Positions 1 to 64,000 of a DNA stretch of 64,000 nt are shown one piece after another. Origin of the DNA: Heteronotia binoei (lineage: Eukaryota); assembly GCF_032191835.1 (NCBI RefSeq), contig NC_083235.1, forward strand, positions 65,286,001 through 65,350,000, given 5' to 3'. Under the pieces are notes generated by a model that had not been told where the DNA came from, searched no databases, and saw nothing but the letters and a program-made list of their open reading frames with translations. The position numbers and the translations under genes were made by a program. How positions within the stretch are numbered: position 1 is the stretch's first letter; each line of letters starts with the position of its first letter.

Positions 1-1437
1 GACAGGAGTTTCTGCATGCTTACAGAATTTCCTGAGAATACAAAGAATTATTTTGGCAATTTAAATGAAATATAAGAAGAAACAAAGCCTCTAACTTGTC
101 CTTATAAGAACCAAGCATGTTCACTGCCTTCTAGGAAGCACAGAATATCAAGGGAAATAGAGCAGGGAGGAGACATTAGCCTCTTTGGGCCTTTTAGGGC
201 TTGTAGTATTCTGGAAGATTTATGTCAGGGAGAGTTTTTCCAACCTCTCTCCTATTCCTCACAGGGACCAATAATAATAACTCATATATATGCCAGGTTT
301 CAACATTCCATCCCATTCTTTCAGCATTCCATCATATTGACCAAGATACAGAAACCAGGGATAAGACTAAAGAGATAGGAGCAAATTCTCAACGCTGGGT
401 TCACCAGGGACAGGATTTTCCCCTCCCTGCAAAAGTTCCCAAATGCACTCCTTCACAGCCTTTCAAATCATTAAATTGCAATTTATTTCTATAGGGGAAA
501 ATGCTGCGCTTGTTGAAACCATAACCCTGTCCTTCACACATACCTCAACTATTATGATGACAGGCATTTAGCAATTGACTACTGTATTTAGACTACAGGG
601 CTGGCGTGGTTCTCAGTTGCTGCCACCAAGTTCCACAAGACAAAGTAAAAGCTGCAGTCTGGGACACAGCTGGTTTCTAACTCCAGAGACATCTGAAGAA
701 GCAGGGGACAAGTTTAAGCCCCACCCCAACAGTATCCTCAAGTGCGTACCTTTACATTCTTTAATAAAATTAATCCCTAGGAAGCAAAAGTAACATTCTG
801 CATGTGGGAACAACCACGATCGAAGCAAGCCACACCCATCACCCTTAACTCTGGAAACTTACCCACAGTCCCAGCAGAACTCCTGGTTGGGTGCAGGGAA
901 ATGTCTGTTATCTGCTCCTCAGAACCTGAAAGCTTTGTCCAGCTAGAGAAGAAGGCACAGTGCCAGTTTTGGAAAAGAAGGCAGAACCTTGCTGTGCTTG
1001 AGACAATGGCCTCAATGTCAGCAGAGGAGTTGCAATAAGGGAACATGGGTGGGGGAAAGGACTGGAATCCTCCATTCCTCTTCCTCACCTGACATACCTG
1101 TATATTAGAACAGCATTTTCTTCTTGTTCATAACTCTTGACTTTTCTGCTGATGTTAAGGAAGAAGGGCAAACCTCCGTTTGCAAAATGGCTGAGCACCT
1201 AAAATAACCCCAGAATGGCATTCACCATGAGCTAGTCAGTTACAGTACAAAAACACTGACTGCCGTGACTGCGAAGAAGAAAAGGGCCACAGTTACAGCA
1301 AAGGCTATTTAGTGCCCTGCTGACTAATTTTTGTTTTTTATCATTGTTGGAAAATAACATAACTTTGAAAATGCTGTTCTTTTGTGTTCTTTCAAATTCC
1401 ATAAGACTGTGCAAAAGAAAAGCACATCAGTAATAAG

Positions 1438-1626
1438 CAGGGCTTTTTTTTTGAGCAGGAACGCAGTTCCGGCTGGCTTGGTGTCAGGGGTGTGGCCTGA
1501 CATGCAAATGAGTTCCTGCTGGGCTTTTCCTACAAAAGAAGCCCTATGTGAAACAATAACACTAGGGGGTGTGGTCTAATATTCAAATGAGCTCCTGCTG
1601 GGCTTTTTCTACAAAAAAAAGCCCTG
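1438..1626. mobile_element. hAT MITE (CAGGGCTTTTT termini)
   Basis: CAGGGCTTTTTT...AAAAAAGCCCTG; flanks gtaataag/gcaatgag (6/8). Confidence 0.8.
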
Positions 1627-4319
1627 GCAATGAGTAAAATGGCAATTAAGATGCCACTAAAATTTTTGATCTATGTCTGATTATTTATATGTTACTTTCC
1701 AAGATCTGAAATGACTTGTTCTGAAATATCACCCCCCTCTACTTAATAATCTGCAAGTCTTTTTTCTCCTTCAAGTTCCCTCTGATTATCACCTAAGCCT
1801 TTACTGTCACCCCCACTATCCATAAATAAGCTGAATTTGACTGCTATCTGACCTCTAGCCCACCTTGCCATTTGAAATCCCTGTTCCCTCCTTCACTATG
1901 TCCTGTATATCTAATGCAGTTCACAAGTCCTTTTGTTCAGGGATTTTATTCCCATGCCAGAACTAGTAAATAGTTGTTTAATAACCACAATCCCTAATTC
2001 CGAACCATCAAAACAAATGATGCAATAAAAAACATGCATGTATGTATGTATGAAAGACAGATAGACAAATGACGGGGTGTAAGAAAACAGTGGCTAGTTC
2101 ACACCCAAAACCAGGCAGACACTAGCAACACAGGGCACAGCAATGCTCTGTTTCTAAACACCAAACTAGTTATCTGTTCCTGGTAAGATTCTGGAGTAGG
2201 TGAGTGCAGTGATATCCCCTGAAGAGATTATTAGAAGCAGTGATTAGTGAGTGTACTGCAGAAAGGTAGGCTGGGCTCACATAAGGACATTTACCCTTCT
2301 CCTCCTGAACCTTACACTTTATAAAGAAGGATTTGTTTATTGATTATCTCTCAAGAGAAACCCTCACAGTATTCCACAAAGATGCTCTGTTACAATCCTG
2401 AGTGCTGAAGGGACATTCAGGAAATGCAGCAAAATGCTTCTCTTCTTCTCACTGAATGAGTCATGATGACCCTGAGGTAACAGCATCATGCTTGAGGTGC
2501 TACTTGTAAACAGGAGGCAGCAGTGACATCACACTGGATGAAGTCTATTCCAGATGGGAAAGGAGGCCACATCAAAGAAAGGCAACAGAATGGAAGACTT
2601 CCAGGTGTGCAAAGAGTACAGATCTCAGTGGGCTCTGGTACCCCTCTTTCCCAGGTGAATCAACACAGCAGCTCATAACAAGATGGTAACTCACCAACGG
2701 GATAAAGACTGGCCAAAGGAAAGAGAAAAACAGATTCCAGGAACATGGGGAAAACTCTTTGAGGTGTCAAAATTTGCTGGCAAACAAAATTAAATAAATG
2801 ATTTTAAAATTATTGAAAAATTCCACTGAGATCAGATGTTGACATAGGATGCTAAGTTACAAAGAAGACTTTGATTATAGAATTAAAGAATAAAAGGGGG
2901 ATTTATTTAAGACTGAAGTAATATGAACCCCCTTTTAATAATGCTAGAGATATTTTCCATCTTGAAATTACCTCAGTGATATTCAAAAGGCTCAGCATTA
3001 CATCTACAAAGAGATTGTCATGTGGCTGATAGATATGAAAAATCGTGACATAGAAATGCATTCCTTTGTCTTCATCTGGATATGCCATGGATAAACAAAA
3101 AAATGCAGGAATGATAAGCCTCTAAGCAGAAGTTCTGGAGCCAAGACTTTAAAAAATGTCAAAGGAATTACATGTTTTAAAATATCCCTGGAAATCATGA
3201 TGTCTTCCTTCAATCAAAAATCCTGGAACACAGTATGAATGCTGCTCTTCACATTTATAAGTAGAAACTGGATTTGTCAGCTGTATGAATGGTCATAATG
3301 GTGAAGACCATGTGGGAGCTGTCCACAGCACCATATCCAATCTGCATATTCCACCATCTAGTTTTCATGACAGAGTGCTATTTCCAATCCTATTCTCATT
3401 GGTAAAAAAACCCCTCTTGAATCTTCTTGCTTCTTCAATAACTTGTCTTGTATCTGCTCAAACCCAACTAAGTCACATCAGCCTGCTTTGGAATCCCAGC
3501 CACTGATTTTCACATATAAAATGCAAGTTTCCTTCTTATGTTATGATGGTGGCACGAAAGCTGTTGTAGCACAATTCCCTTGCATGCCAGTGGTGTAACA
3601 TAAGAAGTGCTGGGCCACATGAAAGCAGCCCACGCTGCAGCCCCTCCCTATACCAGCGCTGCTACTAGCATAACATGACCCCACCTTACCCCTACAACAG
3701 ACACAAAAAATTCCTTTCTACTTCTCTGATTATTTTCCTCTTGGCTTAATCATTGATGGGTAGGCTACTGTTCTCTTTTGTTTTAGCAAACCCACATGGC
3801 TTTCTGCACATTCTCACGTGCAAGACCCACACATGATTTCTTTGGGCCCAGAACAACCCATGAGAGAGAGAGATTCTGTTCAGTACATACAATGTCCTGA
3901 GTCATGAAAGAAAATGTTCTATTTTATTTTGAAATCGCAAGACCGCAAACTACACCAGGAAAACCAGCACCAAGAGATGCTATACCCAAGAGAGAATATA
4001 CAAATGAAGTACAGAAAGGTGTTAATAATTCAGCTACCTGCAAATGAATTGTAAGGATCTCCAGGAAGAAGCTCATCCAAGTATCTATTTGAAGTATCAC
4101 AAGCGGCTTGTTTCTTGCCTTCACATCCCATGTGAAAGTTAGCCTTGCCAACAACTAAAGCAGAATCTGCTGGGCTTCATTTAACATTCACAGTTTTCTG
4201 TGGCATTTAGATGGGATAGTGAAGAAATTAATTCAAATGTAAGTCTAACCCAATGTTTCTTATTGCCCAGTTACTTACAACACTGAAGTTAGAATGAGAG
4301 AGTTGACCTCTGGAGATAC

Positions 4320-5470
4320 CTGGATTGGGGCAGGTCAGCACTGCTGTTGCTACTTGACCTGACGTGACAGCAGCATTTAACACGGTCTATGACCTTTTGA
4401 CCCACAACCACAACATTTTCTTTCATGACTCAGGACATTGTATATACTGAACAGAATCTCAATCTCTCTCGTGGGTCAGCCTGGCTTTACAGTTGCTCTT
4501 CTCTTTTCTCCATGGTTGGGGACAGAGGGTGGCGTTTAGGGAGAGGGTTTCACCACACTGCCCATTGGTATGCGGCGTCCCTCAGGGGGTAATCCTCTCC
4601 CTGATGCTATTTAATATCTACATGAACCCCCCTTGCCCAGTTGGTCTGAGGGGATGGGCTGGGCGGTCACCTGTACACTGTATCTATATTCACAGTGCAC
4701 TGTATACACTGTATCTGTTGATGGATAATCCACCCCGGATGTTTTTGCCAGGGCATCAGAGGCCATGGCTGCTTGGTTGCATCAGAGTTAACCGAAACTG
4801 AATCCATCAAATACAGAGGACCTGTGTCTGAGCCATGCAGCGGTGGGATTGGAAATCCATCTCCTAACCCTTGATGGGGCGTGCCTGGTACCAGTGCCAG
4901 TGGTGAGGAGTTTAGGTGTGATGCTGGATGCCTCACTTTCAAGGGAGGCCCAAGTCGTGATTCCTGCCAAATCAGCATGTTATCATATTCAGCTGGTCAG
5001 GCAACCGATTCCCTCTCTCTCCCACTGTGACTTGGTCATGGAGATCCATGCAATGGTCACCTCCGGGTTAGACTACTGCAACTCACGCTACAAAATGCAG
5101 CAGCGTGCCTGCTGACTGGGTCGTCTGGGCAAACGCACCTGTAGTCAGTGCTGTGCCAACTGCGTTGGTTGCCAGTTGAGTACCAAATCAGGTTCATGGT
5201 TACAGTATTACCCTTCGAAGCCCTATGAAGTCTGGGACCATCATCATCTGCAGGACCGACCCTCCCAATACATTCCTTGGTAAGCCTCGTGATCTTCTGG
5301 TGGTCCCTGGCCCCAGAGACATCTGCTTAGCCCCAACCGGGGCCAGGGTCTTTTCAGCTGTGGCCCAGCCTGGTGGAACTCCTTACCAAGTGAGATCAGG
5401 GCCCAACAGTACCTATTATAGTCCTGCAGGGCCTGCAAGATGGAGTTGTTCCGCCAGGCCTTTGTATGAG
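4320..5470 (+). mobile_element. Degenerate L2 LINE RT fragment
   Basis: Disrupted LLLLDL..AFNTV, GVPQGVILSLMLFNIYM, VRSLGVMLDASL, SGLDYCNS motifs. Confidence 0.85.
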
Positions 5471-5584
5471 GCGGCACAAGTCCAGCTATATCAACCTCCC
5501 TTGCTCCACCCACTCCTTCCATTCCAACTTAATAGTTTTTAGCAACCATTCCCCAATCAGCTGTTCCATCTTGACACACATGTA

Positions 5585-6082
5585 GAAGAAGAAGAAGAAG
5601 ATATTGGATTTATATCCCGCCCTCCACTCCGAAGAGTCTCAGAGCAGCTCACAATCTCCTTTATCTCCCTCCCTCACAACAGACACCCTGTGAGGTGGGT
5701 GGGGCTGGAGAGGGCTCTCACAGCAGCTGCCCTTTCAAGGACAGAGTCTCAGAGCGGCTCACAATCTCCTTTACCTTCTTCCCCCACAACAGACACCCTG
5801 TGAGGTAGATGAAGATATTGGATTTATATCCCGCCCTCCACTCCGAATAGTCTCAGAGCGGCTCACAATCTCCTTTATCTCCCTCCCCCACAACAGACAC
5901 CCTGTGAGGTGGGTGGGGCTGGAGAGGGCTCTCACAGCAGCTGCCCTTTCAAGGACAACCTCTGCCAGAGCTATGGCTGACCCAAGGCCACTCCAGCAGG
6001 TGCAAGTGGAGGAGTGGGGAATCAAACCCGGTTCTCCCAGATAAGAGTCCGCACACTTAACCACTACACCAAACTGGCTCTC
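5585..6082 (-). mobile_element. Squam3-like (MIR/Ther1-derived) tRNA SINE with triplicated 3' segment
   Basis: Head GAGAGCCAGTTTGGTGTAGTGGTTAAG...GGTTTGATTCC; (TTC)n tail. Confidence 0.9.
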
Positions 6083-7376
6083 GTGTAGTGTCTTCTGGGA
6101 GCTTTTGTAATACTCTTGCCATCTTGTGGTTATTTTCCACCTTGAAGTTTTTAAAACTGGGTTATTGTTTGTCGTTAAAATGTTTTGTTTTGAATTTAGT
6201 TGTGAACTGCCCTGATCCTGTTTGCAGGGGAGAGCAGGTTATAAATAAATAAATATTCCACTGCAAAAGTATCACACAGGCAGGAGTGGACACTCAGTAG
6301 CTAGTATCCAGAATCATCCAACAGGAGCCATGCCTAGGGGATACAGTAGGCCGTGGAAATATTGTGATTTGGAAAACGTTACGGCTGGATACAATATGTA
6401 AATTCCTCACTCCTTCCCCCCAAAGGAAGAATTTACTATAATGGGAATTGTGAGTGCTGATGGACAAAATGGGCTCTTTGAAACTACAGTCAACAGTTTT
6501 TAATCTAATCAGTGGTTTTTAAGGCAGTTTGTACTGACAGGTTTATGTTTCCAAGAATCCTTCCAAAGCACCTAAGCAACGACTGAGAATTAAGAGAGAA
6601 AGAAAACCAGCAAGAAGAGCTGTTCTAGTTCTTTTTCATTTCAGAGTTTTGTAAAGTTGCTACATTCTAATCAAACCCATACGGTATAAATTCTGCAGCA
6701 TCTGAAGTAAGGGGAAAGAGAGAAAACGGCAAGGAACCTGAGGAGCTGGAAATCTGCCTTCTTGTTTTGACTGTTCTTGAGTGCCAAGTGCAACTTTTCA
6801 TTAAGAGGCCATAGGGCTCTGCCAATGTCTACAGGTCGAGTCTCGACAAATACTCCTCTCTGAGAACAGTTTCATGAATGCGGCAACTGGCTGCAAGAAG
6901 AGATTTCGGCTCTGAAAGAGATGGGAGGGGCCAAAGGAGGCCCTCTCCGAGGTCAGAAATGCCTGGGCCATTTGTGGATTTTGAGGTCCCTAGCCATAAC
7001 CCTATAGCCATAACATTTTTTAAAGTGATGACATATGCTGCACATAAAAACGAGTTGTAAAATGTATCAACAGCCAAATTTATATAGATTTGAGGCCCTC
7101 TGTGGATGCGACACCCAAGCCAAATGGACCTCCTCTCCCCTTCCCGCAACAGGCCCTGGGCCACAGCATGCCTTTTCTCTAAGTTATAAAGGACGTGCAT
7201 TTTTATTCGAGAAATATCCCTCTATTCTCCAGATGTAAAGAGTTACAAGTGTTGTTTTCCCATACCTAAAATTCACCTGCTTTTAAAGAGGAAAACAAAT
7301 CTAGATGCCCGTATATAACAAGCACTGGCTTAACTCAGTGGGTTCCTAGTGATCACGGCTTGCTCTTCTGTTTCAG

Positions 7377-7540
7377 TTTTCAGATAAGGCATTTGCTGGC
7401 GTAACCACACTGAAGACTGTTCACGTTGAGAACAATAAACTTCACAATCTTCCTGGTAACTTCCCATTCAGCAGTCTTGAGACACTCACCCTGTCCAACA
7501 ATCCCTGGCACTGCTCCTGTCAGCTAGCACCTCTGCGCAG
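7377..7540 (+). CDS. CHAD: Chondroadherin, internal coding exon (exon 2 equivalent), last LRRs plus start of the LRRCT cap
   Basis: tttcag|TTT TCA GAT ... CGC AG|gtaaag; 164 bp; translates [54 protein letters not shown], matching mammalian CHAD [50 protein letters not shown] (recalled). Confidence 0.97.
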
Positions 7541-7719
7541 GTAAAGAAGGGCTATGTTTCACTGAGTGCATTGACTCCTCTATCAGACAGTGTGTGTGGG
7601 AGGAGGGAATGTTGGCACCAATTAAGGCACCAACGCCAGTGAATAGCAGGATGTTGCGTTAATTCACTCTTACCCAGGAGATCTGATCTAACCGGCCGCC
7701 TATAATTAAAAAAAAAAAA

Positions 7720-7940
7720 GATTTATACCTTACTCCACTCCCCAATGGGGTCCTCAAGTGTTTTTACAACTTTGTTTTCCATGCGTCCATTTGATCCTCG
7801 CAACAACCCAGCAAGGTAGGTTCAGCTGAGAGGCTGACCCTACTGGGCCCAAGGTCACCTAGCAAGCCTCCATGGCAGAGCAAAGATTCAAACCTGGGTC
7901 TCCTAGATAACAGTCCAACGTTCTAACCACAATGGCTGCT
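7720..7940 (-). mobile_element. Older Squam3/MIR-like SINE abutting the CHAD exon 3 acceptor
   Basis: Minus strand gtggttagaacgttggactgttatctaggagacccaggtttgaatc...ggtgaccttgggc...gggttgttgcgagg...ggtataaat. Confidence 0.75.
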
Positions 7941-7957
7941 TGTTCATTCTTCTCCAG

Positions 7958-8099
7958 GTGGCTGGAATCCACTCGCTCGCGCCCTGATGCAACTTGTGCC
8001 TCGCCTTCTGCGGCTCGAGGACAGCAGATCCGAGACACTGCCGCACTCCGCAGCTGCAGGCTTCCCACAAAGAGGTCCAAGAAGGGAAGTCGCCATTAA
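7958..8099 (+). CDS. CHAD: Chondroadherin, last coding exon (exon 3 equivalent), to stop codon
   Basis: ttctccag|G TGG CTG GAA...; phase 2 matches the previous exon; [49 protein letters not shown] (8097-8099); donor gtaatg at 8104, 4 nt after the stop. Confidence 0.97.
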
Positions 8100-8339
8100 G
8101 CAGGTAATGGAGAGGTTTTCCCTTTTTGCTGACAGCCACACATCCTGTACAAAATGCTTTTTTGCCATACTTAACATTTCGTCATTAACAATTATGTAAT
8201 TATGCTACAATTTCTTTTTTGTTCACTTGCTTCTAATCACTTTTAGCAGCTATGCATCCTGCCATTCACTTGGGAAATATTAGAGTGGCAACATAGATTT
8301 TCTGTTGTTTTTAATAAGGAAACTTTTTTCTTCTCTCAG

Positions 8340-9400
8340 CAATACACAGCAGCTTCATGAGAATGCCAGACCAAGAAGCTCACCAAATACTTGGTAGGAT
8401 CTAAGATGTGTGAAGACACATATGCAGTCTCCTGCTTCATTCCTGATATTATATATAGCTTGGAAGACCTTTCTGTTGTTTATGGTTTCCCCTCCTCTTC
8501 TTTTCTCCTCTCACAGGACCCAGGAAAAGCTAGTCCCGGTGACTGGCCACTTTAACCAATCAGAAAACTACTGACTTCTTCAAGCCCTTCATCTCCAAGC
8601 ATCTCCTTCCTTTGAGAAAAACATATCGTCACATTCATTTCCTGCCAAATGCAGGTGACAGGATGGAATCCACCGTTCAATTGTTTTTCCTGATATTATA
8701 TATAGTATAACTTACGCATGACAGTGCTAAGACAAGCTAAACTAGATCCTGCTGATAAACTACAGTCATCTCTCTAGACCTAATTCGAGCGAGTCAGTTT
8801 ATCCCCAGGTTTATGGAAACAAATAGCAAACAAAAAGTTTCTCCATATTTTCAGCCCTGCAGTGGCTTTGTATTAGAAATTCAAAATTTTCTAGCACTCA
8901 AGTCTTTAAGCACCAACATTTAGATTCTATACACAGATTGACTCTCAGGAAATTTAGAATATCTTATATATATATCAGTTGGCAAAGGTTACCAAGATTT
9001 GACTGTTAGCATGAGAGAAACAAGGTAATGTAGACATTGGGGAAACTAAGGTCAGAGCAACAGATCTTAAGCTGGTTTAAAAGCAGAGGGAACACTTTTA
9101 TACAATGATGAAAAAACTCTGCCCTGGGGAAATATGACATCATCAAACATGCATGTATAAAGAGAGAGAGATTATCTCTGACACCCTGGAAAATCACCAC
9201 CATTTTAGTACCACAAAAGCACAGCAAGATGACTGTGATTTATCATAATGGATTTACAGTACCACAATTTCATGTTAACTGCATTTTTTTTAATCCTGAA
9301 AGTTTATATAAATATATATTTATTCCTGTAACTGAGTGTAAATGACTCCTAGGAGGATTTTTTTTTAAAAAAAAAATAAGCAAATGATGTCCTCCTATTC
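8340..9400 (+). other. CHAD: Probable CHAD non-coding terminal exon (3' UTR); 3' end not determined
   Basis: Strong acceptor aacttttttcttctctcag| ending 8339, downstream of the post-stop donor. No canonical AATAAA found to fix the end, so the end coordinate is a guess. Confidence 0.55.
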
Positions 9401-9984
9401 CTAAGTAGAAAACAAATTGTATATTTTCTTATGTACAACTTCTGTATAAAGCTCTTACTGCAAAGATGACGTGACCAAGTTTTCATGCACTCTTCGTGGC
9501 ACGTATCAAGGTTCAACTATAACGACGCAATGAGTACAGCTGAGTTATGGATTTTCATGCCCCATTGTTGTCTTGCAGGTTGAATTTCTTTCAAAAAAAG
9601 ACCTTTATTCTAGGGCTCATGTGCACATTGTGATACAAGTGCAGCCTCCACAATTTTGAGGGCATGGTCTCATCTCTTTACCAAAATTTTTTACTGTATT
9701 CATTTGGAGCATTTACGAGCTCACAGCTGCAAAAACCACAACTACTATTCTTAACTACAGGAGATGGGAGGAATGGCTCTTTCCTGCACATAAAATAGGT
9801 ACTCTGGGGACTGTGCAGTTATGTAATATGCAAGCATCAACAGTCAGTGTGGGAGTACAGTGTATTGCTCAACATTACAGCAAGCAATTGAGGGCTGCGA
9901 ATGGAAATCACATGAGTATCACAAACATGCCCCAAACAATATGGCATGTACATTGTACAATACAATATTGTACACTGTACAATA

Positions 9985-10402
9985 GGGGAGGGACGGTGGC
10001 TCAGACATAGAGCATCTGCTTGGGAAGCAGAAGGTCCCAGGTTCAATCCCTGGCATCTCCAAAAAAGGGTCCAGGCAAGTAGGTGTGAAAAGCCTCAGCT
10101 TGAGACCCTGGAGAGCCGCTGCCAGTCTGAGAAGACAATACTGACTTTGATGGACCCAGGGTCTGATTCAGTATAAGGCAGCTTCATATGCAAAAGGGAC
10201 GGTGGCTCAGTGGTAGAGCATCTGCTTGGCAAGCTGAAGGTCCCAGGTTCAATCCCCGGCATCTCCAAAAAAGGGTCCAGGCAAGTAGGTGTGAAAAACC
10301 TCAGCTTGAGACCCTGGAGAGCCGCTGCCAGTCTGAGTAGACAATACTGACTTTGATGGACCGAAGGTCTGATTCAGTAGAAGGCAGCCTCATATGTTCA
10401 TA
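9985..10402 (+). mobile_element. Head-to-tail dimer of the Squam2-like SINE
   Basis: Copies 9985-10190 and ~10195-10402. Confidence 0.9.
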
Positions 10403-10530
10403 CTAACATTGCAATCAGAAAAGTTGTGCGTGGTGTTTAAGCTTGCTAGGAGCTGTATGGTATGTCAGAATAGCCCAGGGTTATACACAGCATAAAGGCT
10501 CCCAAGACCCTGCACTGGTCAGGAAGAAAG

Positions 10531-10667
10531 GTGCCCCAACAATGCTGCAATGGACCAGTGCCCCAACAATGCTGCAATGGACCAGGTGCCCCAACAATGC
10601 TGCAATGGACCAGTCCAGCACGATCACCATGGTGATCGTGCTGGACTGGTCCATTGCAGCTTTGTTG
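10531..10667. repeat. 27-bp direct repeat x3 running into a 62-bp perfect palindrome
   Basis: gtgccccaacaatgctgcaatggacca at 10531, 10558 and 10586; palindrome 10599-10660. Confidence 0.95.
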
Positions 10668-11282
10668 CAAGCAGGAGCAGAGTGATAAAGAGGACAGGCA
10701 GAACCAATGGAAGTCCCAAGTGGAGGAGTCGGAGTGAAGCATCCACCACGGGGGGGGGGGGGGTGGAGAGGGATGAGCACAGGAGCAACACTCCTCCCCT
10801 GGACCCCCCTTAAAGAGACCAGTTCTCATAACGACACCCAGCTACCTGTCAACGGGGAGGGAGATGTCACCCGTCAGCACCCCATGGTGGGGCTCTGCAC
10901 ACTAAGCGCACAGGGCTCCAGAGGGCGACAAGGGACAAGAACATGGATGTGCAGGCGCCCCCCCCCACTCACCTATGGTTGCAGCATTCAGTACATATGT
11001 GCATACCAATGGGGAGGGGGTGAGTGCAATGCAAGTACAAGCACCACCAACTTGGCGGGATTTGCCTGAAAACATCTGAACACTGCTGTGTTTTCCCCTC
11101 TGTACTCTGGTCCCTTTTCTTTGACAGTCACAGATGATGTGGTGAATGACTGTGTGCCCTGACCCTGAGGAGGCGCACAGCAATGGAAGCCTCTGTGGTC
11201 CTGTGGATGCTTGACATCTTAGAATCCCTGGCCCTCACATCTAAGGAGGACGCAACGCTAAGGGCAGACTTAGTTGGACGGC

Positions 11283-11573
11283 AGCCAGTTTGGTGTGGAG
11301 AGCCAGTTTGGTGTAGTGGTTAAGTGTGCGGACTCTTATCTGGGAGAGCCAGGTTTGATTCCCCACTCCTCCTCACTTGCAGCTGCTGGAATGGCCTTGG
11401 GTCAGCCATAGCTCTGGCAGAAGTTGTCCTTGAAAGGGTAGCTGCTGTGAGAGCCTCACCCACCTCACAGGGTGTCTGTTGTGGGGGAGGAAGGGAAAGG
11501 AGATTGTGAGCCACTCTGAGACTCTTTGGAGTGGAGGGCGGGATATAAATCCAATATCTTCATCTTCTTCTTC
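11283..11573 (+). mobile_element. Squam3-like SINE with duplicated 5' tip
   Basis: Full head to (TTC)n tail. Confidence 0.9.
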
Positions 11574-12359
11574 TTTCCCGGCAAACTTGGGGGGGAGGGG
11601 TGGTTGGGCTATGGAAGCTGTGCCTGGGCCAGGTGTTGCAGATGCTGGTGGCCCAGAGGAAGGGGCTACTGGCCCTTTGCCAGGTCCCTGGTCACAGGGC
11701 CCATATCCAGCACAACCCATCCCTCCCACCCTTTCCTCCATACAGATAGGCAGCCATCAAGTATGAGGGGCTGGAATGCCATCACAAGTAGCAGGAAGCC
11801 TATTTGAAGGGGACAGCAGTGGATGGGAGGGGCTATCAGCATTTGCGATGGCAGCTGCTGGGCACCTGGAAGGGATTCTTGCCCTAGTGAGAGACACAGG
11901 TGAGGGACAGAGGCGCATTGAAAGGCTACTGGGGGTACCTGTCTGAGACTTTCTGGGCCCCCTGGCACCTGCTGTTTTTTTTCCTTCAGTGTCTCCAGGA
12001 GGGTTCAAATGTGGGCTAGCACAGGAATGCCCTTGACAGTGTGGACACCGAACTGAATGCTGCAACCATAGGTGAGTGGGGAAGCTTCGGCGGGGAAGAA
12101 GGCTAGCACGGTGGCGACGGGGGGGGCGAGCAAGCGGAGCATGGTGGCGGGCCACAGGGGACTGGTGGTGGCGGCAGCTGCGGCGGGCGAGGGGAGGGAG
12201 GCAAACTAGGCAGTTGTCCTGGGCACCAGAGCTGGGGAGCCCAATTTGGTGCTCCCTGCCTCTCAGTGCTCTAGGCAACTGCCTAGTTTGCCTAGTGGGC
12301 GAGCCGGCCCTGTCTTCACTATAGGATTCTTTGGGCTTAAACAGATGGGCTCTGGGAGT

Positions 12360-12850
12360 TCTGTGTTCAGAGATCCCAGCATTTTTATAAACTCAGTTAT
12401 CAGGTGTGCAGAAGCCTGATTTTGCTCGCCCCCCGTCGCCGCCTGCTAGCTTTCTTCCCCGCCGAAGCTCACCGTGAATAAAGCTGAGCTCTACCGGCTT
12501 CTCACAGCCCGCGCCTGCGTGTTTGGTTAAGAGACAGATGGGGGAAAGCTTCATTCTCCCCCTCACTTCCTGTTCCGGAAAGGAGGGGGGAAGATACCTC
12601 CTCCATCCGTCTCTTAACCAAACATGCAGGCGCGGGCTGCGAGATGCCAGTAGGGTTCAGTTTTAGTTGCGGTGAGCTTTGGGGGGGCGGGGGAGCTGAG
12701 CGCAGCAGTGGCGGGGGGCAAGCGAAGCACACCGGGGGGGGGGCACCTGCCTAAGGCACTATTTGCCCAAGAGCCGGCGCTGAGTGAAGAACAGAAGCAA
12801 ATAATAAGATCAAAACCAGCAGCAACTAAAGGATTTCTGAATCGCTCCAA
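12360..12850. mobile_element. Old fold-back MITE
   Basis: Arms ~12465-12545 and ~12600-12680 are imperfect reverse complements; weaker complementarity extends to ttcagagatcc/ggatttctgaa. Ends approximate. Confidence 0.55.
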
Positions 12851-13032
12851 TTTTGCCTGGTGAGGTCATGCCAGGAACAGAATGAGGCAAACTCTCCTTG
12901 GGAGGGAGATCTACAGCACAATCCTAAACAAGAGTTACATCCTTCTAAGCCACTGAAGTCCTGACCTTTACACCATATTTCTGACCATGAGGGGCACACA
13001 AAGAAAATCCTCCAAAGTTCATTGCACTAAAG

Positions 13033-15701
13033 CAGGGGTGTCGAACTCATTTGTTATGAGGGCCGGATTTGACATAAATGAGACCTTGTCGGGCCAGGCC
13101 ATGCGTGTCACAAAATGCAACGCCAGGTAGTGGAGATATAAACGGCACAGGGCGAAGACAAACACAATTAAATATTTTATAGAATCATAGAATGATAAGA
13201 ATTGGAAGGGACCTCCAGGGTCATCTTGCCCAACCCCTGTACATTGCAGAAATTCACAAATACCTTCCCCCATGTCCATGACTCCTGCTTTTTTTACTTT
13301 TTTAACTGTTTAACTTAAAATACGAACATGCTTAAAATATTAACGCTCTTGCAATATTTTGCTGCTGATCCCCTGATGCTGCCTGGAGTGGGGGAGTCTA
13401 CAAAACTAATCTGGAGTGTTTGTCTTCCCCAGAAAAATAACTACAACTCCTACGAGGCAGGGCTATGTACTGCCCATAAACATATGAACATATGAAGCTG
13501 CCTTCTACTGAATCAGACCCTTGGTCCATCAAAGTCAGTATTGTCTTCTCAGACTGGCAGCGGCTCTCCAGGGTCTCAAGCTGAGGATTTTCACATCTAT
13601 TTGCCTGGACCCTTTTTTGGAGATGCCAAGGATTGAACCTGGGACCTTCTGCTTACCAAGCAGATGCTCTACCGCTGAGCCACCGTCCCTCTCCATGAAC
13701 ATATGAAGCTGCCTTCCTCTGGATCAGACCCTGGGTCCATCAAAGTCAGTATTGTTTTCTCAGACTGGCAGCGGCTCTCCAGGGTCTCAAGCTGAGGTTT
13801 TTCACACCTATTTGCCTGGACCCTTTTTTGGAGATGCCGGGGATTGAACCTGGGACCTTCTGCTTACCAAGCAGATGCTCTACCACTGAGCCACCGTCCC
13901 TCCAGCATATGAAGCTGCCTTCTACTGGATCAGACCCTTGGTCCATCAAAGTCAGTATTGTCTTCTCAGACTGGCAGCGGCTCTCCAGGGTCTCAAGCTG
14001 AGGATTTTCACATCTATTTGCCTGGACCCTTTTTTGGAGATGCCAAGGATTGAACCTGGGACCTTCTGCTTACCAAGCAGATGCTCTACCGCTGAGCCAC
14101 CGTCCCTCTCCATGAACATATGAAGCTGCCTTCTACTGGATCAGACCCTGGGTCCATCAAAGTCAGTATTGTCTTCTCAGACTGGCAGCGGCTCTCCAGG
14201 GTCTCAAGCTGAGGTTTTTCACACCTATTTGCCTGGACCCTTTTTTGAAGATGCCAGGGATTGAACCTGGGACCTTCTGCTTCCCAAGCAGATGCTCTAC
14301 CACTGACCCACCGTCCCTCCCCACGTGGCAGCAATGTACACTGGCCAGTATAAGCCTACTATTTGGGAGGTTTAAGTTCAAAATACCCATTGTATAAAAG
14401 GACATGTGCTGGGTGGGTAACCTTGATCTGGACAAACAATCTCAGCCTAACCCACTTCTATGGCTTGCTTTGCAGAAGCACAGTGATGGGGTAGCAAGGC
14501 TAGGGAAAAGGAGAGGGGGACCCAAAGAAAACTGCATCATAAGGAGGAGAGGGAGGGGGAAGGGGAGAGAGGGGGGAGCAAGGCACAGGAAAACTAATAC
14601 CTTGAAAGAAATTTTGTTCCTCTTTAGATTTGCACACACACAGATGCATGGTGTAGAGAAGAGGTAGGCAGGGGGGAAGAGAGAGCAAAGTCGGCTCATA
14701 TCCGAAAGAAACTTCCGTCTTTAGGTGCCACAGACTCAAACTTTACATACACATAGCCGCGGGTGGGGGGGGGGGAGAGGAAGAGGCAGGCGGGGGGGGG
14801 GGTGAGAAGAGGGAGGGGAGGAGGAAGCACAGCCGACTCATATCTTGAGGGAAAGGATCGTCTTTAGGTGCCAACGGACTCAAACTTAGCTTTGAGCACA
14901 CTCAAGATGCCCGGGAGGGGAGGGGGGGGAGGAAAGGAAGCAGAATCAGCTCATACCTTGAAAGAAATATATGTCTTTAGGTGCTACTGGGCTCAAGCAC
15001 AGCCGGGCAGCTGCTTTCTGGGACTCCTCTAGTCCTCCTGACCATGCAGAGAGCAGCATCAGCCTCCCTGCCCCATTCCCCCCCCCCCCCCCGCGTCCCA
15101 AATTAAATGTTGCTGCTGCCGCTCAGGAGCAAGGTGTGACCGCGGCCGGCTGGGCAGCTGCTTTCTGGGATTCAGCCCCTCCAGTTCTCACGGCCATGCA
15201 GAGCAGCATCAGGTCCCCTGCCCTACTCCCTCCCCCCAAGTTAAACATTGCTGCTGCCTAGGAGCAAGGCGAGACCGCGGAGGGGCAGCTGCTTTCTGGG
15301 CCTTGGCCCTTCAAGCCTGCGCTGCTGCAACTAAGAAGCAACGGACCCCTTTGCAGCTGGCCCTTCCCCAGCCCCAACTTTATGCAGCAGCTGCCTGCCA
15401 GAGACCTCGGTGAGGGGAGCAGCAGGGTCTGAACTATGCAACATGCTGGAGGTCTTCCCTGCTCAGCCGCATCAGAGTCAGCCCAGCAGGCTGTGCACGT
15501 GACTCCTAGCTGCTGATTACAAGAGGCAGCCTCTTGCCTCCTGGAAAAATGACAAAACAGGCAGGAAGCTGCTACTCGGAGCTGTGGAATGAGCGACGAT
15601 CGCACAGTTAACCCAACCGTGTGTGTGTGTGTTCTGTTCTCTTTGAGGACTGGGTTGAGGGGCCGTTTGTGGCCCGCGGGCCGTGCATTTGACACCCCAC
15701 G
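13033..15701. mobile_element. Charlie-like hAT non-autonomous element with nested SINE array and CR1 tail
   Basis: CAGGGGTGTC start; end ...ggcccgcgggccgtgcatttGACACCCCACG; perfect 8-bp TSD cactaaag (13025-13032, 15702-15709). Confidence 0.8.
13481..14320 (-). mobile_element. Four head-to-tail copies of a ~205-bp tRNA-derived SINE with CR1-like tail (Squam2-like)
   Basis: Each copy has A box GGTGGCTCAGYGGTAGAGC, B box GGTTCAATCC and tail GATGGACC...GGCAGCTTCATATG. Confidence 0.9.
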
Positions 15702-15745
15702 CACTAAAGGAGACTGTGAATTTGCAGAGATGAACACTGACTTAC

Positions 15746-15822
15746 CACCATTTCATACATGTTCATCTTCTTCATGATCTTCTTAATAATTTCAGGAGGT
15801 GCTGGTGACCCTGCAATGATTC
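15746..15822 (-). CDS. ACSF2: ACSF2 exon 10 (gene continues beyond window start)
   Basis: tttttcag|...|gtaagt; 77 bp; GIIAGSPAPPEIIKKIMKKMNMYEMV; exons 1-10 sum to 1170 nt (390 codons) with consistent phases. Confidence 0.96.
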
Positions 15823-16499
15823 CTGAAAAATGAAAGGAAAAAAAAAAGATGTCTTCTTTGCATCTTTTGAGGGAACATCGGTCCCTGCATGCATGCAAAA
15901 GTACACTCCAGTCCGAGCATCTTGCTGTCAGCCTCTCTCTCTCTGTCTCCGCCACTTAAAAAGTCCTAAATGTCCCACACACATCCAGGGCCATCTCCTT
16001 CCCTTCTTGACTGGCTCTCCCCCTCACCCCCACCTTGCTTGCGCAGAACAGAAGCTCCGGGGCTAGATGGAAGTCAATGGGGCTTGCTTCTGAGAAGCTG
16101 CTGCTTGAGAGCGGAAAGTGGGTGGGTGGGCTCCTCTCCACCAGGGCTCAAGCGGGAAAAGGGGATGGGCTGCGGGCTGCACCAGGGGTGGTGGGGAAGG
16201 AATGGGGAGGGCTGCCCAACCGCCTACCTCACCTGCTCCCACAAGCAGGCCACAGGGAGAATGAAATAGGAGAAATGGAATGGCGGGTGGGGGGGGGGGA
16301 GAAAGAACAAAGGGAGGATGAAGAAACGGAACAAGGAGGAAGAAGGAATGAAGGGGGAAGAGATTGAAACGAAGAGGGAAAGAATTTGAAAGGGGGGGGG
16401 GAAGAAAGGGGGAAAAAGAAAGGAAAAAGAAGCTGTCTTACTACCACATGCTGTTACATGGCCCCGGGAGGGCTCTGCATGAGGCAGCTTGGCCCTTGA

Positions 16500-16835
16500 C
16501 CGCTGCAGGCGATCCGGCGCTGGGAGGCCGCTGCTGGAGCGTGGCTGAGGCCCCCGACTGGCAATCTGGGTTTCGGGAGGCCGCTGCTGCAGTGCAGCTG
16601 AGCTCCCCGACCCTGACAGGCAGTCCGGGTGCCCAGAGGCCTCTGCTGCAGCGTGGCTGAGACCCGCAACCCTGATAGGCAATCCAGGCACCGGGAGGCT
16701 GCTGCTGCAGCACGGCTGAGACCCCCGACTCCCACAGGTAACCCGGGCACCGGAAGGCTGCTGCTGGAGCACAACTGAGACCCCCGACCCTGACAGGCAA
16801 CCCGGGTGCGGGGAGGCCCCTGCTGGAACAGGGCT
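16500..16835. repeat. Degenerate GC-rich ~59-bp tandem repeat (5-6 units), probably internal to a hAT element ending at 16939
   Basis: Unit ~ggctgagacccccgaccctgacaggcaatccgggcaccgggaggctgctgctgcagca; downstream ...ccggttcaaaaaggccctg terminus. Confidence 0.7.
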
Positions 16836-17304
16836 AGGCCCTCAGAAGATGGCGGGCGACTAGAGCCAGGGCAAAGCCGGAACGCTACCGAGGCCAGCTG
16901 GAACGGCGTTCCGGTGCATTCCGGTTCAAAAAGGCCCTGATTATTACCAATAACATCAACAAGTTGTTAGTGTGATGTTTCTTTGCAAAGATACCTTTTG
17001 AACTACTCTCTTTTACTTTGAAATAAGGATGTATACTGAAAGCTGGGTCACAGTGCACCTAGTATCTGCTGCCACATGCTGGTAGCTATAAGAATAAAAC
17101 CAGAAGAAAACATTGCCCTCCTTGTGCTTTCAGTAACAACTAGGGGAGTAGGGAGAAAACCCCAGAAACCTTTACATGATTACCAAAAACAAAGAAACAC
17201 ACATTTTGGTTGAGGACTGGCATCTGCTTCTTTGGGAGCTGGTTCACAAAAACACATTCCACTAACTGCTTTCCTCCACTTTACTATTCTTTCACACAAA
17301 TATG

Positions 17305-17498
17305 CAGGGCTATTTTTGTTGAAAAAGCCCAGCAGGAACTTATTATTAGGCTACACCCCCTGACACCACCGTTGTTTTCCAAAGGACTTTTTTGTAGGAA
17401 AAGCCCAACGAACTCATTGGCATATTAGGTCACACCTCTGACACCAAGTCAGCCAGAACTTCATTCCTGTGCGTTCCTGCTAAAAAAAAAAAGCCCTG
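17305..17498. mobile_element. hAT MITE (CAGGGCT termini), inverted relative to 1438 copy
   Basis: Perfect TSD caaatatg. Confidence 0.85.
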
Positions 17499-18199
17499 CA
17501 AATATGTGAAGAAACATAATAGAGAATCTGATGGTTCAGATCTCAGCAAACAAAACAAGGGATGACCACGACTCAGTGGCAAGAGCACCTGCTTTTCATG
17601 TTAGAAGGCCCCAGGCTCAATTCCTGGTATCTCCAGTTAAAAAAGAATCAGGTGGTATGAAAGGCCTGTCAGCGGTTCATGTGCAGAGTGCAAACAGAGA
17701 ACTGCCACAAGGTAGACGCTAGGAAAGAAATTGAGCCTCACACCAGCACCTAGTATAAAAGTAGTGTATTTACAACTATATACAATACAACTTGGTGCGG
17801 TCAATAACATATATTAGACTGACAAAGTGCTACGCCAGGAACCAACTCTCATCAGAGAGTACTACTGTCTGGCACTGTAGTCCATATATACACAGCTCAG
17901 CCAATCACGGCAGTCCACACAATTGCTGACTCCAGCAGGTGCTTTCCCCTGGATACAGTCCAGCCTGAACCGGCTCTCCTCCAAGGTTGATCTGACCTGA
18001 CCTGTCAGATGTTGTCACTGTAGATCCACCTGCTGCTTCATGCTGCGATCATACTGTGGACGGAGGACTTATACTGACAAGGCCACTATTTGAGACCCTG
18101 TAAGAGCCAACAGCTAAGAGCAGAAAGTACTCATCCTGATAGACCAGTGGTTTGAATCAAAGTAAGGCAGCTTCATGTGCACATTTCCCATGATTTCAA

Positions 18200-19070
18200 T
18201 TATTTATTTATTTATTTATTTATTTGGGATTTATATCCCGCCCTTCCCACAAGTGGCTCAGGGCGGCTTCCAGTGATAGATCCAACAAAATTACAGTATT
18301 TAAACATATAAAGGGATCAGCATTTAAAACAGATAAAAACAGATAAAACCATGGTTATCAATAAATATTAATAAATATTAATAAATATATCAACTGTATA
18401 TAAAAGAAAGAAATCCGGCAAGTTACATTAAAATTCTCAAGCTAGGTATAGGCTAGCCGGAAGAGGGTCGTCTTACAGGCCCTGCGGAACTGTACAAGGT
18501 CCCGCAGGGCCCTCACCTCTTCCGGCAGCTGATTCCACCATGTAGGGGCCATAACAGAGAAAGCCCTTTCTCTGGTGGATTTCAAACGGGCTTCCTTCGG
18601 CCCAGGGATAGTAAGGAGATTTTGTGTTCCCGACCTCAGTACTCTCTGGGGAACGTGCGGGGAAAGACGGTCCTTCAGGTAGACAGGTCCCAAGCCATAT
18701 AGGGCTTTAAAGGTGATAACCAGCACCTTGTACCGGACTCGGTATATTACTGGAAGCCAGTGCAGGGTCCGAAGACCCGGCTGAATGTGTTCCCACTTTG
18801 GGAGACCCAATAACAGCCGGGCCGCGGCATTCTGCACCAGCTGCAATTTCCGAGTTCGGGACAGGGGCAGCCCCATGTAGAGGGCATTACAGTAGTCTAA
18901 CCTCGAGGTGACCGTGGCATGGATCACTGTTGCTAGGTCGTCGCGCTCCAAAAAGGGGGCCAACTGCCTTGCCCGCCTAAGGTGAAAAAACGCGGACTTG
19001 GCAGCGGCTGCTATCTGAGCCTCCATCTTTAAGGAAGGCTCCAACAGCACCCCCAAGCTCCTGACCCTGT
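18200..19070 (-). mobile_element. 5'-truncated L2-clade LINE, 3' end of ORF2 plus tail (young)
   Basis: Uninterrupted ~210-aa frame RVRSLGVLLEP...SRLDYCNALYMGLP...LQLVQNAAARLL...LHWLPV...APTWWNQLP; (TAAA)n tail. Confidence 0.93.
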
Positions 19071-20243
19071 TCTTAAATGCCACTTTGGGTGAATAAACTT
19101 TGTTCTTAAAATGCCACTTTGGGTGAATAAACTACTGTTTAGTCTTTTTATATACACACGTTATATTACATGTTGCATTTTTAATTTACTCAAAAACATT
19201 TCAGGAGCAACTGCATGGAGAAATACAGCTTGCGTAAACAAGTTTAAGTGGAAAGAATACGTAACACGCGTTTGTGTCCTTCACCATCAGCTTAAGCCAA
19301 CAAGAAAGGGTTTAGCTGCCTAACAGTGCCAGCCTGTCATGAGTCTCACCCTGGTTCTCATGATTTTCCTATGTCTAAGTTTCAGGCAGTCTCTCTAGTC
19401 ACAGCAGGACCACAACAGTGAATCATAAAGCCCCAGAGAGAAGGATAAGGATTCTCCTCCAAAAGAAATCACCAGGCTTAATAGACCTGAATAGGATTCT
19501 GAATAGACCTGAACAGGCTTGCTCACAAAGTTCCTTCAGACACTGGGACTAAGCGACACCACCTTGCTCGGAGAAATTTAAACAATACCTGCAAGCTTCC
19601 GATCATTTCAATCAATCAGTCGATCACCTTTATTGGCATGGTAGATCATTGTCAGAGCTGCGACCGTTTGATCAGTGAGAACTAATTTTAGTTGATGAAG
19701 GGGCATTTTAAATAGTGAGGCTATGCTACGTGGTTACGCTTCCTTATTTTGAAAGCTATTTTGGTTCTCATTTTAGTGCTTGTAATAGGGGACTGAAAAA
19801 AAGTTAAACAATATAAACAATCTTGCTTTCTAATCCTAAATGGTAGCTTACGCTCGTTAGATCACAAGCCATTTCACACTTCCTTCAACAGTTCAAAAAG
19901 AACATGCATTGTGGCTTGAGCAATGTACTAATCAACGCAAACCGATGTATTCAAATTTACATTAATTGGCTACCAGAAATGACATTTAAGCAGCTCACTT
20001 TTCAAAATCAATTGAAATGTCTGGTTCTTTGCTTACTACCGCATTCCTTATGAATAACTTTCAGGATCCAGGATGCCGTATAATGCAAGATGAACTTTAT
20101 TGACTATTTACGTAACTTAGAAATCAGTATTAGAAGGAGCAGACTGACTTGCTACTTCAACCATGACGCTGCTCATCTGCCCTGACTCTCTAGGATCTAT
20201 GTTAAGCTCTACCCACTTGAAGACATAGTATCCTCATACTTAC

Positions 20244-20335
20244 CTCCCCGGACACTTGAGAGATCATAGGTGTCAAAGTCAGGCTGCCCTAGAATATCTA
20301 TGTACATGGTTGGAGTGCCATATACATGGGTGCAT
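20244..20335 (-). CDS. ACSF2: ACSF2 exon 9
   Basis: cctttaaag|...|gtaagt; 92 bp; [30 protein letters not shown]. Confidence 0.96.
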
Positions 20336-21174
20336 CTTTAAAGGAAGAATAAAGACAAACAAATTATAGTTTGCTCGAACACGTACATGAGCAATGTTGC
20401 CTCCAATTCTGAGCAACTTTTCTTTGCAATTGTGGGGAAAAACTACTTTCCATAGTGTGAAGGGAAATGAACATTTAAGCTCTACAAGCATCTTACCGGT
20501 TGACCCAGCCCACATGCAAAAAAACCCTTCCACTCTTTATTAGCCTTCAGAAGTACACAAGATGAACCCCCAACCCCCTGATAATGGTGCTGTCATAGTA
20601 TGAAGACAATCTGAAGCTACACTATATTAAACTACGTGGTAGGGGGAAAAGGCTTGATTTGGAGAAATACCTGGGGGCGGGGGGTTAGTCATGTAACCAG
20701 TACAGAGACAACCAGATATGAATGGAATATATTCACTGACAGTCCAGCAGTATCACACCTAAATTAGACTAAACGAAGGACTGCAAAGAGGCAAAAACAG
20801 ACTGGCGCTATTGTTTACATCTCTTACTTCTTTGGATGCTTCCAGAGGAGATAAAACCCAGGGTAAACAATATGCTTTTTCTGTTTTAAAAATGTTCACT
20901 GGCTGCATATCATCTCTCCTCCCTCTCCGTCCATCTGGAAAATTCTGCAAAGCTTGCCACGCGCACTTCAGAAGTCCAGCAGTGTGCTAAAATTCGGCCG
21001 GCATTGGAGTCTTGACATCTGGCTTGCCCATTTAAGAAGCCCAGGACCACCTTGCTATAGCAATGGGGCATCATGGTCAGGCATCCTTTTGCCAGGATGG
21101 GTCAGCCAGATGCTTTCAGGAAACCCAGAAGCAAGGCACAAAAGGCAATTACCCTCTTCTGAGGTCCTCCTTCC

Positions 21175-22075
21175 CCAGAAATGATGCTCAAGGGTGCTTC
21201 AAACGCTTTCATACGAGTGGAAACTGGCATGGTCACCTTACAGGCCCGTTTATGGATTGCTGTCTTTCTATATTGGTACAAACTAATGACTAACCCTACT
21301 GGGCTAACGAGCCTGATAATGAAAGACTCCTTTACACCTTACTGGGTTAGAGAAACTGAGCTTAAATTAGCTTATTATGGGCTCTCTAAACAGTTTATGA
21401 TGCAGTTGGAATGTAGTGCAGTTAAACCCTTCCTTAAACAAAGGATTCTAGATACCGAAAGACAACACGATTTGTCCCAGATTAAATGTTATCCTTCTGG
21501 CACAGGAAACCTGAATCGAATAGTTCTGATGCCATACTTGCAGAATTTAGATAAACCTGATTATAGAAGAGCCTTCACACTCATGAGCGCGAAATTGCTC
21601 CCTTCAGTGGTCACAAAAGGCGCCCCTATGAGGAAAGGTTATGTATCTGCAGAGATGGGAGGACAGAGACGAGAGCACATTCTCTTCTAATGTAAACTTT
21701 ATCAGAACATTCGTTTGATTTACATTGCTCCTATTCGTGACCAATTCCTGGGGAGAGTTTTTAGCTTTTGTCTAGATAAGATTTTAGCGGATAGGAACCA
21801 GGAAATTACTATGAAGGCGGCAACGTTTGTGGTACAAGCCATAAGACTCCGTAAACAACTAATGGATAAAAACATTTACATGTCTATGAAATATTTTAAT
21901 TTATATTTTATAACTAGAAATGGAAACTGAAATTTTTATGTATAATATTTTGTATTGTGGCCATTCAATTGTATTCCTTGGTTTGGGTTTTTGGGGTTTT
22001 TTTAATGCCACTTGTTACCTATTTTCTTTCTTTTTGGATGGGTCTCTGACCGTATTAAACTAAACTTGACTTGAC
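21175..22075 (+). mobile_element. Non-LTR retrotransposon 3' fragment with decayed C-terminal Cys/His knuckle (RTEX-like, tentative)
   Basis: YLQNLDKPDYRRAFTL...LPSVV...EHILF*CKLY..IR, AT-rich 3' UTR and (aaact/gactt) tail. Clade assignment is from recall. Confidence 0.6.
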
Positions 22076-23152
22076 AGCTTACCCTGCAAGTCCTCCCTGG
22101 CAGTGCCAGCTGCACCCAGCAGCAGGAAAAGGAGGGTAAGGGGTCTTCAGAGGGGCATCCACGGCTCCATGACTGTTTCCCACAGGGGGTGGGGGGAGCC
22201 CAAAGGAAGGGGTGGTGCTGCTGGGACAAAGGGGAGCGGCAGAGGTGCCTGGCTCGATTTGAACAGCATAGCCAGAGGAGCGCTTCCTCTTCCGGGGCAG
22301 TGGGGGAATGTTCCTGTCAGCTTCCCACCCCACAAAGGAAAGGAGTGAGCCCAGCCAGAGGAGAAATGCAGGAAGAGGGGCTTCAAGAAGAGGCTTGTCT
22401 AGGTGGCCAGGCTTACAGGGCTTTCTCCACGTGTAAAACTGGGTTTTGCTGCTACCGCATGCTCCCATTCCGCCCCCTCCTACTCCAAAGACAAATCACC
22501 AGCTTGGACGTCATCGGGGGACACTGGCACAGCTGGGAAAACAGGCACACCACTGCCTGCTAGCCACTGGGGAAAGGACACTATGCACAGGTGTGGCTGG
22601 GCGGCTCTGGGCTTGTTGCCAGGCTGGGAGGTGGCCACAGGTGGCTTGGCTTTGCGGCAGGCAGAGAGGGAGAAGGCAGCACCAGTGCCCCAAGGCTCCT
22701 GGAGTGGGAATGTCTTTGCACAGGCAGGCAGCAGCTGGGGCTTGGAGGCGGGAGAGGAAGCAGTCGGGAAAGTTTCGCGCGCGGGGAAAGGGAGCACCCC
22801 ACAGCACCCCAAGGCTGGGTGGTGGTGCTGCAGGCAGCTGCCTACCTCGCCTACTCCCACGGGCAGTGCCTGCATATAGTATAAAATCTGAGTCACAAGC
22901 ATTAGATGTCACACAGTATGCATCCGTTTGTGATTCACTACTACATTCTTAGGGGAGAGAGGAAGCAAACATCAGGTATCTTTTCTGCCGCTCGTCAGCA
23001 GACAACAGTGAGATCATGAGACTACGCCTGTGTCCCAAAAGAGATGTTAACAGCTCAGAAGCCAAAGCCGAATGGAACCAGGGAAAAAAAACACAAACAG
23101 AATGCTTTTCCTGACAGTATTCAAGCCTCTAAAGTTTGAGTCAAACACTTAC

Positions 23153-23301
23153 TTCTCCTGTTCCAATGCCTTCAGTGCAGCTTTAGCCTCGAAACTTAAA
23201 GACGGGAAGACAAGAGAAGTACCATGAATTGCCATCACCATACACCCCGCCACAGAGCCCAGGCAGTGGTAGAGAGGAACAGGAAGACAACAACGGGCTT
23301 C
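23153..23301 (-). CDS. ACSF2: ACSF2 exon 8
   Basis: gatcttag|...|gtaagt; 149 bp; EARCCLPVPLYHCLGSVAGCMVMAIHGTSLVFPSLSFEAKAALKALEQE. Confidence 0.96.
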
Positions 23302-23814
23302 CTAAGATCAAGGAAAACATAGTTATCATAGATTCACCTCCCAGTGTTGCTTTTAACCATTCCTACAACTTATTATGACAGAGAGTAAGCAGGGCTATCA
23401 AGAGGGGAATGGGAAAGAGCTAGGGTTGCATGGATGGAGGATCAGGAGAAAAATGCACATTTGAAGAGCTATACTTATTCAGTACCTATCCCTCTCTGAT
23501 AATAATATTTCGTCATTACACCGTAATCCATATGTAGAAATCAACATGGGTAATCTGTAATTTCTACAGGATATCAATACGAGGCACTCAGGTCATGCAA
23601 CAAAATGTTTTACATCATAAATTAATTTTAAAAGGCATCCTGGTTAAACACAGCTTCTGCCTAAAATGTTAAACTGTTACTATTAGAGTTTTGCATTAAT
23701 TTCATTCAGTGACAATTTGTGGCTGTTTCTGGTTCCTACAGCAGCCATTTTGTAGTTGGGGCCACCACAGAATTCCAAGGGTGCCCACAAGCTGAAAAAG
23801 ACTGAAAACCCATG

Positions 23815-24030
23815 AGGTAGTGATTAGTGGGCTGGACAACGATCTAGGAGACCCAGGTTCAGAACCCTACTCTGCCACAGAAGCTTGCTGGGTGACGTTG
23901 GGCCAGCCACTCTTTCTCAACCTAACCCACCTGACAGAGGCCAAAATGCAGACAGTTACGGAGACTGATGCTGTAAGTCACTTTGATTCCCCAGTGAAGA
24001 TAAAAGTAACATATAAATATCTGAATTATT
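23815..24030 (+). mobile_element. Older Squam3/MIR-like SINE
   Basis: ctaggagacccaggttcagaaccc...gggtgacgttgggccag core. Confidence 0.65.
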
Positions 24031-24094
24031 TAGGAGACATTATTCTTCAGTCAGAATCAACTTCAGTATTGACCAGTACATTCAGGTGTTTTAC

Positions 24095-24190
24095 CATATT
24101 ATCAGCTCCCAGCCTTTTACCAATCAGGTTTGCATTATTCACAATGTTGTGGTGCGAAAGTGTGGCCCCTTTGGGGCTTCCTGTTGTTCC
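24095..24190 (-). CDS. ACSF2: ACSF2 exon 7
   Basis: ttctttag|...|gtaaaa; 96 bp; GTTGSPKGATLSHHNIVNNANLIGKRLGADNM (P-loop). Confidence 0.97.
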
Positions 24191-24254
24191 CTAAAGAAAA
24201 TATAAATGCCATTTATTCATTGAAATTCCACCATGTTCCATGCTTACAGGCTGT

Positions 24255-24442
24255 TAGGGTTGCCAGATGCTGCCCGAAGATCTCCCGTTTTTACAGATCA
24301 CCTTCCCTGGGAAAAAACGGCTACTTTGAAGAGTGGACTCTATGGCATTGTGCCACGCTGAGGCCCCACCCCTCCCCAAGCCCCACCCTCCCCCAGATCC
24401 ACCCCCATAGTCTCCAGGTATAACACAGACCTGGCAACCCTA
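24255..24442. mobile_element. Short older hAT MITE with TAGGGTTGCCA termini
   Basis: TAGGGTTGCCAG...CTGGCAACCCTA; no TSD match; a partial relative ends near 29533. Confidence 0.6.
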
Positions 24443-24974
24443 GGTGCAATTATTTAAAACCAACACATAACAATGTATTAAAAATAAAGCACTCTTACAA
24501 GAATTTCAACAGTCTGAGACCCACTTGCAATTCAGAAAAACAGGAGACCTGCCGTGCGTATCAATCCTTTCACCCTAAATGTACTAAATGTTTGTTTCCG
24601 TGAAGAAGAATTAACCATGCGACTTTCCCCATCTATGGTTTGAAGTAGTACAGCCCTTTCTAGCGCCTCAAGATTCTACTACCTTATTGCATGTGTAGAC
24701 CAGGCCTATTATCAGACTTTCATCTTTGCCTACCAAGCCAGAAGGCCCTATTTTAAACTTCTCAAAAGTAGAAGGATACACCATTGGGTTCCCAAGTAAC
24801 CAAATGGTAAGCTGGTTGCTCTCGCTTCTTGGAAAGTTTCTGCTAGCTAGAATGTCTATGGTATGAAGACATATGTCAACTAATCCATGAAAATGTAGAG
24901 ACGCAAAAGAAAATCTGGACAAATACTGATAAGGTTTGTAGATGGATCTTCTGTGCTTTTTATAGCTCTATTTA

Positions 24975-25769
24975 CCGTACTTTTCGGTCCATAAGACGCT
25001 CCGGACCATAGGACGCACCTTCCTCCTGGGGGGCGATCAGCTGCCTCCGCCTCCGATCTTGGCGCTTCCCCCGGGCCTGCCTGCTTGGCTCCAGCTCTGC
25101 TTCCAGCAAGCGCTGGGATCGCTCCACACTGCCCCCACCACAAACCCAGCGCTTCGCGAGCACTGGCTGCGGAGGGGGCAGCGTGCTTCCTCCGTGCCTG
25201 TCTGCCTGGCTCCAGCTCTGACGCTTACAGCAAGCGCCAGGATCGCTCCCTCCGCCCTCCGATCCTGGCGCTTGCTTTAAGCATCAGAGCTGGAGCCAGG
25301 CAGACAGGCACGGAGGAAGCACCCGCCCCCTCCGCAAACCCAGCGCTTCGCGAGCGCCGGCTGCGGAGGGGGCGGCGTGCTTCCTCCGTGCCTGTCTGCC
25401 TGGCTCCAGCTCTGATGCTTAAAGCAAGCACCGGGATCGGAGGGCGCGTTCCTGGCGCTTGCTGTAAGCGTCAGAGCTGGAGCCAGGCAGACAGGCACGG
25501 AGGAAGCACCCTGCCCCCTCCGCAGCCGGCGCTCGTGAAGCGCTGGGTGTGCGGTGGGGGCAGCGTGGAGCAATCCCAGCGCTTGCTGGAAGCAGAGCTG
25601 GAGCCAGGCAGGCGCAGGGGAAGTGCCGGGATCGGAGGCGGAGGCAGCGGATCCCCCCCCCCCCGGAGGAAGGTACGTCCTATCATCCCTTTGCTCCATA
25701 AGACGCACACACTTTCCCCCCACACTTTTTTGGCAGGGAAAAGTGCGTCTTATGGTCCGAAAAATACGG
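24975..25769. mobile_element. Tc/mariner-superfamily (Tc2/pogo-like) non-autonomous element with GC-rich internal repeats
   Basis: CCGTA(C/T)TTTTCGG(T/A)CCATAAGACGC TIRs, TA flanks on both sides. Confidence 0.85.
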
Positions 25770-25804
25770 TAATAGCCTTCCTAATTCATGTCATAGTATT
25801 CCTA

Positions 25805-26230
25805 TTACTATGCATGGGTATGAAAGCTGGACAACGAAGAAAACTGACAGGAACAAAATGGACTCCTTTGAAACGCAGTGTTGGGTGAAAGTTATGGATA
25901 CCATGGACTGCTCAAAAGACAAAGAGTTGAGTTCTAGATCAAATAAAGCCTGAACGATCCCTAGAAGTGAAAACGGCTAAACTGAGGCTATTGTACTTTG
26001 GTTGCGTTACAAGAAGTCAAGGGCCGCTGGAAAAGTCAAAAATACTGGGAAAAGCTAAGGCAGCAAGAAAAGAGGAAGACCCAGCACAACACGGAATGAT
26101 TCAATCAAGGAAGCCACGGTCTTCCGTTTGAAAGACCTGATCAAGGCTGTCAACGATAGGGTATTTTGGAGGTCATTAATTCATAGGGTTGTCATAAGTT
26201 GGAAGCGACTTCACAGCGCTTAACACACAC
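25805..26230 (+). mobile_element. RTE/BovB-type LINE 3' fragment
   Basis: Degenerate GYESWT.KK.DR and KLRLLYFG motifs and an RTE-type 3' end (aagcgactt...taacacacac). Confidence 0.7.
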
Positions 26231-26433
26231 TTCAAGATATTCCAGATTCTGCAAACCCCAACTCTTCTAAAAGAAAATAAATTGTCCCCAGAAAAATAAA
26301 CATAACCAAATGTAGGTGATGCGTACAACTGTACGTAAACTTCTAAATTTTAATGTGCAATGCGCTATTCCTGACATCACAGCTTGTATTTTCTGAATAC
26401 AAATGATGACAAAAGGGTGCACGCTGTACCCAC

Positions 26434-26596
26434 TGAAGTGAATTGGATGTTGATGGGCTCTTGGCAGTCCAGGGTCTTCCGTATGTCCTGCAGCTGCTTC
26501 TTGTGGCTGCTGTCTCCAGCCTGCATCACATCGGCCATCTGGAACGAGCCAGGCAGCTTGGAGTCCAGGGTGATTACAACAGAAAGCTCTGGTAGG
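26434..26596 (-). CDS. ACSF2: ACSF2 exon 6
   Basis: gtatcag|...|gtgggt; 163 bp; LPELSVVITLDSKLPGSFQMADVMQAGDSSHKKQLQDIRKTLDCQEPINIQFTS (first half of the AMP-binding motif). Confidence 0.96.
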
Positions 26597-26948
26597 CTGA
26601 TACGGTGGACAGAATGGTCAGCAGCAAAGGAAAAGAGAAAACAGGAATATAGTCTGGGAACAGGCTGCTGGGGTGTGGACTAACCTCTCTGAAATTCTGC
26701 TACTATGGGAACTCCTTGATACAATTATACAGCTTCGTCTTATATATCTGTTTAACTTGTGGAAGTTTGGAAGTGTTGTATGCAATTTTAAGATTTGTGT
26801 TTCCAACTATGCATTACTGTTGTATATTTTCTATAACATTCTGATGGGTTTGTGGTTCTGGATACATTTATGCATTTTTCACATACCCGGTATTTACTGT
26901 CTTAGGTTTTCTGCATTATTGATACTGACAGTCTCACTGGCATAGAAG

Positions 26949-27408
26949 CAGGGCTTTTTTTGAGCGGGAACACATAGGAACACCGTTCCAGCTGGCTTGG
27001 TATCAGGGGGTGTGGCCTAATATGCAAATAGATTTTTCTGCAAAAAAGCCCTGTGTGAAACAATGGTGACATCAAGAAGAAGATGAAGAAGAAGATATTG
27101 GATTTATATCCTGCCCTCCACTCCGAAGAGTCTCAGAGCAGCTCACAATCTCCTTTCCCTTCCTCCCCTGTGAGGTGGGTGGGGCTGGAGAGGGCTCTCC
27201 CAGCAGCTGCCCTTTCAAGGACAACCTCTGCCAGAGCTATGGCTGACCCAAGGCCATTCCAGCAGGTGCAAGTGGAGGAGTGGGGAATCAAACCCGGTTC
27301 TCCCAGATAAGAGTCCGCACACTTAACCACTACACCAGACTGGCATGGGGGCATGGCCTAATATGCAAATGAGTTCCTGCTGGGCTTTTTCTACCAAAAA
27401 AAGCCCTG
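26949..27408. mobile_element. hAT MITE (CAGGGCT termini) with nested Squam3-like SINE
   Basis: Perfect TSD catagaag; SINE on the minus strand at ~27073-27343. Confidence 0.85.
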
Positions 27409-27624
27409 CATAGAAGAAAACGTGGCAAGCAGTAAAACAGTACCAGAACTGGAACAAGCTTTGCTGACATCAAGTTTCCCTGTAGCTCATGATTCCCGAT
27501 CACCCTCACCTTGACATTTACTTTGATGTATGCCTGACAAATGTGGCACCCCGCCATGGCTAAAACAATATATAAGGGCTGGTCTTGGGAATGGCCTGTG
27601 AGGTGAGGCACAAGTAGAACTTAC

Positions 27625-27743
27625 TTTTTGCTTTTTAGTGCTCCTGGATTAGACAGTCCCAGCTCTGGGCAAATTTGCTTCAAGATCTCATAGTATTTCT
27701 GTGTTTTAAATTGCGTGGGAAACACCAGTGCTTTGCAGCCAAC
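27625..27743 (-). CDS. ACSF2: ACSF2 exon 5
   Basis: tctttag|...|gtaagt; 119 bp; VGCKALVFPTQFKTQKYYEILKQICPELGLSNPGALKSK. Confidence 0.96.
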
Positions 27744-27939
27744 CTAAAGAAACAGAAGGGGGGCATTAGGATACAGAAAGTATCTTGGAAATCAGGTTAT
27801 AAAATAGTATCACACTTCAGAGGAAATAGAGAGCAGAATTTCTCACGATTCACTGCAGTAGGTATGGTAATACAATAAATAGAGGGAAAGGCATGTACTC
27901 AGGTCTTTGCATTGCAAGCTGATCAGTTTGTCCTTGATT

Positions 27940-28429
27940 ATGATGATGATGATGATATTGGATTTATATCCCGCCCTGCACTCCGAAGAGTCTCAGAGCA
28001 GCTCACAATCTCCTTTCCCTTCCTCCCCCACAACAGACACCCTGTGAGGTAGATGAAGATATTGGATTTATATCCCATCCTCCACTCCGAAGAGTCTCAG
28101 AGCGGCTCACAATCTCCTTTCCCTTCCTCCCCCACACCAGACACCCTGTGAGGTAGATGAAGATATTGGATTTATATCCCGCCCTCCACTCCAAAGAGTC
28201 TCAGAGTGGCTCACAATCTCCTTTCCCTTCCTCCCCCACAACAGACACCCTGTGAAGTGGGTGGGCTGGAGAGGGCTCTCACAGCAGCTGCCCTTTCAAG
28301 GACAACCTCTGCCAGAGCTATGACTGACCCAAGACCATGCAAGCAGGTGCAAGTGGAGGAGTGGGGAATCAAACCCGGTTCTCCCAGATAAGAGTCCACA
28401 CACTTAACCACTACACCAAACTGGCTCTC
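27940..28429 (-). mobile_element. Squam3-like SINE with triplicated 3' segment
   Basis: As above; (ATC)n tail. Confidence 0.9.
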
Positions 28430-29884
28430 TTTGGGTTTGACATTATAGCCCTTACATACACAAAGCATTAATTAAAGAAAATAATTGTTGCACTTTAAGG
28501 CATTTGATCCAGTCTTCTATACAAAAAGAGATCTGCTGGATCAGACCAGTGATCCATCAAGTTCAGGGTCCTCTCTCACACAGTGGCCAACCATTTCCTC
28601 TGGAGGGCCAACAACTAGGCATAGAGACCAAAGACTTTCCCTGATTTTGGCCTCCCAGCATTTATACTCAGAGGTTTCCTGTCTATGAATGTTGGAGATG
28701 CATTTTAGTCACTATGGCAAGCATTTCTGTACTCCCAAATTCAAAGAGATTCACTTGTATAAGGATTACAGTCTGCCATGAGCAAAGAATGGCAGTCAGC
28801 ATGCCACTTGCAAGAAGATGAGATACAAGTGAATCAAAGCAAACTCAAGGAGTCTTATCTACTGTCTATTTTTAAAAGTGCCTTGGTGCAAATCGTTTTC
28901 CAAATCCAAACACAGTCACTATTAGACCCTCAGTATGAAATCAAACTTTATTAAGAAGGAAAATGTCTTTAATTCAGTAGCAGAAGAGCATTCTCCCTGA
29001 AACACCATTCCTCATTGCAGCCATGTGATGCAGAAGAAGAAAAACCCCGCAATAGAAGTCCTTACAACAGTTACTTCAACAAGAACTATGTTTTATGATC
29101 TTGGTATTTGAAACCTACCCCTTTGCTTTTACAAAAAAAAACAATCAAAGCCCCCCATTCTAGCAGGGATTTCATTTGCAGGTAAGTAAATAGGAGCCCA
29201 AACAACAGCATATTATTAAACTTCTTATCCTCAAGGGTTAAATTAGGCAGTAACAGTCCAGTTCTATGAAAGCAAGTCTTATTGTTTTCAATGGGACCAG
29301 AAACTAACCAAGATTTTTCACTGCTAAAGGTGAATTAAAACTTTTAATAATATTATTATAATATTCAGGGGAGCTGATCTCCGGATGACAGAGATCAGCT
29401 CCCCTGAAGAAAATGGCTGCTTTGAAGCGTGGCATTGTACCATGCTGAGGCCCCTCTGTTCCTCAAACCTCACCCTCTCTCAGATTCATCCCCAAAGTCT
29501 CCAAGTATTTTCTAATACAAACCTGGCAACCCTAAATCTGGAGAACTGGCTTTGATTCCCCACTCCTCCATAAAAAGCCACCTGGATGACATTGAGTCAG
29601 TCACGGTTCTCTCACAGTCTCACCTTCCTCACAGGGTGTTTGTTGTGGGGAGAGGAAGGAAAGGTGATTGTAAAATGCTCCAAGGCTCCTTCAGGTAGTG
29701 AAGGGCAGAGTATAAAACCAATGCTACTACTACCACTTCGTGTTCTACATATTAGTATTGTTTACTAACTAATACATTTTAAGGACTATATTATATTTTT
29801 ACTGTTTGTATGTTTAAAAATATTGTAACCTGCCCCGAGTCTGCTGTATGGGGACAGAGGGAGAAAGTGACTAAAATAAATTAT

Positions 29885-31370
29885 ACCAATTTGCCTGGGA
29901 AAGAAATTAGGTCAACTAGCTTGCAATTTCCTCTGGATCCCTTTTTTAAAATCTGTGTAACGTTTGCTACTCTTCAATCTTCTGACACAATGCCTGAATT
30001 TAGTGTAGGGTATGTATATGAGTTAGTAGATCAACTATTTCACATCTGAGTTCCTTAAGACTCATTGGTTTTTAATTTCCCAATAGGTCTAGAACTTCAT
30101 ATCTGGTTACCTCAATTTGGTTAAGTTCCCCAGATTTCCTTCCTAAAAATAGCGGCTCTGGCATGGGTACATACCACACACTTTCCACAGTGAAGCCAGA
30201 AGCAAAGAAGTCATTGAGCTTATCTGCCATCTCCCCATCTTCCTTTAACAATCCCTTTATTCCTTTGTCATCCAAAGGCCCCACTGCTTCTCTGACTAGT
30301 TTCCTGTTCTGTATATAGTTATTTAGAAACCTGCTCCTAAAAATATTTTTGCATTCTTCATTATTAATTTACATTTCTTTTGCCAGAGTCTGTGATCCCT
30401 TCTGTTCAATCCATCTGGGCATGGCTTCCACTTTTTAAAAGAAGCCTTTTTACTTTTTATAGCTTCCTGGAGTTGCATTGTTAACAATGCAGACATTCCT
30501 TTAGGTTTGGCAGTACCTTTTCCTAACCTATAGCAGTACCTTTTCTAACATGTATTCTATGTGATGTGGTTTTAAATAGCTTCCAAGTATCTTCTAGGGA
30601 TTTGACTGTCTTGTGTTTCCTGTTCAGTTCCCTTTTAACTATTCCCCTCATTTTTGTCAAGTTCTCTCTTTTGAAATCAAACGTTACAGTTTCGGACTTC
30701 AGGGTAACTTTCCATTGACCTGAATGTCGAATTTAATAGCACTGCGGTCACTATTCCCAAGTGGTGCAACAATCTCTGCATCTCTCATCAGATCTTGACA
30801 CCCACTCAGAACCAAGTCCAAGATCACTACTGGTTAGCTCTGTAGTCAGCTGTTCCAGTGCACAGTCATTTATGATGTCTAGGAATGTCATTTCTAGAGC
30901 AGGACTTGAGCACTTGTTCACCCAGTCAATGTGAGGGTAGTTGAAGTCTCCCAGTATAATAACATTATCTGCTTTAGTCACCTCCTCTCCATCTCAAGAT
31001 CAGCTTCATGGGTTTGATCAGGTGGGCGATAGTACACTCCCACTTTTAAGTAACCCTTAGGGCCCAGTATTTCCATCTGTATTGCTTTTGTTGGGGAGTT
31101 AATTCCCGTAACGTTTTCTAACTTATTGGATTCTATACCCTCTTTGATGTACAATGCAACACCTCCCGCAACCTGTCCCTCCCTGTCCTGCCTATAGAGC
31201 TTATACCCAGCAATGACTGTATCTCATAGATTTTCCTTATTCTACCATGCTTCTGAGATATCTACTATAGCTACATTTTCATTGGGCACCAAGTACTCCA
31301 TAATAGCTCAAAGACTTCTAGCGTTGGCATAAAGACACCTAGAATGTGTTTTCATCTCCAGTAACCCTCA
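29885..31370 (-). mobile_element. CR1 LINE ORF2 internal fragment (endonuclease plus linker), internally deleted
   Basis: VIILGDFNYPHIDW endonuclease motif; EMADKLNDFFASGFT linker; many stops and frameshifts. Confidence 0.85.
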
Positions 31371-31505
31371 CCTCCCTCGATCCCTTAGTCACCACACACA
31401 GCCCTCATTTGCCATCCTGTCCTATCTAGTTTGTTTATTTCATTCTTTCAAGAGGGCTTTTGAGGGTGGTTAAGTAGTGGGTGTAATGTTACACCAACTA
31501 CTTAC

Positions 31506-31686
31506 CCGTATTTTTCGCTCCATAAGACGCACCTGAGCATAAGACGCACCTAGTTTTTAGAGCTGTTTGTGTGAATTTAGAGGCATTTGTGTGAATTTTT
31601 TGCAGTATTCGCTCCTTAAGACGCACACACTTTTCCCTCCACATTTTTTTGGGGAAAAAGTGAGTCTTATGGTGCAAAAAATACGG
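31506..31686. mobile_element. Short MITE of the same Tc2-like family
   Basis: CCGTATTTTTCGCTCCATAAGACGC...GTCTTATGGTGCAAAAAATACGG-TA. Confidence 0.8.
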
Positions 31687-32914
31687 TATATTTTATGTTG
31701 AGTTTTTATTTAGGTCCTATGTTTTAATCACTGATGTTATTTTAACATTTTTAACATATTGATATAACGTTTTCAAATCTTAGTTCCCTGTAAGACCTTC
31801 TCTCTTTTTCTGGAGGAGAGTGTATTACAAATTTTTTAAATACATTTTAAAATAAAACTAAATGATGTGTGCACTCTAAAGCTAGGAAACATCATCTAGC
31901 TTAGATTGTGCTGTTCTAAATACAATGAAGTCAATGGGTTTAGGAGGGTACAACTGATTAGTATTGCACCGTTACAGTGCATATTAAATGTTTGGTTTAG
32001 ACAAAATCTTGATGGAAAGAAGTCATGAATCAACTAATAAAAACAAAACATTCTACAGGTCAAACTGGAACCATACAAAGCCTCCTGTTCAACAAAAGGC
32101 TTACTTTAGCTAGGCCCATAGGTACAATGGGGCCGGGGGGAGGCAGGCCCATCTTTTCAAAGATGTATGGCCCCTCAATTGGAGGGCCCCCAATGTCTCC
32201 CCTTTGCTCACCGCCACCCTGAGCAAGTAGTATCATTGTTGCTGGGTTTTTTCGCTTTTTTCTCTTCCCTTCCCTAATACAGCAAGCAGAGCAAAGTGGG
32301 GGGGGGAGTCTCTCTGCTGTGACTGCCCAGGCGAAGGAGGGTTGGCTTGTGGAACTCAAGGCAGCCGAGCACCCAGGCCCGCCAAACCTCATGGCCCCCG
32401 CCCTCCCAACAACAAATCCTGCTTTGGGCCCCACCAAACATGAAATGCTGGCTACGGCCCTGACTTTAGGACTGATTCTGACTTCCTTATTATTTCCAAA
32501 GTGTTTCCCACAGCATGTGGGAAAGTAAGGAGGCCAGCACACAGCATGGGAACATGAACTGCCACATTTTTATTTGACCTCTAAATTGAATTTGAGGATC
32601 TGAGCTCTAAAGCTAAATTAAGACAAACAAGTGCAAAGTGTCTTTTTATTTTTTTCTCAAAATACTTAAGAGTTCTAATCCCTCTTCACTAAGGATAAGA
32701 AACTGGATTGGCTACCTTCCCTGTCCAATAATGATCAAAACTGTTGGAGGAAATTAAGGCCTAACTACACAATACATTGTTTATGGGCAGATCGGGACCA
32801 TGTCCATAAACTTAAACCTTTCTACATACACCATTTTTATGAATGGAAAGAACCCTGGAGAGGCATCATTTGCTCTGTTGGGGAAACTTACATGAAAACC
32901 CATCGATACATACG

Positions 32915-33192
32915 GAGAGCCAGTTTGGTGTAGTGGTTAAGTGTGCGGACTCTTATCTGGGAGAACCGGGTTTGATTCCCCACTCTTCCACTTGCACCTG
33001 CTGGAATGGCCTTGGGTCAGCCATAGCCCTGGCAGAGGTTGTCCTTGAACGGGCAGCTGCTGTGAGAGTCCTCTCCAGCCCCACCCACCTCACAGGGTGT
33101 TTGCTGTGGGGGAGGAAGGTAAAGGAGATTGTGAGCCGCTCTGAGACTCTTTGGAGTGGAGGGCAGGATATAAATCCAATATCTTCTTCTTT
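32915..33192 (+). mobile_element. Squam3-like SINE
   Basis: Full-length copy. Confidence 0.9.
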
Positions 33193-34914
33193 CATTAAAG
33201 GGCGAAATGATAGCTCCTGGGAGGCATTTCAGTCTGGGAAAATAGTGGGGATCAGGCCTTGGATTCAGCAGCTCACAGGAGCATAGCTCCTGAACCTTTT
33301 TGAGGGTCCCCCCTCCTCCTCCCTACCTTGAATAGAGGGTGCAGCTGCATAACAACCCCTGGATGAGTTCCACCACTTATTTTTCTACAGAATGACCACT
33401 GGTGGGGATAATATAAACTCCCTATTTCTGACCACCACATCCCAATCTGAAGTATACCTTTGCGTACTTGAGAATTAAGTTTCATGTTCTAGTGTACGTC
33501 TGGTTGACAGGACATGGGGTGGGCCCATACACAATGTATTGTGTAAACATTTGAATTACTGCTTTCCACATTAAATATGGGTTTTAGTTTGGCCTTCTGT
33601 CTCTCTTTGGATGCAGCATTAGCTGCTCAATGGGTCAATGGCTGCTGAATCACAACCTGGGGATGCATGGAATGACTGTCAGTGGAATTCAGGGTAGAGA
33701 AGGGACTCAGAAACTTGTGTCCACCTTTAATTTTTTTTTTTTACCTCCTTGGTTATAATCAAAGAAAATCCTTTATATTAGCATTATAAATTGTTGTCTT
33801 CTGTGTATTATGTTCTCAATCACCCAATGAAATTGGCGGGCAGTAGCTCAGGACTTACTTGTGTTTGTCCAGAGCTTTTTGTTGTTCAGTCGCACGGTCA
33901 AGTCCGACTCTTTGCGACCCCATGAACAAAGTCACGCCAGGCCCTCCATGGTGGAAGATCATATTTTGCCAAAAACAGATTTGATAAATTAATGGGAGAT
34001 AGCTATCAATGGCTATTAAAGCTAAAAAAGAATTTCCAATTCCCCCAATTGCAAGCTTCCCCAAAACATCTGGAGAGGCAACTTGGGAAAGAACAAAGAA
34101 AGGGGGGGGGAAATCAACCCAGATCTAAACAATGAAATAGAGGGTCAAGCTGGTGCTTTTGGGGTGGGCCCATCTCTTCTGCCAGACTGCTCACAGCTTA
34201 TTGTAGCTTTATTTCTGGTGCAGGATTCCCAAATGGGACACTGAGTCTCTGCCTCCACTGAAAATAATGGGGCTGTGCCAAAACATACCACAACCTTGAC
34301 TGGAACCAAGCATACCACAACATACCACAACCTTGACTGGAACCAAGCATTTGATCTTCCCTTTAATATAGATTTCTGATCTGTTCATACAGTCTCATGA
34401 AATGTCTCCTCAGAGACAGATTAATGCTAAACAGAGATTCTGTTGACACATGCTAATTTCGGCCTTTACTATGAGAGACACTTATTTTCCTTTTCTAGAC
34501 CTTTTGTTTCACCCAGCACTACTGATAAACATATGTCTTTCCTAGTGCACAGTTTTTTACTTATTTGATTGTTAGCCCTTACTCATCTACATCAAGAGAT
34601 ATTACAGACTTTTTCTCTTCAAGAGCCCTCCTTGGGGAGACTTCAGGCTTGTAAAAGCCATTGTCATTCAGCAAATGTGGGCAATTTAAGTATTACAACC
34701 TATCGTGCCAGAGGGAGGGAGACAATCATGCCAGAGGGAGGCGCCCCTGTGGGAGCCAGCGCCCTAGACCATCGCCTAGTTCATCGACTCCCACGCGCCA
34801 GCCCTACTTCCAACCTAGTTGCTCAACAAACACTCTATATAGCCAAATCATTCGGCATTTTCAGAAATGCTGTAAAGACTGCAAAAATCTGTGACTGCGG
34901 TAGGCTTTTCATAC

Positions 34915-34968
34915 CTTCTTCAGCACAAAATCCAGCTCATTGGCTTGATACGCTGGGTTCACAGAAAC
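34915..34968 (-). CDS. ACSF2: ACSF2 exon 4
   Basis: tttttcag|...|gtatga; 54 bp; VSVNPAYQANELDFVLKK. Confidence 0.96.
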
Positions 34969-35677
34969 CTGAAAAAAAATTAAGAAATGTTATAAAGACT
35001 GGGATTCCCCAAAGTGACTTTGTCTAAGTTTTTAAGAAAGTGGGCAGGGCCATTGTAAACCAGGGTTTGTTACTGGCTGTCCTCATTTAAACAAAAGGGT
35101 TTTTCATTGCTGCAGCAACAACAGCCACAACTACTGGAGGACCACGGGGACTGGGAAGCACCCAGGCCTTCTTTAGTCATTGTGTGGTTCCATTCCCTGT
35201 TCAGGCTTTCCTTTTTTAAAATAATTCCTCCTTGTGTTTGTCTCTCTCTCCTTAAGCTTTCCTTTTCTTCTTTTTTTCCCCCTTCTGCAGAGAAGTACTG
35301 AATTTGGCTCCATTTTAGATTCAGTCGGACCTCCTGTGTCACCCATTTTGGGGTGGTGCTTACTGCCTTAGGGACCCCTGATGTAAGGCAATGATAGGCA
35401 GAGTCGAGAAGTCAGAGATCCTATATTATTGAGTTTGTACAGTGTGCAAATTTGGCCAAAACCACACTTTTTCACCTAAAAATACAGCTAGGTCATTTGG
35501 TGCCAAGCAAGTGGTTCGTTACACAGAAAAATGCGGTAAATATTTTTTTTTGGGGGGGGGGAATTAATCACACAAGCAATACATATTTAGAAGTGAGGGG
35601 GACACTGCAAGGATTTTGAGTACAATTTTAGTAGAGCTAGAACTTCCCATTTTGGATTTCCTGAAGACTTCCTAACT

Positions 35678-35752
35678 CTAAAATGTTTCAGCTTGACCAA
35701 TATTTTGATCATAGTCAATGATCAAAATATTGGTCAAGCTGAAACATTTTAG
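35678..35752. repeat. Perfect inverted repeat, 35-bp arms, 5-nt loop
   Basis: ctaaaatgtttcagcttgaccaatattttgatcat-agtca-atgatcaaaatattggtcaagctgaaacattttag. Confidence 0.95.
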
Positions 35753-36404
35753 GCACAATCCTGGTTCTTACAAATGGAAGAAATTAACGGGTGCAGATCA
35801 ACCCCTGCTTTACCTTTGTTCTGCACCCTCTCTAACCCCTGGAAAGTCTCTCCTGAGAATCCCAGACACGATCATAAACAATGTGCTGCACAGTACAAAG
35901 GGCTGCAGAAAGGAGCAATTCTAGGTATCCCTCCCCCATCACATATACAGCCTCATATACAGGCATCAAAGAAAAGCAGGTGCTCCATTGCCTTTATCAG
36001 AGAGAGAGAGGGAGGGAGAGGAAGAGCCCTTTAGAGGACAATATATACTATGACCATTTGCTAACTGTTATAATATGTCGCCTATATATACAAGTGTCTC
36101 TGGTCATTATCATTAAGGGAAGAGAGGCTAAAATGTTAAAAATCATATTCATAATGGGATTGTGCTTGTACGTCTATGAAACAAACGGTGGGTGAGTACC
36201 AAAAATGAAATTGGGTGTTCAAAAATACCACAAAAATAGAAAAAAACACCAGAATGCAATTGTAACTCCACTTTCTTGCATCAATTCATTTAATAACATA
36301 TTATAAATAAATTTAAAAGTCTATTTCTGTCCTTTGTGCATGATCATCAAAAGCAGGAAAGAAGCTCAAAAGTACTGCAAGTGACAAAAAAAATCAATCT
36401 TAAA

Positions 36405-38990
36405 TAGGGATGGACATAAACTGGGGAAAATGTGGTTCATGGTTCATGACTGAACTACAAATCAGACTGAAATGGGAAGTTCATTTGCGAACCAAACCCA
36501 TTCACGGCCCTGCACACCCCAGTGAAACAGACTGCAGTCCCTTTAAACATGGTTTGTGTCACGTTCTCAGGGTGCAGGCAGGTAGGAGTCCAAAGCCAGT
36601 CCAAAGTCAAGTCCGGGAAGTCAAGCAGGAGCCAAGTCACCAATGCAGAATCACAAACCGGAATCAGAAGTCAATGTCCAAAAGCCAAAAGGTCAGGGTG
36701 TGAAGGAAATCAAGCAGGTCAGGATCAGGATCAGGAAGGAGCGTGGATGAAAGCCAGAGAATAAACTTGTTGCATGCGAGCAACATCAAACTGTACTTGC
36801 TCGTGATGGTGTTGGATCTGGAGCGTGACCGGGTGGATCTCCTGGGTCACTGGACTGGAGCGGACGAGGCGCCCGTCAATGGCTTCAACCAGGGTCAGGG
36901 TGTCTTTGTCCTGCACCGGGATCTGATGTTGCTTCACAAAGGCCACATTGATGAAGCAGCGGGCGGCCTCGGAGTCGACCATGGCGTAGACGAACAGCCA
37001 ACGCCCATTCGTAAAGCCGAGTGTGAACAGTATGAGAAACAGGCCCTGGCCGGTAACGTAGGATTCAGGGGACCTGGCTAGGTGCCCCAAGTCAGGGGGT
37101 CCACTCAGACTTGGGGCTGGTCTTTTACTGGTGGCGGTGGCACGGTACTGGGCTGGGTGCGCTTGGCGGGGCAGCCAGAGGAAAAGTGCCCCTCCCCTCC
37201 ACAGTACAAACAGAGATTCTGTGAGCGGCCGTGCAGCCCCGAATTGCATGGGCTCGGGGTCGTCAGTCTCGGAACTGGTGTGCATCGGGGTTGTCACCGT
37301 CGCTAGGCGGCGGGGCAGCTGAGAGGGACAGGCGCTGCTTGGTGGCAGCCTTTCAGGCGGCCATCAATGCGGAGACACAGCGTGATTAGGCCTTGCAGCA
37401 TGGCCGGTCGGTCTACTCGTGCCAGCTCATCAAGGATTTCATCAGCCAGTGCCTCCATATACTGATCCATGAGGGCAGCCTCATTCCAGGGAAGGCCAGA
37501 AGCTTGAACTCAGTGGAGTATTGGGAAACCGAATCTCTACCCTGCTTCAGGGTCCGAATCTTCCGATTGGCGGTGGCTGCTTGCTGGGGGTTAGCAAAAG
37601 CTACCGCCATGTGATCCAGAAAGTCAGTCAGCAGGGGTGATGGGGCTAGAAGCAAGGGGATAGCCCATTTAGCTGCCTGCCCCTTGAAGAGGCTGACAAT
37701 GAAGCATACCTTGGTCTTGTCGTTGGGGAAGTCTCTGGCACGTAATTCAATATACAGTTTGCACTGTGCCAGGAATGCAGGAAACTCCTCCACCTTCCCA
37801 GCAAACTTCTCTGGGGGAAGCACCAGGCACTTGGGTGGGGCAGCGACAGTGGCTTGCTGATGTTGCAGGTGAGCCACCATTTGAGTGAGGTGCTCTACCT
37901 GAGTGAGCAAGGCTGCTAGCTGCCCAGAGCTTCTGCTTGCCTCCTCATCCATCTTGTGGATTGAGTGTGTGTGGAAGCAATCTGTCACGTTCTCAGGGTG
38001 CAGGCAGGCAGGAGACCAAAGCCAGTCCAAGGTCAAAGTCCAGGAAGTCAAGCAGGAGCCAAGTCACCAATGTAGAATCACAAACCGGAATCAGAAGTCA
38101 ATGTCCAAAAGCCAATAGGTCAGGGTGCCAAGGAAATCAAGCAGGTCAGGATCAGGAAGGAGAGTGGATAAAAGCCAGAGAATAGACTTGTTGCTTCCAC
38201 AAGGTTACCAGGTCCTGGGTGGGAGCTATATGGAAGTCTCAATCAGCCTGCTCCCTGAGTGGCAGTGACTCTGCTAGAACTCAGGGCTGAGAGATCTGAA
38301 GCATCGGCATGCCTCATGTCTTCGCTCTGAAAGTTCTTTCCAGAGCCTGCTTCGAACTCTTGAGATGGGAGGAGGAGAGCTTGGAAGAGATTGATCGTCA
38401 ACAGCTGACACTGGTGCCTGGAGAGTGATTGATGGGCCAGCTGCTGTTTGTTCAGCTGAGGAACTGGCTGGCAACTCTCCCAGCTCCTGTTAACCCTTCC
38501 AACTCCTCCTCGTCAGGGCTCATGACAGTTTCCAGAAAACAGCTGTGCAATGGGGAGTAGCCTGCTTCCTGCTGCTCAGCTGTTTTGGGCTGTTTTCTGC
38601 AGTCCACTTAAACTTTAAAGGAACATTAAACTTTAAAAGAACTGTAGAAGACAGCCCAAAAAACACAGCTGAATGGCAGGGAGGTGCTTCCATCTGGTCA
38701 GCTGTTTTGGGCTGTGTTGTGACTGCAGCCTTAAACAGTTGAGAGGCGGGTCATACCTTCCCACCACTCCGCTGTATTTGCAGCTTTCACAAGGAACAGA
38801 AATACCATTTGAAGGGACTCAGAGTCCCTTGAAACCCCTGCTTTCTTCTCTATCCATAAACCACCACAAACTGCTTTAAAACTTAATGGAAATTTGTGAT
38901 GGTAGACTTGTCACAAACTTCTGTTCATGAACCACAAACGGGACAAAATTTGTGAATTTTGCTTCATTATTCAGTCTGTGCCAATCCCTA
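36405..38990. mobile_element. Old hAT-type non-autonomous element hosting the Gypsy insertion
   Basis: TAGGGATGGACA...TGCCAATCCCTA termini; 8-bp flanks atcttaaa/gtcttaga (6/8). Confidence 0.55.
36557..38527 (-). mobile_element. Internally deleted Ty3/Gypsy (sushi/PEG10-like) LTR retrotransposon: 5' LTR, gag, protease, partial 3' LTR
   Basis: 5' LTR 37983-38527 (TGTCA...TGACA). The 3' LTR remnant 36557-36773 is about 95% identical to the matching part. Gag-like ORF (PEKFAGKVEEFPAFLAQC...KTKVCFIVSLFKGQAAKW); CCHC knuckle CLYCGGEGHFSSGC at 37171-37212; protease-like AMVDSEAARCFI (D codon 36974-36976); flanks gtttg/gtttc (5-bp TSD, 1 mismatch). RT, RNase H and integrase are absent. Confidence 0.92.
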
Positions 38991-39018
38991 GTCTTAGATG
39001 GATAGCTTCAGAGGGTAA

Positions 39019-39445
39019 TGTCAAATGATTTGCTATAAAGGGTTAAAGTTTCCCAGGCTGTCCTGAAAGGCTGAATTTTCTGTCTCAGGGACCCTTATCT
39101 CTTTTCTCTCCTCCCTGTGACTTCCCTCTCCCCTTTCCCTCTCTGATTCCCATGGCAATACACCTATTGTTTAGTCTTGTACAGGGGCAGTAACAACTAT
39201 GTATCTAAAGCTGCAACCTTGGGTGGAAAGTTCTACTCAAAGAATGCCTGAGAAAATAAGTTGATGTATCTCATATATGCTGGGAAAGGCGGGGGTATCG
39301 TTTTGTAGTTTGCTCTATATTACTGAGGGATTTCCTGGGTCACCCCAGATCTGACTCAGACAGGATGTCTGTACCCATTAACCTGAATCTTAAAATAAAA
39401 GGAACTTTATAAAGAATAAAAGACCTTTTATTTGAGGGATTGACA
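39019..39445 (+). mobile_element. Solo LTR of an unrelated family
   Basis: TGTCAA...TTGACA inverted termini, AATAAA motifs near the 3' end, flanks ggtaa/ggtag (5-bp TSD, 1 mismatch). Confidence 0.65.
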
Positions 39446-39477
39446 GGTAGTAATGCTGGTCTGTAGTAGAACAGTTA

Positions 39478-39763
39478 GGGCGTTTTCGCACTTACCTTAC
39501 GCCGGAGCGACGTCCCTCTTCACCGCGCAGCGTCTGCGCGGATTTCGCACTAATTGCTCCGCAGAACCTGGAAGAGCCGCAAAGTCCCGCGGCTTTTGCG
39601 TCGCAAATGTAAACCGCCAAAAACCAGTTTACATTTGCGACGCAAAAGCCGCGGGACTTTGCGGCTCTTCCGGGTTCTGCGGAGCAATTCGTGCGAAATC
39701 CGCGCAGACGCTGCACGGTGAAGAGGGACGTCGCTCCGGCATAAGGTCAGTGCGAAAACACCC
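39478..39763. mobile_element. PIF/Harbinger-type palindromic MITE
   Basis: GGGCGTTTTCGCACT/AGTGCGAAAACACCC termini, TTA flanks on both sides, near-perfect fold-back along the whole length. Confidence 0.88.
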
Positions 39764-40833
39764 TTAGATTCTAGTGCTATCTAACAAAGGGAGCTTTCAC
39801 TCTCAAAAGCTTATACCTCAAAAATCTCATTGGCCTCTAAGGTGCTGCCTAACTGTCTTAAACGGAGACTCCCTTTTGTTTGCCCATGCACACTGGTAGG
39901 AAACGGCAACTTTTTGTGTTTCTTTTCATGAGGATAAGAAAAGCTAGATCACTCCTCTCTATTCAAAGAATGCAATTACTTTTTACAAAAAATGCTAACG
40001 CTTTAATAGCGTATTACTCAAAAGGAAGACCATCTTTTTTTTACTTTTTTGGCTTTACAAAAAGGTCGTGTGTGTCATCTTCAACTCACATGCAGATTTA
40101 CCAGTAAATAAAGTTGCCCCCACTGTATTACTTGCAGGCTCTGCTGGGGGTGGGGTGCTAAACAAGTGGATGTGCCTTTCATTAGCTGGGCCCTGCAGGT
40201 TGGAAGCACTGCGGTATGCACTTTCTCTGTGTGTGCTTTTTGTGGCTGAACCACTGGAAAACGTGAAGGGAGGCCAGCCTCTACATCAGTTGGGAAGGGG
40301 CCGGAAGCAGCCTGTGCAACCCAGCTGATCGGGATGGATGAGAAGGAAGTTAGGAAGGAGATGGAGGAAGTGAAGAAAACTCACCTGTGCTGCACAAAGC
40401 AAAGATGAAGGAAGAGTCTGTAGGGTCTACAGACAAAGACGGAGGAGGGAAACTAAACAACTTCACTTCATACTTACCCAAATGACCCCTGGGTAGTACC
40501 AAGAACATCAGCAGCCCCAACAAGCCCTGAGCACATGGAGAGTTTTACATGGCACCAAACTGAGGAAGCATGCTCAGATCATGAGCAGGTAGGGGAACTG
40601 CAACAGGTGAAAAGAACCCCTTTTTCTAGGACTACACCATGAGAGGAGGAAGAGGAGGAGGTGGCAGTGGGGTTCAAGGGATGGGAGTAGATCGGGAAGA
40701 TATAGGGTAGGTGGAAGGGGGCAGCATAACTTTGCTGGCTGGCCAGCCTCTTTTGGGGCTGGTCATTCTTTACATATCCAGGCTCTCTTCCCCATCTGTA
40801 GGGAGCCTTTGAATTAAAAAAAGACAAACTTAC

Positions 40834-40962
40834 CAGGATGATTCCTGCCTGGGCTGTAGCAAATTGCATTAGGGTCCATTCATACTTGTTGGGACCCCAC
40901 ATTCCTAGTCGGTCACCTTTTTTCAAGCCAAGGGCCAGAAGCCCCGTTGCTGCCTGCTCTAC
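40834..40962 (-). CDS. ACSF2: ACSF2 exon 3
   Basis: ctacag|...|gtaagt; 129 bp; VEQAATGLLALGLKKGDRLGMWGPNKYEWTLMQFATAQAGIIL. Confidence 0.97.
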
Positions 40963-42012
40963 CTGTAGTATGCAAAAGAAATGCAGTCTAAGCAACTTGA
41001 GCTAGATGGTTATAGGAAAACAGCATAAGAAAAATCAATGTCCTCGTCTACGCATTGATTATCTTGATGATACTGAAGGATTAGATATTGCCGTTTCTGA
41101 ATTGGCTTGAACTCCCGCAGCTTTCATTTTGAGATGAAATTCTGTTTGAGGCTGCATCCAGTTTTTAGTCCTGGTGCTTTAATGTACGTCTTTTGAAAAC
41201 GTTTGCGATTCCTTCTGCCTTTACAGCATCTAGCCATGTGTCTTCAGGATAGAATGGACCAACAAGAAATAAATAACCACAGGCCGTTGGTCAGAGCCCT
41301 TCTAACATTTCCAAGGATATTCCTGCCTTCCAGCCTCTTAGTGCCAAGTCTCTGTAAACTTTGGTCAAGTCTGTACTGTACTTTGGCTCTAGCAAAGAGC
41401 CTTCTGGGTAAAGCCTCTCTGGTATGCCAATGCTGCTAGCTAAACCTCTCCCCTACCCCCCTCCTTCTCCTTTGTTATGTAGCCTTGCTTTGAAATGGGA
41501 ATATGGGAAGCTATAATCTGTGCCTTCTCAGGCCAAGCGTCAGGGGGAGGTTGGAGCCAGAGAACGCTCAAGGCCAAAGCCGGTCTGAGAAAGAAATTGT
41601 AACATCAATGTGTGAATGTGCCCTGCATAGTGCCCCTCCCTTAAGAATCCCTTTGAAGTGTACCTTATATGATGGCATTGTACTGTATGATCTCTAGTCT
41701 TTCAATTTGAACCTAGCCAAGCTCATCCTTATCAATAAACTAGCAACTTTGTTTCAACAACGACTCGTTATTGAATTTGGAGACTTGACACTTAGCTCAC
41801 CACCAATGACGTTACACATACAACAGAACTGAATCCAAAGCTGCACAGGTAGACAGTGCAGTTATTTTTTGTATAGGCATGATTTTGATGACTTAAATAT
41901 CAGTCTGCCTGCACCATTGTACAAAAGTTGTCTTCATCAGCAGCCTTATGTAGAGCACACTGCAACAGTTACCAGGGTATGAAAGACAGCGGAAAGCTAG
42001 AGAATCAGTCAT

Positions 42013-42263
42013 TTACCGTTTTCGCACACAGCTTACCTCGCAGTCACAATCCTGTTCCCTCCGCAGCGTCTGTCGGATTTCCCACCATCTGCGCCGGAGT
42101 TACAGGAAGTGCCGCAGCTTCTGCGTAGCAAACGTAAACTGGGTTTTAGCGGTTTACATTTGCTACGCAAAAGCCGTGGCACTTCCTGTAACTCCGGCGC
42201 AGATGGACGCTGCGGAGGGAACAGGATTGTGACTGCGAGGTAAGTTGTGTGCGAAAACGGTAA
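42013..42263. mobile_element. Related Harbinger-type palindromic MITE
   Basis: ttACCGTTTTCGCAC...GTGCGAAAACGGTaa; fold-back with a small deletion in the right arm; central motif similar to the 39478 element. Confidence 0.8.
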
Positions 42264-42624
42264 GTATCAATCCGGGCCACAGCCAACACCTGAGAACTAG
42301 GCTAGATTGAGCAGCACATCCATGCTACGTGAATCTGATCTATCAAGGAGAGTGTGACCTCATCTAAGATAGACTTCCTGCTTCTAACCAGTCCAAGGAG
42401 TACCCCATGATCATTACCTCATTTATGTCTGGATTGAGCTTGTTTATTTCCCTTTACCCAGTCTGTTACAGAATTCAGACACAGATTTACAGTCAGGGCT
42501 ACCGCAACAAAAAAAAAAGACGGAAAGGAGAAATAAAGCTGGATGTTATTTGAATATTGATTCCACTAAATTTATTGCTTTTTGTGTATTATTGGGTTTT
42601 TTACATATATTTTGCCTCATACCA

Positions 42625-43990
42625 TCTAATTTAATTTAATATTTGGATTTTTATCCTGCCAAAGCAGGCTCAGGATAGATAACAGCATGAAATACATACA
42701 TTAGCATCATTGATCACAAAATGGAATCAATAAAACAATTTACGATTCACAATCTAACAGCAATAAAACCAGATGACAGTGTATCTTAATCTGCTCCAAC
42801 CTACTAATAGTGATTAATTTACAGGCGTTTAATAGAATAAACAGTATAGAAACAGTCTGGGCCAACATATAGCAGGATCAGAGTAAAGCAGATGTCTGCA
42901 TCCTCAACAAGCAGAATCAAGCAGATGTCCGCATCCTCAATAAGCAGAATCAAGCAGATGTCCGCATCCTCAACAAGCAGACTCAAGCAGATGCCTGCAT
43001 CCTCAACAAGCAGAATCAAGCAGATGCCTGCATCCTCAACAAGCAGAATCAAGCAGATGCCTGCATCCTCAACAAGCAGAATCAAGCAGATGCCTGCATC
43101 CTCAACAAGCAGAATCAAGCAGATGCCTGCATCCTCAACAAGCAGAATCAAGCAGATGTCCGCATCCTCAACAAGCAGAATCAAGCAGATGTCCGCATCC
43201 TCAACAAAAATGTAACTGAAAAGTCTGACAGAAGAGCTCCATCTTACAGACCCTGTGGAACTGCAAGAGATCCCACAGGACCCTGATTTCTGGGGGGGGG
43301 GGGGGAGCTCATTCCACCAGGTAGGTGCCAGAGCCAAAAAGGCCCATATGGAAAGCCAGCACAGTCTGCAGAGAACCAGCTGGATATGAACACGTACAGG
43401 CGTCATCAACAGCGAGCGCGCTGCCGCATTCTACACCAGCCAGATCAGGTGCAAGGGTAGGGCAAATTACAATAGTTTAATCTGTAAGTGACCATCACAT
43501 GGATCACTATAGCCTCATGGGAAGAGAGGCAGGGAACCAGCTGCCAGATCTGCCAAAGGTGGAAGACGGCAGACTTGGCAGCTGTTGTGACCTGGGCCTC
43601 ACTAGTTAAGGCAGCATCCAGCATCACACTTAGATTCTGGACCTTGGACACAGGTGTCAGAAACACCCCATCCAAAGTCAGGAGCTGGATTTCCCCACCT
43701 ACATCCCCACGATTCAGGTACAGGACCTCCATCTTCAATGGGTTCAATTTCAGCCGACTCCACCTCAACCAACTAGCCACGGTCCCCCAATGTCCAAAAT
43801 GTCTGGAGCCAAGTTCAGCCGGGCATCCATTAACAGATACAGCTGGGTGTCATCTACATATTGATGGCACCATGAGAAAGGCAGAGTACAAATGGAGTAA
43901 ATAAAGGAGACTGAACAGCATTCCAAAACCCAGCTGTAAACCTGAATGAAATGAATACCAACACTCAGCTTCATTAAAGAGCGTCTGGGA
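42625..43990 (-). mobile_element. Degenerate L2 LINE with a minisatellite in its 3' region
   Basis: HQYVDDTQLYL, LKLNPLKMEVL, YRLNYCN, APTWWNELP motifs; ends approximate. Confidence 0.8.
42887..43207. repeat. 33-bp minisatellite, about 9.7 units
   Basis: Unit aagcagatgYctgcatcctcaacaagcagaatc, few variants. Confidence 0.97.
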
Positions 43991-44250
43991 CTGTCCAACC
44001 AACATTCATTTGATTCCCAAAGGGCATCTTTGATACCAGCCCATACGTTATTAAGGTCAGCTGGATACAGAGGCAGCTTGCAGAGGAAAGACGGCTTTAA
44101 AGTTAGTGGATAACCATCCTTCTTGACCCCAGTAACTTTCAAAACTCATCTTTTAAACATTTTATGGATAGGCTATGATTTGACAGTATGATAAATTGTC
44201 AGTAGAGGAAAGTTATGTTTGGATTGAGTAAGAAGAGATTACTGGCTTAC

Positions 44251-44446
44251 ATCTTGTCTAAACTGGGCAAAAGTCTTCCGAACTCCTTCTTTAGAATACA
44301 CTACAGCTTCACGCTCAGGATACTTGTGGGTCGTCTCCTCCAGGCACTGATCCACGGTTTTAGTAATAAGTGGAATATCTGTCACCCCACGAGCAACACT
44401 CTTCTTTGTTTTTTGGGCAGCGGTAGGTGCGTTAACTTGCAGAGCA
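44251..44446 (-). CDS. ACSF2: ACSF2 exon 2
   Basis: ttttttacag|...|gtaagc; 196 bp; ALQVNAPTAAQKTKKSVARGVTDIPLITKTVDQCLEETTHKYPEREAVVYSKEGVRKTFAQFRQD. Confidence 0.95.
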
Positions 44447-45472
44447 CTGTAAAAAAGCAGGTGAGAATCAGTAAATGTGGGAGGCAACTCTACTCATAAC
44501 TGGAAGAAGAATAAGAAGGATGTTCTTTGTTACAACCCCAAAATGATTGATGTTACCAATCCAAATAGTCACAAAAAGGACAACACCCTACTTTATCATG
44601 GTCATAGCACACAATAATACACCTTTTAACAATTTAGTGTAATATTTGCTGCTGTAAACATACTTGTTGTAAAAGAGAGAATGGAGCAACTGTGCATTTT
44701 GTTTGGTGTTTGAATAATACCTGCCCCTTGAACTCCATTCAAAAAAAATTACATCTCATTCTCAGAATGCCAACAGTGCAACCCGGCACTAGCACCATTT
44801 AAATCTATGTGCCCACTCAGCACTTTTGTGCATTTAATTCTGAATGCTTTTATAACGTACCTCCCCATCCACCTCCCTTCCTCAGAGGCAAGATTTTCCC
44901 TCCATTTTTCTTTTGCTTTACTAACTGAGCCACCCTAGCAATGTATTTTCTTCTTTGCTGAAGAACTCTGCCTGTTCCACCTTGCCACAGTATGAAATTT
45001 TGGCTGTTGGCTCAGCTGAGGAACCTGAGGGAAGGATTTCGGAGCTCCTTTTAACTTCAATGGCACTTAAGACGTTTTTATATTCCAAATTAACAAAATA
45101 TTTTATTCAACGTAAGAGGGTCAGGTGAAATCAGAGGTTGATATTTTTGAGGTAAAACCAGTATATGCACAAACTTCCATTCTTACGTTTCAGGATAAAC
45201 AGAGTTTCTTAAACTATTTATAGTTACTTAAATCTTTTTGTTGAGAGGCTTTTGTTCCAGGGTTTTCCAGTTGCTCCAGCACACTTTCTTTGGGTTTCCA
45301 GAAGGCTAGTACACTCTTTCCAGTACCCAAACCCCTTCTCTTGAAACACCAGTACTTGTCTTGAGTTTTAAACTGACTCTTAAGTTCTCTAAAGGTAGTT
45401 TCTAACCACAACAGTCCAGAGATCTCTCCACTCTTCTCTATTTGACTGGGCAAGGAAATTCTCTCACTAAAA

Positions 45473-45756
45473 GAGAGCAAGTTTGGTGTAGTGGTTAAGT
45501 GTGCGGACTCTTATCTGGGAGAACTGGGTTTGATTCCCCACTCCTCCACTTGCACCTGCTAGCATGGCCTTGGGTCAGCCATAGCTCTGGCAGAGGTTGT
45601 CCTTGAAAGGGCAGCTGCTGTGAGAGCCCTCTCCAGCCCCACCCACCTCACAGGGTGTTTGTTGTGGGGGAGGAAGGTAAAGGAGATTGTGAGCTGCTCT
45701 GAGACTCTTCGGAGTGGAGGGCAGGATATAAATCCAATATCTTCTTCTTCATCATC
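45473..45756 (+). mobile_element. Squam3-like SINE
   Basis: Full-length copy. Confidence 0.9.
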
Positions 45757-46234
45757 CCCTTTCTTTGGCCTGAATGGGAGTCTTCACCTACTTCCAAAAC
45801 TTTCTTGCCAACTTTCCCCCAATTTTCAATCAGTGTTAAATTGCTCTCAGCTAAAGCTGAAATCAGACTCAACTCAGACAAGGCAGAAATCTGACAGAAT
45901 CCTCAGCATGCAGGTCTCAAGTCTTTCTCTGCTCAGTTGATACTAACCGATCAAATTGCTTGGAGCAGCCCGTCACTCAAGAATTAACACTTCACAGTTC
46001 TTCAGTTGCTTGTACAGTACTTCAAAGCTTTTAAAAAGTGTAGCCCATCACACGTCCCTTTGAATTTATTGCTTCAGGAGAAGTTCTTGCAAGCCGCTCA
46101 TGTGCCATGAGTGAAGCATGTGGATGTATGTTACCTTTACTTTAATACCAAAAGTTAAACTTCTTATTATACAAACATATATACACATAACAACCTGCAC
46201 TGTATTAACAACCTATTTTTAACCACCTCCACCC

Positions 46235-46600
46235 TTAGCTGGCTTTGGAGAGTGCATCTCTAATGACATTCTCCTTCCCTTTTATATGCACTATGTCAAA
46301 GTTGTAATCCTGTAACTGAAGATTGCATCTTATCAGTTCACTGTTTGTACTCTTCACCTGGTTAAACCAATAAAACAGCCAATGACCAGTGCACAAAGTG
46401 AATTTCCTTCCACATAGGAAAGACTTTAATTTACCTACGGCCCACACTATTGTCAAACATTACTTCCCAGTCACGGAAAGTGTTGCTCTCTTTCCACCAA
46501 TCTTCTACTAAGGTAAAGGATGGGATGTTGTTCCCCATTCTCCCCACTCTGACTTAATATGGCCCCTATATCAATATTAGATGTACTGGTGAAGATGGTA
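46235..46600 (-). mobile_element. Degenerate Ty3/Gypsy RT-RNase H fragment
   Basis: IVWAVGKLKSFLCGRKFTLCTGH...LQLQDYNFDIVHIKGKENVIRDALSK matches the Gypsy RNase H C-terminal pattern; upstream disrupted ASNIDIGAILSQ...HPILYLSRRL. Confidence 0.8.
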
Positions 46601-47256
46601 AAGGGTTTCATGAAACAATATATACAAAAGTAGGAGTGGTGGTTTACAAGTCAAAAACAATCGAACCCCAGCCACTAGGCAATATGAAATTATGAAATTA
46701 TGCAATCATGCAGTTCTCTGTTCAGCCCAAAGTCTTGTCATACGAAGACCCGAGGTTTTTATTAGCTCTGCTTCAATTCTGTAGAATCGTCTACAGTGAT
46801 ATGGGCTTATGTTAAGTACCACCGGACGTCACTTGAGGTTTTATAATTGTTTCACAATGTATGTAAATTATGTCTGGTATTTAATTCACAGTCATTTACT
46901 AAGGGATCCACTTTATGTTCAATTTCAAAAATATTATTATTATAATGAGAGTCAAGCTTCCATCATATGAAAGATGGTATGAAAGATGGAAAGATCGTAT
47001 GAAAGACGTATGAAAGATGGAAGCTTGACTTGAACAGAGAACTGCGTGATTGCATAATTTTCATAATTTCATATTGCCTAGTGCTGGGTGTTTGATTGTT
47101 TTTGAAAGGGTTTCATGAAGTCAGGAGCCCTTAACACTCATGAAGTCAGGGGCCCTTGGCTCTATGGTTAGTACTTTTTTTAGGTGATCCAATGTAGTTT
47201 GGCTTTCTTGTGCCCAAGTCACCTTATCCAGAACAGTTTTCTTTGTGTGTTTACAT

Positions 47257-47815
47257 TAGGGTTGCCAGTCCAAATCAGGAAATATCTGGGGACTTTGGGG
47301 GTAGAACCAGCACCAAGGTTGTGACAAGTGTAATTGAACTCTGAAGGGAGTTCTGGTCATCACATTTAAAGGGACCATACTCCTTTTAAATGCCTTCCCT
47401 TCATTGGAAATAATGCAGGATGGGGGTACCTTCTTTGGGGGCTCATAGAATTGAACCCCCTGGTCTAATCTTTTTGAAACATGGGGGAGGAGGATTGAGG
47501 AGAGGCACCAGATGCAGAAACCACCCCCCAAGCCCCAGATACTCACATATTGATTCTCCATTATACCCTACGGTGAACAGTTACAGTTTGTTTGTTTGTT
47601 TCAATTTATATCCCACCCTCCCCACCAAAGCAGGCTCAGGGTGGCTTACATATTCATGTATAGACATGAAATATAAAAATACAATTAAGACACAGGATAA
47701 AATGCAGTGCCCAGTGGACATTCAAACCCCACCCCCACTTTCTGATAACCCTGAAGTGGGAAGAGGGCCTCCAAACCAGGGACCTCCAGCCCCCAACTGG
47801 GGATTGGCAACCCTA
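47257..47815 (-). mobile_element. hAT MITE of the same family, interrupted by a LINE-like 3' tail
   Basis: Same TIRs and internal sequence; central segment replaced or interrupted (~47580-47720); TSD not matching. Confidence 0.75.
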
Positions 47816-47968
47816 CTCTCTGTAAAGGAGGCAAGCTGCAAAGCGAAAGGCTTGGTACAACATTGTTTCTTTTGGCCTTATGCACCTGCTACCCCTAGAT
47901 GTTGCATCCTTTAGCTGCTTCTATGAAAGCTTGTGTTAAGATCATGAGCAGGAAAAAAAAAAATCAAA

Positions 47969-48347
47969 GAGCCAGTTTGGTGTGGAGAGCCAGTTTGGTG
48001 TAGTGGTTAAGTGTGCAGACTCTTATCTGGGAGAACCGGGTTTGATTCCCCACTCCTCCACTTGCAGCTGCTGGAATGGCCTTGGGTCAGCCATAGCTCT
48101 CTTATCTGGGAGAACCAGGTTTGATTCCCCACTCCTCCACTTGCACCTGTTGGAATGGCCTTGGGTCAGCCATAGCTCTGGTAGAGGTTGTCCTTGAAAG
48201 GGCAGCTGCTGTGAGAGCCCTCTCCAGCCCCACCCACCTCACAGGGTGTCTGTTGTGGGGGAGGAAGGGAAAGGAGATTGTGAGCCGCTCTGAGACTCTT
48301 CAGAGTAGAGGGCGGGATATAAATCCAATATCATCTTCTTCTTCTTC
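47969..48347 (+). mobile_element. Squam3-like SINE with duplicated 5' tip and internal 5' duplication
   Basis: Segment cttatctgggagaacc...ccatagctct is present twice. Confidence 0.9.
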
Positions 48348-48433
48348 TAAAACACAAAGCATCTTAGAGCCCAGCAATTTTTATGGTAAAATTGAAGATA
48401 AGAGACACAGAGTTGATCTATGATCTTATGAAG

Positions 48434-48436
<3 letters not shown>

Positions 48437-48468
<32 letters not shown>
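48437..48468. repeat. (TG)16 microsatellite
   Basis: Direct read. Confidence 0.95.
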
Positions 48469-48472
<4 letters not shown>

Positions 48473-51400
48473 AAAGAAGATCCATGATGATAAAGAACAC
48501 TTTTTCTAGAAAAATGAGGGGTGAGCTTTTGCCTTGTTGTTCTGCTGTAATCAAGGATGTGTGTGACTCCCACTATATAATTAGTTTTCTCCAGATATAA
48601 TACATGAAGGATCCAATCCTAAACACACTCACTAGTAAGTAAAACCCACTGAGCTACAACATGTTTAGGATTGCACCGCAAATCTCTCCGATCCCTCACT
48701 GGATTGTCTGACTTTTTTCTATTTGCTTTTTTTTGGTATTCTCTTTTTAATTAAACTTTTAAAAACGATATACAACAAATGCAGTCAAATATTCACAAAA
48801 TACTTAACCCTTTAAATCCTCCCTCCCTCCCAGACAAAAACCTATCTATACCATTATCTTAGGATCAGGTTCAGACAGGCGAAGTTAAAGAGGTAGATAC
48901 AAGACAATATGGGCAAAATAAAAAGCTGCAACATCCAACCTAATAATGAACTCTGAAGAACTTGAAATGTTGCATGCTGTGTTGTGTTCTTTTGACTGAT
49001 ATTAGTAATGCTTAAAAAAGTGTTGGCTTGCACGGTTTTTGCTGTTGTTGAATACTTTTTAAAATACAATATTTTAAATTTCTTTCAGGCATACAGTGAG
49101 ATCTGAATTCTTTTCCACGCACACTTTTTGTTTATATTCAGTACCTTATATATCTGAATGGGTGTCTGAGGTCCTTTATTGTAACACAATATCTGGGGGT
49201 AAAGCTGCAGTCCAAAGAGCTCATGAAAATGATCCGAGTTTCAAGCAAAGCCAGAGTTCCTAATCTAGCCCTATGTGGTTACTCAAAATAGCATTTAAAA
49301 TCTGAGCATTCATTCCAGCTTTTTCTTCTCTCTCTCTCCAAGATTCTTGGAGCAGAGCCCAAGTGTTGTTGGGTTGGGTTTTTTTTTTTTAAACATTGCA
49401 AAGCACAATATGCATTTATAGTGCGGTAGTAATTAAAGTTTGTCATCTACCTATGAGACAGTAGGCCTTGTCAAACAAGTAACTTGCAAATGTTTTTTTT
49501 TTTTCATTGAGACACTGCCAGAAGAAGTTGTCAAATCTGCACAGTGCATTCCTAGGCAGAGTTGCTTCATTCTAAATCCATTTAAATTAATGGGGTTAGG
49601 CTCGTCATAGGATTGCAGTACCAGAAAGTGTTCTCCTTCCCACGGCCTCTCTGTGACTTGTCAAACCAGTCATATGCTCGTTCATTTGGAAATAAACTGC
49701 CCGGTAGGCTTTGTTCTCAAATAAGCATGCACCATGTGCAGTTTTTTTTTTTTTTTAATTTACAAAGCTTCTTACTATTATGTGTAGAAAAGACATTAAG
49801 TATAAAATTAAGAGAGAAGCCTAACTAGGTGGTATAACTAGGTGATTGGAGGGCTCGGTATGGATAGAGGTGGTTGGACAGGGTGGTGGAGGCTGCACCA
49901 TTTCCCCTTTAATAGAATCAAGTACATGAGAACACACAAGCCTGCTGAAACAAGGTACTGAACTTCCAAATTACTGTGTTTGTGTATTCTTAGTGCTGCA
50001 AGGGACAAGGATGGGGAAAAAAATCAGAGTTTGTTTCCTGCTCTTCACTCCATCCTACCAGCCTCTCTGGGCACTAGCCATCACTAGTGACATACACCTA
50101 ATCAGACATGAGTCTGAAGCGAGTGTCTGGTAAACTTCTATGAAGAAACATCAGGTTTTATCTGTGTATTCATGTCATGAACATGCATGCCTTTTAACTA
50201 TATTCCAGCAGTTGCCCAATGAATCCTGAGCCAGAAGAGGGCAAAACATTATTCAAAAAGTACTTTTTTAATGGTCTGTGAAACAATTTAGAGATTGCAA
50301 TCCATTAGTCCTCTCCTTCATTCCAGATAACGCTGACAGTTCTGTTATATTAGGGGCAACCACAAAGAAAGCCATACATACTTCTTGTTACAAAGGCTCT
50401 GAAGTCCCAAACTGAAGGAAGCTGGAGTACAGTCCACAAAGATTATGTCAGAAGACAAACACGTTTATCTGAGAGGCGATCTTTCAGGTATGTAGACCTA
50501 GGCCATGAAAGGCTTTAAATGCCAAAAGGAACACCTTGAAAACACTGAGAACCAATGCACTTGGTAAACTGTTATCCATCTATACCCACACAAAGGTCGG
50601 ATGCAGCGTTCGTCACTAACGGTAATTTCTGCACCATCTTCCTCAGCAGTCCTATGAAGAGAATTTTACACTAGTCAGTCCACATGTATCAAGGACAGAC
50701 TACTGTAATATGCTTACCATGGGACTGTTCTAGAAGACACAGTGCAGAAATTGCAGGTAGCCTAGGATAGGGTAAAGTGAGTATATCTGATAAAAGGCAC
50801 CCCTGACTACTTTAGCAACCTATTTATCTATCTGATAATGTGCTAGATCTGAGGCATTTTTTAAAAAATACAGTTCTGTTAAAGATCAATGGTTGCTTGA
50901 CAGCTTTTTGTCTTTGTAAATGCTACTCTTCAGAACCTGCTGTTCTTGGCACTAGCAAACAGGCCAACAGTTCTACCAGCTTCTTTTGTGAGCATGAAAT
51001 TGGCTTACAGGGATACAGATGGAAGCGGGAGATGGGGTAAATAAAGAAGATATTGCTATGAAATAATAAATGTTAAACAGAGAAACTGTCCCATTCAGGT
51101 GCCCAGCTCAGCAATCATAAGTGTTCTACCATTGCTGACTATGCAAGAATTTCAAAATTTCCTACATTCAGAGAACAATTTTCTGCACTTGCCATGGTAA
51201 CAGGACCTGAATAAACAACTAGTAACTGGCAAAACTTGGTCTTGTCGGCATATGGCCAGATACTTGCAATGCAGAAGGTTAAAGGAAAGCTGGGTATAGA
51301 GAAAAGTATTACTAGGTGAAAAGACCTGTCCCTCCTGATGAGATGTTTTGTCCTGCCATTTGTCCTGCTCGTCCTGCCTGACGAGAAAATTTTGTCATGC

Positions 51401-53907
51401 CATTCTGCGTGTGCTTACAGGATAACAAAATGCAAAGCAGAACAAGGCTTGGGTAACCTTACTTTTTATGTAAATGCAGACTGTTTAATAAGAGAAAAAA
51501 GTATTAACGGCTCAGATTTCTCCTGCGTTCAAGGTGCAGGATCCTTTATATATGATCACACTATCTGCATGTTCATCAAAACCAGTGTGCTGTCTATTAA
51601 AAGACCAAGGTACTGATTCTACAAACCAGTATTAAGCAAAGGAATTTAAGCTTTCAAATATTTATCCTCTCTAAATCTGAGGTCCAAACTGTAGAATACC
51701 TGGGTCCCCAGACAGAGACTACTGAATGAGGAATGAATTAACACAATTTTAGCACAAGCAGCAACACAATCTTCTTTAACAGTAGCATCTTTTCCATATT
51801 CTAGAACTCAGATCAATGTGATAGGTGGTGGGATAGAACTGGTAGTTTGAGGACTTGAGGGCAAGCCCTCAAACTACTAGATCCTTAACCAATAAATAGA
51901 AGACAACAAGGCTTATGGGGGGGAGGGGGAATCCCATCTCCCCCTGCATCACTGAGTTTGGTGGAGTTGCATACCCCACCACCCACCTCTGAGGCTAGCC
52001 TTATATTTATGAGCATTGGTCCACTCCTAAAGGAACTATGGAATATACTCTCAGATCGAAGAGGAAATAATTTCAGCAGGAGTGAGATGAGTATACATCG
52101 GGATTTATACTTTGGACAATATAATTTGTAAATCCTTTGCTTTTGCATTACACATATGTTTATACTATATGTTGGTTTTGGACCACAAACCAGACAATAT
52201 AAACCTGTAGATGAGATGAACATAAATTATTGGGTTTTATATACTTTATTTGCATTATGTGAATCTTTATAGTGGCTTGAACAGCAGTTGGTATTTTTTT
52301 TTACTAATTGTACAGAAAGTGGGCTACAAAGGTAGAAGAAATGCAGTAAAAGTAAGGTGAAACATACAATAAACATTTCAACAGACGACAGCCCTTTCCC
52401 TAATAAAAGTGACCTCCTGAGCGGTTTCATTTTACAACAGTTGTAATCCTTTCATAAAAATGCCTTCCTGAATATTTCTGTTTTGCACATACTGAGAAAT
52501 CATAGAAGGGGAGGGGGAACCTTCTCACATAAAGGGAGAAAGATGAGGTATACTGAACCAAAACTGTGGCAATTTGTGACAAGGAAGCAAGGCGTGTTTG
52601 ATATGCGTATTAAACATATTTGCTTTTCCTGCTTATGATGAAATGATACTTCACTCTGATCTCTGGATAAAAACTTACAGAGTGGCAAGATGAACTTGCA
52701 TCTTGTGTGATGGAGCAGAGGTTAACTTAAAGCCACCTCTATGGGCAGGCAAAGGGCTGCAAAATACCTTTTTTGATCTAGCTTTCCGTTTGCCCAGGTA
52801 ACAGGATATCAATTCATGTACTGATGGAGATAGCCAGAAGAACAAAGGGCCTTTCCTGGGGCCCCAGGAGAACTCCTCATGGAGATCTAGCACCTTGACA
52901 TCTGGGCCAGATGAGTAAATTCCACATTTCATATGGTAGAATGAGAGGCCTGCAGGAATTATTTTGCTACATTGCTCCATCACTTAGAAAATAGTAATTG
53001 TCATTCAATATCAATAGGTACATCTCATTGCTTTTTCTAACTACTTCCCCTCTTTACACATCGTATCACATACCAACTTCTCCCTCTCTGTCCTAGTTAT
53101 TTTTTGGCTCTCTTAAAGCACAATCTTCTAAGCCCATTGATTTAGAAGGGTGTAGCTCTGCTTCGGATGGCAGTTTCCTTTCAACTGAGCCTATGCATTG
53201 TTTATTTGGGAGGCAGGGAAGCCCCACCAAAGTGAGTATGAATTTATTCACAAGAAAATCTCACTTAATTTGGTAGAAGTGATTTCCCAGTTTCATTTTT
53301 TGAAAAGTAATTTTATAGATCCTTCCATTGTCAAGATAAGGGGAAAGGCAGATCTCAATGGAAGGCACGCAAGACTTACTTTTTTTTTTTTTTCCAAATA
53401 AAGTTGGGAATTCAGAGAACCTGTTACATTTATTGAAATAATGGTCCATCAATATAACAATAATAAATGGCTGATTTTTACAAATGATCCAGGAGCCCTG
53501 GGGAAGAAGAGAAGACAATTGCTGGGAGACTGGGGCAGGGAAACTTGCCATCTGGAAGCCCCATTGCCACAGTGCTTTATCAGTAGCTGCGGTGGCTTCT
53601 TCAGAAGCCCGTCCTCATGAGGCAACCACAAGCACGTATTTACTTAACAGCAGGAAAAATAAGTCTGTCAACAAAAAGGGAATTCCTGATGTGCACAAAT
53701 GTTAGAAATTATAAATCTTAAAATGTATACTGGAAGTTATTATTACGTATGCGACATCCTTGTGGGGTTATCCTTTATTAGGGTTTCAGTTTGTGACAAT
53801 GGAAGAAAAGGATTTCCAAGTGTATTCAGCTTGGAACTTGGCCCCCTACCTTGACTTGACTGATCTTGCCACTAGATCCATGCCGTCAAGACTAGATTAC
53901 AGTAATA

Positions 53908-54537
53908 CAGAGGGGTCTAATTCATTTGTTACAAGGGCCAGATCTGACATAAACGAGACCTTGTTGGACTGGGCCATGTGTCACAAAATGTAATGCCAAT
54001 AATGGAGATATAAGCTTTCTAAAGGACACAGACAAACATAGTTAAAGACTTTTTAGAAACTTAAAATAAAATATGCTTAAAAGATTAGTACTCTTGCAAT
54101 ATTTTGTTTATTTAACAGTCTCTGAAACCTGACACTTCTTGCTCTGAATTACTGCATCAAAAACTGGAGACAATGTCTGTGCTGTAGCAATCCTGAGTAT
54201 GTTGTTCAGGTGTGTATCTGTAAGTCGTAAACCTACTTTTGATTTATTGACATTCATTACAGAAATTCATGGCCAATGCTTTGAGCCTAAGACCCAGAGG
54301 AAAACATGAAATGGCTGGGCATTGTGAGCTTTTGTACATAAGCTGCTTCACATGCTAGTCAGCCAATGGAGAAAACAGAGGCTTTGCTCTGTAGCTTAAT
54401 TGAGCAAGCCTGGCAAAGCAAGCTGTGATGTGGATGGAAGCAAGAGAGGGAGAAGGAAGCAGTGAGTTGCTTGCAAACCTGATAGGAGCCCTCCAGGGGT
54501 CTGATTTGGCCCACAGGCCACATGTTTGACACCCCTG
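53908..54537. mobile_element. Older, shorter copy of the same Charlie-like family
   Basis: 5' part aligns to 13033-13170 and 13290-13365; ends tttGACACCCCTG; TSD decayed. Confidence 0.7.
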
Positions 54538-56386
54538 CTCTACATAACGCTCTCTTCAAAATCAACATGGAAACTGCAGTTAGCACAGAATGGCTGCAGC
54601 CTGGTTTTTATCAGGAACTGGTTGGCGCCTGCATATTACTCCCACTCCGCAGTCACTCCTTTGGCTGCTCATTAGTTACTGGGTTCAATTCAAGGTATTG
54701 GTCATCACATACAAAGCCCTTCATGGCCTTGAACCCTTATGTCTGGAGGACTGCCTCTCCTATGCCCCACCATGACATCACTCACCTGAATTTGGCTTTC
54801 TACTGATGCCACCATGCAAATGGGTGAGAGCAACAACTGCCCACACATCAGTAAGGACTTTCTCAGTTGTGGTGTCAAAACTTTGGAACTCCCTCACCAG
54901 GGAGAACTGTCTCTCTCCATCTTTTGGTCATCCACCAACAGGAGAAGATAAAAAAATATTATATGTGTATGTGTGTGCGTGAGAATGTGTTTGTGTGTAC
55001 CCGCAAGTCATGGTGACCTCTGGTGACTGACCCTGACTGGGGGCCTGGAGGATATTCAGAGAGGTGGCTGAATAAAGCCTGTCCCCACCTCCTGGTATTC
55101 CAAGGAGGTCTCCCATGCAAGGACTTGTCAGAGGTGACCTTCCTTAGATTCTGAGACCGGTTGAGACTAGGCTTGCTTGGGCTATCCAGGTCAGGGCTCA
55201 TACCCCCAGTAACTATTATTGGCCCTTCTCTCTGATTTTGGTGTTATTAGTGTGTTTTTATTGAATTTTGTTATTTATTTAATTTATACCCCACTCTATC
55301 CCACAAGTGGGCTTAGGGCAGCTTACAATATAAAAACCAGTCAGCAGTAAAACAATAAAATGTAGATGGCAGCACAAATAGGACAAAGATTCATGCCTCC
55401 TATCAAGCAGAAAATAGGTGCCCCTAGAAACTCAGTGTCCAAATAATATCAGAAACAGAAGGGCACTCGAAGAGGTGCAATGAGCAGGGGAGGCAAGAAT
55501 AACTGAACTATTTTAATACTGTTTTAAATATGTAAATATTTTCACGTTCACTGCCTTGGAAATCCTAAACAGGTGGAAAGGTGGCATTGAAATGTTTTAA
55601 ATAAAATAATAAATACATGTATTATCTGTTGCTGCATGTTTTTTTATCTTGCTTTCACTGAATTATATTCTTGCTTACCTAATACTTTGTCTGTATTGTT
55701 TAATGTAGCATTTAAATAGTTATGCCTTATTTCACACTTCTGCAATCCCAGTTCTATTACTTTGTTTGCTAGACGTCTCCTCATCCTGTTGATCATGCTC
55801 TTACGTTATGTAATCTGCCCTGAGAGTAACTGAAAAAGGCAGACTATTAAATTACACAAATAAAATATTCTATTAACGTATTTCCACACCACCTTCTAAC
55901 CCAAGGTGGCTTACAGTTTCAGAAATTATAAACATAAAAGTCCCACTGAATTGTAAGTATGACACACATTACAAACAGCCCCATCTCCTGTGAATAAAAA
56001 AGAAGAAAAACCATTTAAATGCTGTATTTTTGCACTTAGCCAACAGGAAACTAGCAACTTGGCTGATTTTTTTTTTACATCTGGGATATGCAGATAAGGC
56101 AAGCTAAATGTGCACAAGTAGAGACAAGTACGAACTGCAGAGTTCATTTTCTGATGAATCTGCAACCCAACAAGACCTGCCAAAAATCATCTCTGATCTT
56201 AGCAAGTGTGCCAAGAAAAGTACAGGGTCCTTAAGGTAAGAGCCCTTTAGGGCAAACCACCAGCTCTGTCAACCACAGCCAGAAGAGCAATGGAGCTTGG
56301 AAATGCCGGACCCTCTCTAGTCTAGTTGGTGGGTATACCAAGAAAAACAATTAGAAGTAGTCAAAACTAACCTCTTCCTTGATTTT

Positions 56387-56930
56387 ACATAAGAACATAA
56401 GAGAAGCCATGTTGGATCAGGCCAACGGCCCATCCAGTCCAACACTCTGTGTCACACAGTGGCCAAATACACACACACACACATATAAATGAGCATATGA
56501 AGCTGCCTTATACTGAATCAGACCTTTAGTCCATCAAAGTCAGTATTGTCTTCTCAGACTGGCAGCGGCTCTCCAGGGTCTCAAGCTGAGGATTTTCACA
56601 CCTATTTGCCTGGACCCTTTTTTGGAGATGCCAGGGATTGAACCTGGGACCTTCTGCTTCCCAAGCAGATGCTCTACCACTGAGCCACCGTCCCTCCCTA
56701 TACACACACTGTGGCTAATAGCCACTGATGGACCTCTGCTCCATATTTTTATCTAACCCCCTCCTGAAGCTGGCTATGCTTGTAGCCGCCACCACCTCCT
56801 GTGGCAGTGAATTCCACATGTTAATCACCCTTTGGGTGAAGAAGTACTTCCTTTTATCCGTTTTAGCCGGACTGCTCAGCAATTTCATCGAATGCCCACG
56901 AGTTCTTGTATTGTGAGAAAGGGAGAAAAG
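56387..56930 (-). mobile_element. CR1 LINE 3' end with nested Squam2-like SINE (56494-56698)
   Basis: HNTRTRGHSMKL...KRKYFFTQRVINMWNSLPQEVV...FRRGLDK; (TTATGTTC)-type tail. Confidence 0.9.
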
Positions 56931-57714
56931 GACTTTAAAAAGCACACCCAGAGGCAACCATGACATTGACACGTAGGAGTTTCATTTGGCTGGCTTTGAT
57001 TCAAAGTTGCCTCAACTGAGCTCCAATGCTGTTCCCACAGAAATTGGGGAGGGAATGCCAGAATTATGCAGATACTCTCTCACAAAAGAAAGATCCATAG
57101 TCCTCCATTCAGTGCACCACAACACATTAAAAAAGATCCACGTTTTGAAAAGAAGGCTGACATTCATTCACTCACTTCCTACTCTCCTCCATGCTCTCTG
57201 CTGCAGCAGCCTGCCCCTGAATTAATGAACCCTTGCTATATCTCCAGACGCGTCCAAATATAACATTCCCCTCCCCTTCTCAAGTGCACAACTCTCCCTG
57301 ACCTCTCTTGAACTCTGTCCTCGAAATACCTTCATCCCATCTTCCCCAGCAAGCCTCCTTCCAAGATTTCCTGTCCTACCATTTCCATGCCGATTCTGAC
57401 ATCCATTCATCCGTCTTTTTTTTCTTTTTTTTAACCCCGTGTCTTAAATGTCTTGCGACAACTTACTCCTAGATCCCTCCAACAGAAGGCTTCAAAGCAA
57501 TCGGGCTCCCTCCCTGGCCCCTCTCGCTCAACTCTGCTCGCTGTCGCCCCACTTCGCTTTCTCCAAGCCCTTACATTCCTGCAGTCTCTTAACGTTGTCC
57601 TGTTGCTTCAGGCCAACACGGCGACCTACCCGGAGCTTTCCTGCATTATGTGACACTCCCTTTTACTCCCCCCCCCCAAAAAAAAGAGTCCTCCTCTATC
57701 TCTTGGCCCTTTAC

Positions 57715-57809
57715 CTGAGACGATGGATGCCCCGGAGGCCGGTTCGATTCCCCAGCGCGGCCAGCAGCTCCCGAGTGGCTCTCTTCAGTGGGCCAGTTGC
57801 AGAAGCCAT
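57715..57809 (-). CDS. ACSF2: ACSF2 coding exon 1 (putative mitochondrial transit peptide)
   Basis: ATG at 57809 in a CpG island; MASATGPLKRATRELLAALGNRTGLRGIHRL(S); ends AG|gtaaag in phase 2, joining exon 2 as AGT (Ser); Arg-rich with only one acidic residue. Confidence 0.85.
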
Positions 57810-58231
57810 GTGTGCGGTGCGCGTCCGGAAGCCTCCCTGCAGAGTGTAGCTGGCTACCCCCACCACCCCCTGATGCCTGAGCTTCTCACCCGAGCGCGGA
57901 AGCGCCACCCACAAGCCGGGAGCTGGAAAGGGCGGGGCCGCAGGATCGAGCCCGCCCAACCGCGGCAGAGTAACGGTCTGCGTGCTGGACAGGAAGGAAT
58001 CTCTTAGGAAAGGAACTTTCAGCCTACTTTCAGCAAAGTCGCTCCTGGGCCAGCAGCTCTGCTTTTGAGAGTGCCCAGGCTACGCAGGCTTTCGCACAAC
58101 GCTTGAAACGGAGCTGGTCGATTCCAGCTTTGAAAAGTCCTCGATTCCACCACGCGCGCCCTAAAGGCGCCGCTGAACTTGGAAGGAGCGGAGCGCTGCA
58201 GCCTCTTCTCAAGAAAAGCGAGGACCTGTTG
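57720..58231 (-). promoter_or_regulatory. CpG-island promoter / 5' UTR of ACSF2
   Basis: CpG-dense sequence around the start codon; GC boxes gggcgggg (57930-57937) and cccgccc (57951-57957); CpG-rich sequence resumes at 58712 after a MITE insertion. Confidence 0.7.
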
Positions 58232-58711
58232 TAGGGTTGCCAAGTCCAATTCAAGACATATCTGGGGACTTTGGGGGTGGAGCCAAGATCAAGGCTGTGA
58301 CAAGCATCATTGAACTCCAAAGGGAGTTCTGGCCATCACATTTAAAGGGACGGCACACCTTTCCAATGCCTTCCTTCCCTAGGAAATAGTGAAGGATAGA
58401 GGCACCTTCTTTTGGGGCTCATAGAATTGGATCCCCGGGTCCAATCCTTTTGAAACTCGGGGGGTATTTTGGGGAGCGGCACTAGATGCTCTACTGAAAA
58501 TTTGGTGCCTCTACCCCCCAAAACAGCCCCCCCCCCAGATACCTGCAGATCAATTCTCCATGATTTTCTATGGGAATAAATCTCCATAGGGAATAACAGA
58601 GTTCCCAGCAGACATTTCCCTCCCCTCCCCCCGCTTTCTGACGACCCTGAAGGGGGGGAGGGCCTCCAAACCGGGGGATCCCCTGCCCCCACCTAGGGAT
58701 TGGCAACCCTA
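58232..58711 (-). mobile_element. hAT MITE (TAGGGTTGCCA termini), copy 1
   Basis: TIRs TAGGGTTGCCA/TGGCAACCCTA; perfect 8-bp TSD acctgttg; opposite orientation to copies 2 and 3. Confidence 0.92.
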
Positions 58712-59206
58712 ACCTGTTGCCCTCCAAGGGCAGAGCCTGAGAGCGTGGAGAAAACACGCAGACGGCGCTGGGGCACCTGCCTCCGCGTTGACCCGTTCAA
58801 GCGGGGGCTAGGGCGAGTCTTGAGAGGAGCGGAACCCGCCCGTCCCCCAGTCTCCAGCAAGCACACTTCGCTAGGGAGAAAGGCACGATGGGGGTGAACG
58901 CCGCGCTTACGTTTCGTGGCCGATTCTAGTCTACCGTCCCGTTTTAGCCACAAACAAGCTGGGCTCGTTTTTTAAGTGCTTGCCCTTATCCTGTCTAGAG
59001 TGGCGCCAGAGCACAGCTCTGTAAAAGGTTGCTTAAGGAAACGAAAGCCTGAAAACTGGAAACATCAAAGATAAAATCAGGTAGCAGCCTTCTCAACGGT
59101 TGGCTTCAAAAGGCTCAACGCCGGTAGGCGATCACCAGATGTCAGCTGAACCGTGAACTGCAGGTGGAATGTTTATGCATTAACACCCAAGTGGATGTGC
59201 ATGAGG

Positions 59207-59716
59207 TAGGGTTGCCAATCCCCAGGTGGGGGCAGGGGATCCCCCGGTTTGGAGACCCTCCCCCCGCTTCAGGGTCGTCAGAAAGCGGGGGGGGGGGGGG
59301 AGGGAAATGTCTGCTGGGAACTCTAGTATTCCCTATGGAGAATTATTCCCATAGAAAATCATGGAGAATTGATCTGTGGGTATCTGGGCCTCTGGGGGGG
59401 GCTGTTTTTTTGAGGTAGAGGCACCAAATTGTCAGTATAGCATCTAGTGCCTCTCCCCAAAATACCCCCCAAGTTTCAAAATGATTGGACCAGGGGGTCC
59501 AATTCTATGAGCCCCAAAAGAAGGTGCCCCTATCCATTATTTCCTATGGAAGGAAAGAATTAAAAAAGTGTGCCGTCCCTTTAAATGTGATGGCCAGAAC
59601 TCCCTTTGGAGTTCAATGATGCTTGTCACAGCCTTGATCCTGGCTCCACCCCTAATGTCTCCTGGCTCCACCTCCAAAGTCCCCAGATATTTCTTGAATT
59701 GGACTTGGCAACCCTA
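59207..59716 (+). mobile_element. hAT MITE, copy 2
   Basis: Same TIRs; perfect TSD gcatgagg. Confidence 0.92.
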
Positions 59717-59787
59717 GCATGAGGAAATCACTGGGGCAGACGGAATATTACTTTCATAGCTCTTACTAATGCGCAAGACACTGTAAT

Positions 59788-60266
59788 TAGGGTTGCCAAT
59801 CCCCAGGTGGGGGCAGGGGATCCCCCGGTTTGGAGGCCCTCCCCCCGCTTCAGGGTTGTCAGAGAGCGGGGGGAGGGGAGAGAAATGTCTGCTGGGAACT
59901 CTATTATTCCCTAAATATTCCCATAGAAAATCATGGAGAATTGATCCGTGTGTATCTGGGGCTCTGGGGGGGCTGTTTTTGGGGGCAGAGGCACCAATTT
60001 TTCAGTATAACATCTAGTGCCTGTCCCCAAAGTACCCACCAAGTTTCAAAAAGATTGGACCAGGGGGGGCAATTCTGTGAGCCCCAAAAGAAGGTGCTCC
60101 TATCCTTCATTATTTCCTATGGAAGAAAGGCATTGAAAAGGTGTGCTGTCCCTTTAAATGTGATGGCCAGAACTCCCTTTGGAGTTCAATTATGCTTGTC
60201 ACAGCCTTGATCTTGGCTCCACCCCAAAGTCCCCAGATATTTTTTGAATTGGACTTGGCAACCCTA
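59788..60266 (+). mobile_element. hAT MITE, copy 3
   Basis: Same TIRs; perfect TSD actgtaat. Confidence 0.92.
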
Positions 60267-62284
60267 ACTGTAATCCCCGTTTAGGCCTCTATTAATACAG
60301 AAAATTTCCAAGGCATTCTTCCAGCACCAATCTCTATGCCTGCCTGAACATAACAACTCTGAAATCTCTGACAGAATGGCTGCTTTGTCAAAGGTATTGT
60401 TTTTGGAATAGCAGTTATCCTGGGATCTAATGTTTGATTTCAAATACGTTATTGCTTAAATATCAATTTTCCGTTCTGCATATTGCTCCGAATAATGCTA
60501 TGTAGTTCTGTTACAAAATCAAATACACATGCATTTGTTCACAAAACTTATAAAACTTTTGTCTTCATTGATGCAAACATTTCTTCATTTCTATTGCTAT
60601 TACCTCTCTATTTTAGTGCCTGTATGATAAACTGAAATTTAGCAGATGACACTTCCAGCGTACACACAGTGATAATAAACATTTGACCTGATTAATTTGT
60701 TTGTCAGTAATTACAATAACAGGGGTGGTGTGGCAAGGAGCAGGATCCTGCAGGTTTCTTGTGGTCAGAGATCCTCCCTTCTAAGAACCCTTCTGCTGCG
60801 TGCGCGCACACACACACAGCTGTCTTCCCTTTTTGACCCTAGAACGGACAACGACCTTGGCTATATGCTACCGCTCTCGTTCAAGGGCCTGACTGGAGAG
60901 GGTCCAGAGCAATTTCCCAGCCCCTCCTCCAGCAGCCCCCTCTTGTCAGGGCATGAGTACAGGACCCAAAGGATTTCAGTAGAGTGGACATTTTAAAAAT
61001 CAACCCATTAACCAAATACTTTAATGAATAAAAGAACAGGTGAAAATGGAGAAAACCCCCAACGTAATAAGTATGCTATAAACACATGGGACAAAACTCC
61101 CACAGAAAGAAGCCAATTGGAAAACTATACAATTACTGGACTTCTAGCTCTGTTTCGATACCTGGTCCTCTTTAAGTCAGCCCTCCTTCCCCATTGCTTA
61201 GATGAGCCTCTTGGCTACTGAGGTCCTGGAAGAGAACAATGTCCCTCTCTGGGTATGGTTTTATATGTTCTTTCACAAGGTTCTACCTCCTTGGTTAACA
61301 TTTTTCCTCCAATTCCACCAGGGTGGAGAATTTGCAGAAAAATCCAGAACCGTACAAAAAAATTACATTGGGGGGCTTAAAAACCCAAATGATCAAAAGG
61401 AGCACTTCTAACTTTAAGAGACACATTTTATATGTGCTCTTACTAGGCAACCACAAGAAGCTTGGTCTCTGTCGGTAAAAGCCAGCAGGAGGCAGAGGGC
61501 CTTTTCAGAGGACATTTTGGCCTTCAAGGGAGGACTCATTGGGGGTCAGGCCCGGTGGCAGCCACTGGGTGACTTGTGTGGTGGTTAGAGTTTCAGACTA
61601 GGACCTCAAGTTCCCATTCTGCTGTGGATACTCACAGGGTAAGCTGGGGTTGGTTCAATATTCTCAGCCTAGTTTACCTCACAGGTGGGGGGAATGGCCT
61701 TTAAGAGCACCTGGATACCTCCTGTTGGGGTGAGATGGCCTGTCCCCACACCTAGCCAGCTCACTAACAGAAAGACTGTGCCTGCACTGTTGGCAAAGTA
61801 ATTAAACACAGCAACAACGCACTACACAACTTGATTAAAGAGTAGGTAAAGGTTTATTTAGGAAGTAACACAGGAAAGAGGAGAAGATAAGACCAACAAA
61901 AGTTTATTCAAGGTATAAGAAGTGCAGGCACACTTCTTCAGATACATTCAGACCAGCATGGCTGCCCACCAAGAAAGAGGAGAGACAGAGATAGGTTCCT
62001 AAGTACGTATATATCTAACCAAGAGAGATTGAGTGTAGCCCTTCTGAGAAGAAGGGAGAAATTGCCCTGAGTAGCAATCTGGAGACGAAGGAATGACACT
62101 TAACAGGAGACAGAAGGTACTTTCCTCACTATCCTATCTAATTGTCTTCTTGCTGCCCCCTTCAGGGTCTTCTCCTCTTCTTTGTAGAGCAGACATTGCC
62201 TTTTCCAACACACACAAGGCAGGAGAGGTGGAGACCAGCCAGCCTGAAGTAAGATATGAGATGCAAGGCTGGGAGATGGTAACC

Positions 62285-62832
62285 TGTCATGGGTACTGGG
62301 GATCCTGCAGGAGAAGCTGAGCCTGCAGAAGAAACTGTGCCCCTGCCTCCTGCTGGAGAAGATCCAAGCCCCCCTGCCTCGCCCTCTCGGGTGGCTCGTG
62401 TGCGTGACCGCCTTCGTCAGGACCTCAGGGATTGGAGGAGGGCGGCATGCTCACGAGCAAGACGCTCCCTGAGCCCTGAGTTTTGAAAGGATTCTGGCCC
62501 TTCTAGGAGTGAGGATGCTTGAGTCTCAGCAGGATCCTGGCTGCCTCTCTGAGCCAGCAATTAGCCCAAATGGGCAACAGACAGCAGAGGGCTATATAGC
62601 TGTGGGCTTTGGGAGGAGGCTTTGTGGAAGCAACTAGTCACTTACCTGACGTTCTAGCATCCACTTCGGCTTTTGGCTCTGACTTCTGGACCCCCTGACT
62701 TCGGCTTCTGAACCTCTGACCTGCGATACCTGGACTGTGATTCGGTTTTGGCGCCCTGGACCCTCTTTGCTCACCGGCTACAGACCTTGGACTGCCCCTG
62801 GACTTTGCCTGACCCGGCCCCAGCCCGTGACA
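62285..62832 (+). mobile_element. Solo LTR of a related, diverged Gypsy family
   Basis: TGTCATGGG...CCCGTGACA termini; 548 bp; TATATAG 62593-62599 then TGTGGAAGCAA 62623-62633 as in the 37983-38527 LTR; shared U3 peptide; no clear TSD (taacc/tggac). Confidence 0.85.
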
Positions 62833-63423
62833 TGGACCCCTGGCTCAGCCTGAGTGAGGTGAGCCAGACACTGACATCCAGCCTAGCCAAGTCTTATGGA
62901 ACGCAATGCAATGGCAGTACCTGAGACAAGCCCCACACAAGACTAGGCAGACAGTAACACCTGGCTCAGCTGACAGTGCCGGATTAAACCCCGTGGAGGC
63001 CCCCAGGCAGTCGAAATCTCAGGGGCCCCCTTGCAAATTATCTCAGAGTTGGAGCGCCCGCCCCACCACCCACAGACAGTGGCCCCGCTGCAGCCAGAAG
63101 GCACTCTGTCAAAAGCCCCTTTCACAAAGCTGCAGGGGAGAGGCAAATTTGGTGACGATGCCAGCAGCAGCCGCACCAGGCAAGTCGGGCAAAGAGCAGC
63201 TCAGTTGCTGGCCGGGAGGACTGCAAGCAGGGGGAAAACGGGGGGGGGGACTGACCCAGGGCCCCTAAAGGCATGGGGACCCATAAAATGGTGCCTTCTC
63301 GGCCTATTTGTTAATCTGGTCCTGCATCTGAGCCTCATGCAAGGCAATGCAAACCGTGTCCCTGGCCCAATGGAATCCAGCAAGAGGCAAGGCAGAAGGT
63401 GGGAGCTCAGCAGTATATACTGC

Positions 63424-63950
63424 CAAAGTGCTGGTCATTACCTTTAAAGCCCTATATGGCTGAGGACCTGCCTACCTTAGGGACCGTCTCTCCCCGTGTG
63501 AACCCCAGAGAGCACTGAGATCAGCAGGGAAGAACCTGCTGACTATCCCCGGGCCAAAAGAGGTAAAGCTCCAGAGTACCCGTACTCGGGCTTTCTCTGT
63601 TATGGCTCCACAGCTGTGGAATCAGCTCCCAGAAGAAATGCGGGCCATGCGGGACTTTGAACAGTTCCGCAGGGCCTGCGAGACCATCTTGTTTCGAATG
63701 GCCTTCGAAACTGCTAAGAACTGACTGGAACCGCTAAGTAAGTTCGCCATCTAGGTAATAGCACAAAATATTAATTTTACTGTTTTTAGAATTTTAATAG
63801 ATTTTAATTAATTGTAGTTAAAATGTTGTACTGTACAACAATGTATATTGAATATACAACAATATATATTGAATCTTGTTGTTAGCCGCCCTGAGCCTGC
63901 TTCGGCGGGGAGGGCGGGATATAAATAAAAGGTGATTGATTGATTGATTG
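63424..63950 (+). mobile_element. L2 LINE 3' fragment with (GATT)n tail
   Basis: KVLVITFKALYG...APQLWNQLPEEMRAMRDFEQFRRACETILFRMAF; closely similar to the 18.2-19.1 kb copy. Confidence 0.88.
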
Positions 63951-64000
63951 AAAGAATCTACTTCTGGAGAACTGATCTCTGCAAAGCTGGGGACAGTTAT

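Follow-up and report, generated by a model that had tools for sequence, protein, structure and literature searches.

A reading frame at the start of U3 in Heteronotia binoei chromovirus LTRs very probably encodes the C-terminal tail of Pol

We find that the small ORF at the start of U3 in two LTRs of the window (the whole stretch of 64,000 nucleotides of Heteronotia binoei DNA analyzed here) is very probably the C-terminal tail of Pol. A first-pass annotation had proposed either an LTR-encoded accessory microprotein or the final part of a longer ORF that continues into the 3' LTR; the second option is the one borne out, the ORF being pol, and most young elements have no pol stop before the 3' LTR, so that the frame crosses the polypurine tract (PPT) into U3. 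We consider it likely that the ORF forms the last 65-90 residues of Pol, with a helix for import or DNA binding and a host-docking end for integrase.

The window LTRs and their elements

Both LTRs derive from Gypsy elements, as had been annotated, and more exactly from self-priming chromoviruses of the Tf1/sushi type (Table 1). The LTR ends of families A and B fit the Sushi att consensus TGTYANR...CNTNACA (table 3 of PMC3601003), and the 5-bp target duplication is found. A 10-bp duplex between GTGGAAGCAA and the PBS is present in the minimum free energy fold of a family-B element, with GTGGAAGCAA located ∼30 nt past the TATA box, from whose position the transcript start is predicted; self-priming is described as a feature of the Tf1/Sushi group (PMC6317226). 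The ORF lies upstream of the TATA box in LTR-A and LTR-B and is therefore located in U3, in agreement with the first-pass annotation. Full-length family-B copies of ∼5.5 kb contain gag and an overlapping pol in the -1 frame, with the order PR-RT-RH-IN-SH3-chromodomain (by Pfam; family A by homology). The chromodomain at the integrase C-terminus (PF00385, E 2e-14; top PDB matches are HP1-type chains) is found in families A-D. Families C and D are two further young chromovirus families with longer LTRs (L191, L185) and a related primer-like motif, GTGCTGGCAAC, behind a TATA-like stretch. The polyadenylation motifs AATAAA and ATTAAA are both absent from the A and B LTRs over their full length and from the C and D LTRs over their first 670 bases (3' LTRs of L105, L187, L191, L185, L234, and L122).

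Table 1. Features of the two chromovirus LTRs and of element A in the window
Feature	Position	Strand	Remark
LTR-A	37983..38527	-	5' LTR of an internally deleted family-A chromovirus; TGTCATG...CGTGACA
Very probable Pol/integrase C-terminal tail, family-A U3 copy	38274..38523	-	End RSLSPEF-TAG
TATA-like box CATATAG	38226..38232	-	Downstream of the ORF
GTGGAAGCAA, LTR-A	38191..38200	-	Predicted transcript 5' end and self-primer; pairs with PBS, family-B fold
Self-priming PBS GATTGCTTCCAC	37971..37982	-	
gag, first open stretch	37413..37952	-	DUF4939, Retrotrans_gag, Ty3_capsid; broken further on
gag end and protease region	36774..37363	-	Protease recognized from its similarity to family-B Pol
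3' LTR of element A, remaining 3' part	36557..36773	-	
LTR-B	62285..62832	+	Solo-like family-B LTR without target duplication
Very probable Pol/integrase C-terminal tail, family-B U3 copy	62289..62486	+	Pro/Glu linker, Arg-rich predicted helix, RSLSPEF-TGA
TATA box TATATAG, LTR-B	62593..62599	+	
GTGGAAGCAA, LTR-B	62624..62633	+	Predicted transcript start and self-primer

Element A carries a deletion from the protease region, which has no Pfam hit, to the middle of the 3' LTR, and its flanks (GAAAC/CAAAC) resemble a 5-bp target duplication that differs at one base. At 40579-41001 on the minus strand, an exon encodes an AMP-binding domain (Pfam E 7e-10), and element A is probably intronic to an acyl-CoA synthetase gene with which it shares its orientation. 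LTR-B, flanked by TAACC and TGGAC, has no target-site duplication (62280-62837), which most solo family-B copies have, and was possibly formed by recombination between two insertions. Other arrangements were seen in passing: three family-B junctions 4,924 bases apart share the same PPT variant in a head-to-tail array (L093-L095, G000:C1:26945261-26955125), and a family-A LTR directly adjoins the 5' LTR of a full family-B element (L039/L074). At 42879-43207, the window contains ten copies of a 33-nt unit (96% alike) that is open in several frames.

The reading frame itself is as the first-pass annotation described it. Both LTRs start with TGTC-ATG, the ATG being at 38523 in LTR-A (minus strand) and at 62289 in LTR-B (plus strand). 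The LTR-B ORF is intact and encodes 65 amino acids; in LTR-A the ATG frame ends after 23 codons, and the part from RVRSRL to the terminal RSLSPEF lies in another frame. The aligned C-termini share 16 identical residues, 11 of them with different codons, and end at the same place in different stop codons (TAG in LTR-A, TGA in LTR-B). The local peptide score is 97, whereas none of 5,000 residue shuffles scored above 54, and the tail frames form the best of the 36 frame pairs (98), the next one (51) being their antisense shadow.

At least ∼2,500 candidate copies per LTR exist in the 2.6-Gb genome, 40 of which were scored for each. The frameshift near the start of the LTR-A ORF is private to the window copy; intact family-A copies have 82 codons. 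Among the 30 closest family-A copies, the 82-codon frame is unbroken in 16, stops early at one of three recurrent codons (57, 67, or 73) in 11, and is otherwise broken in 3, window copy included. The SPEF-type end is reached in 25 of the 30 closest family-B copies. A cysteine common to both window ORFs is an arginine in most copies of the two families, so this identity is probably parallel CpG decay.

Pol across the polypurine tract

A pattern combining the PPT with the LTR start returned 1,639 matches in the genome, compared with 46 for the control, and the listed junctions are spread along contig C1. In one natural young copy (L105), an unbroken frame of 1,228 amino acids runs from PR-RT-RH-IN-SH3 and the chromodomain through the G-run and into the LTR, with GGGDSVMGAG at the junction and RSLSPEF at the end of Pol. 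When the first 30 pattern loci (family B) were inspected, a chromodomain was detected upstream in 25 and not in the other 5. The junction is in frame with the LTR ORF in 16 of these 25, and 7 of the 9 remaining junctions sit in the frame expected from one G fewer. Young elements gave a similar picture: from 61 elements fetched whole, 33 have LTRs that are at least 99% identical, of which 21 are in frame, 10 are one G short, and 2 are two short. An in-frame pol of at least 1,225 amino acids is present in 18 copies of the 61-element set, in which the family-B label takes in 7 C/D and 2 A copies. The families are young in this genome, with many copies that have identical LTRs and an unbroken pol.

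In families C and D the G-run is shorter and stable, and 17 of 20 junctions are in frame with the same spacing as in B (143 nt); this count shares 7 copies with the 61-element set, and 10 A-type loci of the 30 were skipped. The old family A has two G-runs and no uniform junction frame: 8 of 27 junctions (one of the 8 being a B-type copy) and 5 of 18 are in frame, and no pol frame of 1,100 amino acids occurs in 18 copies. For this family, we thus infer the pol fusion from homology and from individual copies, L122 among them. A search with a pattern for TGTYACG-type junctions found 49 matches, compared with 431 in the control, and thus no further families by this pattern.

About a third of the young B junctions have one G fewer, which puts pol out of frame. 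The loss of a G in the PPT run recurs in most subfamilies and may be slippage or assembly error. In one B subfamily (L091, L188, L190, L205, and one more) all five junctions are one G short; in the copies inspected, pol stops a few codons into the LTR and the tail frame is mostly intact. Such elements would then either do without the tail in cis, obtain it in trans, or reach it by slippage, and since this subfamily spread with its tail out of frame, the tail may not be needed in cis. We also considered that pol in family A stops at a TGA overlapping the ATG, as in stop-restart coupling, and dropped this idea because only slipped copies have the TGA in the pol frame and because this stop is absent from families B-D.

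Selection and the terminal motif

The first-pass annotation regarded the U3 frame as conserved at the protein level, and our comparisons establish purifying selection between families. In single natural copies, with an alignment hand-anchored at the stop and one gap in A, dN/dS over the last 35-36 codons is 0.17/1.59 for C-D, 0.33/2.25 for B-C, and 0.53/1.47 for A-B, giving ratios of 0.11-0.36 where measurable; dS is saturated in the other three family pairs. The 17-26 residues identical between families in frame drop to 4-13 in shifted frames, and each of the six family pairs has its lowest conservation at third codon positions (0.22-0.47 versus 0.66-0.83 at second positions). A predicted Arg-rich helix and the end S-P-x-[F/Y/W]-stop are common to the four families, with SPEF, SPEW, SPEY, and SPAY as the ends found in the H. 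binoei genome, followed by three different stop codons. The kept features are thus the Ser-Pro and an aromatic residue that closes the protein. A second ORF overlapping in a shifted frame was discarded as a candidate (68 codons in B, just 1, 28, and 16 in A, C, and D).

Within family B, a net length change off the triplet register is seen in 7 of 100 LTRs in the ORF versus 28 of 100 downstream, and whole triplets predominate among the length variants that ORF copies share (-21 in 11 copies, +9 in 9). For variants held in common, the tail omega is 0.63, the lowest of the six frames and not significant (p = 0.12); the values for RT (0.05) and for IN/chromodomain (0.15) are far below. Changes confined to one copy are close to neutral in the ORF (omega 0.80, p = 0.24). 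The linker is loose, and selection keeps only the frame, the helix, and the end.

A search with chromodomain plus tail among proteins of 675-2,149 amino acids returned 55 Pol-like proteins, mostly from teleost fish. Fourteen of them end in S-[P/E]-x-[F/Y], a pattern with an internal frequency of 0.0008. Ten of these have SPEF, SPEY, or SPVF after a GG[DNS]V[TMR] junction resembling the lizard GGDSVM, and the other four end in SDRSEEF. The motif-bearing proteins occur in several branches of an integrase tree, a quick tree of the search hits. The S-P-x-aromatic-stop end is thus kept in fish Pol, and the junction peptide suggests that the fish tails, too, lie in the LTR. The motif is absent in the other 41 homologues, many of which are partial, spliced, or frame-shifted gene models beside motif-bearing rows; one group among them ends ∼46 residues past the core of the chromodomain and thus apparently does not reach the tract. 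All ten fish tails have an RGR-type basic patch directly after the chromodomain and lack the long helix, whereas the lizard families lack the patch and have an Arg-rich segment in U3 instead.

Among shorter proteins, we located one gene model of the same family, with gecko as its source label, that ends inside the chromodomain; no other protein of this family turned up in the database. Neither window peptide belongs to a Pfam family. A PDB profile search matched chromodomains alone, with none on the tail alone among the 60 matches listed, and the best value in the ESM Atlas (0.76) is below lead level. Searches of the open literature turned up no account of the vertebrate tail, of its location in U3, or of its motif; Poulter and Butler 1998, Butler 2001, and Repbase/Dfam may mention the overlap. 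The conserved terminal motif is apparently undescribed, and its sequence is already inside fish gene models as Pol.

Possible roles of the tail and comparison with known systems

An AlphaFold2 model (18-row alignment) contains the chromodomain, a low-confidence linker, a helix (residues 112-136, core pLDDT 84-91), and a 7-residue coil end, with an overall pTM of 0.40. The predicted layout past the chromodomain begins with ∼55 disordered residues, continues with an Arg-rich helix of 25 residues, and closes with a free end of 7. We propose that pol reads through the PPT into U3 of the 3' LTR, so that every LTR carries a copy of the tail. The tail would be made with Pol via gag-pol frameshifting and would stay on mature integrase, where a flexible tether would present the basic helix for import or DNA contact and the end motif to a partner. 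The copies in 5' and solo LTRs, including both window copies, would be passengers upstream of the TATA box. For a host-docking or import role as such, we see the chances as roughly balanced.

The serine of the terminal motif may be phosphorylated by a proline-directed kinase, and the resulting phospho-S-P-x-F/Y/W-COOH could bind a host reader, for which tandem BRCT proteins of DNA repair are the best-matching candidates. Abraxas has pSPxF at the very end of its 409 residues as a BRCT ligand (PMC4747905); MDC1, 53BP1, PTIP, and MCPH1 recognize the carboxylate of the phospho-tetrapeptide that ends gamma-H2AX (PMC8651625); and internal BRCT-binding motifs are predicted for ERVK integrase (PMC8303831). 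The lizard tail matches these ligands as a pattern, with Ser at the fourth-last position, Pro next, and an aromatic residue with a free carboxylate last. A difference lies in one young B subfamily whose pol is intact: its Trp ending is a poorer fit for a pSPxF reader. Together with the subfamily whose junctions are all out of frame, it counts against a strict, essential role. We regard a tandem BRCT as the specific reader as improbable. Similarly speculative, and rather unlikely as a whole, is a scheme in which the tail, as a gamma-H2AX/Abraxas-tail mimic, would recruit MDC1, BRCA1, MCPH1, and PTIP to steer or finish integration from fish to lizard, with PPT slippage silencing the tail in a third of new copies and thousands of solo LTRs scattering ATG-led copies across the genome.

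A role inside the element, less likely than host docking or import yet a serious competitor, would make the tail an Arg-rich, phospho-switched segment for nucleic acid binding or particle assembly, with its terminal aromatic residue in a pocket of integrase, RT, or Gag. The Arg-rich helix adjoins S-P sites, a basic RGR patch takes its place in the fish relatives, and the tolerance of Phe, Tyr, and Trp at the end would suit a generic hydrophobic pocket. We presume a likeness to the hepadnavirus core tail here. A fixed partner is suggested instead by the exact C-terminal motif, which persists between distantly related integrases as the linker changes. Given its pTM, the model does not allow any folding of the tail back onto the chromodomain to be deduced.

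Far less probable is a U3 accessory microprotein of the sag/nef kind, translated separately from the ATG at LTR nt 5 of a subgenomic or read-through RNA, alone or beside the Pol fusion. This ATG has a G at -3 in all four families of the genome, the full frame is kept in most close B copies (25/30) and in 16/30 A copies, and the subfamily with five out-of-frame junctions keeps the ORF in most copies seen. Such a protein, the first option of the first-pass annotation, is disfavored by the in-frame pol fusion, which is found in most young elements and is modal in three families, and by the fish gene models that carry the end as Pol. The residue at the ATG position is Met in just one of the ten fish tails (Thr in seven, Arg in two), and the ATG falls inside the att consensus TGTYANR (PMC3601003). 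As the 3' att is CGTGACA, the ATG is plausibly a CpG-decayed ACG. A peptide search with the 65-residue ORF product gave two candidates, none at E ≤ 1, and no free-standing homologue of 35-114 amino acids, and the near-neutral single-copy changes likewise speak against a separate protein.

RNA reads bear on this point in part. In three raw runs with the same species label (∼6% of each run, unstranded, tissue not stated, reads 92-99% alike), the whole B element is covered, with LTR depth above most of the interior. The B-element reads have no joints, and their loose ends at the LTR boundaries are as solo LTRs in host RNAs would give; the loose ends at the LTR start thus place solo LTRs in host-driven RNA, which would favor separate translation. 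Family C has almost no raw reads, and this very low depth revealed no splice joint. The spliced or subgenomic RNAs envisaged in the first-pass annotation were accordingly not seen in the shallow reads on two full elements (B and C), which also gave no usable start or end sites.

A very improbable reading is that a U3 motif acting as DNA or RNA, such as an enhancer site, underlies the conservation and the open frame is a by-product: an 11-nt core, AGCCCTGAGTT, is identical in both window LTRs, the Ser codon is AGC in all four families, and amino acid constraint within family B is weak, but the codon-position pattern contradicts this reading, the Leu, Pro, Glu, and stop codons vary synonymously, and Phe, Tyr, and Trp are exchanged at the end.

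Reading the ORF as the tail of Pol removes a false accessory gene: the overlap of pol with U3 gives these LTRs their protein-coding appearance. Because the motif has just four residues and a free C-terminus, synthetic peptides also make nuclear entry and site choice of vertebrate chromoviruses testable. Coding sequence that overlaps U3 is familiar from MMTV sag and lentiviral nef, which are separate ORFs with their own mRNAs. As in those viruses, the sequence is duplicated in both LTRs; the lizard ORF differs in being fused to pol. Mammalian genes of the Rtl1/Peg10 type derive from the same group of retrotransposons (PMC4340606).

Short targeting motifs with a linked NLS are found at the integrase C-terminus of Ty1 and Ty5 (TD1 in a bipartite NLS, binding AC40, and the TD5 hexapeptide, binding Sir4; PMC7459421). 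They share with the lizard tail a short motif, a poorly conserved tail, and basic residues. Ty1 and Ty5 are Copia-type elements with internal motifs and known partners, in contrast to the candidate partners of the lizard tail. The vertebrate Tf1/sushi chromoviruses (V-clade: Sushi-ichi, Amn; table 2 of PMC6317226) have the same PR-RT-RH-IN-chromodomain order, self-priming, TGTYANR...CNTNACA ends, and 5-bp target duplication, and a homologous tail end is part of the fish Pol models; the lizard tail exceeds theirs in length and has the 25-residue Arg-rich helix in addition. The closest arrangement is found in plants, where the gag-pol ORF of CRM group A (CR motif) and of some Reina chromoviruses extends into the 3' LTR (PMC3059260, PMC3605345). 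In CRM group A, too, the integrase C-terminus is encoded past the PPT in the 3' LTR, as a proposed targeting domain. CRM elements are centromeric and have no classical chromodomain, which the LTR part replaces, whereas the lizard elements, likened to them by arrangement, keep a classical chromodomain upstream of the PPT and have the LTR part as an added tail. Taken together, a selected, LTR-encoded integrase tail with a terminal motif shared from fish to lizard would be a variant on this known arrangement.
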